In this document: positions 1 to 64,000 of the stretch, in pieces | Numbering within the stretch: the stretch's first letter is position 1 | Layout: the number at the start of each line of letters is the position of its first letter | From: a virus | Direction: 5' to 3' (one strand) | Length of the DNA stretch: 64,000 bases | IMG/VR virus record: IMGVR_UViG_3300049217_000117 | Location: 3,904-67,903 of that record | Made by a program: the position numbers and the translations under genes | Notes under the pieces: generated by a model | Seen by the model: only the letters and a program-made list of their open reading frames with translations | Database searches by the model: none | What the model was told of the DNA's origin: nothing

Positions 1-308
1 TTGTCGATGAACTCTTGCAGTTCGTTACCCTTCTCGGTCGAATAGTTCGGATCTTCGAGCGTATAGATCGTGTCCAGGATGTACTCCATGTGCTTGGGCT
101 CGTCCTTGTCGAAGTTCTCAAGCAGATCTTCGTAATAGGCCAGGATCACGTCGTGCGGGTCCATCTGGAGAACCAAATGCAAAGGCGTGTGAAACTTCTT
201 TGAGTACTCGCGGCAGATCTGACGGTGGACTGCGACCTCGCTTGACTCAAGCGTGTTCAGTATTGCCTGGGCATGAGCCCATGAAAGGATCTCTGAGTAC
301 TCAATCAT
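1..308 (-). CDS. hypothetical protein, partial (runs off left edge); possibly tail assembly related
   Basis: ATG at 308 overlaps the stop of the upstream ORF (ATGA); reads MIEYSEILSW... Confidence 0.6.
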   Translation of the reverse strand, partial: MIEYSEILSWAHAQAILNTLESSEVAVHRQICREYSKKFHTPLHLVLQMDPHDVILAYYEDLLENFDKDEPKHMEYILDTIYTLEDPNYSTEKGNELQEFID

Positions 309-541
309 TGGATCTTCTTGAACATGGTTTCTAGCTGAGGAGCAACCGCGTGCAAGTCTACCTCTTCAAATGAATCATGTTCCACGAACAAGTGGAGGCA
401 TTGCGTGTATGGATCGAGAGTGAAACCACGCATGCGAGCGCCTTTAGGAATACCTTTCGCTACGCGCCAAGCGGTATCGTCTTGCATAATATGAAAAAAA
501 GCTTCTGGATTTATCAAAACCCTTTTGATTCGAGCCTTCAT
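305..541 (-). CDS. hypothetical protein
   Basis: 78-aa ORF overlapping both neighbours. Confidence 0.65.
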   Translation of the reverse strand: MKARIKRVLINPEAFFHIMQDDTAWRVAKGIPKGARMRGFTLDPYTQCLHLFVEHDSFEEVDLHAVAPQLETMFKKIQ

Positions 542-990
542 AGGCTTTCTCGAAGGTAGAGCAACGCTTTTGAAACAATCTTCTCGTCATCTTTTAAAAA
601 ACCGATACCGGAATTACAAGATCTACAAAGCAGACCTCTGACCTTCCCTGTCACATGGCAATGATCTACGTGTAAAATCTCGGGCAAGTTTTCCTGGTGA
701 GTGCCACATATTTTGCACTTTCCTAGCTGTTGCTCAAAAAGGGCGTCATAGCGTTCCATCGAGATCTTGAATCTGCTCTGTAGAGAACATCGTCTGACGT
801 AATTCGGATCTTCTTTTTTCAGCCTTTTATACCGCTCTGAGGATAGGCGATTTTGGCGTTCCTTGTGCTCGTAGTAGAAGTTATTGTTATATTTCCTTCT
901 GCATTCTAAACACTGCGCACGCTTTTTTACGAAGCTATTCGATTCCTTCTCTTTCCCGCATTTACTACAAATCCTAGTCAGTTGATCCAT
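538..990 (-). CDS. endonuclease VII-family HNH endonuclease
   Basis: CKIC...LHVDHCHVTGKVRGLLCRSCNSGIG motif plus N-terminal CxxC. Confidence 0.85.
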   Translation of the reverse strand: MDQLTRICSKCGKEKESNSFVKKRAQCLECRRKYNNNFYYEHKERQNRLSSERYKRLKKEDPNYVRRCSLQSRFKISMERYDALFEQQLGKCKICGTHQENLPEILHVDHCHVTGKVRGLLCRSCNSGIGFLKDDEKIVSKALLYLRESL

Positions 991-1465
991 TTTTTTCGTC
1001 AGCCTCAAGATCTTCTTCGCTTACACGAATCAATCTTTCTGCGGCCTTCTTAGCCCGCTCAATGGCGTCGGTCCTTTTGCTCTTCGCCTGCGCGGCGTAT
1101 TTCAATTCCGCCTCGACGGCAGCTCTTAAAACTGCGTCGATCACGTTTTCGTCAGGGAGGTCACCAGAAATAGCGGTCTGTTGAAGCGTCGAGGTCCAGA
1201 ACGGCGGAGCCGAAAGAATACGATACTTCAATTGAGCCAAGGAAAACGCTAGGTTATCCTCATGCTTATTGGCCATAGTAGGATTTGCGCCGAGAAGTTC
1301 TCGGTACTCCCTGCCTGCGGCCAGCTTCTCGGAAGGCAAGAGATAGCACTTGAAACGGAACGTACCCAGGTAGGTGCCGTTAATATCGCCATCGAGCTTG
1401 ATGTCCCACCTTGCGGTGTTACCCTCGATGATAATGTCCGATCTTCCAACTTCCTTTTTAGCCAT
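974..1465 (-). CDS. putative tail assembly chaperone
   Basis: Size, composition and context; motif match is weak. Confidence 0.4.
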   Translation of the reverse strand: MAKKEVGRSDIIIEGNTARWDIKLDGDINGTYLGTFRFKCYLLPSEKLAAGREYRELLGANPTMANKHEDNLAFSLAQLKYRILSAPPFWTSTLQQTAISGDLPDENVIDAVLRAAVEAELKYAAQAKSKRTDAIERAKKAAERLIRVSEEDLEADEKNGSTD

Positions 1466-1760
1466 TTGAATTCCCTTGAAAACCAACGGTTTCAATTTCT
1501 TATATCACAGCTGACAGATTGGTCAGCCAAAGGGAGAGATCGGTTTTCGAAAATTTCGCTCGTTTCTATTAGTAGACTTAACTTAAAGTGCCGCAAGCGG
1601 CTGTTGGTCTTGACCTGAAAAGTAATGCTCCTACGGAGTAGTATCATATAAAAAATCAGAAAAATTTGAGAAAAGTCATAAGTTCATGATAGAAAAGGAA
1701 ATAAAAATTTTGACACCTAAAAAAGGCGTGGTATAGTCAATTTGGAAGGTCAGGAACCAT

Positions 1761-2039
1761 ATGGACAAGGCTCTGAACAGCGCTGGCTACGATCTGTACG
1801 AGATCACCAAGGATGAGTGGATTCTCGATACCAACAATGGACCTATCTTCCATGGCACGCTCAAGAAGGTAGCCCTGTATGCTATCAGGAAGCTGGGCTT
1901 CAAGGTGCAGGATTTTGAGATCGCCACCGAGGAGTTGGTTAAGAACCCGACCCATAACGCTGTACATTTCGGAATGTACAAGACTTTTATGTTCACCTTC
2001 AATAGGGATTTCAATGGAAAAACAAGCAAAGTTTCTTGA
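1761..2039 (+). CDS. hypothetical protein
   Basis: AGGA RBS; TTGACA...TGGTATAGT promoter-like sequence upstream (1710-1737). Confidence 0.7.
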   Translation: MDKALNSAGYDLYEITKDEWILDTNNGPIFHGTLKKVALYAIRKLGFKVQDFEIATEELVKNPTHNAVHFGMYKTFMFTFNRDFNGKTSKVS

Positions 2040-2298
2040 GTTGGCCAAGTACTACGAGCAGTTGAAGGAGAAGATCGATGAGGTTAGAACAGAAATGGAT
2101 GGCGTTATGCGCGATCTGGGCATCGGTACTACTTTTCAAGATCCTGACACGCTCACGGTCTACAGGGTTGTCAAGCCGCAGGGTAGGTTCGTCTACTACC
2201 ACGAACTCGACTACGTGCGAACCGCCCAAGAAGGAGAACGCGCCGGTTCTCTATCTAAAAAAGAAGCCGAAGGTCTAGGCTTTGTGCTGAAAAAATAA
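2014..2298 (+). CDS. hypothetical protein
   Basis: MEKQAKF... ORF in an operon-like run. Confidence 0.7.
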   Translation: MEKQAKFLELAKYYEQLKEKIDEVRTEMDGVMRDLGIGTTFQDPDTLTVYRVVKPQGRFVYYHELDYVRTAQEGERAGSLSKKEAEGLGFVLKK

Positions 2299-2311
2299 GG
2301 AAAACATAGTA

Positions 2312-2569
2312 ATGGTCAAGTTCGGCGCTTCTGCTAGGCATGTGCTTTGTGATCGTTGTCGTAAGATTTTGGACACCGACTTCAATTTCCTAACGGATAC
2401 CATCACTTGGGAAACGGTGAAAACCCCTCACAAGGGTCGGCACGACACTCGCAGATCCGACTTCTGTGACGTGAGATGTCGTATTGTTTACTTCAAAGGC
2501 TGGAAGTACCTGGCCAGGAAACATGAATACATCGCCAGAAACTGTGCTCCGAAGGACCAGGAGATATGA
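2312..2569 (+). CDS. hypothetical Zn-finger protein
   Basis: CDRC and CDVRC motifs; AGGA RBS. Confidence 0.6.
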   Translation: MVKFGASARHVLCDRCRKILDTDFNFLTDTITWETVKTPHKGRHDTRRSDFCDVRCRIVYFKGWKYLARKHEYIARNCAPKDQEI

Positions 2570-2748
2570 TACTTAAGGTCGTGAAATCGGTTTGCGGTAA
2601 GTGTGCTTCTGAGAAGGTAACCACGCTTGCTTACGGCAAGGTCTGTGAAGAGTGCAGGCACTTCGAACCCGAAACGCTGGTAGACCCCAAGAAGGAAGTC
2701 TTGAGGGCAAGCCTGCAAATAATGAGGCAAAAATGCAAGGACTCTTAA
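2566..2748 (+). CDS. small Zn-ribbon protein
   Basis: CGKC and CEEC; GGAG RBS. Confidence 0.55.
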   Translation: MILKVVKSVCGKCASEKVTTLAYGKVCEECRHFEPETLVDPKKEVLRASLQIMRQKCKDS

Positions 2749-2984
2749 TTTTAACGGTGATCAGCTACGGAACCGAGAAAGGTGATAGCTGGCGTGTGAC
2801 CTATCAGCCGACAAACATCGTATCCCTCTGGTCCTACGAAAGACTCGTGGAGCGGCAGGGAATGAGCCTCCATCAGGTCATCGTAAAAACAACAGAGCAT
2901 GATGAGGAAGTCTACGTGAGCGGCGAAGACCTGCGTAAGCTTGAGGACGCCGTGGGCTGCTACGGGATGAGTGAAGAAGGTTAG
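2733..2984 (+). CDS. hypothetical protein
   Basis: GAGG RBS; MQGLLILTV... Confidence 0.55.
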   Translation: MQGLLILTVISYGTEKGDSWRVTYQPTNIVSLWSYERLVERQGMSLHQVIVKTTEHDEEVYVSGEDLRKLEDAVGCYGMSEEG

Positions 2985-3352
2985 CTCTTATCTCTGACCA
3001 TTTCAGTCAGGAGTTGAACTAGCTGACCATGTTGGTTGCGTAGCTCTGACCTAAGTTCTTCGATCTTTTGACCTAAGTTCTTGATCTCGTTGTTGTAGGT
3101 CTCTTTCAGGTGACTGATGTCCTTTTCAACACTGGTCTCTAGGTTCTTTACCTTCAGCTCAAGATCGTGGTATTTGGCTTCCATCTTTAGGCGCATGGAG
3201 GCATCGGCTTCCTTAGCCTCCTGAATGATCTCAGCTGCCTGTTCTTTCTTGGTTTTTTCGGCATCGCGGGCGATTTTTTTGATCGTAAGCCACGCAGTAC
3301 CGACGGTGGTAATAGCTACGGCTAGCGGCATCAGATTGGTGTAGTCGGTCAT
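2981..3352 (-). CDS. membrane-anchored coiled-coil protein (possibly lysis related)
   Basis: N-terminal hydrophobic helix, heptad-rich remainder, GAGGA RBS. Confidence 0.6.
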   Translation of the reverse strand: MTDYTNLMPLAVAITTVGTAWLTIKKIARDAEKTKKEQAAEIIQEAKEADASMRLKMEAKYHDLELKVKNLETSVEKDISHLKETYNNEIKNLGQKIEELRSELRNQHGQLVQLLTEMVRDKS

Positions 3353-3442
3353 GGTCCGGTATTCCTCTTGGATTCTATTTAAGATTGCCGCAAAAATACG
3401 ATTGGATTTTTGCGAAATCCGTATAATACTAGTCTTTAATAC

Positions 3443-4153
3443 ATGAAAAAATGCAAAGACTGTGAAGAATACAAGTCAGAGGAACTATTCGGAAAAAATT
3501 CCGCTATGGCCGACGGGCTTGGCTTCTATTGCAAGCCCTGTAAAAAGAAGAGAGATAGGCGCGATTATCAAAAACACAGAGAGGTAAGGTTGAAATCTGT
3601 TGCTAATTATAGGCTAGAAAATCCAGAAAAAGTAAAAGAATCCAAGAAAAAAGAGTATATAACCAATAAAGACAAGTATATAACCAATAAAGACAAGTAT
3701 ATAACCAATAAAGACAAGTATTTAAACAGAAGCAAGACTTATTACGAAGCCAATAGAACGCGAGTGCTTGCTGAGAATAAGGCTAAACGTGAATCGGACC
3801 CCGATTACTATAAGGGCCGGTATAGGTACGTGAAAACCAAGAGCGCTCAAGATCCTGGTTTCAGGGCCATATTAAATACCAGGCAGAGGGTGGCCCAGTT
3901 TATGGGATCAAAACCGATTAAATACTCCAAGAAATTAGGATGTTCTAAAGAACAGTTTATGTTGCACATTGAATCCCTGTTTCAGCCTGGAATGACTTGG
4001 GAAAATTATGGAGAATGGGAAATAGATCACAAATACCCTCTTTCTGTGGCTTACGAAGAAGGACCAGAGCCTTTTAGGAAAGCCTGTCTTTATATGAATT
4101 TACAGCCATTATGGTTGGAACAAAATAGAAAGAAAAGCAATAAAATCTCGTGA
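3443..4153 (+). CDS. HNH-type homing endonuclease (FQPGMTWENYG family)
   Basis: N-terminal CxxC..CxxC; C-terminal FQPGMTWENYGEWEIDH...NLQPLW. Confidence 0.8.
   Translation: MKKCKDCEEYKSEELFGKNSAMADGLGFYCKPCKKKRDRRDYQKHREVRLKSVANYRLENPEKVKESKKKEYITNKDKYITNKDKYITNKDKYLNRSKTYYEANRTRVLAENKAKRESDPDYYKGRYRYVKTKSAQDPGFRAILNTRQRVAQFMGSKPIKYSKKLGCSKEQFMLHIESLFQPGMTWENYGEWEIDHKYPLSVAYEEGPEPFRKACLYMNLQPLWLEQNRKKSNKIS
3653..3721 (+). repeat. 21-bp tandem repeat x3 encoding (K/E)YITNKD
   Basis: AGTATATAACCAATAAAGACA repeated three times in frame. Confidence 0.95.
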
Positions 4154-4173
4154 TATAAGGGGTATGAGGTCGC

Positions 4174-4464
4174 ATGAAACAAAAACTCGTAGATTTTTTC
4201 AATTTGCTTTTTGGTCTAAGAAAGTTCATCGCCTGGCTAGCCGTATTTATAGTAGGCGTCATCTTCAGGATTACCTCGCAGATAGACGGCGGCCAGTTCG
4301 TGGACCTCATGAAGTCTACCTTCCTGGCGTTTGTTGCGGCTAACGGCGCAGAGCACCTGCTCACCACCGTCAAAGAATATATCGGCAAGAAAGGGATTCC
4401 TACGAGCGTAATTCCGGTTCCCAGCGTTCCCAACGACAATTTAGTACCAACGGACAACTCATAG
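4174..4464 (+). CDS. putative holin
   Basis: Two hydrophobic segments, RKF motif before TM1, neighbouring membrane proteins. Confidence 0.5.
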   Translation: MKQKLVDFFNLLFGLRKFIAWLAVFIVGVIFRITSQIDGGQFVDLMKSTFLAFVAANGAEHLLTTVKEYIGKKGIPTSVIPVPSVPNDNLVPTDNS

Positions 4465-4498
4465 TCTTAAAGCCCCGCCACGGGCAAACAGGAGCCTT

Positions 4499-4852
4499 AT
4501 GGCAGACGAACAGATACCAACTCAGACCCCAGCGCCCGCGCCCCCTGTTGCTCCGGCTACGCCTAGCTTTCAAGATAAGCTAAAGATGGATGCCAAGAGC
4601 CTTTGGAACGACCACAAGCTATTTTTCATCGTTTTTGGTGTTTTGGTGCTCATTGTCAAATTCAGGGACATCCTGATCGACATCTTGGTCAGCAGCTCAA
4701 AAAGCACCATGGAAGATGCCAAGAAGGAAGATGCGAAGCTTTCCACCCAAGAGAACCAGGCAAAGGCGGATGCCGACAAAGCCGTTCAGGACGCGAAAGA
4801 TGAGCCAGCCAAGCAGACCCCGGTGACCGATGATTGGTTCAAGAAGAGTTAG
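4499..4852 (+). CDS. single-TM coiled-coil protein (spanin-like)
   Basis: One TM helix then charged helical tail; GGAG RBS. Confidence 0.45.
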   Translation: MADEQIPTQTPAPAPPVAPATPSFQDKLKMDAKSLWNDHKLFFIVFGVLVLIVKFRDILIDILVSSSKSTMEDAKKEDAKLSTQENQAKADADKAVQDAKDEPAKQTPVTDDWFKKS

Positions 4853-4973
4853 GCGTCTGATCTTAGCCATCGCCGTAATACTATGTATTACGTCTGCGGT
4901 GAGAAGGATCGACAGCCTGCATCACAGATTTAAGACCCTAGAGGAGCTTATCAAGCATGAGAAAAGTCGTTAG
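4830..4973 (+). CDS. small membrane protein (47 aa)
   Basis: MIGSRRVRRLILAIAVILCITSAV...; fills the gap between two lysis-like genes. Confidence 0.4.
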   Translation: MIGSRRVRRLILAIAVILCITSAVRRIDSLHHRFKTLEELIKHEKSR

Positions 4974-5346
4974 CCTGATCGTTGGAATTTGCCTGTTGTC
5001 CCAAGCCGCGTTCGCAGATTGTGACTTCTCAAAAGGCATCACGCCCGGACCCAACAAGACCTTCGTTTACTCCGAAGAGTGCCATCTCAAGGTTGGACAG
5101 TTGATCCAAGACAACGCCACTAAGGATGCACAGATCGCAGATCTAGGAAAAGCGATCGAACTGAAAGATTTGGCCCTTACTAAATCAGATGCGCGAGCAA
5201 CGCTGTGGATGGACAGAAGCCAAAAGCTTGAGGACCGCGTGTTGAAAATAGACGAGCTTCAGAGCAAGAACAACCTGCTCTACTATGGCCTGGGTATCTT
5301 GACCGTGTTCGCCGCTGGATACTTGGTCAGAGCGGCCTACCACTAG
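4957..5346 (+). CDS. exported coiled-coil protein with C-terminal TM (lysis/spanin-like)
   Basis: Signal peptide ending AFA, coiled coil, C-terminal hydrophobic helix. Confidence 0.5.
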   Translation: MRKVVSLIVGICLLSQAAFADCDFSKGITPGPNKTFVYSEECHLKVGQLIQDNATKDAQIADLGKAIELKDLALTKSDARATLWMDRSQKLEDRVLKIDELQSKNNLLYYGLGILTVFAAGYLVRAAYH

Positions 5347-5879
5347 TCTTTCTTTTCTATCAGCTCGAACAGATGCGGATTGGCTTTGACGATCTCGTAG
5401 ATGTCTTGTGCCGTGATGGAATTCTTTCCAAAGCCCTGAAAGAGAATCTGTAGAGACAGACCCTCGATGTAGAAATCGCTGAGTCCAGCGCAGACTTCAT
5501 CTTTCTGACTCCAGTTATCCTGGCCCTTGATGTCTTTGCCGAACCATCTATTGATGCTGCGCCAAATGAACCACGGATACTCCAAGTAGCCATATGGCAT
5601 CTCAAGCCTTTCTAGGCACTTCAAGATCGCTTGATCAATGGTGTCCTGATCCACCTTGACTCGATACATTTCGTACTTTTGGTTTGGGTTATTCCTGTAA
5701 GCCGGATCAAACATGACAGGTTGAGTGCCACCTTGAGCGGCCTCTAGCGCCATCTCTTTGCCGAGCACAGGAGGCATCGTGACGAAGGTATGAGACCATT
5801 GAGAGTTGGTGAACCAAGCTATGGCCTTGGCGATCCATTCGTTCTTTGAGTAAGCGAAACAAACGTGTCCGTATTCCAT
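5343..5879 (-). CDS. permuted papain-like amidase (NlpC/P60 YaeF/YiiX-like)
   Basis: His (WSHTF) precedes Cys (EVCAGL); ALEA and PYGY motifs. Confidence 0.7.
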   Translation of the reverse strand: MEYGHVCFAYSKNEWIAKAIAWFTNSQWSHTFVTMPPVLGKEMALEAAQGGTQPVMFDPAYRNNPNQKYEMYRVKVDQDTIDQAILKCLERLEMPYGYLEYPWFIWRSINRWFGKDIKGQDNWSQKDEVCAGLSDFYIEGLSLQILFQGFGKNSITAQDIYEIVKANPHLFELIEKKD

Positions 5880-6559
5880 TAGGATTCCTTTTTGCCCCAT
5901 TCGAGGTTGACGTAAAATGTGCCCGTAGTAACTCCACCGCCCTTCTTTGCTGTGATCATAATGTAATAGCCCGCTGGCGCAAATCCGTAACCGCCGATGG
6001 CTTCTGCCTTGATCTCGCCTTTGTTAGGAGGGATAAACCATCCTTGATTACCTGAAGCTAGATCGTCATCCGTATAAGAGCCAACGACGAAGTCCACTCC
6101 TTGTCCGAGCATGTTGTCGTGATCTACAAATCTAACGCTGGTGATGATGTCTCCCGGAGTGGCAACGTCAAAAAACGCCAAGCCGCTAGAAACCCATCTT
6201 CCGTCCTGAGTGACATCGCCTGCTGGATTGGGCGTGCCGGGTATCTTAAGCATCAGAGCGACGGTGCCATCCAAGCCCACTGGCCCCGACATGTTGGCAA
6301 GTTTGATCGTCTTATCTCTTTTCTCGAACTGAGTTACGACTTCAGCCACGTGATTTGGTTGCGGTATTGGAGCGTAATTATCAACTATGCTATTTAGCAA
6401 CGTTTGATCGCCAGAAGACAGAGCATCCTTGAACCAAATGTCGGTTTCGCTACCCACAACATCGACGTGATCTAGCGCCGTGATGATAGCACTGTTCTCA
6501 ATCAGAGTAGTGATGCTTACGATGTCCATCTGTTTTTGAAAAACGTATTCAGTAATCAT
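5879..6559 (-). CDS. virion structural protein (tail/fibre associated)
   Basis: In late operon; N-terminus paralogous to 6559-7149 (ITTALDH..D...L..IV). Confidence 0.55.
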   Translation of the reverse strand: MITEYVFQKQMDIVSITTLIENSAIITALDHVDVVGSETDIWFKDALSSGDQTLLNSIVDNYAPIPQPNHVAEVVTQFEKRDKTIKLANMSGPVGLDGTVALMLKIPGTPNPAGDVTQDGRWVSSGLAFFDVATPGDIITSVRFVDHDNMLGQGVDFVVGSYTDDDLASGNQGWFIPPNKGEIKAEAIGGYGFAPAGYYIMITAKKGGGVTTGTFYVNLEWGKKES

Positions 6560-7149
6560 TATTTCACCTTCAAGATATCCATGACGCGATTGGCGCAAGA
6601 GATGGTGTTGCCAGCTCCATTGGTTTTCCACCTAACGTCTAATTTCTTATTTGCTCCTACGACCACGCTGATGTTAAAACTCATTCCAAAAGGATTGGAA
6701 GGCATGAATCCGCTGGTACTCGAATCCTGTGTGATTTCTGAACCAGTCACTTGGACGCCGTCGTTGAATAGCGAAATTAGAATCCCAGGCTGAGATAATA
6801 GCGGCGCATCGCTGCTGAATGTACCAGAAAAAGTGATAAGATACGTACCCGCCAAAAGGGGCGGCGATGTCATTCCGTTGAGTACGACGTAATTGCCGCT
6901 GTTGGTGCTCGTGTTTCCTACGACCAAGACTTCATTGAAGTCCACCGAGAGAGCATTTCCGCTGTGGTTGGCGACAATGAAATCTAAAGTAATCTTATCA
7001 TTTGCCGAAAGATCTGAGGAGAAAAAAATAGCTAACGCCGTCCCGAAAAGATCTATGTGATCCAGGGCCGTTGTGATGTTGCTGGTTTGGATTTCTTGTT
7101 GTAATCTTGCCACGTCGCAAGGCGTCTTGGTGTAATCGTATTCGGTCAT
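6559..7149 (-). CDS. virion structural protein
   Basis: Beta-rich, S/T/G/N-rich, in late operon. Confidence 0.55.
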   Translation of the reverse strand: MTEYDYTKTPCDVARLQQEIQTSNITTALDHIDLFGTALAIFFSSDLSANDKITLDFIVANHSGNALSVDFNEVLVVGNTSTNSGNYVVLNGMTSPPLLAGTYLITFSGTFSSDAPLLSQPGILISLFNDGVQVTGSEITQDSSTSGFMPSNPFGMSFNISVVVGANKKLDVRWKTNGAGNTISCANRVMDILKVK

Positions 7150-7150
7150 A

Positions 7151-7954
7151 TTATGTACCCAACCTGATTAAAAGAAGACTTCTCTGTCCAACCGTTATGC
7201 TGTTGCCGTTCGGATTAACCTCAACCTGACACGCCGTCGCCCCGTCAAACTGCGCAATGGTCATGGTGCTATTTTGGAAAATGTGCGAGCCACTAGTGGA
7301 TAGATTTGTTCGTTTAGAATCCGTAATTGCGCTTGCCCCTTTGTAAAGGGTTACGTCCAATTGTTGACCAGATCCCGTCGCCGTATTTTGAGCGTTGTAC
7401 CAAATAGCATACGTGCCTGCCTGTGGCGTTACGGTCATGCCCGTGATCAAAGTGTCTACGTTAGCAGAGCTTGTGAAGTTCGTGCTGGACACGATGTTAT
7501 AGCTGACGACGCCAGAGGCTACGTTGTAGCTTGTCTGCCACCAAATCCACGTACCGGCAGCAGTTACGTTGAGCTGAAGAGTTATAAAGCCGATAGAATT
7601 TTGGCCAAGTTTGAATAACAAAGTGCCGGAGCCATCGTTGACATTTACGACTTGGTTGCTTGTGTTTATTATTTGATAGTACGCACTCAAGGACAATGTC
7701 GTCGCGCTAGGCAATTGCACGGTATAGTTGGTGCCAGTGCCAGTCAGGAATTGCAGATTAAGATCGGAAACGGTCAGAGTCAGAGTGCCATTGTTGGATG
7801 TAGCCTGGGTTCTAGAGTCGTAGATGGTGTGATCTCTTAGCTCCTCAAGTGCAGTTTGAACATCGCTGCCCACATACCCCTTGCTCGTCGAATTATCGAA
7901 CGGAGTAGAAGAAGCAACCTGAGTAGAAGAGATATATGGTCCGTTGCTAGCCAT
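7151..7954 (-). CDS. tail fibre-like structural protein
   Basis: T/S/N/G-rich; VQTALEEL fibre-type motif. Confidence 0.55.
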   Translation of the reverse strand: MASNGPYISSTQVASSTPFDNSTSKGYVGSDVQTALEELRDHTIYDSRTQATSNNGTLTLTVSDLNLQFLTGTGTNYTVQLPSATTLSLSAYYQIINTSNQVVNVNDGSGTLLFKLGQNSIGFITLQLNVTAAGTWIWWQTSYNVASGVVSYNIVSSTNFTSSANVDTLITGMTVTPQAGTYAIWYNAQNTATGSGQQLDVTLYKGASAITDSKRTNLSTSGSHIFQNSTMTIAQFDGATACQVEVNPNGNSITVGQRSLLLIRLGT

Positions 7955-8919
7955 TACGAGCCCTCTGCTATGCGACAGTCAGTAGTCGAACCAGCGATCA
8001 CATAAATGTGGACATTGTCCGTGGCGGCGATCGTCATGGTTTGGTTTTTGAAAATAGGAGTGCCACTAGAAGTCGTCACCGTATTTGCAAACCCCCAATA
8101 GATCGTTCCATTGGTGGGAGTCAAACTGATGAACTTTCTGTTGACCAAAATGGTAGCAGCACCTAGAGCTTCTGCGGCACTGGTCGTCACGGATTGCGCT
8201 CTGTTTTGGCCAGAAGTATTGATTACATCTCTAACCTGAAGCTGATTATTGTTTGAATTGATGGCATTGCCAGCGTTGTCTTGAAGCTGTGCCTTTACGA
8301 CGCTCGTGTTGGCCAATGGAGCTATGATGAGACGACCGGAAGAATCTAACTGAAACGCAGACTGCTGTGTGTTTGTAAGGGTCGGAAGTGCAGTGTTGAA
8401 TTGACCGCCAATCAACATAGACTTGCTTGCTACCGCTCCAGGAGCAACCGGACCATCGGCGGCGTCTGTGGTCAGCCATGCTGTCGCTCCAGCTGCGCCT
8501 TGATTCGCATGAACTCTGAGAGTCTGAGCGCCCGTTGCTCCACTGTTGAAGTCTGCGGCCCCAGTAGCATTACCAACCTGAGCGGCTGTACGCAGGGTCG
8601 TTGCGCCTACGGTACCGTAGTTATGATCTTCTGCAAGAGCGCCCTGCGTTGTCGGAGCGATTATTAGGCGACCGTTTGAGTCAACCTGAACAGAAGCCTG
8701 CTGACCATTGGTCAGAGTCGGCAGAGCCGTGTTGAATTGTCCGCCAATCAGCGCGGAGGCGGAGGCAACCGTGCCTGGCGTGACAGGACCATCTGAGTAG
8801 TCCTTGACGAGCATGTTGCCGTTGGCGTCAGCGGAAACATAATTCACGCCGTTGCCAGTGGAGTCCTGTCCGGCGATCTTTACTTCGGCTGTTCTGTCTA
8901 TATAACCTAGATCACCCAT
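7954..8919 (-). CDS. repeat-containing fibre-like virion protein
   Basis: IGGQFNTALPTLT and QVGNATGAADFN motifs shared with 8997-10070. Confidence 0.6.
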   Translation of the reverse strand: MGDLGYIDRTAEVKIAGQDSTGNGVNYVSADANGNMLVKDYSDGPVTPGTVASASALIGGQFNTALPTLTNGQQASVQVDSNGRLIIAPTTQGALAEDHNYGTVGATTLRTAAQVGNATGAADFNSGATGAQTLRVHANQGAAGATAWLTTDAADGPVAPGAVASKSMLIGGQFNTALPTLTNTQQSAFQLDSSGRLIIAPLANTSVVKAQLQDNAGNAINSNNNQLQVRDVINTSGQNRAQSVTTSAAEALGAATILVNRKFISLTPTNGTIYWGFANTVTTSSGTPIFKNQTMTIAATDNVHIYVIAGSTTDCRIAEGS

Positions 8920-8932
8920 GTGCGTCCTATAT

Positions 8933-8970
8933 TATAAAGGGGCTATGCTTTTGACATATCCCCTTATTTT
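8933..8970. terminator. stem-loop, possible terminator or processing signal
   Basis: AAGGGGCTATG...CATATCCCCTT inverted repeat. Confidence 0.5.
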
Positions 8971-8996
8971 ATTCCTTATTTTGGGAACAGCCTTTA

Positions 8997-10070
8997 TTAG
9001 ACTTCTGTACCGGAGATGGTAGAGTACACGTCCATGGCCTTTTTGTCTTCGTTCGTGCGAATGACCCTGATAGCAGAGCCTGTGCCGCTTTCCAGGAAGA
9101 CAAGCTCATCGAGATCGATGGAGATGTTCGGAGCGGCGGTGGAATTGAATCCGACCCATAAGGTGCTAAAGGCCACGCCATCAGCCGAAATTTGCACTTC
9201 GATTTTGAGTGCGCCAGATGCGCTAGCCCAAATTTTCTTGCCGTTGAAAGTCTTGAGAGCCGTAATGGTGTAGGTGTGGTTACTGGTTGCTCCAGCTGCT
9301 ACTGCCGCAACGGTATTGTAGTTGTTGACCGAGGTACCAACCAATGCGCTCGTGATCGTAACCGGGACCGGGTTCGTGCCAGAAACGTTTGCTCCGCCAA
9401 CCGCAAGGTTTGCGGCAACTCGAAGCGTCTGAGCGCCCGTTGCGCCGTTGTTGAAGTCGGCTGCGCCAGTAGCGTTACCGATCTGGGAGGCGACTCGCAA
9501 ACTTTGAGCGCCGATAGCGCCATAGCTGAAGTCGGCTGCGCCAGTAGCGTTACCGATCTGGGCAGCGGCACGAAGGGTCTGCGCACTAGCAGCGCCGAAG
9601 TTGAAGTCGGCTGCGCCAGTGGCATTGCCGATTTGAGCTGCGGTTCGGATAGTGTTTGCGCCAACAGTCCCGTAGTTCGTATCAACGGTGACAGGCAAAT
9701 TGGAGACGTGAACCAGGAGGCGTCCCGAGCTGTCAAGCTGGACAGCAGCCTGTTGTCCAGTGGTCAGAGTCGGAAGAACAGTGTTGAACTGGCCACCGAT
9801 AAGGTCAGAGAAATTTGCGGCGGTGCCGGGGGAAACCGGACCAGCACTCTGACTGTTGACCTGAAGGGCCTGGACACCGCCATTGGTCAGTGTAGTAACC
9901 GCAGAGCCCGCAGCGTCTTTAATAATACTGGACTGGCTACCGAAGGTGTCCACCGACGCCTGCTGCGTGGTGGGATTGGTAGCGTCACCTAACTTGATAA
10001 TCGCGTCTTCGTAAACCGCCTGGCCAGTTAATTCTGTTCTGATTGGTAGTGCTGAATTGAAATCACTCAT
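8997..10070 (-). CDS. repeat-containing fibre-like virion protein
   Basis: About four 22-aa repeats (QIGNATGAADF.YG..GAQTLR). Confidence 0.65.
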   Translation of the reverse strand: MSDFNSALPIRTELTGQAVYEDAIIKLGDATNPTTQQASVDTFGSQSSIIKDAAGSAVTTLTNGGVQALQVNSQSAGPVSPGTAANFSDLIGGQFNTVLPTLTTGQQAAVQLDSSGRLLVHVSNLPVTVDTNYGTVGANTIRTAAQIGNATGAADFNFGAASAQTLRAAAQIGNATGAADFSYGAIGAQSLRVASQIGNATGAADFNNGATGAQTLRVAANLAVGGANVSGTNPVPVTITSALVGTSVNNYNTVAAVAAGATSNHTYTITALKTFNGKKIWASASGALKIEVQISADGVAFSTLWVGFNSTAAPNISIDLDELVFLESGTGSAIRVIRTNEDKKAMDVYSTISGTEV

Positions 10071-10073
10071 TGA

Positions 10074-10268
10074 TTACCCCTTAACTGCCTGAGTTTCGGC
10101 GTCAATTTTTGCCTGTAGCTCTTCTTCTTTGGCTTTTTGGATTGCGATGTTATCTTCCAGACGCTTGATGTTTTCCTGGTATTCTTCAATACGCAGCTCA
10201 AGATCGTTACGAGCCACGGCGACCCTTAGCAATTCAACCCTGATTCGTTTAAGCTCTAGATTCGTCAT
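10074..10268 (-). CDS. small coiled-coil protein
   Basis: GAGG RBS; AATCTT motif upstream. Confidence 0.65.
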   Translation of the reverse strand: MTNLELKRIRVELLRVAVARNDLELRIEEYQENIKRLEDNIAIQKAKEEELQAKIDAETQAVKG

Positions 10269-10299
10269 ATACACCTCTAAGATTGTGGCTAGCCATCGA

Positions 10300-11187
10300 T
10301 TATGCGATTTCCAAGACTTGAATTCTTCCTTCAAAATCACCAACATATGGACTGTTATGAAGGACTTTTACAGTCACCTGATCCCCAGGGGCCAAGACCA
10401 CCCCGTCGCTGCCTCCGGTGATGAATTCGAAATACTCACTGAGCGAACTTCCGTAGAAAGTCCTGCGCGTGTCTATCTGCGCTGCGTTAATGAAAACGGT
10501 CCATTTTGCGATATTTTCGCCGGAAACCGAGATGCGTTGCAGGACGCCACTGGTTTTGATCAAAGGCAGCGTGTATTGAACGACGGTAGTCGTGGCCCCA
10601 GATACGACGGCGTTTGCTTCAGCATACCTATTTACCACGGTATTACCGGCCACCGGGGTGTTGATGATGTTAACGTTGATCGAACCATCGGCATTGGGCT
10701 CAATGGTGTTTCCATTGGTGCCGTGAATAACCACGTCGCCGATACTAATTGTGCCATCGAAAGCAATTGGAAGAGGGTTGTTGGCGTCGTAGAAATTGCC
10801 ATACTGATCGACAAAGATCACTCTGTCAGCTACGACGGGATCGGCTTCGTAGACAGCTCTGTAGTGGTCGTCAGGAGACGGATTAGCCTTCTTATCCTGC
10901 GATTCAGCGCCAATGACGGCTCCAGAGGCCACGGTCCAGGTGGAGATGTCCAAAGGCTTCCAGGAGGCTATATTGTTGTCTATAAGGCCAACCACGAGCG
11001 TGGTGGACGAAAGGACGCGTTTGACCTGGACAGGAAGGGTCGCACCGGCAGTGTTTTTGAGGTAGGCGGACTGTTTTACTCGGAAACCGGCAGTGTTAGC
11101 CAGAGTGATTTGGCCGAAGATGTTTCCATCAGCTGTAAAGGCTTGCGGGGACACCGCTGCCCAATTCTTCTCAAATGCCATGCCCAA
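10300..11187 (-). CDS. virion structural protein
   Basis: Beta-rich ORF in late operon. Confidence 0.6.
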   Translation of the reverse strand: MGMAFEKNWAAVSPQAFTADGNIFGQITLANTAGFRVKQSAYLKNTAGATLPVQVKRVLSSTTLVVGLIDNNIASWKPLDISTWTVASGAVIGAESQDKKANPSPDDHYRAVYEADPVVADRVIFVDQYGNFYDANNPLPIAFDGTISIGDVVIHGTNGNTIEPNADGSINVNIINTPVAGNTVVNRYAEANAVVSGATTTVVQYTLPLIKTSGVLQRISVSGENIAKWTVFINAAQIDTRRTFYGSSLSEYFEFITGGSDGVVLAPGDQVTVKVLHNSPYVGDFEGRIQVLEIA

Positions 11188-11250
11188 TCCTCTGAAATCC
11201 TTAGCCTTCTAAGGAAACCGTGCTAGCCATCTAGCTGGATACTATAAAGA

Positions 11251-11601
11251 TTACGGTTTCTTCAAGTAGTCCTTATTCAAGAAAGTCTTCAGTCTATGGC
11301 AATTTGCACACATTGTTTTGAGATTTGAAGGATCGTTATTCTCATGATTTCCGTCAATATGGTCAACATCTAGCTGACTTGGATGAACTGGAATAAAAGA
11401 ACAGATTTCGCAGCGGTCCTTTCTATATTTCAAGTAGGGACTTTTTCGAAGTCTTTTGATCGCACCTCTTTTTTGATCGTTTTTCCTAACACAAGTTTTA
11501 CACCACTGATGATGTCCGTCCTTTCTAGTCCTGTTTTTAGTGAAGGAAGAGAGGGGCTGTGGGTTAAATTCAGGACAATTTGGTCTTTGACAATTCTTCA
11601 T
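11251..11601 (-). CDS. HNH homing endonuclease
   Basis: LDVDHIDGNHENNDPSNLKTMCANCH. Confidence 0.85.
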   Translation of the reverse strand: MKNCQRPNCPEFNPQPLSSFTKNRTRKDGHHQWCKTCVRKNDQKRGAIKRLRKSPYLKYRKDRCEICSFIPVHPSQLDVDHIDGNHENNDPSNLKTMCANCHRLKTFLNKDYLKKP

Positions 11602-11634
11602 TTTATGAAGATTGTGGCTGGACTGGCTGGATTA

Positions 11635-11704
11635 TGGCTGCGCAGGTTGGACTCGAACCATTCTGGTTAACAGCCAGCCGCTCTACCATTGGAGCTACTG
11701 CGCA
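11635..11704 (-). tRNA. tRNA-Asn(GTT), shortened (70 nt)
   Basis: Acceptor TGCGCAG/CTGCGCA, CT-GTT-AA loop, encoded CCA; variable region missing. Confidence 0.75.
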
Positions 11705-11714
11705 TCGTAAATTT

Positions 11715-11789
11715 TGGTATTGCCTACGGGTATCGATCCCGTTTTCCCTGGGTGAAAGCCAGGCGTCCTAGCCAGTAGACGAAGGCAAT
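11715..11789 (-). tRNA. tRNA-Glu(TTC)
   Basis: Cloverleaf with CCTGG-CTTTCAC-CCAGG anticodon arm and CCA. Confidence 0.9.
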
Positions 11790-11791
11790 TC

Positions 11792-11877
11792 TGGTGCTCC
11801 CGGAAGGATTTGAACCTTCATGCCCTTGCGAGCGCTGCGTTCTAAGCGCAGTGTGTCTGCCTTTCCACCACGGGAGC
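11792..11877 (-). tRNA. tRNA-Leu(TAG)
   Basis: CTGCG-CTTAGAA-CGCAG, long variable arm, GGTTCAAATCC, CCA. Confidence 0.92.
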
Positions 11878-11883
11878 AAAAAT

Positions 11884-11960
11884 TGGTCAGGAGAGAGGGA
11901 TTCGGACCCTCATCAGCGGGTTCACAGCCTGCGGTTTTAGCCACTTAAACTATCTCCTAC
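11884..11960 (-). tRNA. tRNA-His(GTG)
   Basis: CTGTGAA anticodon loop, CCA; G-1 with A73; T-loop reads TCCGAAT. Confidence 0.85.
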
Positions 11961-11961
11961 T

Positions 11962-12037
11962 TGGCAGCGCGTCAGGGAATCGAACCCTATAGATTCCGGT
12001 TTCAAAGACCGTAGTTTTACCACTAAACTACCGCGCT
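11962..12037 (-). tRNA. tRNA-Gln(TTG)
   Basis: CGGT-CTTTGAA-ACCG, GGTTCGATTCC, CCA. Confidence 0.85.
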
Positions 12038-12120
12038 ATATCTTTTTCTCGATTCTGGGCCGTTGGCGTGGTCCGGTCGCCCGTTTAACCAAGGCGGAAA
12101 CCTTGGCACCTTTATCGAAG

Positions 12121-12206
12121 TCGAGGAGGAGGGAGTTGAGCCCCCGAGGCCCAATTAAGGACGACGGTTTTACAGACCGTTGTGACCAGCCGACAGTCAC
12201 CTCTCC
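12121..12206 (-). tRNA. tRNA-Tyr(GTA)-like, atypical acceptor stem and no encoded CCA
   Basis: ACGGT-CTGTAAA-ACCGT arm, long variable arm, T-arm GGGGG-CTCAACT-CCCTC. Confidence 0.6.
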
Positions 12207-12218
12207 AAGCTTGTTGAA

Positions 12219-12296
12219 TGGTATGGTAGGAGGGATTTGAACCCTCGACCCCTTGATCCCAAATCAAGTGCGCTGACCAGACTGCGCTACTACCAT
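12219..12296 (-). tRNA. tRNA-Pro(TGG)
   Basis: ATGGTAG/CTACCAT acceptor, TTTGGGA loop, CCA. Confidence 0.92.
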
Positions 12297-12320
12297 CTTG
12301 TTGTCGCTCTTGCGACGATC

Positions 12321-12563
12321 TTAAAATCTCTCCCTGCTTCCGCTTTTGATGTCGGATGCTTTTCGTTGATTGAGGTAATCCCTTTCTAGGTCATGCGCTT
12401 CATCCTTAGGTATACGCATAGACCCGACTTCGATCACCTTCCACCATTGGCCAGGGCAATCCTCTAGCGTGACGCTGAAGCCTACCTTCGCACCTCGTTC
12501 CTCGATCCATCCGACGGTTTGAGTATTGCCTGACTGTAAAACGCACTGTTTGTAAAATTCCAT
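12321..12563 (-). CDS. hypothetical protein, first gene of the tRNA operon
   Basis: GAGG RBS; 80 aa. Confidence 0.65.
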   Translation of the reverse strand: MEFYKQCVLQSGNTQTVGWIEERGAKVGFSVTLEDCPGQWWKVIEVGSMRIPKDEAHDLERDYLNQRKASDIKSGSRERF

Positions 12564-12585
12564 AAAACTTGACCTCTAGAAACGC

Positions 12586-12616
12586 AAAAAGCCCTCGGTC
12601 TTTCGACGGAGGGCTT
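12586..12616 (-). terminator. intrinsic terminator (attenuator)
   Basis: AAGCCCTCCGTC-GAAA-GACCGAGGGCTT followed by TTT on the minus strand. Confidence 0.85.
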
Positions 12617-12644
12617 GGTTCAATTCGAAATGGTGAACGCAGCC

Positions 12645-12704
12645 CTACATCAGAGGTTCCTCTTGGTTATTATCGAGATGTTGCGGGCGATAGTTCGTTT
12701 TCAT
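12645..12704 (-). CDS. leader peptide MKTNYRPQHLDNNQEEPLM
   Basis: 19-codon ORF between a promoter and the terminator; hand-translated. Confidence 0.75.
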   Translation of the reverse strand: MKTNYRPQHLDNNQEEPLM

Positions 12705-12710
12705 AAAATT

Positions 12711-12738
12711 ACTCTATCATAGAGATTAGGTCTTGCAA
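12711..12738 (-). promoter_or_regulatory. sigma70-like promoter for leader and tRNA operon
   Basis: TTGCAA-N16-TAGAGT with extended TG, 6 nt before the leader ATG. Confidence 0.55.
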
Positions 12739-12768
12739 CAAAATAATATCGTGTTAATCTTAGTAAGG

Positions 12769-13371
12769 ATGAAGAGATGCTCAAGATGTAAAGAAAACAA
12801 GGATACTGTGTTTTTTGGCAAAAGACCTGCTGCTAGGGATGGCTTTCGTTCGGAATGTAATACCTGCCGATATTTGTCGGAAAAATCAATTAAAGCTGCC
12901 TATAGGGCCAAAAACAAGAGTAAAATCAAGGAGTATAGATCTAAATATTATTCTAGTAATAAAATTGTGGAAAATGTCAAATCCAAAGAGTATAAGTCTT
13001 CAAAACAATTGGAGATAAGAGAATACAACAGGGAATACTCTAAGAAAAGATTAATCGAAGATCCTTTGTTTAGGCTCAGATCGAATATTAGAAAAAGAAT
13101 TAACAAAGAGTTGAGAAAGAGTAGATGGAATAAAAATAACTCTTTGAGTCATTATTTAGGATGCTCTTTGGAAGAGTTGAAAAAATATCTGGAATCTAAG
13201 TTTCAGCCAGGCATGACATGGGAAAACCACGGTTTGTACGGGTGGCACGTAGACCATATAGTGCCGCTATCAAAAGCAAAAAGTGAGAAAGAACTTTACG
13301 CTCTTTCTCACTTTTCAAATTTACAGCCTTTGTGGGCAGCGCAAAATCTCCTAAAAGGAGATAAAGTCTAG
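12769..13371 (+). CDS. HNH-type homing endonuclease (FQPGMTWEN family)
   Basis: FQPGMTWENHG..WHVDHIVPLS...NLQPLW. Confidence 0.8.
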   Translation: MKRCSRCKENKDTVFFGKRPAARDGFRSECNTCRYLSEKSIKAAYRAKNKSKIKEYRSKYYSSNKIVENVKSKEYKSSKQLEIREYNREYSKKRLIEDPLFRLRSNIRKRINKELRKSRWNKNNSLSHYLGCSLEELKKYLESKFQPGMTWENHGLYGWHVDHIVPLSKAKSEKELYALSHFSNLQPLWAAQNLLKGDKV

Positions 13372-13373
13372 CG

Positions 13374-13823
13374 TTATGGCAGACTTACGGCGCCTCCCTC
13401 GTCTTGATCTCCCGCCTCGTCGCTGAGTCTGAGGCCCGTATAATTGATCGTGATACGGCTCGTAGCGCGAGCATTGTGATTGCCATTGTACGAGTTAGGC
13501 ACGCACCCGATAGCCGTCAGAATGGTTTGGCCCGACTGACGATCAACGATCGCGAGGGTCACACCGTCCAGGGTCAGAAGATCCTGGAGTTTCGGAACTG
13601 CGGGAAGGACGTGAGGCCCTTGACCAACGACTCGGAAGCCACCACAAGAAATGGTAACTGCCTCGTAGGAGGTAGGAGTGATTTCGTCTGGGCTGTAACG
13701 GCCAAGAAGATGAATCGGCTCCGTACCGATGTTCATGTTGTACGTGCAGGTTTCATAGATCCCGACCAACTTGTTGTTGACGTAGATCTTTGCTCTTGCA
13801 CCGGTTAAAACTTTCGATGGCAT
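13374..13823 (-). CDS. tail tube protein
   Basis: 149 aa immediately downstream of the sheath; tube-like motifs. Confidence 0.75.
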   Translation of the reverse strand: MPSKVLTGARAKIYVNNKLVGIYETCTYNMNIGTEPIHLLGRYSPDEITPTSYEAVTISCGGFRVVGQGPHVLPAVPKLQDLLTLDGVTLAIVDRQSGQTILTAIGCVPNSYNGNHNARATSRITINYTGLRLSDEAGDQDEGGAVSLP

Positions 13824-13844
13824 ATGCTATCTCCTTATCCTAAA

Positions 13845-16196
13845 TTACGCAGCGCTCTGGACTTGGCTGATGTTGATGTTGATCGGGATGAAGTAGATCG
13901 CCGTTGCGAGCTTAATGTCAACCGAGACATCCATTTCAGGTCCATTGATTTCAATGTGCTGGTTCTTGTAACCAAGCGGTGCATCGTTGCTGGAAGCGAT
14001 GAGCTTGATCTTTTTATACCCGTCCATCTTTTGGGCGAGGTATGCGAGACCCGCAGCTGCATCCACGTCGGCAAGAGACTTACCAACGAAGTTGAGCTTG
14101 AAGCTCTGAGCCAGGTCGAGTGCCAACAGGTCCGAACCGTAAACGGCCTGGATGCTGTTGTAAACGAAGTTGGTATCGAGCCCGTAAGTCGTCTGGTCGC
14201 TGACCCAGTAGTTCCTGGTCGTATCTGCCGACAAGAACAAAAGGCCTGCGTTCAGAGCATCGCTGATGTCTGCCGGATCGCCAGAGTCGAACCCAGCTGG
14301 ATCGGTGAAGCTAATCACGTTTGCGGCTTTGTTTACGATGGCCTTGTAGAATCCACCTGCTTGCATACCTGCTGCAACACATGCGGTATACCAAGGCTGG
14401 AAGACAGTGATCACGCCAACAGAGTTGACCTGTGAAGCTTCCTGCATGGTCAGAGAGCAACGGTAGTTACCGAGCCCCTGAGCCTGCGCCTTTGCGTTCT
14501 CGTACGTGTCCAGAATGGACATGATTGCAGAGCGATTACGCTTGAGTTCAGGCGTGCTCATATTGATGCAATGGTTCTTCGTAGCAGCGTTAACTGCAGC
14601 GATCGTGTAGGTCGAGCTAGAGTCAGTCAGTCCGAGCAAGGTGTCATCAGCCGCATCCTGAGAGAACAGCGGGATGATGATGTTGCACTGAATAGCCTGA
14701 AGCTGAGCAAGAGCAGCAACGATATCAGCTGCGAGCGTAGCGCCTCGTGCTCCACCAGACAAGAAGACCGGAGAAGCCATCGGAGCCGGAAGGCCCGAAA
14801 GACCAGCAGGGCTGGTTGCTTCGAATTCCAGAGCAGAGTTGTTTGCAGCCGTGCTGAACGCAGAAGCGGCAGACTTCACTCGGCCAGGCATCAAGCCAGA
14901 GCCAGTCGAAGCAATGCCGATCGTGGTAACAACGTCGAGTGCGCTAGGCGCTTTCTGTTGACCAGCCGGGGTAGCAGCAGCCGTATAGCCGGTCTGCGAA
15001 TTGATGAACCCTGCGAGGTCAGCAACGGTCCTATACTGACTCATATCGATGGTCAGATTGGTTCCAGATCCACCGGTAACAGTCGTAGTCAGGCTGGTGC
15101 CAGAGATCGACAGAGTTGCCGTGGTTCCAAGATACCCGATCGTGAATGCGATTTGCGCGTTCACATCGATTGCCTGGCTGAGGCCGATATCAGGACGGAA
15201 CACGCCGATTTCAACACCCGGTTCAACAGAAGAGGTGTAGAGTCCTGCTGTCAGTCCGAGAGCGGATAGATCGCCAGGGGTAGAATCGAATAGTTCAAAG
15301 CTCTTGCCCCAGCCCTTACCATAAGCGCTTGAGTCAGCATCGATGGTCAAAGCGATAGAGGTAGGCGCGGCCCCAGCGGAAGCCGAGATACCTTCAGGGA
15401 GCTTTCTGCTGAAAGCCGAGAAGGTGATCGTAGCATCGCCAGTTCCAGTTGTCTTAGTCAGGGTACCAGAAGCCAGCGGAGCGCCAGTGCCAGAGCAGAG
15501 CAGCGTAGTACCAGCAACAATCGTAGCCAGGACCGTAAAGGTCTGACCGTTGTTGGTGTACGTTGCACCCGCCGTAGCGTTAGCAGAGGTAACCGTGAAG
15601 GTATACTCATTGAGTTCCTGAACCAAATGAGGAATCGTATCGTGGTCCCCGGCAGTTCCGCTCAGTGTAACAACCGTTTCCGCTCCGCCTTCTAGGCGAA
15701 TCGTGAAGCTGGTTCCGTTAAGAGGTGCGCCGAGTGCGGCAATTGTTCCACCAGATAGGGTCGGAGCAACTTCTGCAGCGATGGAAGTGATCTGGAAACT
15801 GTACTTGTTGCCAGGAACGCCCCAGTTCTTATCCATGAAGGTACCGTACAGGGTAGGAACCACAGCCGAAGCCTTGGTGCCCTGGTTGGTCTTAACGATA
15901 TAGATGAGGTTTGCCGAGCCAGTGATGTCGGTATCATTGGAAGGAGAGGCGAGCGCAGAGAATGCGTCAACGATCTGACCGCTGACATATTGCTGTTTCA
16001 CCTTGTTCAATTGATTTGGGCCGAAGCTGTTGTTCTTGAGAACAACGTTCTGGTAGCTATCGCCACCATCGGCTTCACCGAAAATGACGAGAATGCCGGA
16101 TGCCCCTAGGTTCGACGGAACAGACTGAACCGTGATGAACGGATATGCATCTGGGATGTTCGTATTGATTTGCGAAGTTACTAGTCTTTGAGACAT
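13845..16196 (-). CDS. tail sheath protein
   Basis: 783 aa; N-terminal P.AY...G...GG, LSGG, C-terminal IYFIPINI. Confidence 0.85.
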   Translation of the reverse strand: MSQRLVTSQINTNIPDAYPFITVQSVPSNLGASGILVIFGEADGGDSYQNVVLKNNSFGPNQLNKVKQQYVSGQIVDAFSALASPSNDTDITGSANLIYIVKTNQGTKASAVVPTLYGTFMDKNWGVPGNKYSFQITSIAAEVAPTLSGGTIAALGAPLNGTSFTIRLEGGAETVVTLSGTAGDHDTIPHLVQELNEYTFTVTSANATAGATYTNNGQTFTVLATIVAGTTLLCSGTGAPLASGTLTKTTGTGDATITFSAFSRKLPEGISASAGAAPTSIALTIDADSSAYGKGWGKSFELFDSTPGDLSALGLTAGLYTSSVEPGVEIGVFRPDIGLSQAIDVNAQIAFTIGYLGTTATLSISGTSLTTTVTGGSGTNLTIDMSQYRTVADLAGFINSQTGYTAAATPAGQQKAPSALDVVTTIGIASTGSGLMPGRVKSAASAFSTAANNSALEFEATSPAGLSGLPAPMASPVFLSGGARGATLAADIVAALAQLQAIQCNIIIPLFSQDAADDTLLGLTDSSSTYTIAAVNAATKNHCINMSTPELKRNRSAIMSILDTYENAKAQAQGLGNYRCSLTMQEASQVNSVGVITVFQPWYTACVAAGMQAGGFYKAIVNKAANVISFTDPAGFDSGDPADISDALNAGLLFLSADTTRNYWVSDQTTYGLDTNFVYNSIQAVYGSDLLALDLAQSFKLNFVGKSLADVDAAAGLAYLAQKMDGYKKIKLIASSNDAPLGYKNQHIEINGPEMDVSVDIKLATAIYFIPININISQVQSAA

Positions 16197-16207
16197 TTTC
16201 TTTCTCC

Positions 16208-16513
16208 TTAATTACCTAACTTTTTCAGTCCGAAGTGTTTGATACCTTCTTCGAACTTTTCCGGGGCATTAAGCTTTGCAGCTGTCAGATGCGTCCACAA
16301 AATTTCTTCCAGATTCTTGGGCTTGCCGTACTTGGCTCTTTCTTGGGCCCAGAAGATTCTGAACTTCTCTCTCTTTTCTCGATCGGAGAGGACAGGAGCC
16401 TTGGGCTTGTATTGCGAAACTCTATATGCCCTAGCTTCTTCGATCGTCATCGTTTCTTTCACGTTTGGTTCCTTTGCGCTGGATTCTTTCGCGCTGTATT
16501 CTTTTCTGGCCAT
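16208..16513 (-). CDS. hypothetical protein
   Basis: ORF in late operon. Confidence 0.65.
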   Translation of the reverse strand: MARKEYSAKESSAKEPNVKETMTIEEARAYRVSQYKPKAPVLSDREKREKFRIFWAQERAKYGKPKNLEEILWTHLTAAKLNAPEKFEEGIKHFGLKKLGN

Positions 16514-16515
16514 GA

Positions 16516-17181
16516 TTACACCGGTAGTCCTGGCTTTTTAGTGCGCTTGTGCTCCATCCTGCCGATAAATTTGGCTAGCTTGAGATGGCCCTTCATTTCG
16601 TCATATCCAGGAAGGTTCTTTCCGTCTTGACCAACTTGAGTAGGAGTCGTTCCTGCTAACTCGTTATTACCTTCCGCCTGTTCCTTAGGATTTTTCATAG
16701 GATTGGTTTGAGGGCGGAGTCTGTCTTGTTCGCTCTTTTGAACTTCTGGGTGCGAATGGCTCGCAGGAGACTCAGGACCAGCAGCATTGTGAGGGCACGA
16801 AGGTTCGACTTTATAGTCTGCGTCAGTTCTTTCTGATTCCTTTTCGTTCCTGCCTGCTTCCGGAAGCTTGTAACCGAGTTTCTTTGAATTTTCAGTTTCG
16901 TACTTGGCAAGCGCAGCTTCCACGGCATTCGGGCTCATTCCGCTTTTGATGAGATCCATCTTTGCTTTGGACTTGTTCCAGCTAGCGGGCTTGACGCCTT
17001 CCGCAACACAAACAGCATGCGCGTTATTCACGCCAGGGCTGTTTTCTTTGACATGCTCAACACAGCGATCGTGTTTGCTTTTCTCGGCCTTAGCAAACTC
17101 AGACTTTGCAAGCAGCTCTTGAGCTTTCTTCAAAACTGCTTGGGCTGCCTGTTTCGCCGTATAATGCTTTTCAAATGCCAT
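16516..17181 (-). CDS. hypothetical protein
   Basis: GAGG RBS; AATCTT upstream. Confidence 0.7.
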   Translation of the reverse strand: MAFEKHYTAKQAAQAVLKKAQELLAKSEFAKAEKSKHDRCVEHVKENSPGVNNAHAVCVAEGVKPASWNKSKAKMDLIKSGMSPNAVEAALAKYETENSKKLGYKLPEAGRNEKESERTDADYKVEPSCPHNAAGPESPASHSHPEVQKSEQDRLRPQTNPMKNPKEQAEGNNELAGTTPTQVGQDGKNLPGYDEMKGHLKLAKFIGRMEHKRTKKPGLPV

Positions 17182-17209
17182 ACTTAAACCTCGTGTTACA
17201 CTAGAAAGA

Positions 17210-17578
17210 TTAGGTCTGCCTATGTCTCTTCCCTAAAAAATCTCTGAGTTTACAAAGAGTTGGATGCTTAACTTCGGAAAATTCCTCAGGTTCCGACTTA
17301 AAGAACACAGAAGGTTTTGCCCCAGGACTAGGTAATTTCTTGGTTTTAGGGGTTTTTACTGATGGGATGCCCACTCTGGCAGGGTTGGGGATGGAAATGG
17401 ATTTCATGATTTTCTGGAACTCGACCATGTTCCCTTCTGATTTATGCCATGCGGCATTCACGGTAGCCCAATCCCGATCGGTAAAGTCTTCTACCTTTTT
17501 GCCGCGCTGCTTTGCTACGGAATGCTTGATGGCGTTCCATTTGTGCTCGTCTGCGGGTGTTTTGATGAATGCTGGCAT
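17210..17578 (-). CDS. hypothetical protein
   Basis: AATCTT-N6-ATG; P...KTPADE.KW motif. Confidence 0.65.
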   Translation of the reverse strand: MPAFIKTPADEHKWNAIKHSVAKQRGKKVEDFTDRDWATVNAAWHKSEGNMVEFQKIMKSISIPNPARVGIPSVKTPKTKKLPSPGAKPSVFFKSEPEEFSEVKHPTLCKLRDFLGKRHRQT

Positions 17579-17582
17579 AGGC

Positions 17583-18584
17583 TTAAGATTCTTCGTCTTC
17601 TTGCTTGGTTAGCCAGTTTTCTTCTGTGGGATCGATGGACGCAGGAGTGTTCAGGTTGCTGAGGATGTTAATTCCCCCAACAAAACCATTAGTTGTCTTT
17701 CTTTTCAAAGCAATGACTTCGATGACTCTGCGAGGAGACTTGATCCAATTATTTTCCGTCTGTCCGTTCAAGGTCAAAAATCTGACGAAAACCTTCTCGC
17801 CGCCGTCCGTGGTGAACGATTCGTCAAAGCCAGGTTCGCCGCTGCTGATAGTGCTTTCTGCGAAGCCGTTGGCCTCTAGCAGACTTTCCCTATAGCGTAG
17901 GATCGAATACTTAACAATACTCCACAAAAACAGTAGGTTCTGAGCATCGCCGTGAGCATGGCAGCCAATACGGTAGGTCTCGTCGAAATGGGACTTCTCG
18001 ATCCTGGCCTCATAGTATTGATACTGCGGGACGATCGCGAACTCAGCCGATGCGATTTCCATTCCCGGTTCGATAACGATGGTATTCGGTAGCAGCTCGT
18101 TGATAATGAAACCGTTGCCGTTAGCCGGATTGACGAGAATCATTCCCACTGACACTCCGCTCAGATCCAGGCTGGAATCGACGGTTAGGTAGCCGGTCTC
18201 GTCATCGTAGGATACCGGAGTAAACGGCTTCACTATGAAAGGAATTGGCTTGCCGATCTTATTGGGGAGAAGCAGAGTAGTCTCTGTAGACTGGTCCGCC
18301 ATCGTCTTCATTTCAGATTTTTCGTTGCTCGGACCAATTTGGATCGTCACGTAGGGCGGCTTGTCTTTATCGTCACGGCCACGCATCACAACTTCGATTT
18401 TGTTGTTCTTGATCCATTCTTTGCAGGCATCGACTTGCTTTTGACCGTACTTGTCGGTAAAGTAGGAAATGTTGACCAGATCGCTCAGCATATGATCAAT
18501 GAGCCACGGATTCTTACGCATATCTTCTATGCCAAGCTCGATCGCAGTCTTGATGATGATGTCGCCCTGAAAAATACCCGACAT
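17583..18584 (-). CDS. putative tail completion/neck protein
   Basis: Position between head and sheath genes. Confidence 0.5.
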   Translation of the reverse strand: MSGIFQGDIIIKTAIELGIEDMRKNPWLIDHMLSDLVNISYFTDKYGQKQVDACKEWIKNNKIEVVMRGRDDKDKPPYVTIQIGPSNEKSEMKTMADQSTETTLLLPNKIGKPIPFIVKPFTPVSYDDETGYLTVDSSLDLSGVSVGMILVNPANGNGFIINELLPNTIVIEPGMEIASAEFAIVPQYQYYEARIEKSHFDETYRIGCHAHGDAQNLLFLWSIVKYSILRYRESLLEANGFAESTISSGEPGFDESFTTDGGEKVFVRFLTLNGQTENNWIKSPRRVIEVIALKRKTTNGFVGGINILSNLNTPASIDPTEENWLTKQEDEES

Positions 18585-18585
18585 A

Positions 18586-19353
18586 TTACTTCCCGTACTT
18601 ATCCATTATCATCGGCAGGATAGTCTGCTCCCATTCGTTCTCTGCCCAAGCTTGTGCTCTATCCAAAAACTTCTTAGCGTCATAACCAGGGTGAAACCAT
18701 TTCCCTGCGCTCGCTGGTCCTCCGGATACGGTGCGAAAAGTCATTATATCACGGCGAACGTTGCCAGTTTGAGTAAGTGTTTGATATACAGAGACTCCTT
18801 GAAGTACAGGCGTGTTGCCCTTGCCTGGAATTTCGCTTCTGATATTGATCCTGTGCAGTAGTCCTAAGCGAGGGTTTCCGTTGGGATCATTTTCGATCTT
18901 CTTGAATGGAATTTTTTCTTTCTTGAGGGCAGTCCTGACTCTTTCTCTCAAGTTAAATTCGTAACCGGTCGCAGAAGTCTTACTCTTACCCTGGTCGAAA
19001 GGAATGACTTGGTATTTATACCCGTCTTTTGAGGTCTTCTTTGCGTTCTTCAGCAATCCAGGCTTCATGTCGAAGTTGGGCTCAATACCTTCTTCTATCC
19101 ACAGAGCCTCTTCGTCGATACTGACAACCCAAATGCCGGGAGCCACATCGTCCAGACCTACGTTCTTTTCGAACTTCAGGAATGTGGCAGATGTAAGCTC
19201 TTGCTCGGCCTGTTCAACGACGTGCGCCTTCGTAGCAGCGGCCAATCGTTGGACGCCCTTCATCAGGTCTTCTTTGATTTCGACTGCGTAGTTGCCAAAT
19301 TGCTTGGCCAACGAGTCTACGTCGATTTTAACCTTTAGGCTGTTGCTGCTCAT
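18586..19353 (-). CDS. putative neck protein
   Basis: IEEG...FDMKPGLL, TFRTVS, WFHPG motifs. Confidence 0.6.
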   Translation of the reverse strand: MSSNSLKVKIDVDSLAKQFGNYAVEIKEDLMKGVQRLAAATKAHVVEQAEQELTSATFLKFEKNVGLDDVAPGIWVVSIDEEALWIEEGIEPNFDMKPGLLKNAKKTSKDGYKYQVIPFDQGKSKTSATGYEFNLRERVRTALKKEKIPFKKIENDPNGNPRLGLLHRINIRSEIPGKGNTPVLQGVSVYQTLTQTGNVRRDIMTFRTVSGGPASAGKWFHPGYDAKKFLDRAQAWAENEWEQTILPMIMDKYGK

Positions 19354-21232
19354 TCTCGTCCTTGGCCTTTGGAGGCTTAATAGGAACGCCAGTTGGGCTT
19401 TGAACCATGCCCTGTTTCCTGTCGATCCATCTGGTCTTGCCAGTTTTTGGATCGATGACCTTTTGCTGACCCTTTTCGTTGATCGCTCCAGGTGGATAAG
19501 GATTCCTAGCTACGTGCTTCGTTGTATTTTTAGAAGGTAGCTTGCCAATAGGTTGACCTACTGGCGAACCGTTTTTTGGGTCTTGAGCAGCGTCCCCCTG
19601 GGCCGCTGCATGGTGTCCAGGTTTTTGCTGTCCGCCTTTGTCAGGATGCGTTGGGAATGGATCGTGCCAGTCGTTTTCTTCGCCCGCTTGCGCTTGAGCC
19701 TGCCCAGCAGCTTCCATGTCGATACCAGCCTGACCCTCGCCAGGTGCGCCTGGCTGAGCAGCCATGGGACCACGTAGACCGAGCATGTCAGCCATGTTGA
19801 TCATAGCCGCAAGCATTGCGATACTAGCTGCGTAGAAACCTGGGTTAGCGGTTTTGGCTTGCTCCAAGAATTGCTTATTGGCCTTGAAACCTTGAAGCGC
19901 CTGACCAATCATGGTCCTGGCCTTTTCCTGTTGCATAGTATTGGCGTGATCATCCAGGCCTTCTTTGAGAACGCCAGAGAGATCAGGTTCATTCGATTCT
20001 TCTGTTGGATGCGCCCCATCGAGACCAGTGTCCGCAGGAGTATTCGCTTCATAGCCACCCGGACGACTAACATTGCCTTCCATTTCGTTTCCGACAATTT
20101 GCGTGTCGTCAGTTTGGTTGGCAATAGCTTTGTCTTCTGGATTACCCTCTACGGTCTCGGTCTCGATCTGTTGGGCAATGGTCTGCAAGGCTTCTTTAGA
20201 GTGAGCGCCTTCGTCTGTGATTGGTTGTTTGGTCTGAGAAGGAGGTAATTGATTTGGACTATCCTCTGCTAGCGGAGCACCTGCGTCTGCAGGATTTGCC
20301 GCGCCAACACCAGCCGGAGAGTTATCGCCAATTTCAGGCTTTCCTTGAAGCGGAGGATTCATCCCCATCGCGTTAGCTTGCTCTTTCTCTTCAGGAGATC
20401 CAGCAGGAGCCGACTCGTTAGTAGAGTCAGGAGAACTGATTCTGGCGATCTGTTCAGCTGCATGGTCATCCATTGATGCAATTTCAGGCTGCTTCGGACC
20501 CTGTGCAGGACTGTCCATCGCCATCGAAGGGTCAGCTGCACAGAACGGGCAGGCAGTTCCAGCCGCAGATTCCTTGCAATAAGGACAATCGGCACCTGCA
20601 GCTGCTCCGCCATTATTCTGCTCACAGAATGGGCAGCCATCAGACATCTTGTCGTCATTCTGATGACAGAATCTGCAATGCGTAGGGTCCAAACCATCGC
20701 TTTGTTCACAAAATTTACAATCAACATGCTGCTCGGGTGCCGCAGCTGGCTTCTGTTCGTTTGCCATATTTTCCGCCTTTTCGAGGTAGGCCTCAGCGAG
20801 CTTATACTCCTCTTGAGATGCCTTGCCCTTTTTCACATTGCTGCGGGCCTTTCGAATGTCCTTTTCAACGCTTTCATCGTAGAAAGCCACTTGATCTTTA
20901 CCGCGAAACTTGGCGGCCAAGAGTGACCTGCCAGCTTCCGAGAGAGATCTGCCACATCCTACCGAAATAGTAATTCCAGTAGCAAAGTGATAGTCTTTTC
21001 TGAGTTCACCAATATGGGCGATAGCGTCCTTGGGGAGCGTAAACGATCCCTCGTCGCCGCCTCCAGAGATAACCTTGCCGCCTTGTTTGGCAACCCAATG
21101 CTTGACTATTTCATGGCCAAGATCGATCTTGGCTGAAATCTCATGCAGCGCCTGTTCGTCGTTGGCCATGATGGCTCTGCCGACTTTCTTGCCACATCCG
21201 TCGCCGTCGTAGCTTAGGTACATTTTACTCAT
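19328..21232 (-). CDS. mCpol/GGDEF-like nucleotide cyclase domain with CxxC repeats and a low-complexity tail
   Basis: YLSYDGDGCG, SGGGDE, ISVGCG, LLAAKFRGKDQ in the first ~118 aa. Confidence 0.75.
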   Translation of the reverse strand: MSKMYLSYDGDGCGKKVGRAIMANDEQALHEISAKIDLGHEIVKHWVAKQGGKVISGGGDEGSFTLPKDAIAHIGELRKDYHFATGITISVGCGRSLSEAGRSLLAAKFRGKDQVAFYDESVEKDIRKARSNVKKGKASQEEYKLAEAYLEKAENMANEQKPAAAPEQHVDCKFCEQSDGLDPTHCRFCHQNDDKMSDGCPFCEQNNGGAAAGADCPYCKESAAGTACPFCAADPSMAMDSPAQGPKQPEIASMDDHAAEQIARISSPDSTNESAPAGSPEEKEQANAMGMNPPLQGKPEIGDNSPAGVGAANPADAGAPLAEDSPNQLPPSQTKQPITDEGAHSKEALQTIAQQIETETVEGNPEDKAIANQTDDTQIVGNEMEGNVSRPGGYEANTPADTGLDGAHPTEESNEPDLSGVLKEGLDDHANTMQQEKARTMIGQALQGFKANKQFLEQAKTANPGFYAASIAMLAAMINMADMLGLRGPMAAQPGAPGEGQAGIDMEAAGQAQAQAGEENDWHDPFPTHPDKGGQQKPGHHAAAQGDAAQDPKNGSPVGQPIGKLPSKNTTKHVARNPYPPGAINEKGQQKVIDPKTGKTRWIDRKQGMVQSPTGVPIKPPKAKDENEQQQPKG

Positions 21233-22190
21233 GTTTTCTCCTAAGCACTTCTAGTAGCATTTCGATGTTCTCTTCGTCCCATCCCTTACTGAAACGAACC
21301 TTGATTCCGTCTTCGCTCTTTTTAATGAATACCTTGCGATCCATATCAGCACCTAGACATACGCATCCCGAGAAAAGCTTGCCGTCAAAAATATTTTTGC
21401 CACAATCAGGGCATCCTACCGTTTCGCCCTTTGCCATCACTACGCTATACTCTTTCTTCTTTTGTCTTTTCTGTAGAAATTCGTCTAGCGGACGTGTTTT
21501 CTTTTTTGGAGCTTCGGTTTTAGCTATTTTAGGCGGCCTTTCGTCCATGGTGCCGTCACGAAGCTTACCAATCCTTTCGTGTGCGAAGTCAGCTGTTGCG
21601 CGAGCGTTGCCAATTTCAAATTTGGCTTTTTCCAGTTCTTCGGTGATTCTACTAAGGAGAAGGTTATGGACAGCATCTCTCTGGCGTATCTTCTTTTCGA
21701 CTACCTGATTTACCAGATCGTGTAATGCTAGGCGCTCGTCGATCATCTTTTGGATATTATCTGAGTAGTCGTGAGTGTGAACCTGGCCGTGCTGTGGCCT
21801 ATTGATCAGGTTCTCCATGTCGTAGAGTTCGAAGGCACTCATGATGACTAGACCAACGCCAGGGATGGATCGGAACTTGAAATCTACGATCTTTACGTTA
21901 TCTTTCAAAATGTCGCCACTGTACACGTCTCGTTCGTGTTTGGTGATATTAATAACGGCGTTCTCGGCCACTAATAGATTGATTACTTTGTTTTCGCCAA
22001 TGGCCATAGGCGCAAGCTCTTTGATGAGCATGGAGATAATAGTACGCGGAACGATCTGGAGAGCCGTGCAGATCTCCTCGTGGTCAACAGTTGACTTCGT
22101 TCCTGGTTTCCAAAGCTCGAACTTCTGCAAGGACTCCATAAAGTCCTCACCCAAAGCCTTCTTCAGAAAGTACTCAGCGCCGGAGGCCAT
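21225..22190 (-). CDS. hypothetical protein with C-terminal Zn finger
   Basis: CPDC...CVC. Confidence 0.7.
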   Translation of the reverse strand: MASGAEYFLKKALGEDFMESLQKFELWKPGTKSTVDHEEICTALQIVPRTIISMLIKELAPMAIGENKVINLLVAENAVINITKHERDVYSGDILKDNVKIVDFKFRSIPGVGLVIMSAFELYDMENLINRPQHGQVHTHDYSDNIQKMIDERLALHDLVNQVVEKKIRQRDAVHNLLLSRITEELEKAKFEIGNARATADFAHERIGKLRDGTMDERPPKIAKTEAPKKKTRPLDEFLQKRQKKKEYSVVMAKGETVGCPDCGKNIFDGKLFSGCVCLGADMDRKVFIKKSEDGIKVRFSKGWDEENIEMLLEVLRRKHE

Positions 22191-22199
22191 GGGTATTCC

Positions 22200-22646
22200 T
22201 TATAGAACTTCGGTTTTCACTGACGTTTCGTCATCGACGATAAAGGTGAGCAGGGTTGCCGCGCTAGCGATCACCCAAACATTATTGTCGCAAGCGATAT
22301 ACGTCCAAGAGTTTGGAGCGCACGGAATGCCGACATTACCGGACGCATCCGTAACGCCAGAGGCCAAAACAGTAGGCGCAGAATTTGTTGCTCCTAGAGT
22401 GATAGAGCCCACAGCGGCTGCGTTGTTGTACACAGCAAGACAAAGACCGGCATTAGGAAGCCTCTTTGCCGTAGTGGCGTCAGTCGTGTAAGCAGTGACT
22501 CCGCCGCTGATGTAAGGAATCGGGATCAAGTGTCTGCCGACTTCTGACACTTTTTGAGCGCCAGCCGATTTACTGTACTCTAGCGTCGCGACGGTCGATG
22601 GATCTTGTACGTGATTGCCCGGAATGGTTCTGATGATTTTAGACAT
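22200..22646 (-). CDS. putative virion protein
   Basis: GAGG RBS; A/T/S/V-rich. Confidence 0.6.
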   Translation of the reverse strand: MSKIIRTIPGNHVQDPSTVATLEYSKSAGAQKVSEVGRHLIPIPYISGGVTAYTTDATTAKRLPNAGLCLAVYNNAAAVGSITLGATNSAPTVLASGVTDASGNVGIPCAPNSWTYIACDNNVWVIASAATLLTFIVDDETSVKTEVL

Positions 22647-22673
22647 TTATTAATTCCTCAACTTTATTACTTT

Positions 22674-22988
22674 TCAACAAGTTTTTGCTGCCCACAATGG
22701 TTGTAAATTACTGTAATGAAAAAGAGTTTCTAGATGTTCCAGAGATTTTGACTTAGACAGCGGGTAAACATGATCAATTTGCCATTGACCGTAGTTTTCC
22801 CACGTCATTCCAGGTTGAAATAGAGATTCCAAGTGAGCCTTGAGACGTTCTAGAGAGCAGCCAAGTAATTCTGAGTTTTCTATTTTCTTACATTCTTTGC
22901 AATAAGAAAATAGTCCATCTTTTCTAGTTTTATCTTTAGAAAATAGACATAACTCTTTGGTTTTATTACATTTGATACATACTTTCAT
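22674..22988 (-). pseudogene. degenerate FQPGMTWEN-family HNH endonuclease
   Basis: Central region absent relative to paralogues; terminal NLLKSNK motif lies out of frame after WAA. Confidence 0.65.
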
Positions 22989-22992
22989 ATGA

Positions 22993-23931
22993 CTAAGATT
23001 GTCCCTCATCGTCCCCTATGGTAGCCATATCAACAGGAATGATGAATTTATTGGGATTTATGGGCTGAATAGGCGCAGCTGCCACTCTTTCTGGTGTTTT
23101 TGACTTATTTTGGTTGAGCTTATCGCCCCTATTCTGTTGGTGAAAAATATATTCTCTAACAATAATAGCGTGATATGCCATTCTCTCAGGGGCACGTACC
23201 CCACCGGTTGTGATATTGGTCACTCTGACTTCTTTTGGAATAGCCACCACGTAGTAGAAGGCTTTGTAAAGGTATCGGACTGAATAAACCCTTCCCTTTC
23301 CAGTATTTGGATCAATGCCAGGATTTCGGCCACCTTTATTCCAACGGATGCTGCCAGCAGAGGTGATAGAGAAATCGGCGCCCTCGGTGTATTCTATATT
23401 TCGACTGTCAACTATTACGCCCTCTAGTTTCACGATCGGAAAAACCGGCTCGTTGTCAACGTCTGGCTGATAATCCATTTTATGAGCGTTCGCCACTAAG
23501 GTATCAGCGGTGGGATCTGCGAGGTACACCCTATCGCCTGGCATTAAATAAATGCGGTCGCCGCTAGCAGTCCCTGGACTGTTCGGATCGTTGTAGAAGC
23601 GAGGCATCACGAGTCTCGACTCAGATGGGTCGAGCACACCGCCGCTACTTCTTTTCTGCTCTCGACTATTGTCGGTCATAGTAGCGGTGAACCTTCCTGC
23701 ACAGCGATACAGCATACCGTTAGACGTAATCGTGTCTACGCCGTCGCTTCTGCGAAGATCCCCTCTATCATTTTGACCGATAGGGCTAGGCATGGCCTTG
23801 AAATGGTGGAAATCCACACCCAAGCTGGTTACGAAAGTATCCAGCCTGTTCAGGTCAAATGACTGTTGTTCTTGAGGGGAGTATCTGTTGATTGTATCAA
23901 CTTGTCTTCCCTTCGGCGGTCTGTTGGACAT
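22993..23931 (-). CDS. putative head-tail connector/neck protein
   Basis: Context; Y..G.DF and YSVRY motifs. Confidence 0.55.
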   Translation of the reverse strand: MSNRPPKGRQVDTINRYSPQEQQSFDLNRLDTFVTSLGVDFHHFKAMPSPIGQNDRGDLRRSDGVDTITSNGMLYRCAGRFTATMTDNSREQKRSSGGVLDPSESRLVMPRFYNDPNSPGTASGDRIYLMPGDRVYLADPTADTLVANAHKMDYQPDVDNEPVFPIVKLEGVIVDSRNIEYTEGADFSITSAGSIRWNKGGRNPGIDPNTGKGRVYSVRYLYKAFYYVVAIPKEVRVTNITTGGVRAPERMAYHAIIVREYIFHQQNRGDKLNQNKSKTPERVAAAPIQPINPNKFIIPVDMATIGDDEGQS

Positions 23932-23937
23932 GCCCGT

Positions 23938-24294
23938 TTATATCCTAGTGCCAAAGCACGCTTTGGTAATTTCGCTAAGTTTTTTGTCAGTTTCTGCCTG
24001 CATGAGGACTATCCGACTAATTAGGTCGTTAATCGCCATACCTTTGTGAAATTCCTTGATCTGTTTTCTTACCTTGAAGCCGTTCAGACTGTCTTTGTAA
24101 TTGAACTCCACTCCGAAACTGGCGCACGCCCCGCTGTTACATAGCCTTTCCATCTCTTGGAGAAATTTTTCTATGCTGGCATCGTTTGGATCATAGTTCA
24201 CGACAACCTGGTCAGACCCGCTGATCTGTTCTTCGATTGGTTTAGTCACGTCGTAAGCGACTTCGAACTGGTCCTTAATGATCTTGACGCACAT
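23938..24294 (-). CDS. hypothetical protein
   Basis: Translationally coupled ORF. Confidence 0.65.
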   Translation of the reverse strand: MCVKIIKDQFEVAYDVTKPIEEQISGSDQVVVNYDPNDASIEKFLQEMERLCNSGACASFGVEFNYKDSLNGFKVRKQIKEFHKGMAINDLISRIVLMQAETDKKLSEITKACFGTRI

Positions 24295-24794
24295 TATCTC
24301 TTAAACCTCAGGCCAAGATTGCAAGATGCTGCCTTCTCAACAGCTGCTCCCGCAAGGCCTCTGCTAAATTCTTTCGGGATATTGAGATCAGAGATCACAA
24401 CAAAGTTGTTTTCAACCACGCCGCTGACTGAGGCCAGCTTGATGTTCTGCTTGGTGATATGGAAGTCTATGGACGGTCCTTCCTGAACCGAGTAGATGTC
24501 ATGGCCGCTCTTTCTGAGGTCTTCGCTCAAAAAGTGAGAGTGCTTCTCGACGATCCCTTCTACGAAGTTTTCAGACTTCATGAGGGCCGGTTGATAGTCA
24601 GGGTAGGTCTTTTCGATATTGAATTTGACGATAGCGGGATGCGATCCGGCAGCGATAGCTTCGGTTCGGTACTTCCCTCTTGGCTTGCCAGTGGCAACCC
24701 AGAACCCGCCCTTAAGCCTTATAAGTTGAACCGGATGTCCGTTTAGGGTTCCGGCGTCTTCAATACTTGCGATTTCGTTTGGTGTAATGTCCAT
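24294..24794 (-). CDS. hypothetical protein
   Basis: MDITPNE...; coupled ORF. Confidence 0.65.
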   Translation of the reverse strand: MDITPNEIASIEDAGTLNGHPVQLIRLKGGFWVATGKPRGKYRTEAIAAGSHPAIVKFNIEKTYPDYQPALMKSENFVEGIVEKHSHFLSEDLRKSGHDIYSVQEGPSIDFHITKQNIKLASVSGVVENNFVVISDLNIPKEFSRGLAGAAVEKAASCNLGLRFKR

Positions 24795-24795
24795 G

Positions 24796-25545
24796 TTACT
24801 TCCTGTGCTTATGTGCGTAGGCCTTATCCAGGCCGTGTTCCCAAGCAAACGTGATGAGTTCTAGGTCTCCGCCAAAATGATGCGAAAGTCTCTGGTCATG
24901 CTTTTCGATGACCTTTTCTTTCAGGCCTGGGTTATCTTTCAAATAATTTTCTAAAAATTCGTCCGGAAGAAAGGCAGCCTTTTTATGGCCAGTCATTAGC
25001 GACAGATCGAGCATGATCGTTTCCCTGACAATTGTCGGAGTCAGAAGCTCTGACTTCTCGAACGTATGGACCGTGTTGCCAGATCCAGCCTCAATGGAAA
25101 GATGATCGAAGGTGACTTCTTCGGGCTTGATACCTTCTTCGTTGATCTTGTCGTAGAGGCCCTTGTCTATCGTGATATGGGGCATGAACTTTTCATAGAC
25201 GGTGCCGACATGCTTCATGCTGTTGTAGAAGTCTTCATAGGACTTGTCGGTTCCCTCAAGCTTGAGCATGTAGTACTTATTGCCATCGCGTTTAGATGTG
25301 AAGATGGTCGTATTGTACTTGAGCTTCTTGGGATCTGGAGTCTGAATATCGAACTTCTTCACCTTGGCCTTGATTTCTTTCAGGTCCATGTCCTTCTTAT
25401 CAAGGAACACTTTCAGAGACATATGGAGAGGGATGCCAGGAGCAAGTTCGCTCTGACCTTTGATCGTCACATACCAAAGCACGTCGCCGCCAGCGGCAGC
25501 GCGTTCTTTGTAGATGTCATGCACGCCCTCGCCAAGTTTTCCCAT
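24796..25545 (-). CDS. 2H phosphoesterase (Acb1/T4 57B-like)
   Basis: Two HxS/T motifs about 80 aa apart: LHMSL and PHITI. Confidence 0.65.
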   Translation of the reverse strand: MGKLGEGVHDIYKERAAAGGDVLWYVTIKGQSELAPGIPLHMSLKVFLDKKDMDLKEIKAKVKKFDIQTPDPKKLKYNTTIFTSKRDGNKYYMLKLEGTDKSYEDFYNSMKHVGTVYEKFMPHITIDKGLYDKINEEGIKPEEVTFDHLSIEAGSGNTVHTFEKSELLTPTIVRETIMLDLSLMTGHKKAAFLPDEFLENYLKDNPGLKEKVIEKHDQRLSHHFGGDLELITFAWEHGLDKAYAHKHRK

Positions 25546-26375
25546 TAGAAGCTCCCGATAATGAACTTATTTGAAAAAATGGTTCTGAGCTGAGCTTCCA
25601 ATGTAGTACGTTTCTTCTCTAGCTCTTCAATTCGAATCATATAGATCCTGGGGCCTAGGCCGCTAGACGACTGAGAAATCCCGTCTTGAGTCTGACTCTG
25701 AGAAGTGTGAATGAACGTAGCTGCAATTTCGCTCAGAATGTCGATGGCCGCAATGCAACCAATGAGTTCGTTCACAACAGTCGGGATTTTCCCTTCTTTG
25801 TTTGAGATACCGCTAGTATAGTTGATTTGCCAGTAAGCTGGAACCCAATTCAGACCGTCAATAACAGTCAAGAATGCAATGCCTGCGTTTCCGACTGCGC
25901 CTTGAACGCTGTTGACGCCGTATGCCGCCAAAAGCGGGATAACGTTGATGATGCGCTTAGCAAAGTTGGAAGTTTCGATCCAAGTAGGCGGAATCTCGAA
26001 GATGGTATTCTTGTCTGCGCTGACGATGGCCAAATGCTCGATGCTTACGATCGGACCCTGTTCTGCGGTCAGGTGGATGTACGCCTTGTAGTCTTCCTGC
26101 TTGAACGGGAGCTTTTCTTGGCGACTCTCTCTGGTCAGTGTCGTCTTGAGTTGAAGCTCTGCGGCGTTCGAGGCCAAGTAGATGCGGTCTTTTAGTTCGT
26201 CATCTGAGAAGGTATCTCCGTTTGAGAAAAACAGAGGAATGCCTTTTAATAATCTGCTCTTTAGCTGTTCCGGCGTAAGTATTGGCTCGACTCGTCTCAT
26301 CAACCCTGACGTAGCCAGGGCGTGAACCGGGTACATCGCAGTACCATAGTCTTTTGTTTGGGTAAAATCAGCCAT
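25545..26375 (-). CDS. putative head-tail adaptor
   Basis: PIVSIE, YTSG, SQSQTQDGISQS motifs. Confidence 0.6.
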   Translation of the reverse strand: MADFTQTKDYGTAMYPVHALATSGLMRRVEPILTPEQLKSRLLKGIPLFFSNGDTFSDDELKDRIYLASNAAELQLKTTLTRESRQEKLPFKQEDYKAYIHLTAEQGPIVSIEHLAIVSADKNTIFEIPPTWIETSNFAKRIINVIPLLAAYGVNSVQGAVGNAGIAFLTVIDGLNWVPAYWQINYTSGISNKEGKIPTVVNELIGCIAAIDILSEIAATFIHTSQSQTQDGISQSSSGLGPRIYMIRIEELEKKRTTLEAQLRTIFSNKFIIGSF

Positions 26376-26842
26376 TAGCAGCTCCCGTCGTTCGTGGGAT
26401 CTTCTACGCCGATCATGTTGACAACACTGAACCTACGAATTGCACTACCTTCTTGGATAGCGAACTGGACGTTTCCGCCAGAGGGAATTTGGCTCGCAGG
26501 CAAAGAAACCTTCCAAATGGAACTGTCATTCGGGTCTGCTTGTTGAGCGGTGGCAGTGAGCGTTTTCGAACTGTCTATCGAAGGAAACGTAACCGTGATA
26601 CCATAGGGTTGATTAGACGAACCAATGCCCAGAAGGTAGCGAAGGCCAGCGGTCGTGCCGACAGGCGTGATTCCGCTAAAAATGCCGATTCCCTGGTTGT
26701 TGCCGCTGATCGCTTGGTCAGTGTCCACGATCTGGAAGTAAAGCGTGAGAGGGTCGCCAGCTCTGACAATCCACTGATTGCCGAAGGCGTACTGGTTAAC
26801 ATTGCACCAAGTGATGATCGGTTTTGCATATAAACGTGCCAT
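26375..26842 (-). CDS. putative virion protein
   Basis: GGAG RBS; AATCTT upstream. Confidence 0.6.
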   Translation of the reverse strand: MARLYAKPIITWCNVNQYAFGNQWIVRAGDPLTLYFQIVDTDQAISGNNQGIGIFSGITPVGTTAGLRYLLGIGSSNQPYGITVTFPSIDSSKTLTATAQQADPNDSSIWKVSLPASQIPSGGNVQFAIQEGSAIRRFSVVNMIGVEDPTNDGSC

Positions 26843-27525
26843 TATCCAGATACTCCTATAAACATTAAGATTGCCTTGATACAGTATTCTTTGGATGAAT
26901 TCCAAATAGTTTCGCTTACATGCATTATTTCTATTCCTTTGCTTTTGAAGAATAAATCTTTGATTTTGCTGTAGTTTTGAATTTCTGATTCAGTCCAACT
27001 TGGCCTGTTTACGCGAAGAACTTCCGGTCTATGCCAGTACTCTCCGTCAAATTCTATACCCTTGTTTATTTCCGGAATAAAAACGTCTATTTCCATTCTC
27101 TTGAAAGAAAAGTTTTTGTCATTATTTTTAAACCTTGTAGTTTTTGCTTTGGGATAATGAGACCTCACAAGGTCAAGTATTTGCTTCTCTGAGTCACAGC
27201 AACCTCTAAAAGATTTCATATGAGAGGAAACTTCTTGTATCCAACTATTCCTGTAGGCGGCCAAAAAAGATCCGGAAGATTCTTTTTGCCATTGTACTTT
27301 GCTCAAGTATTTTAGAGCCTCTTCAGCAACTTTATCCTTTGTCCATTTTTTGTTGTGAATAGTAGGTCTTTTCATGTGAGAAGAAGCCTCTTGCATATAG
27401 CCGCCATTCCTGGCAGCGTTATAGGAAGATCCGGACGTTTTTTCCCATTCTTTTTTTGATGCAAATCGCCGTGCTTCAATGAGAATGTCTTCTTTGGTCC
27501 ATTTTGCCCTTGATCTTATCGACAT
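26842..27525 (-). CDS. PD-(D/E)XK/Vsr-like homing endonuclease
   Basis: Two KWTK repeats; EIDVFIPEINKGIEFDGEYWH. Confidence 0.75.
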   Translation of the reverse strand: MSIRSRAKWTKEDILIEARRFASKKEWEKTSGSSYNAARNGGYMQEASSHMKRPTIHNKKWTKDKVAEEALKYLSKVQWQKESSGSFLAAYRNSWIQEVSSHMKSFRGCCDSEKQILDLVRSHYPKAKTTRFKNNDKNFSFKRMEIDVFIPEINKGIEFDGEYWHRPEVLRVNRPSWTESEIQNYSKIKDLFFKSKGIEIMHVSETIWNSSKEYCIKAILMFIGVSG

Positions 27526-27586
27526 ATACAGTAAGATTGTCACACTTAATAAGTTTTGAGTATAAAAATCTACAAAGGAGATAGAC

Positions 27587-28015
27587 ATGTCTGAAGAGAA
27601 TAAAACGGAAACCAAGGCTGCGCTCCTGGGAACTAACCCAAAGGATCTGCTCGGTATCAAGAAAGTGCAGCTGAATCTGGTTCCTGCTTCAAGCGTGATC
27701 TATCAGGCGCTCGCCATGGAAGATGGGGCTCGAAAGTACGGCCCTTATAACTGGCGGCAAAACAAGGTGATTGCGTCTATTTATGTGGCTGCCGCAGAGC
27801 GCCATTTGAAGGCTTGGTTCGATTCTCGGGAAGAGGTGGCAGCCGACAGTCAAAAGCCTCACCTGGCGCACGCCCTGGCCTGTATTGGCATTATTGTGGA
27901 CGCCCTTGAGACTGGTAACCTGGTCGATGACCGTCCGCCAGCTGGCGCAGCTTCAGCTTTGATCGCAAGGTTCGAAAAAAAAGGGGCCTGCGGCAGCGCC
28001 ACAGACCCCTACTAA
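27587..28015 (+). CDS. dATP/dGTP diphosphohydrolase-family protein (DUF5664-like)
   Basis: NPKD..G..K...LVP, GARKYGPYNWR, RHL, DS..PHLAHA. Confidence 0.8.
   Translation: MSEENKTETKAALLGTNPKDLLGIKKVQLNLVPASSVIYQALAMEDGARKYGPYNWRQNKVIASIYVAAAERHLKAWFDSREEVAADSQKPHLAHALACIGIIVDALETGNLVDDRPPAGAASALIARFEKKGACGSATDPY
27975..28010 (-). terminator. intrinsic terminator
   Basis: AGGGGTCTGTGGC...GCCGCAGGCCCC followed by a T-run on the minus strand. Confidence 0.7.
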
Positions 28016-28042
28016 TTCATAATTAGCTGTTTTAATTAAAAA

Positions 28043-28393
28043 TTACAGCTCGAGCGCGTGTGCGGTCGGTGCCGAGAAGGCGCGGAGCACAACGTACAGA
28101 TTGCCGATGGTAGCTGCCGAAGGCTTCGTGCCTGCAGTAACAACGGTCTCGAAGTACGCCGTTCCAGCGACAGCCGGAATAGCGACGATCTTATCGCCAA
28201 CCGCAAGAGCCGCAAAGTTGGTCGTAGTGCTGGTAGAAGTAGCGACGATTGCAGCTGCGATGCTCCAACCGGACTGTCCTGCCAACCCGTTACCCGCTTC
28301 GATCTTGTCAGCAACAGAATTGCCGACAGGTGCGCTTGCGAGAGCGATAATTAAACGTCTCATCTCATTCTTAGAAAGTGCCTGACTTGCCAT
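28043..28393 (-). CDS. putative head decoration protein
   Basis: Ala/Thr-rich, AGGAG RBS, near the capsid gene. Confidence 0.55.
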   Translation of the reverse strand: MASQALSKNEMRRLIIALASAPVGNSVADKIEAGNGLAGQSGWSIAAAIVATSTSTTTNFAALAVGDKIVAIPAVAGTAYFETVVTAGTKPSAATIGNLYVVLRAFSAPTAHALEL

Positions 28394-28468
28394 TTTAAAC
28401 TCCTTAAAGGTTTAACCTGCTATGAACATTGGCGAAATGCCAACACATACAGGGAATCACCCTAAAGA

Positions 28469-29149
28469 TTAGGCTACTTCAGTTTCTACGAAATATTCCC
28501 CTGCAATATCACGCACTACGCGCCTGTATCCGGGTGTTTCGAACATGTACATTCCATCTAGGGAAGAGGCGTTGACGTAGGTGCGGCCCTCAAAGTACCT
28601 GTAGCCTGCACCCTCGTGTATGTGGCCAAAAACATGGAGTTTTATCTTAGTCTGAATGATGCGATCGTACAGGTCTTGGCATCCAACGTTTTCTTCCCAA
28701 CCACCTGCGCGGGGAACGCCGTCCAAAATGAGATACGGAGGCCCATGGGTGATCAGAACCTCGGTGTCTTCTGGGATGAGATCCCAGTGCTTTTTGATTT
28801 CTGGTCCGCGACCACGGTTAAACGCCCAGTCGTGAAACCAGGGCTGAATCGGAGATCCCCAGAATTTTATTCCTTCGATCTCTACTCCCGAGTCGTTCAA
28901 ATAGATGATATTTCTCTTTTTGCATTCTTCCGCCATCAGCTCGGGGTTTTCTTGAAAGATGAAATCGTGGTTCCCGGCGATCATTACTAAATACCGATAG
29001 TCCTGGTCGGCGAACCAATTCAAAAAGGCTAGAACTTCGCCTAGCTCGCCACTACCGGAAATGTCGCCGGAGCAGATGAGGATGTCCCCGCCAGGAAGAA
29101 TGATTTTCTTATGCTTCCCATGGGTATCAGAAATGGTGTCGATTTTCAT
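28469..29149 (-). CDS. metallophosphoesterase (calcineurin-like)
   Basis: SDTH, SGD, GNHD, THGPP, FGHIHE. Confidence 0.9.
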   Translation of the reverse strand: MKIDTISDTHGKHKKIILPGGDILICSGDISGSGELGEVLAFLNWFADQDYRYLVMIAGNHDFIFQENPELMAEECKKRNIIYLNDSGVEIEGIKFWGSPIQPWFHDWAFNRGRGPEIKKHWDLIPEDTEVLITHGPPYLILDGVPRAGGWEENVGCQDLYDRIIQTKIKLHVFGHIHEGAGYRYFEGRTYVNASSLDGMYMFETPGYRRVVRDIAGEYFVETEVA

Positions 29150-29254
29150 GCCTTCTAAGTACATATGCTCGTTTCTATCATGCTTTTGGACATAAATATA
29201 AAATAAATTGTCGCGATACTGTCGCAATTCGACAGTTTGTCGCAATACAAAAAG

Positions 29255-29287
29255 AAAAAGGCCGGATACCAGTGGTACCCAGCCTTT
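29255..29287 (-). terminator. intrinsic terminator after the capsid gene
   Basis: AAAGGCTGGGTAC...GTATCCGGCCTTTT. Confidence 0.7.
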
Positions 29288-29309
29288 CTCAATTTTTTAT
29301 GCTACCTGA

Positions 29310-30707
29310 TTAGCTCTGGCTGTTAGGCGAGAGCTGACCCGTGATGTTCTCAACGAGAACGTTCTTACGGGGCTGGTACACTGCCAGGCTGAGGAAGCGG
29401 AAGTGCGCTTCTGGCAAGCTGAGGTCAGAGACCGCAAGCTTGAGCTTGGAGTACGGAGCCAGCTGAGCCAGGCCCATGGTGTTACCCTGGACAAGGAAGC
29501 CGGTGATCGAACCAGGCTGACGGTTGCCGAGGTCACTGAAGACCGCGCCCGTACCAGCAGAGTTGACCGCGACCTTACCGACGAACTTGGCATTTGCAGC
29601 CGAGCCGTTCAGGTCAGAACGGTAAACATTGAAGTACTGACCGGAGCCAGTGATCGTCACAGTCACCTTATCGCCTGCCGTAACAGCCTGCGAAGAAGCT
29701 GCCGAAGGCAGCGACTCACCACGAATGGTGCAAGCCGTAGCGTAGTACGTGTAGGTGCCAGTCTGGAGCAACGAGCCAGCCGCGCCCGCGTCAGCGAGAA
29801 CGATGGTCGGAGCAGCCGGGCTGCCAGCGCGAGCGCGAGCAGGACGGGTTTTGCCAGACAGGAAGCGGGAAGCTTCAAGCGACACGACTGCACTGGAGGT
29901 CCACTGAGTGCGAAGATGAGCGCCGGTAGCTTCTTGAGCCGAACCTGCGAGCATGATGCGCTCCTTGGCATGTGCAATCTTGTTGTAGGCCGAGAGGCCG
30001 ATCGGATCGAGGATCAGTCGGTCTGCAGCGCCCATGTTCATGGCCGAGCGAACCGAAGTATCTTCGATGATGGACTGCGTGAGCGTTCCACCGGCAGAGA
30101 TCACAACCGTCTGGTCCGAGCCGTACTCGGCGAACATCAGGTCTTGAGTATTCTGCTCACCATCAGACTGACGAACCTGTTGGTCGAGACCAATCATGTT
30201 CGGCATCTTGGCGACTGCGAGCGGGTTACCGTCGAAAACACCAGCGTTCGAGAAATCGCTTTGACCACGGAAGCAGTCAAATTCGATGTCGCCCGCGAGC
30301 TTCATTGCAGCATCTGCAGAAGCGCGGTCTTCGGCCTTAACGCCGTCGAATGCACCAATGTAGTTTGCAGCAACCGTAACACGACGAGTCGTGCTGTAGT
30401 ATGCCATCGGGACAACTGCACGCACGTAGTTCGAAGTGTCTTCTTCGCCGATTCCGCCTTCAAACTGGGCAGAACCCCCGAACACGCCGTAATCCAGCTG
30501 ACGATTGAACTGATGGAGCTGAGACTTAACGTCCTTGCTCGGCAGCATCTTCTGCAGCTTGATGTGACTGTCGTCGAATGTTACATTGTGCATGACAGGC
30601 GAAAGGTCTTCGACCATCAACGCAGCACCTTGTGCCAACTGACCTGGAGCAGCATTGTAACTACCTGCCTCAAGTGCTTTCATTAGTGACTGAAGTTGTT
30701 CAATCAT
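29310..30707 (-). CDS. major capsid protein
   Basis: 465 aa; LMKALEAG..., GAAL.VEDL, C-terminal L.VYQPRK.V..ENI. Confidence 0.85.
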   Translation of the reverse strand: MIEQLQSLMKALEAGSYNAAPGQLAQGAALMVEDLSPVMHNVTFDDSHIKLQKMLPSKDVKSQLHQFNRQLDYGVFGGSAQFEGGIGEEDTSNYVRAVVPMAYYSTTRRVTVAANYIGAFDGVKAEDRASADAAMKLAGDIEFDCFRGQSDFSNAGVFDGNPLAVAKMPNMIGLDQQVRQSDGEQNTQDLMFAEYGSDQTVVISAGGTLTQSIIEDTSVRSAMNMGAADRLILDPIGLSAYNKIAHAKERIMLAGSAQEATGAHLRTQWTSSAVVSLEASRFLSGKTRPARARAGSPAAPTIVLADAGAAGSLLQTGTYTYYATACTIRGESLPSAASSQAVTAGDKVTVTITGSGQYFNVYRSDLNGSAANAKFVGKVAVNSAGTGAVFSDLGNRQPGSITGFLVQGNTMGLAQLAPYSKLKLAVSDLSLPEAHFRFLSLAVYQPRKNVLVENITGQLSPNSQS

Positions 30708-30733
30708 TTTCGTTCTCCTAGTTAAATTTCCGC

Positions 30734-31861
30734 TTACTTGAGTAAGTGGCTAATCGCCTTTAAATTTCTATCACCAAGATAGAAGGCGTTGATTGCGTCT
30801 CGATCTGACTTTTCGAGCTTTGGATCAGCGGCTTTCTTATTCAGAATGCTATTGATCTCAACTTGTGTGAGAGGTTTCTCTTCTTCCTTGACGCCTTCGC
30901 TCTTCGCGATTGCTTCAAGTGAAGTGATGGCTTTGCCAGCCGGAGCGCCACGCTTCTCGACCAATTTGGTCAAAATAGCCGTTGCGGTATCTAGTGTCTT
31001 TTGAAGCTTTTCGTTTTCAGCTTTCAAAAGCTCGTTTTCTGACTTTTCCATATTTCCCTCAGATTTGTGAAGACCTACGTTGATTTTCTCACCGTGGGCA
31101 TCGCTGTCGGCGCTTTTCGCACCGGGAGAATTCTTCGGAGCAGATTCTTCAATCTTCCCGCCGTTTCTCCTGGCCGCTTCGCCCTTGTTGAGACCCACGT
31201 TGATTTTGTCGCCGTGAGCATCGCTATCTGCGCTTTTGGCGCCGAGAGCGTTACAAGGAGCACATTCTTCAATGTTCCCGTTAGGGCCATTGTTGCCTGC
31301 GCTCTTGTTCAGACCGATATTGGTCTTGTCGCCGTTTGCATTGCTTGCCGGACTCTTTGCACCCAGAGAATTCTTCGGAGCGGACGGTTCGATACCGTCT
31401 TCGTTCTTTTGAATCGCCGGTTGAGCCGCTGCGCCACCGCCGCTTGCAATGCTAGCAATGCAATCGTGGTGAGCCTTCAGCTCTTGTTCGCTCATGGACA
31501 TGTACATCTTTTTCATGTGTTCCATGTCTTCTGCGTCATAGTCGTGGCCAGCGCCCTGCATTCCGGACGGAGCAGCCGGAGCTGCAGCGGCAGGTGCTGC
31601 ACCTTCGGGCGCAGGAGCGCCTTCTGGTTTAGCTTCGCCTTCGGGAGCCTTTTCGCCGCCTTCAGCATGAGCCTCAGGCTTCTTTTCGCCTTCGGGCTTC
31701 TTCTCAGGCTTCTTTTCGCCTTCGGGCTTCTTCTCAGGCTTCTTTTCGCCGTCTTCCGACTTAGCGAGATTGAAATTCTCTTCGGCCTTTGCAAGGTGCG
31801 AAGTGAATTCCTTCTCTACGTCAGAAATGAGCCTCTGAAGCTCTTGTTCGGTGTACTGCAT
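30734..31861 (-). CDS. putative capsid scaffold protein
   Basis: Directly upstream of the capsid gene; low-complexity repeats. Confidence 0.6.
   Translation of the reverse strand: MQYTEQELQRLISDVEKEFTSHLAKAEENFNLAKSEDGEKKPEKKPEGEKKPEKKPEGEKKPEAHAEGGEKAPEGEAKPEGAPAPEGAAPAAAAPAAPSGMQGAGHDYDAEDMEHMKKMYMSMSEQELKAHHDCIASIASGGGAAAQPAIQKNEDGIEPSAPKNSLGAKSPASNANGDKTNIGLNKSAGNNGPNGNIEECAPCNALGAKSADSDAHGDKINVGLNKGEAARRNGGKIEESAPKNSPGAKSADSDAHGEKINVGLHKSEGNMEKSENELLKAENEKLQKTLDTATAILTKLVEKRGAPAGKAITSLEAIAKSEGVKEEEKPLTQVEINSILNKKAADPKLEKSDRDAINAFYLGDRNLKAISHLLK
31670..31750 (-). repeat. 30-bp tandem repeat encoding EKKPEKKPEG
   Basis: CTCAGGCTTCTTTTCGCCTTCGGGCTTCTT repeated about 2.5 times. Confidence 0.85.
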
Positions 31862-31885
31862 GGTTTGACCCTCCAGTTACTCCGA

Positions 31886-32350
31886 TTAGACCGACTTCGT
31901 AGGCCAGTACAGCTCTTCCAGGTCAGCAACAACCGTTGCGGTGGCAAGATTGGCTTCAGTGACAGCCGTGCCGTTAGCGTTCTCTTCGAACTTCGTGCGG
32001 CAACCGACCTTGATAGCCTCGAAAGCAGCGGTCCACAGATCGCCGTCGGTAGGAATTGGGTTATCTGCAGCGGCCAACTCGTAGTTGAACTCAAGCGTAT
32101 GCGGAGCATATGCCGTAGTCGAGTTACCGAAGATGTCCTTAGACACCATGTCCACACCCGTGATGCGGATAAGAATGACTGCGGAACCAGCCGTTTCCAC
32201 TCCGCCGCTGGAAAGGAACAACATCGGCCAGCCGTTTGCGTCGAATGCTTGGCGAACGGTATTAATCGTCGCGCTGCCCGCGAAACGCTTGGAAAGCTTG
32301 TCTGCAAGATCGCGCGAAAGAGCGACTGCTTTTGCTGTAGAAAGAGGCAT
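31886..32350 (-). CDS. putative virion head protein
   Basis: AGGAG RBS; first gene of the capsid operon. Confidence 0.6.
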   Translation of the reverse strand: MPLSTAKAVALSRDLADKLSKRFAGSATINTVRQAFDANGWPMLFLSSGGVETAGSAVILIRITGVDMVSKDIFGNSTTAYAPHTLEFNYELAAADNPIPTDGDLWTAAFEAIKVGCRTKFEENANGTAVTEANLATATVVADLEELYWPTKSV

Positions 32351-32523
32351 GTTAGATTCTCCTGAATTTTCTCGTGTTAACACGAATGGGTACCCACACG
32401 GATAACCCTTCGATATAATTGAAAGATACAGTCTCTGACATTTTATTGTAAAAAATCAATAAGTTATGGTACGATTTTGTAAATAGTTACTCTCACATTC
32501 CTGCCAGCGACAATCTTAGAGAT

Positions 32524-33228
32524 ATGAATATTTTCTATGTTTATAGGCACATAACAATTGATACCAAAGAACTCTTCTATATCGGTAAAGGGAAAGGCAG
32601 GCGAGCCTATGATCAAAATCACAATAGGTTATGGAAAAATATTGTCGAGAAACACAACTATATTATTGAATTTATTAAAGAAAATTTAACAGAAGAAGAG
32701 GCACTTAGATTAGAAAAAGAATTAATTGACCAATATAGGCCGAGAGCCAATTTTTCAGTTGGTGGAAGAGGTGGTGCGACAGGATTAAAAAGATCAAAAG
32801 AAGACATAGCAAAAAGATCAAGAACTCAAAGCAGGCAAAGATCTACTCCAGAAGCAAGAGCGAGGCAAAGCTTGTTGAGCAAGGAAATAGCTAGCAGACC
32901 AGGAATGAAAGAGAAGGCCGTAGAAGGAAGGCGACCATGGTTAGAAAAGGTTAAAAACGGGGAAGTGCCAAATCCATGGAAGGGTCGGGTCGTATCGGAA
33001 GAAACTAGAAAAATGATATCGGAGAGTCAAAAAGGCGAAAAGGGGTACTGGTATGGGAAAATTAGCGGTTCCGCAAAGAAAGTAATCGACCTTGATACAG
33101 GAGAAATTTTTCCCTCTTTAAAGAAAGCAGCCGAGTCAGTAGGGGGAAGCTTTAGACCTATGATTAGGCGCATGGTAATAGGTAAAAGATATAAAAAACA
33201 CCTATTTGCATATTACAATAAAGACTAA
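32524..33228 (+). CDS. GIY-YIG homing endonuclease with NUMOD-type DNA-binding tail
   Basis: FYVY...FYIGKG.G.R; SEETRKMISES. Confidence 0.85.
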   Translation: MNIFYVYRHITIDTKELFYIGKGKGRRAYDQNHNRLWKNIVEKHNYIIEFIKENLTEEEALRLEKELIDQYRPRANFSVGGRGGATGLKRSKEDIAKRSRTQSRQRSTPEARARQSLLSKEIASRPGMKEKAVEGRRPWLEKVKNGEVPNPWKGRVVSEETRKMISESQKGEKGYWYGKISGSAKKVIDLDTGEIFPSLKKAAESVGGSFRPMIRRMVIGKRYKKHLFAYYNKD

Positions 33229-33244
33229 GGCAATCTTATAAATT

Positions 33245-34510
33245 ATGGCAAACTGTACGTATGTTGACGGCATAGGGTCTTCACAAGCTATCGATACCGC
33301 TGGTGAAATTGTCGATATCGCAGGTCTAGATTGTTCCTCTCTTATTGGTGGAGCGCTAAATTGGGAACATAAGTCCGATACTCCAGCGCAGCTTGTTGGT
33401 AAGATTTTGGAATACAAGAAGATTTTTTCAGAAAAGGATTGCGAAACAGACCGCCACCGCCATTTTTGGAACAAATGTCAAATTCCATTCCTTTATATTT
33501 TGGGAAGACTTTTTGATGACAAAAAAGATTCGTCCAAAGAAGCCGCAGCGCTTTTTAAAGACGATGCTGAGCATCCGAACGAGAAGCCCATGCTTGGATT
33601 TAGCGTAGAAGGTTCTAAGATAGATAAGAAAAACATGACAATAACTCGTTCTATCGCTCGTAAAATAACGCTGACAAATCTTAGCGCCAATAAAACTTGC
33701 GTAGCAGAACTTCTTCCCATGGCCAAGGACGACGATTTTCTAGATTCCATTTTCAAGACCGAAGCGGTTGAATTCTTCAAGCCAGATGGCCAATACCTCA
33801 AATTCCTTCAGAAGAAAGAGAAAGAGATGAACAAGGAAGTAGGTTCTGGCGGAGGCGCCTTCATCGGCGGCACGATGGGATTGGGATTAAGTGAAAAAAT
33901 GGAAAAGGCAGCTCCCGCTTGGGGTGCCGGTAAGAAATCTGGCAATGCTGTCCATTTCAGCCATCCCGAACACGGGACGGTTTCTATTCACAAACAGCCG
34001 TCAGGCGAATTTCACGTAAAGCACAACGGTGCCATGGCCGGAATCGGCGGCGTGAAGGGAAGTTTCAAGACTCCCCAGGAAGCTGGCGCTCACGCGAAGA
34101 CCTATATGGGTGGAGTCGGCGGCAAGAAAGTTCTCGCTCCAAAAATGCACAATAGACCTTCTCCTTCGATGATTAATAAGTCGCTAGATGCCGGATCTTC
34201 TATGGCCGCACCGAGTCAATTGACCGGGGGCGCCGCCCTTGGAGTCGAGAGTCTTTCCGGTAAAAAGAAAAAGTCAGTGTGGCTAGCTCGCGCCGAAGAG
34301 GCGTACAATACTTGGGAAAAGAAGGAAGAATTCCGATCTTTCATGAAGAAGAGACTTCCGAACATGGCGATGGGCGAAATTGACGCAATCGGCAAAACAC
34401 TGGCTCTGAAAAAGACTATGGATGCTGAAAAGCAGTTGAAGAAGTACTCAAGCTACTTCAACAAGGGAACCGACATCATGATGGTGTCTGAGAAAAAGGA
34501 GAAGAAATGA
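33245..34510 (+). CDS. prohead protease
   Basis: S...D..GE, NWEH, GFSVEG, LT...AN motifs. Confidence 0.8.
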   Translation: MANCTYVDGIGSSQAIDTAGEIVDIAGLDCSSLIGGALNWEHKSDTPAQLVGKILEYKKIFSEKDCETDRHRHFWNKCQIPFLYILGRLFDDKKDSSKEAAALFKDDAEHPNEKPMLGFSVEGSKIDKKNMTITRSIARKITLTNLSANKTCVAELLPMAKDDDFLDSIFKTEAVEFFKPDGQYLKFLQKKEKEMNKEVGSGGGAFIGGTMGLGLSEKMEKAAPAWGAGKKSGNAVHFSHPEHGTVSIHKQPSGEFHVKHNGAMAGIGGVKGSFKTPQEAGAHAKTYMGGVGGKKVLAPKMHNRPSPSMINKSLDAGSSMAAPSQLTGGAALGVESLSGKKKKSVWLARAEEAYNTWEKKEEFRSFMKKRLPNMAMGEIDAIGKTLALKKTMDAEKQLKKYSSYFNKGTDIMMVSEKKEKK

Positions 34511-34674
34511 AAGAGAAATTACTAGCACTTTGGGCAAAAGTTCAACCCTGGCTCGATAAGGCGTGGGCATGGTCCCCGTTTGCTTGCGGCCTGGTCTGTG
34601 GATATTTTGGTAAACCAATCATCCAATTGGCCATTGATGTGGCTGCAAAGCTGATCAAAACCTTTTTGGGTTAA
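34507..34674 (+). CDS. small membrane protein (55 aa)
   Basis: MKEKLLALWAKVQPW...; ATGA overlap with the protease gene. Confidence 0.55.
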   Translation: MKEKLLALWAKVQPWLDKAWAWSPFACGLVCGYFGKPIIQLAIDVAAKLIKTFLG

Positions 34675-34981
34675 TTTACGGGGACCGGGACGGTCCCTGC
34701 CGGATACCGGGATAGGTGTAGGGCTGCCAGGGATGGTGGCCCTTTTTATTTTGTTGTTCTGATTTTCGACTGTGATATAATCTTGAGTGTAAGGCAGGAT
34801 CGCCACCAAACTCTAGATTGACGTGAGTGCGGAGATTTCTGCAGACCTGCTCCGCCCCATCTTTTGGGATGGAAAACTCATGAACGAGCAAACTTTTGCT
34901 CAGATTCGTGAGCGGCTTGCAAAGAGCAAAAAATAGTAAAAAAGCTCTTGCTAGCCAGTTCGATTGTGATATAGTTGTTGT

Positions 34982-35039
34982 CAGGGTCGCTCGGTAGCGG
35001 TTATTTGCTAAATATCCCCGCTATCAAACTATTATCCTG
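34982..35039 (+). ncRNA. Y-RNA-like stem-loop in the Ro60 leader
   Basis: CAGGGUCG/UUAUCCUG bulged-C helix; inner GGUAGCGG/CCGCUAUC stem. Confidence 0.7.
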
Positions 35040-35061
35040 CCACTCTCCAACGGAGACGCAT

Positions 35062-36627
35062 ATGAAGAATTATTCGAGTTCCATCACGAATCGTCCTCAG
35101 ACTCAGCCCATTTTCGGTCGTACCGATATGGTGCAGAACAATGCTGGCGGCTTCTCTTTTGAAGTCACCCCTCAGCAGCGTCTTGAGCGTTTTCTTCTGA
35201 TCGGCTCAGAAGGCGGTACCTATTATGTCGATGAGCAGAAGCTGACTGAACAGAATGCTACTGCGATCATCAAGTACATCAAGAGCGATGGCGCCAAGGC
35301 TCTCGCTACGGTTGTTGATTTCGCCGAAAACAACCGTGCGCCTAAGGCCGATGCAACCGTTTTCGTTCTTGCCCTCATCGCCTCTCATGGTGACAAGGAA
35401 ACCAAGATCGCTTCATATTCTGCCATTTCCAAGGTCTGCAAGACTTCTACGCACCTTTTCATGTTCCTTGCGAACATCCAAAATCTTCGTGGATGGTCCA
35501 AGGGCCTCTGTAAGGGCGTTGCGAAGTTCTACACTGGCCGCACGACCGATCAGGTCGCGTATCAGCTGGTCAAGTATCGCAACCGTGCTGGATTCACGCA
35601 CGCTGACGCTCTGTCACTTTCTCATCCTAGCAAAGTGAGCGCAGAGCTGTTCAAGCTTTTCGGTTATGCTCGCGGCAAGGTCACTCCCTTCGAATCGGGC
35701 AACGCCCTGGTTGATGCCTTTGAAAAGGCTCAATCCGACGTTTCTACCGACGAACTGGTTGGGCTCATTCGTGAGTACAAGCTCACCTGGGAAATGGTTC
35801 CCCAGGAGAAGCTGAATACCAAGGAAGTGCTCCTGGCGCTCCTTGAGAATATGCCTCTCACGGCTCTGATCAGAAATCTGAACCGTTTCTCATACAACGA
35901 CTTGACCGAAGGGAACACCCCTACGGTGAAGACGATCGTATCCAAGCTGACCGACAAGGAAAACGTTCAGAAGAGCGGAATTCACCCCCTTAACGTCGTC
36001 AACTCGATGCTCACGTACTCCTCTGGTCGTGGTGTCAGGGGCGACAAGACGTGGAAGGTCAACCAGAACATCGTGGATGCCCTCGGCACCACTTACGATT
36101 TGGCTCTTGCTGCACTGACTCCGACCAACAAGAACATTCTTTTGGCCGTGGACATTTCGGGTAGCATGAGGGCTCCGGTCAACAACATGCAAATGAATGC
36201 TTCGCAGATCGCGAATGTTCTTGCTGTGACCATCCTCAAGGCTGAGAAGAATGCCGAACTCATGTGGTTCGACACGAACATTCAGCCTGCGAAGCTTGGC
36301 CGAAGAAACAGTATCGATGAGGTTCTTCGTAATTCGCCTCATGGCGGCGGTACGGACTGTGCGCAAGCATTCGTCCATGCTCTTGCCACCAAGACGAAGT
36401 ACGATGCGATCGTCATTCTCACGGACAACGAAACGTGGGCCGGTAACGCGCACGGACTGGATCTCTTGAATCAGTATCGTCGATCGGTGAACAGGGACGT
36501 GAAGGTGATTGAGCTTGCTTTGGCAGCCAATCCTTCTACGAATCTGCCGGTTGATGAGGCCAACGTTCTTCGTGTCGTTGGTTTCGATGCAAGTGTCACG
36601 GATCTGATCAACACATATTTGGAGTAG
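35062..36627 (+). CDS. rsr: Ro60/Rsr TROVE-domain RNA-binding protein with vWA domain
   Basis: NNAGG.SF, RFL.IGSEGGTYY, KYRNR.G.TH.D.L.L.HP, MP.TALIRNL, DISGSM, GGTDC, TDNETW. Confidence 0.95.
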   Translation: MKNYSSSITNRPQTQPIFGRTDMVQNNAGGFSFEVTPQQRLERFLLIGSEGGTYYVDEQKLTEQNATAIIKYIKSDGAKALATVVDFAENNRAPKADATVFVLALIASHGDKETKIASYSAISKVCKTSTHLFMFLANIQNLRGWSKGLCKGVAKFYTGRTTDQVAYQLVKYRNRAGFTHADALSLSHPSKVSAELFKLFGYARGKVTPFESGNALVDAFEKAQSDVSTDELVGLIREYKLTWEMVPQEKLNTKEVLLALLENMPLTALIRNLNRFSYNDLTEGNTPTVKTIVSKLTDKENVQKSGIHPLNVVNSMLTYSSGRGVRGDKTWKVNQNIVDALGTTYDLALAALTPTNKNILLAVDISGSMRAPVNNMQMNASQIANVLAVTILKAEKNAELMWFDTNIQPAKLGRRNSIDEVLRNSPHGGGTDCAQAFVHALATKTKYDAIVILTDNETWAGNAHGLDLLNQYRRSVNRDVKVIELALAANPSTNLPVDEANVLRVVGFDASVTDLINTYLE

Positions 36628-36633
36628 TTTAAC

Positions 36634-36691
36634 GAGGGTCGCTCGGTAGCGGTTATTTGCTAAATATCCCCGCTGCCAAATTCTTATCCTC
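36634..36691 (+). ncRNA. Y-RNA-like RNA 1
   Basis: Near-copy of 34982-35039 with pairing-preserving substitutions. Confidence 0.75.
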
Positions 36692-36698
36692 AAAAGTT

Positions 36699-36809
36699 CT
36701 TTGCAGGTCGAATGGGATCGGTTATTCGGATAGCTCGGGGGTCGAACCCCAACCAATAGAAATATTGGGAGCACTCTTGCAGCCCCATGGAGGCACTTAA
36801 TCTTTAGAG
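36699..36809 (+). ncRNA. Y-RNA-like RNA 2 with T-arm-like hairpin
   Basis: GGUCGAA..GGUUAU motif; GGGG-UCGAA-CCCC and CCAAUA-GAAA-UAUUGG hairpins. Confidence 0.65.
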
Positions 36810-36813
36810 TTCT

Positions 36814-36885
36814 TGGCGGGTCGATTTCCCACGGGTTATTTTGACGTAAATACCTTCCCGTGGACTGTCTCTCTTTATCACGCCA
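36814..36885 (+). ncRNA. Y-RNA-like RNA 3
   Basis: UGGCGGGUCGA/UUAUCACGCCA; CCACGGG/CCCGUGG. Confidence 0.7.
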
Positions 36886-36894
36886 CTCAAGTTT

Positions 36895-37113
36895 TACGGG
36901 TCGAAGGTCTCTGGTTATGTACTCAAGGATGTCCCGGCTAAAAGCCATATGGGAATAGCGTTACCGGCGAATACAGGTAAGGGGTGCTCCCAAACTGCAC
37001 TAGTACAATGACCAACTAAAATGGTCAGGACGGGGTTGGTTCCCCCTTTAATAAAGGCAAGGCAAACACCTCCGAGAGGAGGCCGCCGTCCAGGTACCAA
37101 CTATTTATCCGTA
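36895..37113 (+). ncRNA. Y-RNA-like RNA 4 with a large multi-hairpin insert
   Basis: UACGGGUCGAA/UUUAUCCGUA closing helix. Confidence 0.65.
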
Positions 37114-37140
37114 TCTTTTCCAGCTATGATATAGTTCTGT

Positions 37141-37215
37141 GGGGTCGTAGCTCAGTGGTAGAGCAGTCGCTTCGCAAGCGAAAGGTCGAGGGTTCAAATC
37201 CCTTCTTCTCCACCA
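37141..37215 (+). tRNA. tRNA-Ala(CGC)
   Basis: TT-CGC-AA loop, G3:U70, CCA; two acceptor-stem mismatches. Confidence 0.85.
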
Positions 37216-37223
37216 ATTTTAAT

Positions 37224-37304
37224 GGGGTTCCAGCAACGTATGGCTGGACGCAAGTGTGGCACCGTCACTAAGTGGTGCCTTGAGGGCTGCAAAACCCCGG
37301 CCCC
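37224..37304 (+). ncRNA. tRNA-like cloverleaf of unknown class
   Basis: GGGGUU/GGCCCC closing three hairpins. Confidence 0.45.
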
Positions 37305-37308
37305 GTTT

Positions 37309-37770
37309 TTAAGTGGCGGGCTGATCGTCGTACTGATGATCGTAGACGCCATCCCAGGCATCCGGCGCATGCGCCCTACTAGAATCAGGAACAAAGATCC
37401 TGTGGCCGCTCTTAGGCGGTCCAAATCCAAAATGCACCCATGTCTCCGTCCAGCGACGGTCTTCCATGTAGAATCCGAGGTCGCGCATGAGCGCTAGATT
37501 CTCAACGACCCATTTCCATAGAGATCCGTCCACGTCAGAAATATCTACTGCGAGTCCCTGCATGTGTTTTGACTTGGCGGCTGCGCCTGGCGTAGCTCCG
37601 TTAATCGAGGGCGGTCTCCAGCCAGAGTTGACCGTCATAGGCTTGCCCCAAGCCGTCCTGACTTGGTTAATGAGCGGAAGAAGCTTATCCAAATTGTCGG
37701 ATATTTCCTGCGTGTAATCATCTTTGTATTGAACGTCTCTGCCGTGCAAAAGCTCTGATTTAGAGATCAT
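37309..37770 (-). CDS. peptidase M15-family endolysin
   Basis: SGWR, SKHMQGLAVD, WVH Zn ligands. Confidence 0.8.
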   Translation of the reverse strand: MISKSELLHGRDVQYKDDYTQEISDNLDKLLPLINQVRTAWGKPMTVNSGWRPPSINGATPGAAAKSKHMQGLAVDISDVDGSLWKWVVENLALMRDLGFYMEDRRWTETWVHFGFGPPKSGHRIFVPDSSRAHAPDAWDGVYDHQYDDQPAT

Positions 37771-37832
37771 AAAATGGTCCTTGAAAGTTTCACTGATTGG
37801 TGTATACTAGGGTAAAGATTGCCGGAGGAATA

Positions 37833-38636
37833 ATGGACGTAAAGGTATGCAATTATAGCTCTTCTGAGTTTGCCAAGGACTTTTTGGCATCTCTTCTCGA
37901 TACTGGATTCGCCGTGGTTACCAATCATGGGGTTTCAGAAGATTTGATTAGAGAAACACAGAGAGTCTGGAAGATGTTCTTCCTGGATGACCAGGATTAT
38001 AAACAGGCGTTCGTTAGTCCAGACGGCAACATGGGTTACAAGGGGTGGAAAACTGAAAAAGCTGTGGGTGCCAAGGTTCCAGATCTTAAGGAATTCTACC
38101 ACTGGCGTCCTGGCGGCAGACCCCTTCCTGCTTCCCTGAGTGGAACTACGTCTGATATTTTTGGTCAGCTAGAAGACGTTGGAATCAAGCTACTTGAGAT
38201 CCTAGGATATGCCGATTGTTGCAAAAACAGCAACAACACGATTCTTCGCACCATCTACTATCCGCCAGTAGCGACAGACGCCGAACCAGGCGCAGTGCGC
38301 AGCGCGGCCCACGAAGACATCAATTTCATCACATTGCTCGTGGCCGCTAGCGCTCCTGGACTACAAGTGAAAGATACGAAAGGAAACTGGCATGATGTTC
38401 CTCATGAAGAAAATTCTATTGTTGTCAATGTGGGCGATATGTTGCAGCTCGCTAGTGGTGGCCGTTTTAAGTCCACCACGCATCGAGTCGTCAATCCTGA
38501 TGACAGCACAAGTGATCGGATTTCTATGCCTCTTTTTGTACATCCAAATCCCGATACTGTTCTGGACGGCAAAGGGTTCACCGCTGGCGAGTTTTTGGCC
38601 CAACGCATTGCAGAAATTACGGCAGCGACAAAATAA
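37833..38636 (+). CDS. 2OG-Fe(II) oxygenase, isopenicillin N synthase family
   Basis: GFAVVTNHG, HED, NVGDML, H.V...R.S. Confidence 0.9.
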   Translation: MDVKVCNYSSSEFAKDFLASLLDTGFAVVTNHGVSEDLIRETQRVWKMFFLDDQDYKQAFVSPDGNMGYKGWKTEKAVGAKVPDLKEFYHWRPGGRPLPASLSGTTSDIFGQLEDVGIKLLEILGYADCCKNSNNTILRTIYYPPVATDAEPGAVRSAAHEDINFITLLVAASAPGLQVKDTKGNWHDVPHEENSIVVNVGDMLQLASGGRFKSTTHRVVNPDDSTSDRISMPLFVHPNPDTVLDGKGFTAGEFLAQRIAEITAATK

Positions 38637-38644
38637 GGTGTCCC

Positions 38645-38956
38645 GTGAAGTTAAAACTTCAGTTCGGACTCAATGAGCCGCCGCTACTATTCGACTGGCC
38701 TTCCAGGGTGGATGACTTTCCGGGCCTGGTCCTGTACAAGAAAACCAAATGGGAGTTCGTGATCTACGATGACGACGACACAGGAGAAGCTAAATACGTC
38801 TTCACATTCTCTCGGGTCCAGAACTACGATCCCAATTGGTACGCGACGACTTATGTAGACATCGACTCTTTGATCGCCTCTACGAAGGAGTGCGGTTGTG
38901 GTGCTAAGGGTGGTGAAGGTCACTTCCTATTCTGCCCCAAATGGACGAGGCTCTAA
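38645..38956 (+). CDS. hypothetical protein
   Basis: C-terminal CGCG...H...C. Confidence 0.6.
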   Translation: MKLKLQFGLNEPPLLFDWPSRVDDFPGLVLYKKTKWEFVIYDDDDTGEAKYVFTFSRVQNYDPNWYATTYVDIDSLIASTKECGCGAKGGEGHFLFCPKWTRL

Positions 38957-39162
38957 TGAGCAAGAAAGAAACGTTCGAACGGATCATTGCCTACGAGGTC
39001 AGAAAAGCTCTAAAAGAATCGTACGGCATGACTACAGATTTGACCGATAAGCAGAATCAGTTTGTGAGTTCGATTTCGGACAACCTTTACAAGTTATTCG
39101 GTGATTCTCTCACAGTAAAAGACCTTCAGGAGAAAGTTGATGCAGTTTCCAAGACTTTTTAA
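38956..39162 (+). CDS. hypothetical protein
   Basis: Coupled ORF. Confidence 0.55.
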   Translation: MSKKETFERIIAYEVRKALKESYGMTTDLTDKQNQFVSSISDNLYKLFGDSLTVKDLQEKVDAVSKTF

Positions 39163-40288
39163 GAAGACCTCTACCGGTGCCATTCAGTTCTGGGATATTT
39201 ATGGCGGGCGGAACATGCTTGGTACCGCAGGGCTCATCAAGACTGTCTACGGTCAGACTGGGACCGATTCTCCGCAGGAGACTAGCGAGCAAATAGAGAT
39301 CGGCAAAAACATCGGCAAAAAGAACGAAACTACGCCCTTTGAGCAGGCCGAATCTGAAGCTAAGTCCCGGTGGGAAAAGAAGAAAAAGTCAGGGTATGTC
39401 GAGGACGTAAGATCGGCAGAAAACGATGTTTTGGACGACCTAATTGAGGGCGGAATCGTCCCAATGTTGGCCCACAAATTCACCGATCATGGCCATAAGA
39501 TCAAATATCCAGCCTACGTTCAGCCTAAGCTGGACGGTATACGATGTATTGCGATTCTGAGGGACGGCAAATGCACCCTTTGGTCTCGTACCCGTAAGCC
39601 AATCAAGTCCATGCCTCACATCGTGGCTGAGATCGAAGCTATGAATATTCAGGGTGACATGGTTCTGGATGGCGAGCTTTACAATCACGAGTTCAAGTCC
39701 AACTTCGAGCACATCGTTTCCATGGTAAGACAAGACAAGAAGCCTGATCCGCGCTGTACCGATGTGGAATACCACGTTTATGACATTCCAGACCCGCTGA
39801 TGACGTTCGAGCAGCGATGGAAATGGCTATCGGATTGTTGGAAGCACGTAAATCCTGATGCCAAGTACTTGCGCTTGGTTGAAACCTCTCAGATCAATGA
39901 CGAATCGGAGGTCATGGAGTGGTTTGACGTGTTCCGTAAAAAGGGATACGAAGGGGCGATGCTCAGGAATGCCAAGGCCAAATACGTCAATAAGCGCAGC
40001 TATGACCTGCTAAAGGTGAAGGAGTTCGATGATGGTGAATTTGACATTATTGGAATTGATGAGGGTCGTGGAAAGCTCGCCGGACACGTTGGTGCTTTTG
40101 TGTGCAGGACGGACGATGGGAAAGAGTTCCTTGCTAAAATGTCTGGCGAAACAGAAAAACTCAAAGAGTACTTCGAAAACGCTCGTCTTTGGGAAGGCAA
40201 GCGACTTACGGTCCAATACCAAGGTCTCACGGGGGCAGCATCGGTTCCACGATTCCCTGTGGGCATTGCTATAAGAGACTACGAATGA
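39140..40288 (+). CDS. ATP-dependent DNA ligase
   Basis: QPKLDGIR, LDGELY, YHVYD, EGAM, LLKVK, RFP. Confidence 0.93.
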   Translation: MQFPRLFKKTSTGAIQFWDIYGGRNMLGTAGLIKTVYGQTGTDSPQETSEQIEIGKNIGKKNETTPFEQAESEAKSRWEKKKKSGYVEDVRSAENDVLDDLIEGGIVPMLAHKFTDHGHKIKYPAYVQPKLDGIRCIAILRDGKCTLWSRTRKPIKSMPHIVAEIEAMNIQGDMVLDGELYNHEFKSNFEHIVSMVRQDKKPDPRCTDVEYHVYDIPDPLMTFEQRWKWLSDCWKHVNPDAKYLRLVETSQINDESEVMEWFDVFRKKGYEGAMLRNAKAKYVNKRSYDLLKVKEFDDGEFDIIGIDEGRGKLAGHVGAFVCRTDDGKEFLAKMSGETEKLKEYFENARLWEGKRLTVQYQGLTGAASVPRFPVGIAIRDYE

Positions 40289-40455
40289 GCGAGCAAAATC
40301 CTTCTTCTAAAGATATAGACGTGCAGACCCGCGAAGGTCTGGAAAAGCTTAAAGTGAAAGCGAAGTACTATGGTCACTACGCTGAGCAACTGAAGGTTCT
40401 GGAATTGATAAAGGAGATTGAGAGGCTTCGCGGCCTTATCGGACATAAGTTTTAG
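40285..40455 (+). CDS. hypothetical protein
   Basis: ATGA overlap with the ligase gene. Confidence 0.5.
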   Translation: MSEQNPSSKDIDVQTREGLEKLKVKAKYYGHYAEQLKVLELIKEIERLRGLIGHKF

Positions 40456-40846
40456 GTTACCCTTGCAAACCTAGGATACTGCACAAAGGGCGTATATGAG
40501 AAGTCTTACTCCGATAACTAAGACCACTTTGGGGAGCCGAAAGTATAAATCGGCCAACTTTATCGCCTCCGGTGTCTTGGGTTAGGAGGGATGTCGCGCA
40601 ATCGGCGTCGATCAAGCAAGACTAGTCCGACTGTGATTTCAGTCGGCGGGACTCAGGCGACGAGCGTCTGAGCGTAAGCATACTGACCGTCAACGAATGC
40701 CGCGTGGGAACCGTGCGAAAACGGACCAAATTTAGCCCTGTGTAGGGCAGGAGAGCTTAGGAGGCTAAAACTGGCGCAGCCCTCCGAGCTGGACAATCTC
40801 TCGGCGCCTAAAATAAATATGCTCGGCGGGCCTTACTAGTCCGCCG
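40456..40846 (+). ncRNA. candidate large structured ncRNA (strand uncertain)
   Basis: About 390 nt without a credible gene, with ~10 successive hairpins. Confidence 0.55.
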
Positions 40847-41611
40847 CTATTTCTTTTGTTTCGAATAGGCGTCGTGATTTTCTGACTTGTAGGAGACTTT
40901 TCCGAACTCGTCGAATCCGAACCCCTTGGATAGGTACACAAGTGTGCAGCGACAATGAGGATGCAGACCAAAAGCAGACGGAGAGTCCTCTCCGCGCCTA
41001 TGATAGCCCTGCTTAAGCTCGCTGAATTTCCATAGCCTGGGCGTAGATCCGTCGGGCATTAGGTGGAGTCGAATGCATTCATTACAAGTAGACTGGTCCT
41101 TGAAGACCGCGAAGAAAACGGTAGGGTCATCGTCTCCTAGGTCGGACGCCACGCGGGTAATATCCATCATATGACCAAGATTTCTGAGCTTAGTGCTCTC
41201 GCTCTCGGCGATGGCCTTCATGTGAGATCTGGCTTTTCTCATCTCTTCACTGACAGCAGCCTGAACGTCTTCCTCGCTCAGAGTCTCGTTTCTAACGCTA
41301 GCTTCGCGAGCCAGAGCGTCGATTCTTTCGACGATGTTCGCCTTAGTCTTGTTCTTGAGAGATTCGATGTAACCAAAGGCGCTGTTTAGCATGCCTTTCA
41401 AGAAGTCCTTTTCGACTTCGTTGGGACTTCTGTTGCCCATCGCTTGGACAAATAGATGCGCAAGGCCAAGATTTCTCTGGCCGCTGATCACTAGGGTCTT
41501 TTTGCCCTGAAGCTTGGGGATGTTGCCAATGAAATGGAGAGCAATCCGGTCAAAGATGTTCTCTACGACCCCATCGAGGGCTTCTTTAGCTCTAGAGGAT
41601 ATTCCTAGCAC
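40847..41611 (-). CDS. MuF-like head morphogenesis protein
   Basis: C..C and HPHCRC; near the portal gene. Confidence 0.7.
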   Translation of the reverse strand: MLGISSRAKEALDGVVENIFDRIALHFIGNIPKLQGKKTLVISGQRNLGLAHLFVQAMGNRSPNEVEKDFLKGMLNSAFGYIESLKNKTKANIVERIDALAREASVRNETLSEEDVQAAVSEEMRKARSHMKAIAESESTKLRNLGHMMDITRVASDLGDDDPTVFFAVFKDQSTCNECIRLHLMPDGSTPRLWKFSELKQGYHRRGEDSPSAFGLHPHCRCTLVYLSKGFGFDEFGKVSYKSENHDAYSKQKK

Positions 41612-41614
41612 GGA

Positions 41615-42313
41615 TTACCCCTTATTGGTCAGACCTTCGATATTGAGGATTGCACCGATGTCCTTGGCGCCTTTACGTTCTTCCTCTTCCATCTTCTTCA
41701 TCACGTCATCGACGATCTTATGTTGCAAAGACACAGCGCTCTTTGCATTGGAAGAGAGGTTGTGCGAAGCCTGTCTGCTCATTTTGAAAGACGGCTTATG
41801 GAGTGCCTTGGCGATGTTTTTGATCGCAAGCTCGTTTTTCTTCATTTGCACAGCGAGCTGTTCTGCCTTTCTCATCACCTTCAAGTTCTCAAGAGATTTC
41901 AAGATCTCCTTGTCACCGGATAGGTTTTCAGACTTAGCAATAGCTTGTTCAAGCTTGGAGATGTGCTGATCTAGTTCAGTAGGTTGTCCTGCCATAGGCT
42001 CTGGAGCGCCATTCTGGACAGGCTGTCCAGGTTCTTGTCCAGATTCACCAGGAGCATCCGGAGGCCCACCTGCTTCTGGTCCGCCGCCCTCACCGCCAAG
42101 CTGGCCTGGCTGCCCAGATTGTCCACCGGAAGCTTCGGCTTGCATCTGAGCTACTTCCATAGCCTGTGCGTCGGCCTGAGCCTGCATCGTTTGATCCATC
42201 TGAGCCTGTTGACCACCCTGTTCGAAGCCCAATCTAAAGGCCATGTCGAGGTCGTTCATGTACTTCGCACGAAGTTCCATGTACTTATTTTTGTAATTGA
42301 TCTCTGCGCTCAT
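41615..42313 (-). CDS. hypothetical protein (portal-adjacent, Q/G/P-rich)
   Basis: Coupled to the portal gene. Confidence 0.7.
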   Translation of the reverse strand: MSAEINYKNKYMELRAKYMNDLDMAFRLGFEQGGQQAQMDQTMQAQADAQAMEVAQMQAEASGGQSGQPGQLGGEGGGPEAGGPPDAPGESGQEPGQPVQNGAPEPMAGQPTELDQHISKLEQAIAKSENLSGDKEILKSLENLKVMRKAEQLAVQMKKNELAIKNIAKALHKPSFKMSRQASHNLSSNAKSAVSLQHKIVDDVMKKMEEEERKGAKDIGAILNIEGLTNKG

Positions 42314-44154
42314 TATACATTTTCCTCTTCAAGGGAATCTTGGACTAGCATCTTAAGCTGTTCCATCGCGTACGGTCTAGGAGCAAATAGCGCCTGCACC
42401 GCCAGCGGATTGACTTGGGCCATAAGCTGAAGGTTCTGGAGGTCAAACGGGTCTCTCCTATACCTAAGAAGCGGGTCCACAAAAGCTGAGTTGTCGCCAA
42501 AGAGTTCTCCGGTGACTTCACCGACTCTCTTATACTTGTCGATGATAAGCTGCCAGCGCTCGTTGAACGGGAACTGCCCGCCCATGAATCTGCCAACAGG
42601 TTCTTTGTCAACCTCGTGCAGAACCTCATCGTAGGTCATATGAGTAGGCATGTCCTGTTGGAGACGCGTACTCTCTTGTTCTTTTGACTGAGCGTCAATG
42701 CCGCTGAACTTGATCTCGCAGATCTTAGCTAGCAGAGGATCGATGATTGGAAACAGAATCTCGTTGAAGAAGGTCTGGAACTTCAGGATCAGAGGGCGCA
42801 GGCCGGTATCACGAGCTGCGGTGAGCTTGAACTCATTGTTCGACTCAGATAGAGTCTGACTGTTCGTGCCCTTGGTCAGATGGCTATAGCCAGGAAGTTC
42901 GTCTGGCGACATCGAGAAGGCAGACATGATGTTACGAGCGATCTGGTCATACATGAACTGGAAGTCACCATCGTGGAGACCTTCGCCAGTGAACGGAACC
43001 CAATCAACCTTGTCCTTGATGCCCATGCCGAAGATCGGAGTGCGGAAGGAGTTGGCGACGTTGTTGATAGAAGCGTTGAACTGTAGCTTCACATTGTCCA
43101 TCACTGCCTGGTCAACTTCGTCAGATTGAATGACGAGCATGCCCTTAGAGGCACGGCCATTCTGGAAGTAGAGCTTCTTATATGCGTCGATGGAGATATG
43201 GGTCGTGACCGAGCTAACACAGGTATCGAGCGGAGAAACGGGATACCCGTTCATTTCGATATCGGTGCAAGGGAACAGGTTGAAAACGAGCATCTCATCA
43301 TGCGTAAACGCCTGGCGAGGAGTGCCGTCGATCACCTGCAACCACGCATAGTGGTCTTCCTTGAGCTTGTGTAGATCGATATTTGGCTTATCTCCAGTGA
43401 TGCTTTCCAGCATTCTCATGGCGATTTCACGCAGGTTGTTGCCTACGTACTCGCCCTTGCGGACTGCGCGGTAAATAGTAGCCACGTCAACTGGACGGAA
43501 ACGATGGAAAGGATAGTTACCATCGGCATCGGGCTGGGTCTCGCGGTCGTAGATAACTTCCGTAGCGAACCTTCCGAAGTTGAGACCGTTCTGAGTTTGA
43601 ATGTCGATGAATTGCGCCAGGGTCATCTTATCCTGGTGCTCAATACCAGAAGTGTGACCGCAATGTAGCAGGATGGCTTCAAAGCGTTTCATTCTGGCCG
43701 TGGCTTTTTCGTACTGCTCTGGAGTCAGGATGTCGTAGAATTCTTTCTTGAGGGCAATTTGCATGCCGATATCAAATCGGTCCACCTGGATATGGCCAAA
43801 AAGACTAAGCATGCTGCCACGAGCGCGTAGGATCGCAGCGACAAGGTGATCTTGAATTCGGATCTGTTTGAGAACTTCGTCAGGAAGAAGCCTACGCTTA
43901 GACTTGAAGAGGCCTAGGTAGTTGTCTGTCGGCGCAGGGTTTTCAGTGAATGAGAGCCTAGGAGCCTTTTTATTGGCCGAGCCGCTTGCGCTTTGCAGAG
44001 CGTACATCAAGGGGCTAGCAGGATTTTCCTGTTTGTAGCCAGCCTTCTCAAGAGCTTCAACGGCGCCTTCGCTCATAGCGAATACCATCTTGCCAGGCTT
44101 ACTGATAGCCTGCGCTGCTTGGACGGCTGCGTCTTTGTTGATCTCTTCGGTCAT
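42313..44154 (-). CDS. portal protein
   Basis: FRPVD.ATI, GYPVSPLD, YFQNG..SKGML, DFQF, F.MSPDEL, GLRPL. Confidence 0.9.
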   Translation of the reverse strand: MTEEINKDAAVQAAQAISKPGKMVFAMSEGAVEALEKAGYKQENPASPLMYALQSASGSANKKAPRLSFTENPAPTDNYLGLFKSKRRLLPDEVLKQIRIQDHLVAAILRARGSMLSLFGHIQVDRFDIGMQIALKKEFYDILTPEQYEKATARMKRFEAILLHCGHTSGIEHQDKMTLAQFIDIQTQNGLNFGRFATEVIYDRETQPDADGNYPFHRFRPVDVATIYRAVRKGEYVGNNLREIAMRMLESITGDKPNIDLHKLKEDHYAWLQVIDGTPRQAFTHDEMLVFNLFPCTDIEMNGYPVSPLDTCVSSVTTHISIDAYKKLYFQNGRASKGMLVIQSDEVDQAVMDNVKLQFNASINNVANSFRTPIFGMGIKDKVDWVPFTGEGLHDGDFQFMYDQIARNIMSAFSMSPDELPGYSHLTKGTNSQTLSESNNEFKLTAARDTGLRPLILKFQTFFNEILFPIIDPLLAKICEIKFSGIDAQSKEQESTRLQQDMPTHMTYDEVLHEVDKEPVGRFMGGQFPFNERWQLIIDKYKRVGEVTGELFGDNSAFVDPLLRYRRDPFDLQNLQLMAQVNPLAVQALFAPRPYAMEQLKMLVQDSLEEENV

Positions 44155-44161
44155 ACGAGTC

Positions 44162-44683
44162 CTATATCACACGGTTGCCTTTCTTTATGTTCTCAGCAGC
44201 CCACATTGGCTCTAAGTTTCTGTAAAGACAAGCATTCTTAAAAGATTCGGAGCCTTCTTTGTAGGCTATCGACAGAGGATGGCGATGATCAACTTGCCAT
44301 TGACCGTAGTTTTCCCAGGTCATTCCAAGTTGAAAAAGGCCTTCTATGTGACTTTTGAATTGACCGAAAGAGCATCCCAAAGACTTTGAAAATCCCTTTT
44401 GGCCTCTAACGAAAGAGTTAACTCTTACTCTTGCGTTAAACATCGCTCTGAACGAAGCATCTTTCTTGAGTCTTTCTGTATTGTATTTGATGTGCCTTTT
44501 TTGAATTGAATCTTTGTTCGCTAAATAATACGCCCTGCACGCTTCCCTATGACTTTCTTTGTTTTTTTGATAGTTCGATTTTACGCAGGCTTTGCAATAC
44601 GCACCGATCCCTTCTTTCCTGCTCTTGTTTTTAGGAAAGTCGGACAGGTCTTTGAGATGCTTGCACTGAGCGCAATTTTTCAT
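44162..44683 (-). CDS. HNH-type homing endonuclease (FQxGMTWEN family)
   Basis: GMTWENYGQWQVDH...NLEPMW. Confidence 0.8.
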   Translation of the reverse strand: MKNCAQCKHLKDLSDFPKNKSRKEGIGAYCKACVKSNYQKNKESHREACRAYYLANKDSIQKRHIKYNTERLKKDASFRAMFNARVRVNSFVRGQKGFSKSLGCSFGQFKSHIEGLFQLGMTWENYGQWQVDHRHPLSIAYKEGSESFKNACLYRNLEPMWAAENIKKGNRVI

Positions 44684-45634
44684 TTACTCTACCGTCGCCA
44701 AAAACAGTGCGGCTGTATCTGTACCGATATTAGTTACGGACATTGAATATTGAGTTGAAGTCCTTACAAAAATACCTGGCTGTGTAGAGCTGAGCGATAT
44801 GAGAGGCTCAATTTCACCAGCGGCAGATCCATTGATCGACAAAGAAATATGTCCATCTGATTCCAGATATACGAACTTTTTAGCAGCCGAGTAAGCTGCG
44901 ATAGCCTGCGTCGTGATAGGGCCTTCGGCAGGAAGAATATCTGCGGAGAAAAACTCTAAAAACTCCGCACCGACTGCGGAGATCTTGTAGGCTCCCTGCG
45001 TAACCGAGGAGAACCCTCCGCTGATTACCAGAGTGTCTCCCACCTGTACTCCTGCGGCAGAGTAGATCTGAAGCTGAGATGCAAAGCCAGCGCCTAGCGT
45101 AATAGGGCCTTCGGCCACGCCAAGTTCATTAGCAACGGTGAAGCTGGTCGCGGTCAGGGCGATGATTTTCTGCTCGCCTTGGTTTGACTGATTAAAAAGG
45201 TCACCTAATCTGACATAATCACCAACAACTGCGCCGCCAGAGATGAGGTTGAGAGCCGTTCCGCCAGTTGAGGCGAAGGTAACTAGGGGGCCGTTGATCG
45301 TTGCAGTTATTTGCGTTGTTGCGTCCGCCCCTGGCGCACGAGGCGTCCTGAAATCAGGAGCCGTGCCGCCAACATTGGTCAAAACATACGTATTCGTACT
45401 CAGGGGCTTTAGGGAGATGCTGTACTGCGTCGATCCATCTTGGCCTAAAGTACGAGAGCCGTTGAACAGTGTTTTTGTCTCACCAGGAGCCAACAGAAAT
45501 GCCAGGCTTTGCGCATTGTTAACTGCGAGTCCATTGACTTCCCTGTCCCATCTGAAATTACTCAACGACGGCTGGTTGGACGAATTTGCGTCCTCGTAAG
45601 CATTTAGAAATACCAAGAAATTGAATATAGCCAT
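44684..45634 (-). CDS. putative virion structural protein
   Basis: S/T/G/A-rich; AATCTT upstream. Confidence 0.6.
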   Translation of the reverse strand: MAIFNFLVFLNAYEDANSSNQPSLSNFRWDREVNGLAVNNAQSLAFLLAPGETKTLFNGSRTLGQDGSTQYSISLKPLSTNTYVLTNVGGTAPDFRTPRAPGADATTQITATINGPLVTFASTGGTALNLISGGAVVGDYVRLGDLFNQSNQGEQKIIALTATSFTVANELGVAEGPITLGAGFASQLQIYSAAGVQVGDTLVISGGFSSVTQGAYKISAVGAEFLEFFSADILPAEGPITTQAIAAYSAAKKFVYLESDGHISLSINGSAAGEIEPLISLSSTQPGIFVRTSTQYSMSVTNIGTDTAALFLATVE

Positions 45635-45661
45635 CGTTTTGACCTCTTCGAGTTAAGATTG

Positions 45662-46258
45662 CTAGAGATAGGAGAACGTAAAATACCATTTCAGACGCTT
45701 ACGCTGGCCCTTCAATACTCTACTTATTTGCTTTGGCTTCACGTTGAAAGCAGCGGCACAGTCCATGACCGATGACCAAATCTGACCGGTTTCATTGCAT
45801 TTTATGGGCTTTTTCACAGCTTCGTGAATTTTATCCATGTGCTGAGCCATATGGGGTCTTTTCAGACCTCTGTTAGCAGCTGCGATCTTCTCTTTTGATT
45901 CTTCGGTATGTTTTTTGCCCTTCCAGGGATGGTTTTTCCATTTGTAGCCGAGACACCCTCCGCCTCCGGCAACTAGGTTGTAACCATTAGGAACGAGAGT
46001 ATCGTTATCTTTTATATATTTTATTTCAGCTATATCTAATTGATATTTTAGATCTTTTTTGTTTTCTGTATTTATTTCACATAGGACAATCAATACGAAA
46101 TTTTCTTTCCCGTATTTTTTGATTGCTCGTTTAAGTAGAACAGAATTACTTCTCTCCGCAAAATGTTCATGAAATCTTTCAGTTACGTTTCTGGACGTTT
46201 GTCCTATATAACTGGTTCCATTTGTCTTATTTTCTATTTTGTATATATAACCCTTCAT
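45662..46258 (-). CDS. GIY-YIG homing endonuclease (NUMOD3)
   Basis: GYIY...YIGQT, GYN...GG, KHTEESKEKI. Confidence 0.9.
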   Translation of the reverse strand: MKGYIYKIENKTNGTSYIGQTSRNVTERFHEHFAERSNSVLLKRAIKKYGKENFVLIVLCEINTENKKDLKYQLDIAEIKYIKDNDTLVPNGYNLVAGGGGCLGYKWKNHPWKGKKHTEESKEKIAAANRGLKRPHMAQHMDKIHEAVKKPIKCNETGQIWSSVMDCAAAFNVKPKQISRVLKGQRKRLKWYFTFSYL

Positions 46259-46277
46259 AATTATTAAGATTACTTCT

Positions 46278-48170
46278 CTATACTGACCAAAAAAATCCCC
46301 CTTTCTTTCCAGTACCTTGTACGGGTTGCTCTCCGTTCAAGCGATTGCTGATCTCTCCTCGCATCTGATTGGCGTGTATAGAGGCTATACGGGCGCGTTC
46401 CTTGGCCTCAGGAGAGTTTGGATCGATCTGTTGACCCTTGTTGTCTAGCCAAACGACTTCGGGCCTCTGAGAGCCTTTAATGGGGAATAGGTTCTGACCG
46501 ACGTATCGAATCGCGTCCGTTTGGTCGGCTACGCCTGGCGTATCATCGGGTTCGAGCGTCGGGTTTCCGTCGGGTCCGACTTTGAAATGGTGCTTCAGGA
46601 AGGCAAAGATGACTTTTTGATTGGATGGAGTATTCAGAACTTTGAGCCATCTCCTACCGTGACCGTCAACTATCTTAGAACGGATAGCTTCGATGCCGCC
46701 CATCACGTCCTTGGTAAAGTCGGGCGATTTCATGTGGTTCTTATTGAATGACTTGATATGGGCTGGTTGAGCTTGGTCACAGTACCATTTTTGGACGTTG
46801 TATTTGTCTCGGTAGGTCTTGGCAATCTCCAAGCAGTCCGAGAATTCAAGGCCAGGCATGGAATAGCAGTCCACGATCCAGACTTCTCCGTTCGGGAGCA
46901 TGGCGAAGATAACGATAACGAAGTCGTGGGTGTAACCCCAGTCAACACCAGCATAGAAGCTGATGCCAAGCTGTTGCATTTTTAGGATCAAGTCTATGTC
47001 TGGGATCTCAGTTTTGTGAATTCCTTCTCCGACCAAAGTTTCCCAAGCATGTTCGACTGTGATGACATTACCTTTGTTGATAACGTTCTCGAACCTAGGA
47101 TAGACCATGCCTTTCGTAGAAGGCTTCCAGCACATGAGCTGAGCTTCGCCACGATCGGGGTCCACCTTCTTGATAGTATTGATCACGGCGCCGATAGGCT
47201 TGTACAGACCCTTTACGTCGTTTTCGGGCCTTTGAGCCAAACGAGTTCTGCATACCGAAAACAACTTACAGTCCGCACACCCAGCATAGGCATCTTTGAC
47301 GAATTCCCACTTTTCTTTTTGGATCTCTGGAAGTTCTTCGAATTCCTTGACGCTCAGCTGTCTAAGCGGTAGGTTTTTGGCAGCGTATAGATCTACTTTT
47401 GGTAACTCAGGCTTATGGCGTGAGATAGGGCAACGCTCTGCAACGTCCAGGATGTTCCAGCGAAGGATTTTATCTCCGGTCTCTGGGGCAGCGTCGATTT
47501 CCTTCTGCATGAGACCGAACGCGAATTTACGAGTCGAAAGCTTGACGGTGATCGGGTGAATGCCCTTGGAATAGCCTGGAATGAGCTTAGCTTCCTCATA
47601 CGCCTGAGGGTCTTTCACAACGTCGATCTCGTCGATGAACATTACGTTCGTGTGCGCAGAGTTTGCGCCAGACATGGTAGCAACGACGATCTGAATGTAG
47701 ACATCCTCTCCTTCGGGGGATTTCCATTCGATCATCGTCTTGTTCTGAGATTTGTTTTCCCAGCCAGCCACAGTAAGCAGTGGTTCGATCTTGGAGAAGA
47801 AGTAGTTGATGTACTTGACCGATTTGGCCGACTGGTCTTTAATGGCCGCCATGTGGGCGATAGTCAGCTGGAAATGAATTATCATCAGCACTTCCAAAAT
47901 GGAAGCCGATAAGGTTTTGTATCCTTCACGGGCAGAGAGCATGATGAACCCAGGACTTGTCTCGCCCTTGTTCTCTTTGATAGCTGAGTAAATCTCCCAC
48001 ATTGCTTCGATGGGGCTACTGTTGCTGTCAGGGTCGATGTGACCCATGGGCATGTCTAGACCAAGAAATGTGACGATCCAGTTTTTAAGCTCTAAGGGCG
48101 AGCTTAGGGGTAGGAGCATGTACTCCGCCAGATCTTTCTTTTCTGAGTCTGACAGAGCTTTGAAGTTCAT
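46278..48170 (-). CDS. terminase large subunit
   Basis: AREGYKT (Walker A), FIDEID (Walker B), GVDWGY, D..DAIRY. Confidence 0.88.
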   Translation of the reverse strand: MNFKALSDSEKKDLAEYMLLPLSSPLELKNWIVTFLGLDMPMGHIDPDSNSSPIEAMWEIYSAIKENKGETSPGFIMLSAREGYKTLSASILEVLMIIHFQLTIAHMAAIKDQSAKSVKYINYFFSKIEPLLTVAGWENKSQNKTMIEWKSPEGEDVYIQIVVATMSGANSAHTNVMFIDEIDVVKDPQAYEEAKLIPGYSKGIHPITVKLSTRKFAFGLMQKEIDAAPETGDKILRWNILDVAERCPISRHKPELPKVDLYAAKNLPLRQLSVKEFEELPEIQKEKWEFVKDAYAGCADCKLFSVCRTRLAQRPENDVKGLYKPIGAVINTIKKVDPDRGEAQLMCWKPSTKGMVYPRFENVINKGNVITVEHAWETLVGEGIHKTEIPDIDLILKMQQLGISFYAGVDWGYTHDFVIVIFAMLPNGEVWIVDCYSMPGLEFSDCLEIAKTYRDKYNVQKWYCDQAQPAHIKSFNKNHMKSPDFTKDVMGGIEAIRSKIVDGHGRRWLKVLNTPSNQKVIFAFLKHHFKVGPDGNPTLEPDDTPGVADQTDAIRYVGQNLFPIKGSQRPEVVWLDNKGQQIDPNSPEAKERARIASIHANQMRGEISNRLNGEQPVQGTGKKGGFFWSV

Positions 48171-48442
48171 ACGAAAAATTCAATGGACTGGTAGGCGTAG
48201 ACCAGCCATTCCCCTTTGATCGTTGGATGAAAATCTTCAGTATTGACCGCGATACACACATCATAGTGCGGCTGGGCTGCGCCGCTGATATTGGACGCGT
48301 CAGTGATTTTGAAATCCGCGCCCGATTTCAACCTAAGCTTTCTAGCCTGGTTGAGCCTGTCAGGGTCGGTATCCATGAATTCTACGCTGTAGCCTCTATG
48401 AAGATAGTGGGCTACCACGTCTAGTGGTTCGACGAACTTCAT
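48167..48442 (-). CDS. hypothetical protein
   Basis: AAGGA RBS; overlaps the terminase start. Confidence 0.55.
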   Translation of the reverse strand: MKFVEPLDVVAHYLHRGYSVEFMDTDPDRLNQARKLRLKSGADFKITDASNISGAAQPHYDVCIAVNTEDFHPTIKGEWLVYAYQSIEFFV

Positions 48443-48621
48443 TTTTGATTTCCTTCTTAGCCTTACTGCGAGCAACCGTCTTGCTTTGCTTGCGCTGTTG
48501 CGTGCAAAGGAAACAGCCGTCCCCTTTGTAATCAGATTTTCTTTTGTATCCGTAAGGCTTCATAATCCTTAAAGATTATGTCGCAAAGAAGTCATCACCG
48601 ATATTTCCAATTCCAACCATA

Positions 48622-50391
48622 TTAAGGCCTCTCGTTTGCTTCGTTAGTAAACTGGTTTGGGTTTTCCACCGATCGGGTGAATTCAGAGTCCAGTCTGGCC
48701 TCCGAGCGTTCAAAAACATCGTCACGGGGATGACATACCATGCCGCCCATGGTTCCAAGGACATTGGCGATGCTGACAGCATTGCTCAGTGACTCGGACA
48801 CCGCTTTCGTGGCATCAAACAGGCCAAGCTCCTCTGCTTTACCGTAGACCTGATTTTCCACGTCATAAACGACTTCTGGATCATTGATCAGGGTATGAAG
48901 GACATCCTCAATTTCATCTTTGCTATAGCCAGCATTTTCCAGGAGTCTGTTGGGGAGCGATAGCAGGGAAGGCATCAGCACTTCTCTGGCTGGATCGTTC
49001 GTTTCAAGCTCTTGTGCGATTTTGATAGCCATATCTATCGCGAGCCTGCATCCACCGGGTAGAGCACCGTAACCAATAGCAGAACGAACGGCACACACGG
49101 CGTCTTCGCAACGATCGTGGGCTTCTTTAAGCTCACCGTTTGATCCACCATAGATGGTTAACTTAGCGATACCGTTGGTAATTTTACCAATACGCTCTTC
49201 GAGCATTAGCCTCTCGGCTTGACTCTCAGCGCTGTTCATCTGAGTCTTAAGCTGTTCGGCTCGTACTTCTACATTCACTGGATCGGGATTGCCGACCACA
49301 GTGGAACGGAAGCGTGAGGCCTCGAAACTTTCCATGCTGCTTCCCAGATCGCTAGCCGTTGCCCGGCTGACCTGATCTTTTAAGCCGAAGACCTTGGCGC
49401 CAGTGAAAGCGGCCAGGTCGTACAGGAAATGGGTCTGACTGTTCAGGAACTGAGCCATAGGGGTGATCATCGGAAGGATGTTCATGGTCCCTGGGTCGCT
49501 GAAGTTGAATGCGAACTGCGTCAAAACACTCTCGCTGAACCCATGAGCGAAGATCACGATGTTCTTGAAATCGGAATCTCCGTTGACGTACTTCTGTCCG
49601 CACTGAGCAAGCAACGAATCTATAGATACAAGATCGTTCAGGTTTCCATCGTACAGGAGGAACAGGGGCTTTTCCAGATAACAGCGTTGATTGCCTTGGT
49701 CATTGATGAAAGCTACGTGCAGCTTACCAATACTTTCTTCCAGACCCATGGGGATCGGGAAGCCGTCAATACGCTGGACTTTGTATGCTTTCTTACCGCT
49801 CAGCTCTCGGATTGTAACGTGAGAACTGTCCCCGTAACCGATTTGCTCGAACGCGTCGATTACGGCGGCGGCCATATCATCATCCCCGTTGGCGGAAATC
49901 TTGGCGACCATCTTCAAAAGCTTCTGATTCTCCTCTCCGATCTTGATAGATCGAGATTTGATATACGGCATCAACACCTTCTCGGTGATCTCACTGATCC
50001 GGCGCGTAGCTTTTTGAGGGCTGTACTTTGGATTTTTTTCGCAGAAGTCAAAAAGGTTCTGAATAATAGAGTAGGCTAGTACAGTAGCGGTCGTAGTTCC
50101 GTCACCGGCTTCCGTAGCAGTTCGCTGCGCAACGTCACGCGTGCTCTCAATTATTAAATGCTCATAAGCATCATTAGAACCTAGAGATTTAAAAATTGTT
50201 ACTCCGTCTTTGGTGAGTTTGTTCGGAATACCTGGGTAGTCGGACTCGATCATAGTTACGCGTCCACCAGGACCAAGAGACGAGCCAACGATATCTGACA
50301 CTTTTCTCATGGTGTCTAAAACTTTGTTTTTTAGGAATTTTTGATCACATGCAAAAATTTTTGGGGCTGACTTAGCTTTACGAGCTGACAT
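48622..50391 (-). CDS. groEL: GroEL-like chaperonin
   Basis: SLGPGG, TKDGVT, AGDGTTTATVLA, EDAVCA, PGG. Confidence 0.92.
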   Translation of the reverse strand: MSARKAKSAPKIFACDQKFLKNKVLDTMRKVSDIVGSSLGPGGRVTMIESDYPGIPNKLTKDGVTIFKSLGSNDAYEHLIIESTRDVAQRTATEAGDGTTTATVLAYSIIQNLFDFCEKNPKYSPQKATRRISEITEKVLMPYIKSRSIKIGEENQKLLKMVAKISANGDDDMAAAVIDAFEQIGYGDSSHVTIRELSGKKAYKVQRIDGFPIPMGLEESIGKLHVAFINDQGNQRCYLEKPLFLLYDGNLNDLVSIDSLLAQCGQKYVNGDSDFKNIVIFAHGFSESVLTQFAFNFSDPGTMNILPMITPMAQFLNSQTHFLYDLAAFTGAKVFGLKDQVSRATASDLGSSMESFEASRFRSTVVGNPDPVNVEVRAEQLKTQMNSAESQAERLMLEERIGKITNGIAKLTIYGGSNGELKEAHDRCEDAVCAVRSAIGYGALPGGCRLAIDMAIKIAQELETNDPAREVLMPSLLSLPNRLLENAGYSKDEIEDVLHTLINDPEVVYDVENQVYGKAEELGLFDATKAVSESLSNAVSIANVLGTMGGMVCHPRDDVFERSEARLDSEFTRSVENPNQFTNEANERP

Positions 50392-50834
50392 CTTTTCTCC
50401 GATTGTCTGCTATTCTGAAAACTCTATTTAAAAAACCTTCCATGGTTTTATCTGTTTTCATTAGATTGCACGGAGTACAACACGGGACGGAATTTTCATT
50501 CGTGTAGCCACCGTTAGAGTCTAGCCTGTCTATTCCATTAGCCAAGTAGACGCTCATATCGTTTTTTCGCTTATATCCATGACTTCTTGCGGAAGGAGGA
50601 TCGTCACAATAAAAACAGTTCATAGAGCATATATCATAGAATTCACGATCGCTTAAAGTGAACGAAATGCCCAATGAAGCCGATCTGCTCTTATATTTCC
50701 TGGCAATTGACTTTCTTGTGCCGCACTGGCACTCGCAAATCCAAAAAGAACCTCTTTCGAGCCCTATTTTGGATAAATCTCTACAAATTACAATAAGTTG
50801 ACCGAATTTTTTGGCTATTAGATCTTATTTTCAT
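50378..50834 (-). pseudogene. frameshifted HNH-like homing endonuclease
   Basis: DLI.KKFGQL.V...WICECQCG and GIDRLDS..GY..EN.VPCC motifs; the ATG at 50834 is out of frame by 1 nt. Confidence 0.65.
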
Positions 50835-50901
50835 AATATAAAGATTGTCACGAATTGAAATTTTTGTACACTTCAAACTGTCCATGATATGGTAGCCATA
50901 C

Positions 50902-52407
50902 ATGGAAATTACTATCCGGACTCCTACCAAGGCATTCCTGACTGCTTATACCGAAGAAGAGTTCCAGAAACTGACCAAACAGCTCAGCTACACGAACACT
51001 GCAGCCGCGCATCAGGTAAAGCGTCACTACAATAACCAATGGGCCAGGCGAAAGAATCCTGACGCATGGGCCAAGACATTGGATGAGCTGAAAAGCCAGG
51101 TCCACAACTGTCTTATTTGGGAAGAAAACGGCGAGAGATTCATCAGGCCTGGCTCGATATGCTATCTGGAAAAGCTAGACCTAAAGGTCACAAATACGAT
51201 CAAGTATCCTACGCCCAAAAAGGTCGCGTGGGCTAAGCCTCTTCCATTTGTCTTGTATCCCTACCAAGAGATCAGCTGGGTTGAACTGATCTCCAATTTC
51301 CATTCGAATGTAGAGCTTTGCACTGGATCAGGCAAGTCAGCTATTATTCTCAAGTACTGCAGAGAGACTGGTTATAAAACCGTCATCGTAGCACCTGGAA
51401 AGAGTGTCTTCTACGAACTAATCGAAAAGTTCGAATACCATTTTGGTCGAGGCATGGTTGGAAAGTTCGGCGATCAAAAGAGAGATCTCGGCAAACGCTT
51501 CACGATCGCCATCGGCGATTCCTTGGCTAATCTGAAGCCTGGGACCGCTGAGTGGGAATTCTTTTCCACCATGGAGGCCATGTGCATTGACGAGGCCCAT
51601 ACATGGGGCGCAGAGACCTTAGACGAGGTTTGTCACGGTGTCCTGGGCAATGTTCCGTGTCGCACATACTATTCGGCCACTATGACACGCGGAGACGGTG
51701 CCGAAAAGCTTCTGAAGAGCATTGTGGCAAGGACCGTATGTGTTCTAACTACCAAGGAAGCCAAGGAAAAGGGCTATATTTGCGACCACGATTACCGGAT
51801 TGTGGAAGTTGAGTCAAGCGATCCTAACTATGCTACCGCTGATCCTCTAGACATGAAACGCGTGCATCACTTGAATAATCGAAATATTCGAAACTTCGTC
51901 GCCAGGCTTGCGAATGCGGACGCCAAGGTCAACAAGAGACAAACACTTGTTTTGGTTGATGAATTAAGTCAAATCGCCGCTCTGATCCCGCTTCTGACGG
52001 TGCCCTATGTGGTCGCCCACTCTGAAAAGAAAAAAGAAAGACTTGCAACCCTGGGCCTTGAAAAGGTGGACTACGCAGAAAGCGTAGAGAAGTTCAACAA
52101 GGGCGAGGCTATGGTTCTGATCGGAACCACTTGTATTTCCACAGGAACCAATATCTTCCCTGTCCACAACTGCTTCAATTGGCAGGGCGGCTGTAGCGAA
52201 ATTCGCACTAAGCAAGGCTCTATTGGACGTGCCGTAAGAATCGGATCTCATAATCCATGGGCCGATCGATGCGCCGTTAAGACAAAATCGACTATTTGGG
52301 ATTTCCGAGTCGTCGATGTGTATATTATGGATCGCCAAACGGACGATCGGATTGAATTTTATAGAGAAAGTGGTTCAGAGATAAGAACAATAAAGCTAAA
52401 AAGATGA
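50902..52407 (+). CDS. superfamily 2 DNA helicase (UvsW-like)
   Basis: TGSGKS, DEAH, SAT, QGSIGRAVR. Confidence 0.9.
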   Translation: MEITIRTPTKAFLTAYTEEEFQKLTKQLSYTNTAAAHQVKRHYNNQWARRKNPDAWAKTLDELKSQVHNCLIWEENGERFIRPGSICYLEKLDLKVTNTIKYPTPKKVAWAKPLPFVLYPYQEISWVELISNFHSNVELCTGSGKSAIILKYCRETGYKTVIVAPGKSVFYELIEKFEYHFGRGMVGKFGDQKRDLGKRFTIAIGDSLANLKPGTAEWEFFSTMEAMCIDEAHTWGAETLDEVCHGVLGNVPCRTYYSATMTRGDGAEKLLKSIVARTVCVLTTKEAKEKGYICDHDYRIVEVESSDPNYATADPLDMKRVHHLNNRNIRNFVARLANADAKVNKRQTLVLVDELSQIAALIPLLTVPYVVAHSEKKKERLATLGLEKVDYAESVEKFNKGEAMVLIGTTCISTGTNIFPVHNCFNWQGGCSEIRTKQGSIGRAVRIGSHNPWADRCAVKTKSTIWDFRVVDVYIMDRQTDDRIEFYRESGSEIRTIKLKR

Positions 52408-52472
52408 GGAATGGCAAGGTACGGCAAGCTCATGCGGTGCCCGGTGTGGTGAGGCAAGGTAGGGTTTTTATT
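52408..52472 (+). repeat. GGY-NN pentamer array A (~12 units)
   Basis: GGCaa GGTac GGCaa ... GGCaa GGTag GGTtt. Confidence 0.85.
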
Positions 52473-52510
52473 TTGCGTTTTCAAAAAGACCGTGTAGTAT
52501 TATCGCATAA

Positions 52511-52587
52511 GGCGAGGTTTGGTCGGGCGAGGCGTCGTGAAGCTGGGTTGGGTCTGGCAAGGCACGGTAAGGTGAGCCAAGGTTTTT
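52511..52587 (+). repeat. GGY-NN pentamer array B (15 units)
   Basis: GGCga GGTtt GGTcg GGCga GGCgt ... GGTtt; promoter-like TTGCGT-N16-TAGTAT upstream. Confidence 0.9.
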
Positions 52588-52602
52588 AACGAAAGGAAAT
52601 GT

Positions 52603-53172
52603 ATGTTCAAGAAAGTCACTTTTGAGTTGAATGGAACTGGTCCTCTTTTGATGCACAAGTTTACTACGGAAATCTCCGAAGAGACCGTTACAAGAGGAAA
52701 GAAGGATTACGGTACTCCGCAAAAACAAGCGGAAGAGGTTGCCTACTTCGATAAGGACACAAAAAAGCTTTTCATGCCAAGCACTTGGATTCAGGGTGCA
52801 ATTAAGCAGGTTTCTAGTGATTTCAAATGTTCCGGAAATAAGAAAAAGACAATCAAATCCGTCATCGGTGGCGCAGTTCGAGTAACGCAACCTAAGATTT
52901 ATTTCTCTGATGATCGCACTCTGGACAGCATTGAGATTTTCTCAAGTCCAGTTGTGGTGCAACGCGCCCGCGTGATTCGTCACCGTCCCCAGATCAACAA
53001 TTGGTGTGCAACGGTAGAGGTTCTGGTAGACACTAGTTTGGTTTCTACCAAAGAAGTTGAAGCGCTTTTCCGCGATGCTGGTCATCGGGTCGGAATTGGT
53101 GATTTCCGTATCGCTAAAGGTGGACCTTTCGGTTCATTCTCTGCCAAAAAGCTTACTGAGATTGATTTGTAA
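52603..53172 (+). CDS. RAMP/Cas7-like protein
   Basis: N-terminal GTGPLLMH, FMPSTWIQGAI, C-terminal glycine loop GIGDFRIAKGGPFGSF. Confidence 0.65.
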   Translation: MFKKVTFELNGTGPLLMHKFTTEISEETVTRGKKDYGTPQKQAEEVAYFDKDTKKLFMPSTWIQGAIKQVSSDFKCSGNKKKTIKSVIGGAVRVTQPKIYFSDDRTLDSIEIFSSPVVVQRARVIRHRPQINNWCATVEVLVDTSLVSTKEVEALFRDAGHRVGIGDFRIAKGGPFGSFSAKKLTEIDL

Positions 53173-53177
53173 TTTGA

Positions 53178-53243
53178 GGTCCGGCATGGCGAACCATGGC
53201 TTGGTCGGTCTAGGCGAAGCGAGCAACGGTAAGGTAAGGTTTT
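53178..53243 (+). repeat. GGY-NN pentamer array C (13 units)
   Basis: GGTcc GGCat GGCga ... GGTaa GGTaa GGTtt. Confidence 0.9.
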
Positions 53244-53258
53244 AATAAATTAAATTTG

Positions 53259-53313
53259 GGCGGGGCACGGCGCGGTCGGGCCTGGTGTGGCTTGGCAAGG
53301 CAAGGTGGGGTAA
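53259..53313 (+). repeat. GGY-NN pentamer array D (11 perfect units)
   Basis: GGCgg GGCac GGCgc GGTcg GGCct GGTgt GGCtt GGCaa GGCaa GGTgg GGTaa. Confidence 0.92.
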
Positions 53314-53317
53314 GTTT

Positions 53318-53731
53318 ATGGATGAAAAAACGCTCAAGTATTTGGAAGAGCTGCAGAATCCAGAAAAATGTGAATTTGTGCTGCCCAGTGTTCAAGTGAA
53401 GGCGCGTGAGCCGTTTTCGAAAGATAAATCGAGTGCACCTATCAGCGAACTCCCTCTTTTTCAACCAATTCATGAAGTTATAGACAGAAACGTTCACTTT
53501 ACTCCAGTTGGCGCCGTGCCGGACGATCTCAGAAAAAGTGTTTTTGAAAGAGATGGGTACAAGTGTGTCAAATGCGATGCGACAGATTATCTTGAATGTG
53601 ATCACGCTAAGCCTAGAGCAAAAGGCGGATTAAACGAATTATCTAATTTACAGACGCTATGTAGGCGATGTAATTCAGAAAAGGGCGTAACCGAATGGTA
53701 CGGCCCAACCCTGAATGTTGAAGTAAATTGA
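53318..53731 (+). CDS. HNH endonuclease
   Basis: RDGYKCVKC, DH.KP...GG....NLQTLCRRCN. Confidence 0.88.
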   Translation: MDEKTLKYLEELQNPEKCEFVLPSVQVKAREPFSKDKSSAPISELPLFQPIHEVIDRNVHFTPVGAVPDDLRKSVFERDGYKCVKCDATDYLECDHAKPRAKGGLNELSNLQTLCRRCNSEKGVTEWYGPTLNVEVN

Positions 53732-53742
53732 ACTATGATTTC

Positions 53743-53808
53743 GGTGTGGTGCGGCTGCCATGGGTGCGGTGTGGTTATGCGTGATTTGGTTTGGTAAGGT
53801 AAGGTTTT
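53743..53808 (+). repeat. GGY-NN pentamer array E (13 units)
   Basis: GGTgt GGTgc GGCtg ... GGTaa GGTaa GGTtt. Confidence 0.9.
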
Positions 53809-53828
53809 CCTTGTGATATATACGGGGC

Positions 53829-54860
53829 ATGAGCAAGCCTCGCAGACAAGAGAGGTTTGACGATTCTTTCTACAGGCTGGCCGGAGAGGTCACTAGAGCC
53901 CTGGAGAAAAACAAGGACGGAACGATTCAGAAAGAGCAGGTCGAAGAGCTGCTTGATGCTGAACGAAAGTTCAAGGAAACTGTCCTTAAGTATCGTCAAT
54001 CCACGGAAGTGTACAAGAAGTTCCTACAAAAGGTGTGCATCCAGAATAAAAATATTCTGAGTGCTCGTCCCTATTTTAGGGAGACGGCTACGTTCTTTAG
54101 CAAAAAAATCACTCCGGCCATAAAAGAGAGCAACATTGAGCTTCTGAAGACGTTTGACATCAACTACCAGTTCATTACCTTTATCCGTAATTCCTGGCTA
54201 GGGCCGTTTCCAAAACGCGCCGAGCAGCTTTACCAACGAGTCCACAGGGCTCGAACCATCCTAATCGAAAACAACATGCCACTGGCGATTAACCGTGCCA
54301 AGCTGTTCTACCGTAAGACACCAAAGAGTCATCTGACCCTGATGGATTTTATCGGGATCTGTTCGATGGGCCTCGCCGCAGGTATCGACAAATGGTGCGG
54401 TACCTATTCCCCAGTTTTCAGGTCGGTTTGTATCGGACGTATGGTCGGCAACATGATTGACTCGTATAGCGAGACAATGCTACACTTCTATCCATCCGAC
54501 AAAAGAATTCTCTACAAGGCCCACACGATTCGTGGCCGAAGAGGAATCGATGAGATCCACGAACTGACCGATGCTGTGAATACCAGTTTCGAACAGGACG
54601 AACTGGAAGGCAAGACGATTCCCAAGGGAAATATTGAGGTCGGTGAGCTGAGCGCACTAATGAATGCGGCCAGTACAGTCAGTGCAGATGCTACGTTGAA
54701 CGAAGAGGGATACGGCGTCTATCACTACACGGAAGATCCGACCCAAGACATCGAGGGGGCCTATATGGAAAAAGAGGCAACTAGTAAAATGCTTCTCCTC
54801 GCGAAAGAGCTTCCAATCCTACATAGAAAAGTGCTAAAGCTGAAAGGAATCAAACTATGA
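53829..54860 (+). CDS. RNA polymerase sigma-70-like factor
   Basis: LIENNMPLAI..AK and DFIG....GL..GIDKW (region 2); C-terminal L....RKVL.L. Confidence 0.7.
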   Translation: MSKPRRQERFDDSFYRLAGEVTRALEKNKDGTIQKEQVEELLDAERKFKETVLKYRQSTEVYKKFLQKVCIQNKNILSARPYFRETATFFSKKITPAIKESNIELLKTFDINYQFITFIRNSWLGPFPKRAEQLYQRVHRARTILIENNMPLAINRAKLFYRKTPKSHLTLMDFIGICSMGLAAGIDKWCGTYSPVFRSVCIGRMVGNMIDSYSETMLHFYPSDKRILYKAHTIRGRRGIDEIHELTDAVNTSFEQDELEGKTIPKGNIEVGELSALMNAASTVSADATLNEEGYGVYHYTEDPTQDIEGAYMEKEATSKMLLLAKELPILHRKVLKLKGIKL

Positions 54861-55225
54861 AAACCACAGTAGACGGTCTGTCATTGGACGACGGCATGTT
54901 TCATCTTCAGTCCACCCGATCGCTGAACAACCGTTTGGTGATCGAGGCATATAAGAAAGAAGGCCTGAGAGCGAACGTGCAGCACGGATTCGCCCGCCTT
55001 GACCAAAAACTTGCCGTGAAGGGTCTCACGATCCTCATGGACGCAAAGCTCAACGATGGCACATTTGTTCCCAAGGGAAGTAAGGCGTATATCCGAGAGG
55101 AAACGCTTCACACCGCACCCTGGGCACAGAAGATCCTTGAATCAGACTTGCTAGGCCAGCCTTTCATGATCACCGATCTCGCCAACGTTGAGTTCATTGA
55201 ACCCCCAACCGATCCAGCTGCATGA
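54857..55225 (+). CDS. divergent GroES-like co-chaperonin (putative)
   Basis: SLNNRLVI, mobile-loop-like HGF, VPKGSKAYI, GQPFMI patterns. Confidence 0.45.
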   Translation: MKTTVDGLSLDDGMFHLQSTRSLNNRLVIEAYKKEGLRANVQHGFARLDQKLAVKGLTILMDAKLNDGTFVPKGSKAYIREETLHTAPWAQKILESDLLGQPFMITDLANVEFIEPPTDPAA

Positions 55226-55329
55226 AAATCTGTAGTAAGTGTAAGGAAAACAAGGATATTTCTGAATTTTACAGGGACAGTCCGGAAATCATGGGAGAGG
55301 CCATAAAGTATGTCACTCAGGATACTTAG
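55222..55329 (+). pseudogene. remnant of a homing endonuclease N-terminus
   Basis: MKICSKCKENKDISEFY followed by an early stop. Confidence 0.5.
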
Positions 55330-56302
55330 GGTTGGCGATCCACATGCCAAGGTTGGCAACTTGGATGAGATGAAAAATCTCATAATTTTCATTGGCCAGA
55401 TGGCTGTGAAGTATGGCGTTGATAGAATCGAACTTCTTGGAGACCTGTTTCACACGCATGCAATCATAAGGCTCGAAGTTCTAATGTTCTGGAACTGGGC
55501 TCTTGAGTACCTGAGTAACATTTGCGAAGTCGTAGTATTGGTGGGCAACCATGACATTTCTGGCGATCTTAGTTCTGATGTTTCTGCTCTTACCCTCTTC
55601 GGGCTGATGAATCGGCCTAAGCTTGTCATCGTCGATAAGCCAACACGTCTGGGAGTTTTTGGCTATGTCCCCTACACTCACGATCTCGATAAGTTTGTTC
55701 GTTCTGCTGAATCTTTGGCTCTGGAAGGAGCTAAAGTACTTGTTTGTCACCAGACTCTGGACGGATCAAAATACGAAAGCGGCATGTTTGCCCCAGACGG
55801 ATTTCCAGTTGGTGATTGGGCCAAAGCCTTTATCCACATTTTCTCAGGACACATCCACTCCGAACAGGAGTTTGGAAATATTACCTATCCGGGGACTGCC
55901 AGATGGGACAGCGTTTCTGATGCCAACTTACGGAAAGGAGTATGGCTCTACAATCACGAGGATAGCTCTGGCGCTTCGCTCTCAAGGGAGTTTATTGGAA
56001 CCGAAGAAGTGTGCTGTCCTATCCAATCTGTCGAGTGGCGAGAAGGGGAACCCGAGCCAGTTCTACGGGACGGCAAAAACTCGAAAGTAACCGTAGAACT
56101 CATCGGCAGCTCCGTATGGGTTGCCCAGGAAAAGCTCAAATTGAAGGGCAAATGTAGTGTAAAAACCAAAATTACCGATAAGAAAAACAGGACCACTCGC
56201 TCAAAAGGTGATAATCTGGAGCACTTCCTGACAAATTTGTTCACTACCAAAGTTGATAAGACTGATTTGATCAAGTACGCAAAGGAGATCGGCGTTGTCT
56301 GA
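55310..56302 (+). CDS. SbcD/Mre11-like recombination nuclease
   Basis: GDPH, GDLF, GNHD, CHQ, SGHIH, YPG. Confidence 0.88.
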   Translation: MSLRILRVGDPHAKVGNLDEMKNLIIFIGQMAVKYGVDRIELLGDLFHTHAIIRLEVLMFWNWALEYLSNICEVVVLVGNHDISGDLSSDVSALTLFGLMNRPKLVIVDKPTRLGVFGYVPYTHDLDKFVRSAESLALEGAKVLVCHQTLDGSKYESGMFAPDGFPVGDWAKAFIHIFSGHIHSEQEFGNITYPGTARWDSVSDANLRKGVWLYNHEDSSGASLSREFIGTEEVCCPIQSVEWREGEPEPVLRDGKNSKVTVELIGSSVWVAQEKLKLKGKCSVKTKITDKKNRTTRSKGDNLEHFLTNLFTTKVDKTDLIKYAKEIGVV

Positions 56303-56708
56303 CGAGAAGGGAAAAGAAGTCAAAGAAATCCTGAAGAAGATGGCGCAATTCTCGATTTCCAACAACCAAATCAACGAGATACAGCAGCAGAATCTCAAGG
56401 CTTACCCCTTTGTCTTTTTCAACGGCGTCAAGTCTGCGAAGATCGACTACGACCTCACAAACCACAGCAAGGTCGAGTATGACACCAATCCAAAGACTCT
56501 GGATATTGTGTATAAGTTCGGAAAACCTCAGACCGAAAATTTCAAAATTTCCTATGATATAGAGATTGATGAGTCCGCGTCGAATCCGCATCTAGAAAAG
56601 CGGTTCGAGGCCCTTGAGAGGGCTATTCACACTCTTTTCTGGAAGGGTATACCCCTAGAAGTTCTGTTCAATGGTCTAAGCGTCTATTCGAGTAAGAGAA
56701 ATGACTGA
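56295..56708 (+). CDS. hypothetical protein
   Basis: AGGAG RBS; TTG start. Confidence 0.65.
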   Translation: MSDEKGKEVKEILKKMAQFSISNNQINEIQQQNLKAYPFVFFNGVKSAKIDYDLTNHSKVEYDTNPKTLDIVYKFGKPQTENFKISYDIEIDESASNPHLEKRFEALERAIHTLFWKGIPLEVLFNGLSVYSSKRND

Positions 56709-57369
56709 CACCTTGCCCATCGAAAAACCGACTACCGATCTAACTCCAGAAGACATAAAGAAGATCGAGAAGTACGTCGCAGACGGACTGCCCAATATTC
56801 ACAGGGTAGACGAGCAGCTTTTGTATCGAATGACCGACCTGTACCTAGGCGGCAGCACGTACTGGCAGATCTCCAACATCATGAATCTCCCGAGAGTTAT
56901 GGTCATGTATGTGGCCCATCGCTACGATTGGTACTCGACCAAGAAGGAATTCCTGAACGAGCTTCAGCAGAGCATCACCGGTCGTGTGATCGATTCTAAG
57001 CTGGTCAGCCAAGACTTCCTGCTCACTCTCACTCAGGCTTGGCAAAAGAAGATTCTAAAGAAACTAAAGCGGTACCTAGAGACCGATGACGAAGAGCACA
57101 CCGAGGAGATCGACCTGAAAGAAGTCGAAAAGCTCCTCAAGACCATTGAGATGATCAAGGATCTGAACAATGAAGGAAAGAATTCCAAAAGCAGAACACC
57201 TGCGGTTGGATTGAACTTGGGCGATGGCGTAACCATTGAAAGGTCGGGAGACAACAAGGTTACGATCACCCCAAAAGAAAAAGCTTTAGGGGATGTGCTC
57301 CAAAGGCTTGCAGATGATAGACGTGCAGAAATGAACAAACAGTCCAAAGAGACAAAGAAAGAGGAATGA
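56701..57369 (+). CDS. HTH protein (possibly terminase small subunit)
   Basis: LYLGG.TY.QIS...NL...W helix-turn-helix pattern. Confidence 0.5.
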   Translation: MTDTLPIEKPTTDLTPEDIKKIEKYVADGLPNIHRVDEQLLYRMTDLYLGGSTYWQISNIMNLPRVMVMYVAHRYDWYSTKKEFLNELQQSITGRVIDSKLVSQDFLLTLTQAWQKKILKKLKRYLETDDEEHTEEIDLKEVEKLLKTIEMIKDLNNEGKNSKSRTPAVGLNLGDGVTIERSGDNKVTITPKEKALGDVLQRLADDRRAEMNKQSKETKKEE

Positions 57370-57372
57370 AAG

Positions 57373-58263
57373 ATGAACAAGAGTATGTTAGCAATGTTGG
57401 TCGTGGGGCTTTTCGCCTTCCTTCCGATTCTGGATGAAGCTAAAGCTGCGGCACCCGAGATCTCCGCGATCACGCTGTCGGCAGATAACCTGCTCATCCT
57501 CAATACCGAAGTGAACGGTGATTCCGTTTCTAAGGTGATTTCCCAGGCCAGGAAGCTGTGCGCAGCATCCAAGAAGTCTGGACTGAAAGGTAAGTTGGGT
57601 CTAGGCGGAGAACCCAAGCGCCTGAAGCTGTTCATGAACAGCCCCGGTGGCAGTATTCAGTCTGGGCTTGAGCTTAACGAAGCTCTCGACGGTCTCGGAT
57701 GCAAAGTCGATACGGTTACTCTCTTCTCGGCCAGTATGGCCTGGCAGATTGTTCAGGCCCTTGGCGAAAGGTACATTCTTAAGAACGGTGTCATGATGAG
57801 CCACCGTGCTAGTGGAGAATTTGCCGGTTCCTTTGGTGGGAAGTCTCCTAGCCAAATCGAATCCAGATACGCTCTATGGATGAGTCGTCTAACTGAGATG
57901 GATGCCCAAACTGTTTCTCGCACCAAGGGTAAGCAAACTCTTGACAGCTACCAGACCGCATACTCTCAGGAAATGTGGCTGACCGGAAGACAATCGGTCG
58001 ATAAGGGCTACTCGGATGAAGTCGTGAGAGCGCAATGCGACGAGACGCTTACTGGAGTAGACACCGCTTCTATCGAGCTTTTTGGATTCAAGATCAGCTA
58101 CGATTTGGATAAGTGTCCGCTCAACACTGCTCCTATGAACATTCGTATCGCCACTCCGGATGGAAAGCAGATTTACTCTGTTACTCAGGAACAAGAAATC
58201 AAGGAGCGTTTCTATCAACAATTCATGTCTAAGCAGAGACAGGTTGTTCCGATGTATTGGTAA
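57373..58263 (+). CDS. ClpP-like serine protease with a signal peptide
   Basis: NSPGGS, SASMA, MMSH; N-terminal hydrophobic signal ending AKA. Confidence 0.8.
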   Translation: MNKSMLAMLVVGLFAFLPILDEAKAAAPEISAITLSADNLLILNTEVNGDSVSKVISQARKLCAASKKSGLKGKLGLGGEPKRLKLFMNSPGGSIQSGLELNEALDGLGCKVDTVTLFSASMAWQIVQALGERYILKNGVMMSHRASGEFAGSFGGKSPSQIESRYALWMSRLTEMDAQTVSRTKGKQTLDSYQTAYSQEMWLTGRQSVDKGYSDEVVRAQCDETLTGVDTASIELFGFKISYDLDKCPLNTAPMNIRIATPDGKQIYSVTQEQEIKERFYQQFMSKQRQVVPMYW

Positions 58264-58266
58264 CCT

Positions 58267-58512
58267 ATGCCACTCATTTACTATCTGTGCTCGAAAGGGC
58301 ATGGTGTAAGCAAGTTTTTCCGGCAGGCCAAGGATGCGCCTGCCGTTCTTGCATGTGAATGTCAAGAAGAGGCGAAAAAGCAGTTGAAACCTCCCTCTTC
58401 TGTCTCCAAAATTATTGTGGACAATGGATTTCAGGCTAGGGCAGTCGAGGTAAATCCTGATATAGTTGAAATCAACAAAGAAAGATCTCAGAAAGACTAT
58501 AGGGAAGAGTAG
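58267..58512 (+). CDS. FmdB-like zinc ribbon protein
   Basis: MPL.YY.C..GH...CEC. Confidence 0.6.
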   Translation: MPLIYYLCSKGHGVSKFFRQAKDAPAVLACECQEEAKKQLKPPSSVSKIIVDNGFQARAVEVNPDIVEINKERSQKDYREE

Positions 58513-60578
58513 TGCTAAAGCTAAAAAAGCTGCGCATACGTGGAATCGGAAGATTTCTAGAAGAGCAGGTTATCGACTTCGAGTCGTTGGGATCATTTGT
58601 GCAGCTTGATGGTCAAAACAACAACACCAAGGGCTCTTCTGGAGCTGGCAAGAGCACGGTGTTCCACGCACTAGACCATCTGCTTGGGATTAGCAATAAA
58701 CCCAGCACCGTCCTGAAATGCCGATACTCTGAAGATGTCCCATTTGTTGAGGGCGAATTTGACCACGACGGCAAGCCCCTGATCATTTCGCGACACAAGA
58801 AACTTCGTATTGAGTATCATGACGGCAAGGTGGTCACGGGCAGTAGTGCGCTGACAGAGGCGGAGCTAGACACGATTCTGGCCATCCCAAGGGCTATCTT
58901 CAGACCCATGATGCACAAGAGGCAAAAAGAGGGCGGCTTCTTCTTGAACATGGGACCATCGGACCTATTTATCTTTTTGATGGACTGCCTGGGCCTTAGC
59001 AAGTACAGACTGAAACTAGAGATCCTAGACAAGAAACTCAAGGATCTTGAAGAGAAAAAGACCTCTACTAAGAGTTCACTCGATTCAGCGCAAGCGTCTC
59101 TGAAAGCTACTAACGAAGCCTTTCTTTCTCTTGGCACCGCTCCAGTCAAAGAAGTCACCCAAGAAATCATTCTCGAATTGAAAACGAAATCTGACAAGTC
59201 GTCGAGCGAGCTGTCCGCCGTTCAGGCCCGGCATCGACTTGAGTCCGAGACGTTAGAGCTGTCCAGACCAAAGTCGATATTCGATACGTTCAACCGAGAC
59301 AGGTTAAATGCTCTTGAGAGCAGATTAACCGACTTAGTACGCTCTCAAGAGCAGATGGTCGCTGTAGAAAAAGAGCGCCAATCACAGGCCAAGCTGAATC
59401 GGGTAAGGCTGGAAAACACGTTGTCGGACGACAAGCGTGTCTTGGAGCAGGCCAACCTTGCTGGGGCCAGGATCAAAGAAATTTCTGAACAATTAAAGCT
59501 AATTAGGGACGGAAAGTGTTTCAACTGCGGCCAAACATGGCAGGATGCTACCAAAGAGGCCAAGCTCAAGGAAGAGGCTTTAAAATGTCACCATATGGTC
59601 AAAGCTGGCGTATGCGCTGCGCAGCGTATTCCACAAATTGAAGCTCAGATCAAAGGTCTAGACGGGGAAATAAAGCCTAGGGAACCTGAAGGATTACAAG
59701 AAGTTGTAAAAGAAATCGCCAGTGTCACCGAGCGAGTAAATGGCCTGAAAGAGGAAGAGAGAAATCACAACGCTGCTCAGACTTCTAAGGCCATGGAATT
59801 GCAGAGCGATTTCACGCAAAAACATTTGGCTTTGACCACAAGACATTCTACCGAGCTGACTCAGGTGAAGGGACAGTCTGAAATCGACCGTAGAGCCCTG
59901 GACGCCGCAGTTGGTAGACTGAGGGCCTACGAAGAGTCTCGGACGCGCTACGAGGCATCTGTGGCTTCCCTGAAGGATCGTAGCAAGATCCATGCCGACA
60001 AGGTAGCAGAGCTTGAGGCGCAAACCAAGTCTATCGACGAGGAGCTGTTCAAGGCCGAAGAGTTGAAGCGTGGCGTCAAAAGCCATCTGTCCTGTTCGTT
60101 TGATGATGCTCTTGAAACTATTAGTAAAAGTGCCACCGACCTGATTCGCCATATCCCCAACATGGCAAATGCGACCATCCAGATTGAAGGCGAAAAAGAG
60201 ACACAAGATGGTAAAGTTAAAGAGGAAGTCAACGCGGTCATCCATATGGATGGAGACGAGAACATTGATATCAGATCTCTTTGCGGCGGCGAGCGCACAG
60301 CTCTTGATTTGGCCATAGATCTGTCGGTCATTGATTTGATCGAAACAGAAGCCAATAAAGGAATTGACATTTTCATCCTGGACGAACCGTTCCAGGGACT
60401 AGATACGGTATGTATCGAAGAGGCCTTGCAAGTGCTGAAAAATGCCAAGGCAAGCAAGCGCCTGGTAATCGTTGATCACAACCCGGAAGTAAAACAGATG
60501 GTTGAAAGCCGTTTGACAGTTATGAGAGACGGTGCTACAAGTAGAGTGATCCAGGCGGCAAGGAGATTCGATGTCTAA
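58512..60578 (+). CDS. SbcC/Rad50-like ATPase
   Basis: GAGKS, CFNC zinc hook, LCGGE signature, LDEP. Confidence 0.92.
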   Translation: MLKLKKLRIRGIGRFLEEQVIDFESLGSFVQLDGQNNNTKGSSGAGKSTVFHALDHLLGISNKPSTVLKCRYSEDVPFVEGEFDHDGKPLIISRHKKLRIEYHDGKVVTGSSALTEAELDTILAIPRAIFRPMMHKRQKEGGFFLNMGPSDLFIFLMDCLGLSKYRLKLEILDKKLKDLEEKKTSTKSSLDSAQASLKATNEAFLSLGTAPVKEVTQEIILELKTKSDKSSSELSAVQARHRLESETLELSRPKSIFDTFNRDRLNALESRLTDLVRSQEQMVAVEKERQSQAKLNRVRLENTLSDDKRVLEQANLAGARIKEISEQLKLIRDGKCFNCGQTWQDATKEAKLKEEALKCHHMVKAGVCAAQRIPQIEAQIKGLDGEIKPREPEGLQEVVKEIASVTERVNGLKEEERNHNAAQTSKAMELQSDFTQKHLALTTRHSTELTQVKGQSEIDRRALDAAVGRLRAYEESRTRYEASVASLKDRSKIHADKVAELEAQTKSIDEELFKAEELKRGVKSHLSCSFDDALETISKSATDLIRHIPNMANATIQIEGEKETQDGKVKEEVNAVIHMDGDENIDIRSLCGGERTALDLAIDLSVIDLIETEANKGIDIFILDEPFQGLDTVCIEEALQVLKNAKASKRLVIVDHNPEVKQMVESRLTVMRDGATSRVIQAARRFDV

Positions 60579-60906
60579 TCCAGACGAGCTTGATAGAGAG
60601 CTTCGAGAGTATTTGCAAAAAGAGCCGAATCTGAATCGTGGAGACCGCATCGCGTACCTGCGGACAATTTTCAACAAGCATCTGGAATTCAACAAGCTTG
60701 AACATTCAATCAACTATCGTGACATGGGCGATATCATCGCTTACGCCAAGAGCACTTTTACTCAGTTTAAGATGCCCCTGAACATCTCGGGCAGAGTAGT
60801 GGATACGAGCGAGTCCCCACAAGTCGCAGTCATTGAGTCAACCATTTCGTACCTGAACAAAATGAACTTGCTCAAAAAGCTTGTAAAGTTTGATTACCGT
60901 GGATAG
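60571..60906 (+). CDS. hypothetical protein
   Basis: AGGAG RBS. Confidence 0.7.
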   Translation: MSNPDELDRELREYLQKEPNLNRGDRIAYLRTIFNKHLEFNKLEHSINYRDMGDIIAYAKSTFTQFKMPLNISGRVVDTSESPQVAVIESTISYLNKMNLLKKLVKFDYRG

Positions 60907-61099
60907 AATAACGAGATTCCTAGCTCTAGTCGTACTGGTACTCTTATTCGTGGTCGCTGACCAGGGATGGGCGCTTCACAGACTCGCAGACTTCTCAGAA
61001 ATGCAGGGTCGTATAATTGACGATTACTGGGACATGCTTCAAAAATGTAACAAAGGAGATTCAAATGGCAAAGCCGAAGAAAGAAAAACTGAGTTTTGA
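60899..61099 (+). CDS. small membrane protein
   Basis: N-terminal TM helix. Confidence 0.45.
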   Translation: MDRITRFLALVVLVLLFVVADQGWALHRLADFSEMQGRIIDDYWDMLQKCNKGDSNGKAEERKTEF

Positions 61100-61355
61100 G
61101 CAGCAATTTCAAAAAGACAATCCGGACTTCGCAAGCGAAGTCGCTGGTCTGTCGGTTCAAGATCTGAACAACCGTCTGGCCGAGCTTGCAAAAGCTAACG
61201 AGTGGAACGAGACAAAGAAAGAAGAAGATGAAGATCTTGAGAAGGCCAAGGGTCTAGCGTCAGAACTCGCAGCCCCTTATCGCGATGAAAAGAAAGCTCT
61301 TCGCGTCAAGAGCAAGTACGTCATCGGCCTGATCAAAGAGAAGGGCGGTAAGTGA
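61065..61355 (+). CDS. hypothetical coiled-coil protein
   Basis: AGGAG RBS. Confidence 0.7.
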   Translation: MAKPKKEKLSFEQQFQKDNPDFASEVAGLSVQDLNNRLAELAKANEWNETKKEEDEDLEKAKGLASELAAPYRDEKKALRVKSKYVIGLIKEKGGK

Positions 61356-61981
61356 ACGAAGAAAGGATTCTAGCCCTCGACCTTTCAACTAAAACTGGTT
61401 GGGCGTCGATGGTCTCTACTAAGGATGGTATCGAACTGGAAGCTTATGGCACAGTTCCACAGATTCACCAGCCTGCCGGTCAATACCCGGTATCCTACGT
61501 GTATTGGGCCTATTTGGTTTTCGCAGAGATAGAGAAATTGATCGACCAATTTGCTCCGGATACTCTTGTGATAGAGGAGACGGTGGCAGGCAGCAAGGCC
61601 GTTTATACGCAAAAAATTCTTGAATGGATTCATTTTCTTGTTGCAAAGTTCATAGAAGAGACTAGTATAAGGGCCATATATCTACTCACGGGCACTTGGA
61701 GATCTGAGGTCGGCTGCAAAATGACCAAAGAGGAATCCAAGCACAACAAGGCCGTAAACAAGTACAAAGAGGAAAACAAAACCTCGATAGCGTACGGGGC
61801 CGACGGTAAGCGGGTAGGTAGGCTAACCAAAAAGCACATCAACATCAGACGTGCTAATGAAGTTTTCGGAGACTTTTTGAAGACTCCGCTCAGAAAGAAG
61901 GACGAGGACACAGCAGATTCGCTTTTACTCGGATACTGCTACCACCTTCGAAGGATAAAGAATGGGACTTTGGGAAGATGA
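61352..61981 (+). CDS. RuvC-like Holliday junction resolvase
   Basis: LALDLSTKTGWA, VIEE, W...G, DTADS. Confidence 0.8.
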   Translation: MNEERILALDLSTKTGWASMVSTKDGIELEAYGTVPQIHQPAGQYPVSYVYWAYLVFAEIEKLIDQFAPDTLVIEETVAGSKAVYTQKILEWIHFLVAKFIEETSIRAIYLLTGTWRSEVGCKMTKEESKHNKAVNKYKEENKTSIAYGADGKRVGRLTKKHINIRRANEVFGDFLKTPLRKKDEDTADSLLLGYCYHLRRIKNGTLGR

Positions 61982-62945
61982 CAATGAAGAGTTCAGGGAT
62001 ATACCTGACGAGGCTAAATTGGACGAGAACAAGAATCCGATGCAGTCTGCTCCCGTGAACGTTCAAGTACAGAATCGTCCTGCACCTCAGGCTGGTGGCT
62101 TCACGCCGCGCACTGCTCCTTCTGAGCCAGAAGTAGCTCACTTCGATGGAGATCCAGACTTGGATCTTTTCCCGGATGGAGATGACGAAGAAGATTTCAC
62201 TTCCGTATTGGCTGACGCTAACCTGCGCATCGAACAGGGTCGTCTGTATCAGATGATCATGAATCATGAACTTTTTGATGGAATGGAAGCGGACTCCAGG
62301 GCTGTCGCCAACGTGCAAAGAGAGATTCGAAAATTCGCCAGAGAGTCGATGGAAGTCATGCTCGGTATGCGAGGAACAGTTCCAGCTCATGCGACTATCG
62401 CTTCGCCATTCAATGATCTCGAAGTGGATATATTGAAGAAGATCGCTTCCAAGGCAACCAACGGGGCTACAGAATCTCCATCGGCCAATCAAGTTGCGCA
62501 GACACTTAAGGAAACGCCCAAGAGGCAGACGCTCAATCCCATTGGCGGATCTACGGCACTGAAACGATCAACCGCTCCTGCTAGGGCTAAACAGCCGCTT
62601 CCTACGAAGCCTGCTGTTCCTGTGGCTCGTAGAAGGCTCGACGCGACTATAGATCAGATCTGCGCAGAAGAAGGCGTTCCCAGAGAATTGGTAGAAGAAA
62701 ACTACAAGCCTCTCGAAAAGCCGCTGGATCAATTGTCACCTGCTGAACAAGAAAAAAGAAAAAGAGAAACGGCTGCAAGACTTGCGGCTAGAACAACGGT
62801 GAAGTCAGCGGCTGCTCTGCCGATGGCTACCCCGGAGCAAAGAGAAATGCTCGCAATTCAAAGAGCTACACAGGTAAGCGCTGGTCCTGGCATGTCGGCG
62901 ATCCTAGAAGCAGTCAAGAAAATGCCAATTACTATCAAGCAATAG
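61962..62945 (+). CDS. hypothetical protein
   Basis: 327-aa ORF. Confidence 0.75.
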   Translation: MGLWEDDNEEFRDIPDEAKLDENKNPMQSAPVNVQVQNRPAPQAGGFTPRTAPSEPEVAHFDGDPDLDLFPDGDDEEDFTSVLADANLRIEQGRLYQMIMNHELFDGMEADSRAVANVQREIRKFARESMEVMLGMRGTVPAHATIASPFNDLEVDILKKIASKATNGATESPSANQVAQTLKETPKRQTLNPIGGSTALKRSTAPARAKQPLPTKPAVPVARRRLDATIDQICAEEGVPRELVEENYKPLEKPLDQLSPAEQEKRKRETAARLAARTTVKSAAALPMATPEQREMLAIQRATQVSAGPGMSAILEAVKKMPITIKQ

Positions 62946-62954
62946 GAGATAGAA

Positions 62955-63590
62955 ATGTCAGCAGAAAAAGATAATCGCAGTGCAAGTCAGAAGATCAGTG
63001 ATATGGAGAATGCTCTCATGTCACTCTACCAAGCGTTCGATGCCATGAGCAAAGACCTTGGTATCGCCAAGGATGCCATCAAGCTCCTGGGCAACAAGCT
63101 CGACAGCGTTGTCAAAGCGACAACCCGAGGCGAGGCGTTGACCGACGAAGTACTCAGCAGGATCATGATTGAAAATAACTGCGAAGAACTCGCAGAGAAG
63201 GTCAAGCTCTTGGTTGCAAAGGGCAATTTGACTGTCACCGAACAGGTGGCGATCGACTCCTTCTTGGTTGGTTCCGAACTGGATGACGAAGGTAAGGTCT
63301 TGAATCCGAGATTGCAGTTCGCACTGTTCGCGATCAAGCCGCAAGACATCCAGGAAAAATTCCTTGGTGCTAAAGTCGGCGATCTGATCACGATTGCGGA
63401 AGGTCGTCCGAAGTACAAAGTCCAAGAAATCTATCAGATTCAGCCAGATAAGCCTGAGGAAGAGCCTGCTACTGAGGCTCCTGCAACAGAAACTACTACT
63501 GCGGAAGCTCCTGCAGAAGTACAAGCTGCTCCTACGGCAGAGACTCCTGCAGCTGAAGCTCCTGCTCCAGAACAGAGTCCTGCGGTCTAA
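62955..63590 (+). CDS. hypothetical protein with A/P/E/T-rich tail
   Basis: AGGAG RBS. Confidence 0.75.
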   Translation: MSAEKDNRSASQKISDMENALMSLYQAFDAMSKDLGIAKDAIKLLGNKLDSVVKATTRGEALTDEVLSRIMIENNCEELAEKVKLLVAKGNLTVTEQVAIDSFLVGSELDDEGKVLNPRLQFALFAIKPQDIQEKFLGAKVGDLITIAEGRPKYKVQEIYQIQPDKPEEEPATEAPATETTTAEAPAEVQAAPTAETPAAEAPAPEQSPAV

Positions 63591-63661
63591 TCTCAAGGTA
63601 TTCAGGGTGGGCGGACGAGATTTGAACTCGTACGCCACACCCTTAACCTTTAAGGGACACT

Positions 63662-64000
63662 ATGAAGAAACTAACTGATAAGCAGGCTGAAATAGTAGAC
63701 GTTTACATCAAAGTTGCAGAGAAGAGAGAAAAATATCCTTCTCGATCAGAAATGAATGAAGCTAAAGTGTCCAGGGACCGAATCAGAGACCATTTTGGGA
63801 CGATGGAAAATCTGAGAGCGGCAGCGAAAAAACAAAGTCCAGAAGCCTTTGAAAAGTTAGAGAAAAAGAAAGTTCCCCATATCCACGCTGACTTCACCAA
63901 AGAAGCGCTTGGCACTATCGTCAAGGAAAACGACTACCGAAATGGTACGTTTTTTGTGACTGCCGTGTCTCCGACTTCGTACCTTGATTGGGACGAAGAG
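63662..64000 (+). CDS. hypothetical protein, partial (runs off right edge)
   Basis: MKKLTDKQ..., open to the window end. Confidence 0.6.
   Translation, partial: MKKLTDKQAEIVDVYIKVAEKREKYPSRSEMNEAKVSRDRIRDHFGTMENLRAAAKKQSPEAFEKLEKKKVPHIHADFTKEALGTIVKENDYRNGTFFVTAVSPTSYLDWDEE

What the first reader, a model, noticed from the sequence alone, without database searches (positions are those of the whole stretch)
12586..12738. Leader-peptide attenuator whose codons match the downstream phage tRNA set
Seen: promoter, then an apparently leaderless ORF MKTNYRPQHLDNNQEEPLM, then an intrinsic terminator, then an ORF and tRNAs Pro, Tyr, Gln, His, Leu, Glu, Asn. Of codons 4-18, 13 of 15 encode those seven amino acids, all seven occur, and Y.PQHL roughly follows gene order. 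AGGGCT at the stop codon can pair with AGCCCT, the terminator's 5' arm, with an inner GTTCA/TGAAC helix, forming a mutually exclusive antiterminator. Established: this is trp/his-type attenuator geometry. Inference: ribosome stalling when host tRNAs are depleted (for example by anticodon nucleases) switches on the phage's replacement tRNAs.
Basis: partly seen in the sequence, partly recalled or inferred. Interest (0 to 1): 0.9.

Follow-up and report, generated by a model that had tools for sequence, protein, structure and literature searches.

The report
Leader-peptide attenuator before phage tRNAs
A phage appears to gate transcription of a small protein gene and seven of its own tRNA genes with a tiny translated leader and a switchable terminator, a control device so far known mainly from bacterial amino-acid operons.

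Summary
A promoter (12738-12711) abuts a 19-codon ORF (12704-12645). An intrinsic terminator follows (12616-12586), then an 80-aa ORF and tRNAs Pro, Tyr, Gln, His, Leu, Glu, Asn.

The RNA can form all three classical attenuator pairings: 1:2, 2:3 (antiterminator) and 3:4 (terminator). Region 2 overlaps the leader stop codon. There is no room for another promoter before the 80-aa ORF, so the operon must be read through this terminator.

The same layout precedes orthologues of the 80-aa ORF in two diverged relatives (L053, L055), with the frame kept across indels. No other relatives could be fetched.

The codon/tRNA match is unusual. 13 of 18 leader residues fall in the seven-isotype set, the maximum possible (P about 3e-4 to 2e-3). 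However, it holds at amino-acid rather than codon level. It vanishes under a null that keeps codon-position composition (P 0.12). It co-varies only weakly in the relatives.

Verdict: a translation-coupled transcription attenuator on a phage tRNA operon is likely (about 0.6). Specific sensing of the encoded tRNA species is plausible (about 0.3). The anticodon-nuclease trigger is untested. I found no published precedent.

The parts
12733..12738 (-). -35-like hexamer TTGCAA
   Evidence: Read; 16-nt spacer to the -10 element. Not listed by the generic scan.
12711..12722 (-). Recurrent phage promoter motif CTATGATAGAGT, an extended -10 (TG-a-TAGAGT)
   Evidence: Exact motif found only here and before tRNA-Ala at 37124-37135 in the window (0.55 expected with up to 1 mismatch). 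Also in L100 before a probable tRNA-Ile.
12645..12704 (-). Leader ORF, 19 codons plus TAG; the ATG is the 7th nt after the -10 element (leaderless geometry)
   Evidence: It is the only open frame of the three. The frame is kept in L053 and L055 (ATG to GAGGAA = 42, 39, 51 nt).
12677..12696 (-). Region 1 (codons 3-10), pairs with region 2 in the nascent RNA
   Evidence: Folds of the first 70-80 nt, -14.7 to -16.2 kcal/mol; also part of the full-length MFE.
12634..12651 (-). Region 2 (GATGTAGGGCTGCGTTCA), overlaps the last sense codon and the stop codon
   Evidence: Pairs with region 1 or with region 3.
12605..12622 (-). Region 3: TGAAC plus the terminator 5' arm; forms the antiterminator with region 2
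   Evidence: Truncated folds give 15 pairs, -22 kcal/mol, whether or not the 5' part is masked. Shuffle P 0.004-0.02.
12586..12616 (-). Intrinsic terminator: hairpin 12616-12589 with GAAA loop, then a T5 run
   Evidence: -17.9 kcal/mol. Two compensatory pairs versus L053 and one versus L055.
12321..12563 (-). First gene of the gated operon: 80-aa protein of unknown function (invariant WIEERGA motif, phrog_25356)
   Evidence: Its ATG lies 22 nt after the T-run, which leaves no room for a promoter.
12219..12296 (-). tRNA-Pro (TGG)
12120..12209 (-). tRNA-Tyr (GTA), atypical
   Evidence: Relaxed ARAGORN; Rfam below threshold; 88% identical to the L100 tRNA-Tyr.
11962..12037 (-). tRNA-Gln (TTG)
11884..11959 (-). 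tRNA-His (GTG)
11792..11877 (-). tRNA-Leu (TAG)
11715..11789 (-). tRNA-Glu (TTC)
11638..11704 (-). tRNA-Asn (GTT)
   Evidence: Rfam 40.7 bits; missed by ARAGORN; anticodon is my own reading; syntenic with the L100 tRNA-Asn.

Best explanation
This is a ribosome-mediated (leader-peptide) transcription attenuator. It gates read-through from a phage promoter into an operon made of an 80-aa protein gene and seven tRNA genes.

Proposed steps, all inferred from sequence:
1. Transcription starts at or next to the leader ATG.
2. With no ribosome, region 1 pairs with region 2, the terminator (3:4) forms and the transcript ends at 12586.
3. A ribosome that runs quickly to the stop codon covers region 2, so the terminator again forms.
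4. A ribosome that lingers on about codons 3-13 (T N Y R P Q H L D N N) melts 1:2 but leaves region 2 free. Region 2 then pairs with the terminator 5' arm, and RNA polymerase reads on into the 80-aa ORF and the tRNAs.

The signal is therefore the speed of leader translation. Because 13 of 18 leader residues use isotypes that the operon itself supplies, the simplest reading is negative feedback on the supply of those tRNAs.

Shown: the sequence elements, the alternative folds, and their recurrence in two relatives. Inferred: translation of the leader, the switch itself, and what it senses.
For: 1. The elements sit in the right order and spacing. The terminator state is -34.6 kcal/mol. The antiterminator state is -23.7 kcal/mol when the 3' arm is unavailable.
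2. Region 1:2 forms in folds of the first 70-80 nt. Region 2:3 takes over once region 3 is present and the 3' arm is not.
3. The antiterminator beats dinucleotide shuffles in the window (P 0.004-0.02) and in L053 (0.002-0.04).
4. Only 22 nt separate the T-run from the 80-aa ORF start, so the operon depends on read-through.
5. Orthologous layout occurs in L053 (80-aa orthologue 65% identical) and L055 (56%). Each has a small ORF of 19 or 23 codons, a stop at or beside region 2, and a terminator with compensatory changes. Only the leader frame is open in each. GAG GAA stays in frame although the ATG-to-GAGGAA distance is 42, 39 and 51 nt.
6. The promoter motif is shared with other tRNA transcription units of these phages.
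7. Residue/tRNA-set match: 13 of 18, the maximum any 7-isotype set can reach. That is 21 of 77,520 sets by my own combinatorics. P is 3e-4 against weighted random sets, and 0 of 87 real seven-tRNA windows exceed 9. P is 6e-4 and 2e-3 under two composition nulls.
8. L053 has 15 of 18 residues in its 12-isotype set (P 0.02; 1665 of 125,970 sets = 0.013 by hand). L055 has 5 Glu codons of 22 and a single tRNA-Glu (P 0.004-0.013).
9. No Rfam family explains the leader at E up to 1.
Against: - There are no expression data. The host is unknown.
- Only three related sequences could be fetched, and they share ancestry.
- Formal covariation on the antiterminator is not significant. 69.8% of cells pair versus 19-46% in slid registers, but 164 of 500 shuffles reach the covariation score, and the structure was derived from the window itself.
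- The L055 antiterminator is no better than shuffles (P 0.17-0.83).
- The three antiterminators use partly different registers.
- The generic promoter and terminator scan listed neither element.
- The codon match fails a codon-position-preserving shuffle (P 0.12 for the window, 0.27 for L053).
- Only 5 of 13 matching codons are exact cognates of the phage anticodons. Pro uses CCG/CCT against UGG, and Leu uses CUC/CUG against UAG.
- Leader codons are ordinary in the phage's own usage.
- The window leader also has K, T, R, D and M without operon tRNAs.
- In L055 the frame is open upstream to an ATG with an AGGAG Shine-Dalgarno (a 65-aa ORF). That would dilute the Glu enrichment.
- No comparable element was seen in the other phage tRNA arrays scanned.
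Confidence: 0.6

Rival explanations
1. This is an independent short transcription unit (a small RNA or a 19-aa micropeptide gene) ending at an ordinary, somewhat leaky terminator. The 80-aa ORF and the tRNAs are made by constitutive read-through. The alternative pairings and the residue match are incidental.
For: Promoter and terminator about 120 nt apart is typical small-RNA anatomy. Covariation is not significant. The L055 antiterminator is no better than shuffles. The codon match vanishes under the position-preserving null. No analogous element occurs in the other arrays scanned. The scan that produced this finding covers very many windows, so a coincidence at P about 1e-3 is expected somewhere.
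Against: Region 2 overlaps or abuts the leader stop codon in all three sequences. The frame is kept across indels, and only that frame is open. The antiterminator beats shuffles in two of three sequences. Region 1 also pairs with region 2. A plain insulator terminator needs none of this.
Confidence: 0.25
2. The attenuator is real but is driven by a trans-acting factor rather than by the ribosome. Candidates are the 80-aa protein binding its own leader (autoregulation through the conserved AGAGGAAC block) or an uncharged tRNA binding the leader as in T-box elements.
For: The 10-nt block AAGAGGAACC is identical in the window and L055, and AGAGGAAC is shared by all three, in otherwise diverged leaders. 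The first gene of the operon is a small beta-rich protein of unknown function that travels with tRNA arrays.
Against: No T-box or other Rfam family matches at E up to 1. The 80-aa family mostly occurs without this leader: only 3 leaders among the orthologue loci examined. The conserved block reads GAG GAA in frame in all three, as expected for codons. The protein model has no PDB match at E below 1.
Confidence: 0.08

Closest known systems
trp, his, thr and ilv leader-peptide transcription attenuators of enterobacteria (recalled textbook knowledge, no paper read here)
   Same: A short leader ORF, three alternative pairings (1:2, 2:3, 3:4), an intrinsic terminator before the structural genes, and a stop codon placed so that a terminating ribosome masks region 2. 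Several amino acids appear in one leader, as in thr and ilv (multivalent attenuation).
   Different: The output is tRNA genes plus a small protein, not amino-acid biosynthesis. Seven isotypes occur once to three times each, rather than as a run of one codon. The start is probably leaderless. The element is phage-borne. Nothing has been tested experimentally.
pheST (pheM leader) attenuator of E. coli phenylalanyl-tRNA synthetase (recalled, not read here)
   Same: A leader-peptide attenuator that controls a component of the translation machinery and reads out the supply of charged tRNA.
   Different: It controls a synthetase and uses a run of Phe codons. Here the tRNA genes themselves are controlled.
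Leaderless polycysteine short ORFs of mycobacteria (Canestrari et al., bioRxiv 10.1101/834739; abstract and outline read)
   Same: A leaderless short ORF is the first cistron of an operon. Ribosome pausing on sensory codons controls the downstream genes.
   Different: According to its abstract, that system unmasks a ribosome-binding site (translational control) and senses one amino acid. Here the switch is an intrinsic terminator and the codons are mixed.
T-box riboswitches (recalled)
   Same: A terminator/antiterminator switch that responds to tRNA status.
   Different: T-boxes bind uncharged tRNA directly, need no translation, and are 200-300 nt long with conserved boxes. No Rfam match here.
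Phage tRNA arrays as replacements for host tRNAs cut by defence nucleases (e.g. PMC11464382; title and start of abstract seen in the search listing only)
   Same: It gives a rationale for why a phage would need its tRNAs when host tRNAs fail. The set here includes Tyr, His, Asn, Gln and Glu. I recall these as typical targets of anticodon nucleases.
   Different: I found no report of those phage tRNA genes being switched on by a leader-peptide sensor.

Membership tests
Ribosome-mediated (leader-peptide) transcription attenuator | Short ORF with a usable start at the 5' end of the transcript | tested here: met
   A 19-codon ATG ORF sits 6 nt after an extended -10 element. It is the only open frame. 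The frame is kept in two relatives. Translation itself was not shown.
Ribosome-mediated (leader-peptide) transcription attenuator | Intrinsic terminator between the leader ORF and the first structural gene | tested here: met
   Hairpins of -17.9, -15.7 and -21.6 kcal/mol plus a T-run in the window, L053 and L055. Compensatory pairs are present.
Ribosome-mediated (leader-peptide) transcription attenuator | Antiterminator (2:3) mutually exclusive with the terminator | tested here: met
   It forms in truncated folds of all three sequences. It is better than shuffles in the window and L053 but not in L055. Covariation is not significant with 3 sequences.
Ribosome-mediated (leader-peptide) transcription attenuator | Region 1 inside the leader ORF pairs with region 2, and the stop codon lies at region 2 | tested here: met
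   1:2 at -14.7 to -16.2 kcal/mol in the window, with analogous pairings in L053 and L055. The stop codon overlaps or abuts region 2 in all three.
Ribosome-mediated (leader-peptide) transcription attenuator | Regulatory codons correspond to the product of the operon | tested here: inconclusive
   13 of 18 residues fall in the 7-isotype set (P 3e-4 to 2e-3), but P is 0.12 under the position-preserving null. Only 5 of 13 are exact cognate codons. Co-variation in relatives is weak.
Ribosome-mediated (leader-peptide) transcription attenuator | Read-through depends on leader translation | not testable with these tools
   No RNA run holds the sequence. This needs reporter or Term-seq experiments.
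T-box riboswitch or any curated cis-regulatory RNA | Match to the family covariance model | tested here: not met
   cmscan of 11000-13500 at E up to 1 returned only tRNA hits and one antisense chance hit.
Leaderless sORF attenuators (mycobacterial type) | Transcript begins at the start codon of the sensory sORF | tested here: inconclusive
   The geometry fits in the window (6 nt after the -10) and in L055 (TTGACT-18-TAAAAT-5 nt-ATG). It does not fit in L053, where the leader follows a tRNA and has AAGG 5 nt upstream. No TSS data.

The most novel reading that the evidence does not exclude
The leader is a multi-codon sensor that reads out the availability of the very tRNA species encoded downstream. 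The phage would then run a tRNA homeostat. When host tRNAs for Tyr, His, Asn, Gln, Glu, Pro or Leu are scarce or are cut by a defence nuclease, ribosomes stall in the leader, the antiterminator forms, and the replacement tRNAs are made together with the array-associated 80-aa protein. When supply is restored the operon shuts itself down. This would be the first leader-peptide attenuator known to control tRNA genes, and a counter-defence switch that senses the damage itself.
Probability: 0.3. Interest if true: 0.9.

Novelty: new variant of a known kind. Interest (0 to 1): 0.7.

Why it matters
Leader-peptide attenuation is a textbook mechanism, but I know of it controlling amino-acid biosynthesis, synthetase and resistance genes, not tRNA genes. 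Five full-text searches found no such report.

If confirmed, this would show that phages regulate their tRNA arrays by direct feedback from the ribosome. It would give a concrete and easily testable link between tRNA-targeting host defences and phage tRNA expression. It would also point to the conserved 80-aa array-associated protein as part of the same response.

The element is about 150 nt long and self-contained, so it can be tested with simple reporter fusions.

Tried and rejected
- Generic promoter/terminator scan: listed neither element, so I relied on direct reading, folds and the recurrent motif.
- blastn against 50,697 phage records: 124 records hit, 0 covering 80% of the query. Hits fell only on HNH genes and tRNAs, with none on the leader.
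- Terminator pattern scan of viral contigs: 50 stretches, of which only the already known contig was related.
- Region-2 pattern scan: 32 stretches, again only the known contig.
- Protein-guided scans for the 80-aa orthologue: 35 metagenome, 7 viral and 5 genome loci. Only L053 (the same contig as L002, L041, L088 and L100) and L055 carry the leader.
- Terminators before tRNAs in the other arrays: only ordinary gene-end terminators were found, with no second attenuator family.
- Sequencing runs: no RNA holder listed.
- The genome search could not reach the records of L053 and L055.
- The first related-loci run failed because the machine was busy and was repeated.
- The idea that leader residue order follows tRNA gene order was rejected: it is not seen in L053.
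- Rare-codon design of the leader was rejected: its codons are ordinary in the phage.
- Function of the 80-aa protein: no Pfam hit, no PDB fold match at E below 1, no named Atlas cluster.
I stopped that step and give hand combinatorics instead.

Full report
**WHAT IS THERE**

The window is 64 kb of a 67.9-kb IMG/VR virus contig estimated 41% complete. The finding lies on the minus strand. Reading 5' to 3':

- TTGCAA (12738-12733), 16 nt, then TG-a-TAGAGT (12719-11), then 6 nt.
- ATG (12704) opening a 19-codon ORF that ends TAG at 12647-12645. An in-frame TAG at 12716-14 prevents any longer version.
- A GC-rich hairpin with a GAAA loop (12616-12589, -17.9 kcal/mol) and a T5 run to 12586.
- 22 nt later, the ATG of an 80-aa ORF (12563-12321).
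- tRNAs Pro(TGG), Tyr(GTA), Gln(TTG), His(GTG), Leu(TAG), Glu(TTC) and Asn(GTT), down to 11638.

Default ARAGORN finds five of the seven tRNAs. Asn is an Rfam hit of 40.7 bits. Tyr needs relaxed ARAGORN but is 88% identical to the tRNA-Tyr of a relative. HNH endonuclease genes flank the unit.

**PROMOTER**

The generic sigma-70 scan did not list the promoter, because it has only 8 of 12 hexamer matches. However, the 12-mer CTATGATAnAGT occurs exactly twice in the 64 kb. One copy is here. The other is 5 nt before the mature 5' end of the only other tRNA in the window, Ala at 37141 (0.55 matches expected even allowing one mismatch). It occurs once in the 20-kb relative locus L100, just before a probable tRNA-Ile.

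I read it as an extended -10 promoter of this phage group that starts transcripts right at the gene. In the window this puts the start at or next to the A of the leader ATG.

**RNA STRUCTURE**

The 130-nt leader RNA folds better than 199 of 200 shuffles (z -2.89). Three pairings are available:

- Region 1 (nt 9-28, codons 3-10) pairs with region 2 (nt 54-71) in folds of the first 70-80 nt, at -14.7 to -16.2 kcal/mol.
- Region 2 pairs with region 3 (TGAAC plus the whole terminator 5' arm) once region 3 exists and the 3' arm does not. This gives 15 pairs at -22 kcal/mol, whether or not the first 30-54 nt are masked to mimic a ribosome.
- Regions 3:4 form the terminator. The full-length minimum is 1:2 plus 3:4 at -34.6, against -23.7 for the antiterminator state.

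Region 2 overlaps the last sense codon and the stop codon, so a terminating ribosome would mask it. Against dinucleotide shuffles of the upstream 45-60 nt, the antiterminator has P 0.004-0.02.

**WHY IT MUST BE AN ATTENUATOR OF SOME KIND**

Only 22 nt separate the T-run from the 80-aa ORF. Minus-strand transcription from the structural genes upstream meets a predicted terminator at 13317-13277 and an opposite-strand HNH gene. The 80-aa ORF, and probably the tRNAs, therefore depend on read-through of this terminator.

**RELATIVES**

Protein-guided scans with the 80-aa ORF gave 35 metagenome, 7 viral and 5 genome loci. Two carry a homologous leader.

L053 (the same contig as L002, L041, L088 and L100; 176.9 kb; orthologue 65% identical) has these features:
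- A 19-codon ORF whose stop again overlaps region 2.
- A 14-pair antiterminator (P 0.002-0.04).
- A terminator with two compensatory inner pairs.

L055 (9.4-kb contig; orthologue 56% identical) has TTGACT-18-TAAAAT-5 nt-ATG, a 23-codon ORF, an antiterminator that is no better than shuffles, and a terminator of different sequence.

In all three sequences only the leader frame is open; the other two frames have 2-4 stops. The shared block GAG GAA stays in frame although the distance from the ATG is 42, 39 and 51 nt.

Formal covariation counting of the window-derived antiterminator on a 3-sequence MAFFT alignment is weak. 69.8% of cells pair versus 19-46% in slid registers, but the covariation score is reached by 164 of 500 shuffles. 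The helices use partly different registers.

Two pattern scans of the viral collection found no further members. Four closer relatives known only as proteins could not be fetched.

**LEADERLESS OR NOT**

The geometry fits in the window and in L055. In L053 the leader lies about 100 nt behind the shared promoter motif, after a probable tRNA-Ile, and has AAGG 5 nt before the ATG. There it is probably Shine-Dalgarno-led.

In L055 the frame is also open upstream to an ATG with an AGGAG, giving a 65-aa ORF with no family match. The start used there is uncertain.

**THE CODON/tRNA MATCH**

Of the 18 residues after Met1, 13 belong to the seven isotypes. Evidence for the match:
- 13 is the maximum any 7-isotype set can score on this peptide: 21 of 77,520 sets, by my own combinatorics.
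- Random sets weighted by isotype frequency in 25 other phage arrays reach 13 with P 3e-4. None of 87 real seven-tRNA windows from those arrays scores above 9. Phage arrays in general are therefore not biased the same way.
- Composition nulls give 6e-4 (proteome background) and 2e-3 (mononucleotide shuffle).

Evidence against:
- A shuffle that keeps codon-position composition (58% A at position 2) gives P 0.12.
- Only 5 of the 13 codons are exact cognates of the phage anticodons. CCG/CCT stand against UGG, CUC/CUG against UAG, and UAU and CAU need G:U wobble. This is my reading.
- The codons are ordinary in the phage's usage.

In the relatives:
- L053 has at least 15 downstream tRNAs of 12 isotypes. 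15 of its 18 leader residues fall in that set (P 0.02-0.08; 0.013 by hand). They include AGA/UCU, CGC/ACG, AAA/UUU, GAU/GUC and AGU/GCU pairs. It has no Gly or Ile codon, while tRNA-Gly and the probable tRNA-Ile lie upstream of the leader.
- The window leader also has K, R and D without tRNAs for them. The two arrays are syntenic but the window's is smaller, so this may be decay.
- L055 has a single tRNA (Glu) and 5 Glu codons of 22 (P 0.004-0.013), with 17 other codons unmatched. The figure also depends on the start codon chosen.

Overall the match is suggestive and partly replicated. The sequences are not independent, the co-variation is weak, and the finding comes from a very large scan, so a coincidence at P about 1e-3 cannot be dismissed.

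**MECHANISM, COMMITTED**

I read this as a translation-coupled transcription attenuator (confidence about 0.6). A ribosome that reaches the stop masks region 2 and termination follows. A ribosome delayed on about codons 3-13 frees region 2 for the antiterminator, and the operon is transcribed.

My rough footprint arithmetic assumes about 13 nt ahead of the A site. On that assumption, stalls up to codon 13-15 leave AGGGCT free.

That the delay reports the supply of the operon's own tRNA isotypes (negative feedback, a possible counter-defence switch) I rate at about 0.3. The link to anticodon nucleases is inference only.

Rivals:
- A stand-alone short transcript with a leaky terminator (0.25).
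- Factor-dependent antitermination (0.08). No Rfam family matches.

**COMPARISON AND NOVELTY**

The anatomy is that of the trp/his/thr/ilv attenuators. The nearest functional analogue I recall is the pheST leader, which controls a translation-apparatus gene. The nearest for the leaderless start is the mycobacterial polycysteine sORFs (10.1101/834739, abstract read), which act on translation rather than termination.

I found no report of a leader-peptide attenuator on tRNA genes, in phages or cells, in five full-text searches. The library lacks most subscription journals. I class the finding as a new variant of a known kind.

**SIDE OBSERVATION**

The 80-aa protein (invariant WIEERGA motif, phrog_25356) has a same-strand tRNA within 500 nt in 26 of the 45 loci mapped, a few of which are duplicate contigs. 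Its model is a small beta barrel plus a helix (pLDDT 75.5). It has no PDB match at E below 1, and no Pfam hit or named Atlas cluster. It is the first gene under the attenuator and deserves its own study.

Noticed in passing
window 12321-12563 (-); loci L053-L099: The 80-aa protein family (invariant C..WIEERGA..V core, phrog_25356, no Pfam) has a same-strand tRNA within 500 nt in 26 of the 45 loci mapped (a few are duplicate contigs). The model is a small beta barrel plus a C-terminal helix (pLDDT 75.5). It has no PDB match at E below 1. It may be a tRNA-array accessory protein of unknown function.
   Followed up: partly
window 12711-12722 (-), 37124-37135 (+); L100 9725-9736: A recurrent 12-mer, CTATGATAnAGT, lies 5-7 nt before the start of tRNA-linked transcription units in two related phages. 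It is probably a phage-specific extended -10 promoter. One-mismatch copies at 50244-50255 (-) and 56552-56563 (+) lie inside long ORFs listed.
   Followed up: partly
window 12769-13371 (+) and 11251-11601 (-): HNH endonuclease genes flank the tRNA unit. The downstream one is syntenic with L100. The upstream, opposite-strand one occupies the place where L053 has tRNA-Gly and a probable tRNA-Ile. This suggests an insertion that removed tRNAs and brought the promoter next to the leader ATG.
   Followed up: partly
window 12038-12119 (-): An 82-nt spacer between tRNA-Tyr and tRNA-Gln has no tRNA call. The window array lacks Asp, Arg (two), Lys (two) and Gln(CTG), which the syntenic L100 array has. 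The spacer may be a remnant.
   Followed up: no
L056 about 3770-3890: A 26-codon ORF led by a GGAGG Shine-Dalgarno, with 6 Lys and 6 Thr of its 25 residues after the start (my count), lies directly before tRNA-Lys(TTT) and an orthologue of the 80-aa ORF. No T-run terminator follows it. It may be an unrelated small gene or a different kind of leader.
   Followed up: no
L055 1441-1638: The leader frame is open upstream to an ATG with an AGGAG Shine-Dalgarno. This gives a 65-aa ORF with a hydrophobic N-terminus and no Pfam or PHROG hit. The predicted sigma-70-type promoter lies inside it.
   Followed up: partly
L053 4268-4357: The tRNA-Pro(TGG) of the relative is 87-90 nt long, against 78 nt for the window's tRNA-Pro. 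That is unusual for a proline tRNA (my judgement).
   Followed up: no

What the first reader, a model, noticed from the sequence alone, without database searches (positions are those of the whole stretch)
52408..53808. Candidate non-CRISPR RNA-guided system: GGY-NN pentamer arrays around a RAMP/Cas7-like gene and an HNH nuclease
Seen: five non-coding arrays (52408-72, 52511-87, 53178-243, 53259-313, 53743-808) of 11-15 pentamers. Each pentamer has a near-constant GGY triplet and a variable NN, and the 5-nt register holds even where GGY is mutated. The arrays flank a 189-aa protein with RAMP hallmarks and a small HNH nuclease, and the unit sits between the helicase and sigma genes with its own promoter-like sequence. 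Established: RAMP/Cas7 proteins polymerise along guide RNA with a fixed period. Inference: each array is a small RNA, GGY is the protein-binding scaffold, and the NN pairs spell a gapped target code, with HNH as a possible effector. I recall a recent report of similar RAMP plus GGY/NN ('VIPR') systems; that recollection is unverified.
Basis: partly seen in the sequence, partly recalled or inferred. Interest (0 to 1): 0.95.

Follow-up and report, generated by a model that had tools for sequence, protein, structure and literature searches.

The report
VIPR guide-RNA system in a phage
This is a new example of the recently described phage VIPR system, in which a small protein coats GGY-NN repeat RNAs to read DNA by a gapped code, here paired with an HNH nuclease in a relative of Myxococcus phage Mx1.

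Summary
Five same-strand arrays of 11-15 pentamers (64 units, 50 exact GGY) occur only at 52408-53807 in the window.

The 189-aa protein is a Vipr. A profile of its family hits the PDB chain 36pp_D, 'SUSP1 Vipr protein', at E 9e-26 over its full length. The residues that hold GGY in SUSP1 Vipr align with H18, R128, D167, F168 and R169. In 104 of 117 distinct homologous loci, GGY arrays lie within 1 kb of vipr on its own strand, and none lie on the other strand.

VIPR is already in print, in four 2026 bioRxiv preprints. This is therefore a new member of a known kind.

Local features:
- The locus is a 1.4-kb cassette between a helicase gene and a sigma-factor gene that overlap in Myxococcus phage Mx1. 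Mx1 has no Vipr.
- The vrRNAs have no room for a SUSP1-type structured tail and end in AAGGTTTT.
- An intact HNH gene sits among the arrays. This layout recurs in the one fetched homologue above 47% identity, L083.

No target was found.

The parts
52408..52467 (+). vrRNA 1: 12 GGYNN units (8 exact GGY). It starts at the base after the helicase stop codon and ends GGTAGGGTTT followed by TT.
52511..52585 (+). vrRNA 2: 15 units (12 exact GGY). It ends GCCAAGGTTT followed by TT, 17 nt before the vipr ATG.
52603..53172 (+). vipr: the 189-aa Vipr protein, a RAMP-related protein that forms a filament on RNA.
   Evidence: No Pfam, NCBIfam or PADLOC family. phrog_4652 at 1.9e-18. BLASTP to SUSP1 Vipr E 8e-12. 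Family profile against PDB 36pp_D 'SUSP1 Vipr protein' E 9e-26. 1582 representative clusters at E<=1e-3.
53178..53242 (+). vrRNA 3: 13 units (9 exact GGY). It starts 5 nt after the vipr stop and ends GGTAAGGTAAGGTTT followed by T.
   Evidence: Not picked up by the score-based scan.
53259..53317 (+). vrRNA 4: 11 of 11 exact GGY units (53259-53313), then GTTT. It abuts the HNH ATG, so the HNH ribosome-binding region lies inside the last units.
   Evidence: L083 has the same layout.
53318..53731 (+). HNH nuclease gene (137 aa from the ATG at 53318), the candidate vipr-accessory protein. The CxxC...DH...N...CxxC motif is intact.
   Evidence: Pfam HNH 7.7e-11. Invariant C83, C86, D95, H96, N110, C115, C118 and N119 in alignment A4. 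The only homologue that also covers the N-terminal part is next to the Vipr of L083.
53743..53807 (+). vrRNA 5: 13 units (10 exact GGY). It ends GGTAAGGTAAGGTTT followed by T, 21 nt before the sigma-like gene.
50902..52407 (+). Left boundary, not part of the system: a core phage helicase. Its Mx1 homologue overlaps the sigma gene directly.
53829..54860 (+). Right boundary, not part of the system: a sigma-factor-like gene, 35% identical to the Mx1 'putative RNA polymerase sigma factor' (E 1e-60).

Best explanation
The locus is a VIPR (Viral Interference Programmable Repeat) system. It is carried as a roughly 1.4-kb cassette in a large phage related to Myxococcus phage Mx1.

The five GGYNN arrays are vrRNA genes. 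By homology with the solved SUSP1 system, one Vipr protomer binds each pentamer. The protomers hold the two G and the pyrimidine and expose the NN pair. The string of NN pairs then reads double-stranded DNA with one skipped base per repeat (xNN). This forms an R-loop triplex that blocks transcription of a competing mobile element.

Inferred for this locus:
- The cassette is transcribed by read-through from the helicase operon, since no promoter or terminator was found.
- The vrRNAs are freed by trimming of the unprotected A/U-rich linkers.
- The conserved AAGGTTTT end replaces the long pseudoknot tail of SUSP1 vrRNAs.
- The HNH protein is an accessory nuclease that cuts the DNA marked by the filament.

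Shown here: family membership, array anatomy, conservation of the array-vipr link and genomic context. Not shown: expression, targets and any HNH-Vipr contact.

The confidence given is for the VIPR reading as a whole. The HNH-effector step alone is about even or lower.
For: Protein:
- tblastn finds the Vipr gene of SUSP1 itself (22.9% identity over 98% of the query, E 1e-4) among 126 phage records.
- Pairwise BLASTP to SUSP1 Vipr gives E 8e-12.
- A 98-sequence profile hits PDB 36pp_D 'SUSP1 Vipr protein' at E 9e-26 over positions 1-185. The next hits are at E >=0.4.
- The SUSP1 residues reported to hold GGY are H17, R138, D177, W178 and R179 (paper 720927, Results). They align with H18, R128, D167, F168 and R169. 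R128 and R169 are >=90% conserved in 98 relatives. D167 is >=90% conserved in the 16-sequence alignment.

RNA:
- 64 units, 50 exact GGY, with information only at positions 1-3.
- The arrays are confined to this locus and to one strand.
- The intergenic RNAs are no more structured than shuffles: z -0.79, -0.05 and +2.49.
- No Rfam family matches.

Family link:
- In 104 of 117 distinct homologous loci at least one array lies within 1 kb of vipr on its strand, and in 0 on the other strand. That is 253 arrays near vipr against 3 far from it.
- The SUSP1 locus shows the same arrays.

HNH:
- L083 (Vipr 66% identical) has vipr, a 14-unit array ending GGTAAGGTTTT, then the ATG of a homologous HNH at phmmer E 8.5e-28.
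- L083's other neighbours are unrelated to the window's helicase and sigma genes, so vipr and HNH travel together.

Context:
- The helicase and sigma genes overlap in Mx1, which has no Vipr in its 169,621 bases.
Against: - No target was found for any of the five vrRNAs. Matches in the phage's own 67.9-kb record, in Mx1 and in 0.86 Mb of VIPR loci equal the shuffled-unit null. Exact 20-base patterns hit nothing in the viral or genome collections.
- 14 of 64 units are not GGY, so some vrRNAs may be decaying.
- There is no structured 3' tail, which in SUSP1 caps the filament.
- HNH sits next to vipr in only 1 of the 160 fetched loci (117 distinct). It is absent from the next-closest loci at 40-47% identity. 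A second HNH-like ORF lies 2.7 kb away at 50378-50674. The HNH could therefore be a homing endonuclease.
- There are no RNA data, and no fold or complex model could be made.
Confidence: 0.88

Rival explanations
1. The VIPR part is as described above, but the HNH is a free-standing homing endonuclease. It mobilises the cassette, or merely rides with it, and takes no part in vrRNA-guided interference. This VIPR would then silence targets without cutting them, as SUSP1 does.
For: - Phage genomes carry many free-standing HNH genes. A second HNH/endonuclease VII-like ORF lies at 50378-50674.
- The cassette sits exactly between two core genes that overlap in Mx1. This is a typical site for a homing insertion.
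- L083 carries vipr and HNH in a different gene context.
- The closest Vipr relatives other than L083 have no HNH.
- The published SUSP1 accessory protein Vap1 is not a nuclease.
Against: - The HNH gene is embedded among vrRNAs on both sides, in the window and in L083 (there with a decayed array after HNH), and its start abuts a vrRNA end.
- Vipr and HNH have diverged together (66% and about 42-50% identity), which suggests long co-inheritance.
- The discovery paper lists HNH domains among Vap proteins (Fig. S21 legend).
Confidence: 0.35
2. The vrRNAs regulate the phage's own genes rather than a competitor. The regulation could act in trans on the phage genome, or in cis because Vipr bound to vrRNA 4 hides the HNH ribosome-binding site.
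For: - The cassette lies inside an operon next to a phage sigma factor.
- The last units of vrRNA 4 supply the only purine-rich stretch before the HNH ATG, in the window and in L083.
Against: - No xNN match above the shuffled-unit null exists in the 67.9-kb record: best 15/24, 20/30, 18/26, 16/22 and 18/26. That record is only about 41% of the genome.
- The published study also found no self-targets.
Confidence: 0.1
3. The arrays are inert G-rich simple repeats or relics, and the 189-aa protein has lost its RNA-guided function.
For: - 14 of 64 units are degenerate.
- No target was found.
Against: - Strand, register and the GGY/NN contrast are kept in all five arrays.
- The ORF is intact, with its key residues conserved.
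- The paper notes frequent internal degeneracy in working vrRNAs.
Confidence: 0.04

Closest known systems
SUSP1 VIPR (type II; Escherichia phage phiSUSP1, KT454805.2; PDB 36pp)
   Same: - A homologous Vipr protein of about 190 aa with the GGY-holding residues conserved.
- GGYNN arrays of 11-15 units on the vipr strand, both upstream and downstream of the gene.
- A two-gene core carried by a phage.
   Different: - Only 23% protein identity.
- SUSP1 vrRNAs carry a structured tail of about 40-60 nt. Here the spacers after the arrays are 43, 17, 16, 4 and 21 nt, and the arrays end in AAGGTTTT.
- The SUSP1 accessory gene is vap1, grouped with predicted DNA binders. Here it is an HNH nuclease.
- Here the vrRNAs alternate with the genes rather than forming one downstream array.
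Nuclease-bearing VIPR types III and V (paper 720920)
   Same: A predicted nuclease serves as the accessory gene. HNH domains are named among Vap proteins in the Fig. S21 legend.
   Different: - Those types are described as enriched in cellular defence islands and as the only types with nucleases. This locus is in a phage contig syntenic with the phage Mx1.
- I could not see the type tables or figures because supplements are closed, so the type is unassigned.
Class 1 CRISPR backbone (Cas7 filament on crRNA)
   Same: A RAMP-type protein polymerises along a guide RNA with a fixed period and flips bases at each subunit. This is taken from the papers' text.
   Different: - There are no CRISPR repeats, no other cas genes and no spacer acquisition genes.
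- The period is 5 nt, not 6.
- Only 2 of every 5 guide bases pair, and the target skips 1 base in 3.
- No Pfam RAMP family matches.
HNH domains of the RNA-guided nucleases IscB and Cas9d
   Same: The best NCBIfam matches of the HNH core (residues 71-125) are IscB at E 6e-14 and Cas9d at E 3e-4.
   Different: The match covers the domain only, at 51.9 bits against a cut-off of 175. The protein has 137 aa and no RuvC or bridge helix. This is not membership.

Membership tests
VIPR system | Vipr protein homologous to the reference Vipr | tested here: met
   Profile against PDB 36pp_D 'SUSP1 Vipr protein', E 9e-26, full length. BLASTP E 8e-12. tblastn hits the SUSP1 gene.
VIPR system | Residues that hold G1, G2 and Y3 (SUSP1 H17, R138, D177, W178, R179) | tested here: met
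   They align with H18, R128, D167, F168 (W to F, still aromatic) and R169. R128 and R169 are >=90% conserved in 98 sequences. Position 18 is H or N in close relatives.
VIPR system | Tandem YNNGG/GGYNN repeats next to vipr on its strand (at least 4 units; typically 9-16) | tested here: met
   Five arrays of 11-15 units. They occur only here in the window and only on the + strand.
VIPR system | GGY conserved and NN hypervariable | tested here: met
   1.26, 1.38 and 0.78 bits at positions 1-3 against 0.08 and 0.11 bits at positions 4-5. 14 different dinucleotides occur in the 49 units left after the last three units of each array are dropped. The NN strings of L083 differ from the window's.
VIPR system | Invariant structured 3' tail (a pseudoknot in the SUSP1 clade) | tested here: not met
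   The spacers after the arrays are 43, 17, 16, 4 and 21 nt. Folding gives z -0.79, -0.05 and +2.49. Only a short shared AAGGTTTT end is present. The paper describes the tail for type II and says architectures vary between types, so this may not define the whole family.
VIPR system | Accessory (vap) gene linked to vipr | tested here: inconclusive
   HNH is adjacent in the window and in L083 only, that is 1 of 160 fetched loci. Function was not tested.
VIPR system | vrRNAs expressed and bound by Vipr | not testable with these tools
   Only DNA runs hold the stretch.
VIPR system | Natural targets that obey the 1-nt skip rule | tested here: inconclusive
   No match above the null in the phage's own record, in Mx1 or in the VIPR loci. 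No exact 20-base hit. The 16-base seeds extend only at chance level.
RAMP superfamily (Cas5/6/7) | RRM core, glycine-rich loop and thumb seen in a structure | not tested
A glycine-rich stretch GIGDFRIAKGGPFG is visible. The ESM Atlas model has pTM 0.83 but matches only unnamed viral clusters. No Pfam RAMP hit.
HNH endonuclease | Beta-beta-alpha metal motif with catalytic His, Asn and zinc cysteines | tested here: met
   PF01844 at 7.7e-11. C83, C86, D95, H96, N110, C115, C118 and N119 are invariant in 11 sequences.

The most novel reading that the evidence does not exclude
A phage-borne VIPR that cuts rather than only silences. The Vipr-vrRNA filament would mark a rival element by the gapped xNN code and recruit the small HNH protein to cleave it. 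HNH synthesis would be gated by Vipr occupancy of vrRNA 4, whose last units contain the HNH ribosome-binding site. The same nuclease might also drive the vipr-HNH cassette into new phage genomes, which would make it a guide-RNA-bearing homing element.
Probability: 0.3. Interest if true: 0.6.

Novelty: new member of a known kind. Interest (0 to 1): 0.35.

Why it matters
VIPR was described only in 2026, and its experiments cover two type II systems that silence their targets.

- This locus extends the family to an Mx1-like phage from an environmental sample.
- It shows a compact layout of tail-less vrRNAs interleaved with the genes.
- It places an intact HNH nuclease inside a phage-borne VIPR. 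The discovery paper ties nucleases to the types found in cellular defence islands.

If the HNH proves to be guided by the filament, this would be a very small system for cutting DNA by a noncontiguous RNA code (189 aa, 137 aa and RNAs of about 60 nt). It would also be evidence that phages use VIPR to destroy rivals as well as to silence them. As a class, however, it is already known.

Tried and rejected
**Target search.** GGY was replaced by one wildcard, as in the paper's method.
- Local scoring of all five vrRNAs gave best matches equal to the shuffled-unit nulls. The searches covered the phage's own 67.9-kb record, all of Mx1 and 0.86 Mb of pooled VIPR loci.
- Exact 20-base patterns for vrRNA 4 and vrRNA 2 gave 0 hits in viral contigs and 0 in genome contigs.
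- 16-base seeds gave 2, 13, 41 and 35 loci.
- On extension the best were 19/22 (L164) and 22/26 (L175). About 37 of the 41 vrRNA 1 hits are one conserved sequence with 0-1 of 8 outside bases matching.
- By my own binomial estimate such scores are expected by chance in a collection of this size, so I claim no target. Mismatch-tolerant search of the big collections was not possible.

**Helicase as a vap.** Rejected. Mx1 has the same helicase-sigma synteny but no Vipr.

**CRISPR or other known RNA.** No Rfam hit.

**Promoter or terminator for the cassette.** None by consensus scan.

**Expression.** No RNA holder was listed: two DNA runs hold the stretch and may be its source.

**Array spacing in relatives.** The median gap between detected arrays is 22 nt (131 gaps). 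This is rough, because the scan splits degenerate arrays.

**VIPR type.** Could not be assigned. The type tables and figures are in supplements or images, which were closed or not held. They may already list this clade or this HNH.
Full report
**Observation.** The region 52408-53807 holds five arrays of pentamers on the + strand. In the register GGYNN they have 12, 15, 13, 11 and 13 units. Of the 64 units, 50 are exact GGY (8/12, 12/15, 9/13, 11/11 and 10/13). Positions 1-3 carry 1.26, 1.38 and 0.78 bits, positions 4-5 carry 0.08 and 0.11 bits, and position 3 is never G.

The register is kept across degenerate units. A score-based scan of both strands of the whole window found such segments only at 52443-53807 on the + strand, with scores 5, 8, 11 and 5.5. 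In 100 Markov shuffles the mean was 0.08 segments of score >=4 and the maximum was 4. That scan did not pick up array 3 or the 5' half of array 1, whose degenerate units are scattered. Both are visible only in the fixed-register view.

**What is known.** The library holds four 2026 bioRxiv preprints on VIPR.
- From 10.64898/2026.04.26.720920 I read the outline, all Results, Methods sections 18, 20 and 26, and passages found by term.
- From 10.64898/2026.04.26.720927 I read the outline and all Results.
- From 10.64898/2026.10.15.759431 and 10.64898/2026.10.21.760802 I read passages only.

These papers report the following:
- Vipr is a RAMP-related protein of phages.
- vrRNAs have 9-16 YNNGG repeats followed by a tail.
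- One protomer binds each repeat and holds GGY.
- The NN pairs read dsDNA with one skipped base per repeat, forming an R-loop triplex that silences transcription.
- There are seven types and six vap genes. Nucleases are tied to types III and V in cellular defence islands.

**The protein.** The 189-aa product of 52603-53172 has no Pfam, NCBIfam or PADLOC family. It matches phrog_4652 (unknown function) over its full length at E 1.9e-18.

tblastn against phage records gave 126 records, all below 60% identity. They include the SUSP1 gene (22.9% identity over 98% of the query, E 1e-4), and the best is a Pseudomonas prophage-like phage at 27.4%. The SUSP1 locus I fetched has the published layout: the hit gene, a 146-aa neighbour and GGY arrays in both long intergenic regions.

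Pairwise BLASTP to the SUSP1 protein gives E 8e-12. An exhaustive phmmer search found 1582 representative clusters at E<=1e-3, 294 at <=1e-10 and 5 at <=1e-30. A profile of 98 of these hit PDB 36pp_D, 'SUSP1 Vipr protein', at E 9e-26 over positions 1-185. The next hits were at E >=0.4.

The SUSP1 residues reported to hold GGY (H17, R138, D177, W178, R179) align with H18, R128, D167, F168 and R169. R128 and R169 are >=90% conserved in the 98-sequence alignment. I could not make a fold because structure prediction was off. The ESM Atlas holds a confident model (pTM 0.83), whose neighbours are unnamed clusters that are 88-100% viral.

**The link between protein and arrays.** I fetched 160 homologous loci, 80 from viral contigs and 80 from metagenome contigs. 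These were the best 80 of 103 and of 430 confirmed matches. After removing duplicates, 117 distinct loci remained.
- 104 have at least one array of score >=5 within 1 kb of vipr on its strand: 38 upstream only, 48 downstream only and 18 on both sides.
- None has an array on the opposite strand.
- 253 arrays lie near vipr and 3 lie far from it, although more sequence is far than near.

**The HNH.** The ORF from the ATG at 53318 has an HNH domain (PF01844, E 7.7e-11) with the zinc cysteines, DH and N intact. The core resembles the IscB HNH most among NCBIfam models (E 6e-14, far below the family cut-off).

Only one homologue also covers the N-terminal 65 residues. It lies in L083, the closest fetched Vipr locus (66% identity). 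There, vipr is followed by a 14-unit array ending GGTAAGGTTTT, then directly by the HNH ATG, then by a decayed array.

A profile search of the ORFs of all 160 loci found no other adjacent HNH. Four weak hits (E 3.5e-4 to 3.4e-3) were seen; for the two best, in L070 and L068, the ORFs lie more than 1 kb from vipr. Pfam found none in neighbours of L003, L005, L084 and L089. The downstream genes of L083 are unrelated to the window's sigma gene.

**Genomic context.** The window is part of a 67,903-base virus record estimated at 41% complete. Its GroEL-like protein, helicase and sigma-like protein are 41%, 29% and 35% identical to those of Myxococcus phage Mx1, a 169.6-kb phage.

In Mx1 the gene order is helicase, sigma, a small ORF, a calcineurin-like phosphoesterase, two ORFs and then terminase, and the helicase and sigma genes overlap. 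The window has the same helicase, sigma, small ORF and phosphoesterase order, with the VIPR cassette between helicase and sigma. Mx1 has no Vipr anywhere in its genome. The helicase is therefore a core phage gene and not a vap. The cassette looks like an insertion.

**How this locus differs from SUSP1.** The arrays alternate with the genes. vrRNA 1 starts at the base after the helicase stop, and vrRNA 4 abuts the HNH start. The spacers after the arrays are 43, 17, 16, 4 and 21 nt, which leaves no room for the 40-60-nt structured tail of SUSP1 vrRNAs.

Four of the five arrays, and the array of L083, end in AAGGTTTT. Array 1 ends GGGTTTT and array 4 ends GGTAAGTTT. The intergenic RNAs fold no better than shuffles, with z -0.79, -0.05 and +2.49. 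Short gaps between arrays are common among the relatives (median 22 nt over 131 gaps, a rough measure).

**Targets.** None was found. The details are in Tried and rejected.

**Verdict.** The kind of system is already described, so this is a new member of a known kind. Its local interest lies in three points: a phage lineage not mentioned in the passages I read, compact tail-less vrRNAs, and an HNH nuclease embedded in a phage-borne VIPR.

My confidence that this is a VIPR system is about 0.9. My confidence that the HNH is a guided effector rather than a homing nuclease is about even or lower. The supplements of the discovery paper, which I could not see, may already cover this clade.

Noticed in passing
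window 50378-50674 (-): A 98-aa HNH/endonuclease VII-like ORF (phrog_1035, E 3.9e-12) whose 3' end overlaps the start of the GroEL-like gene. It may be a free-standing homing endonuclease. Mx1 has a different 190-aa ORF before its helicase.
   Followed up: partly
window 48622-58263: The gene order matches Myxococcus phage Mx1: GroEL-like chaperonin (41% identity), helicase, sigma-like factor and an SbcD/calcineurin-like phosphoesterase. GC content is 48% here against 55.5% in Mx1. The host of this phage is unknown.
   Followed up: partly
L003 4193-5762 (118.6-kb viral contig, Vipr 47% identical): At least 12 detected array segments lie downstream of vipr in three blocks. Most end in a GGACG motif, and a DUF4120 gene sits between blocks. 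This is another layout of vrRNAs interleaved with genes, much larger than the window's.
   Followed up: partly
L006 3686-3965: A single 280-nt run of 56 pentamers in one register (40 exact GGY). This is far longer than the 9-16 repeats given for a vrRNA and may be several abutting vrRNAs.
   Followed up: no
L179-L219 (viral contigs): About 37 contigs share one conserved sequence that matches 8 consecutive units of vrRNA 1 exactly but 0-1 of the 8 remaining bases. I read this as one chance seed hit multiplied by a widespread phage family.
   Followed up: partly
L164 7-29 and 6224-6246: A 6.2-kb viral contig has terminal inverted repeats that contain a 19/22 match to vrRNA 4. By my estimate this is chance level for this collection.
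   Followed up: partly
window 53318-53731: The best curated match of the HNH core is the HNH of the RNA-guided nuclease IscB (NF040563, E 6e-14, domain only), ahead of restriction-type HNH models in PADLOC.
   Followed up: no
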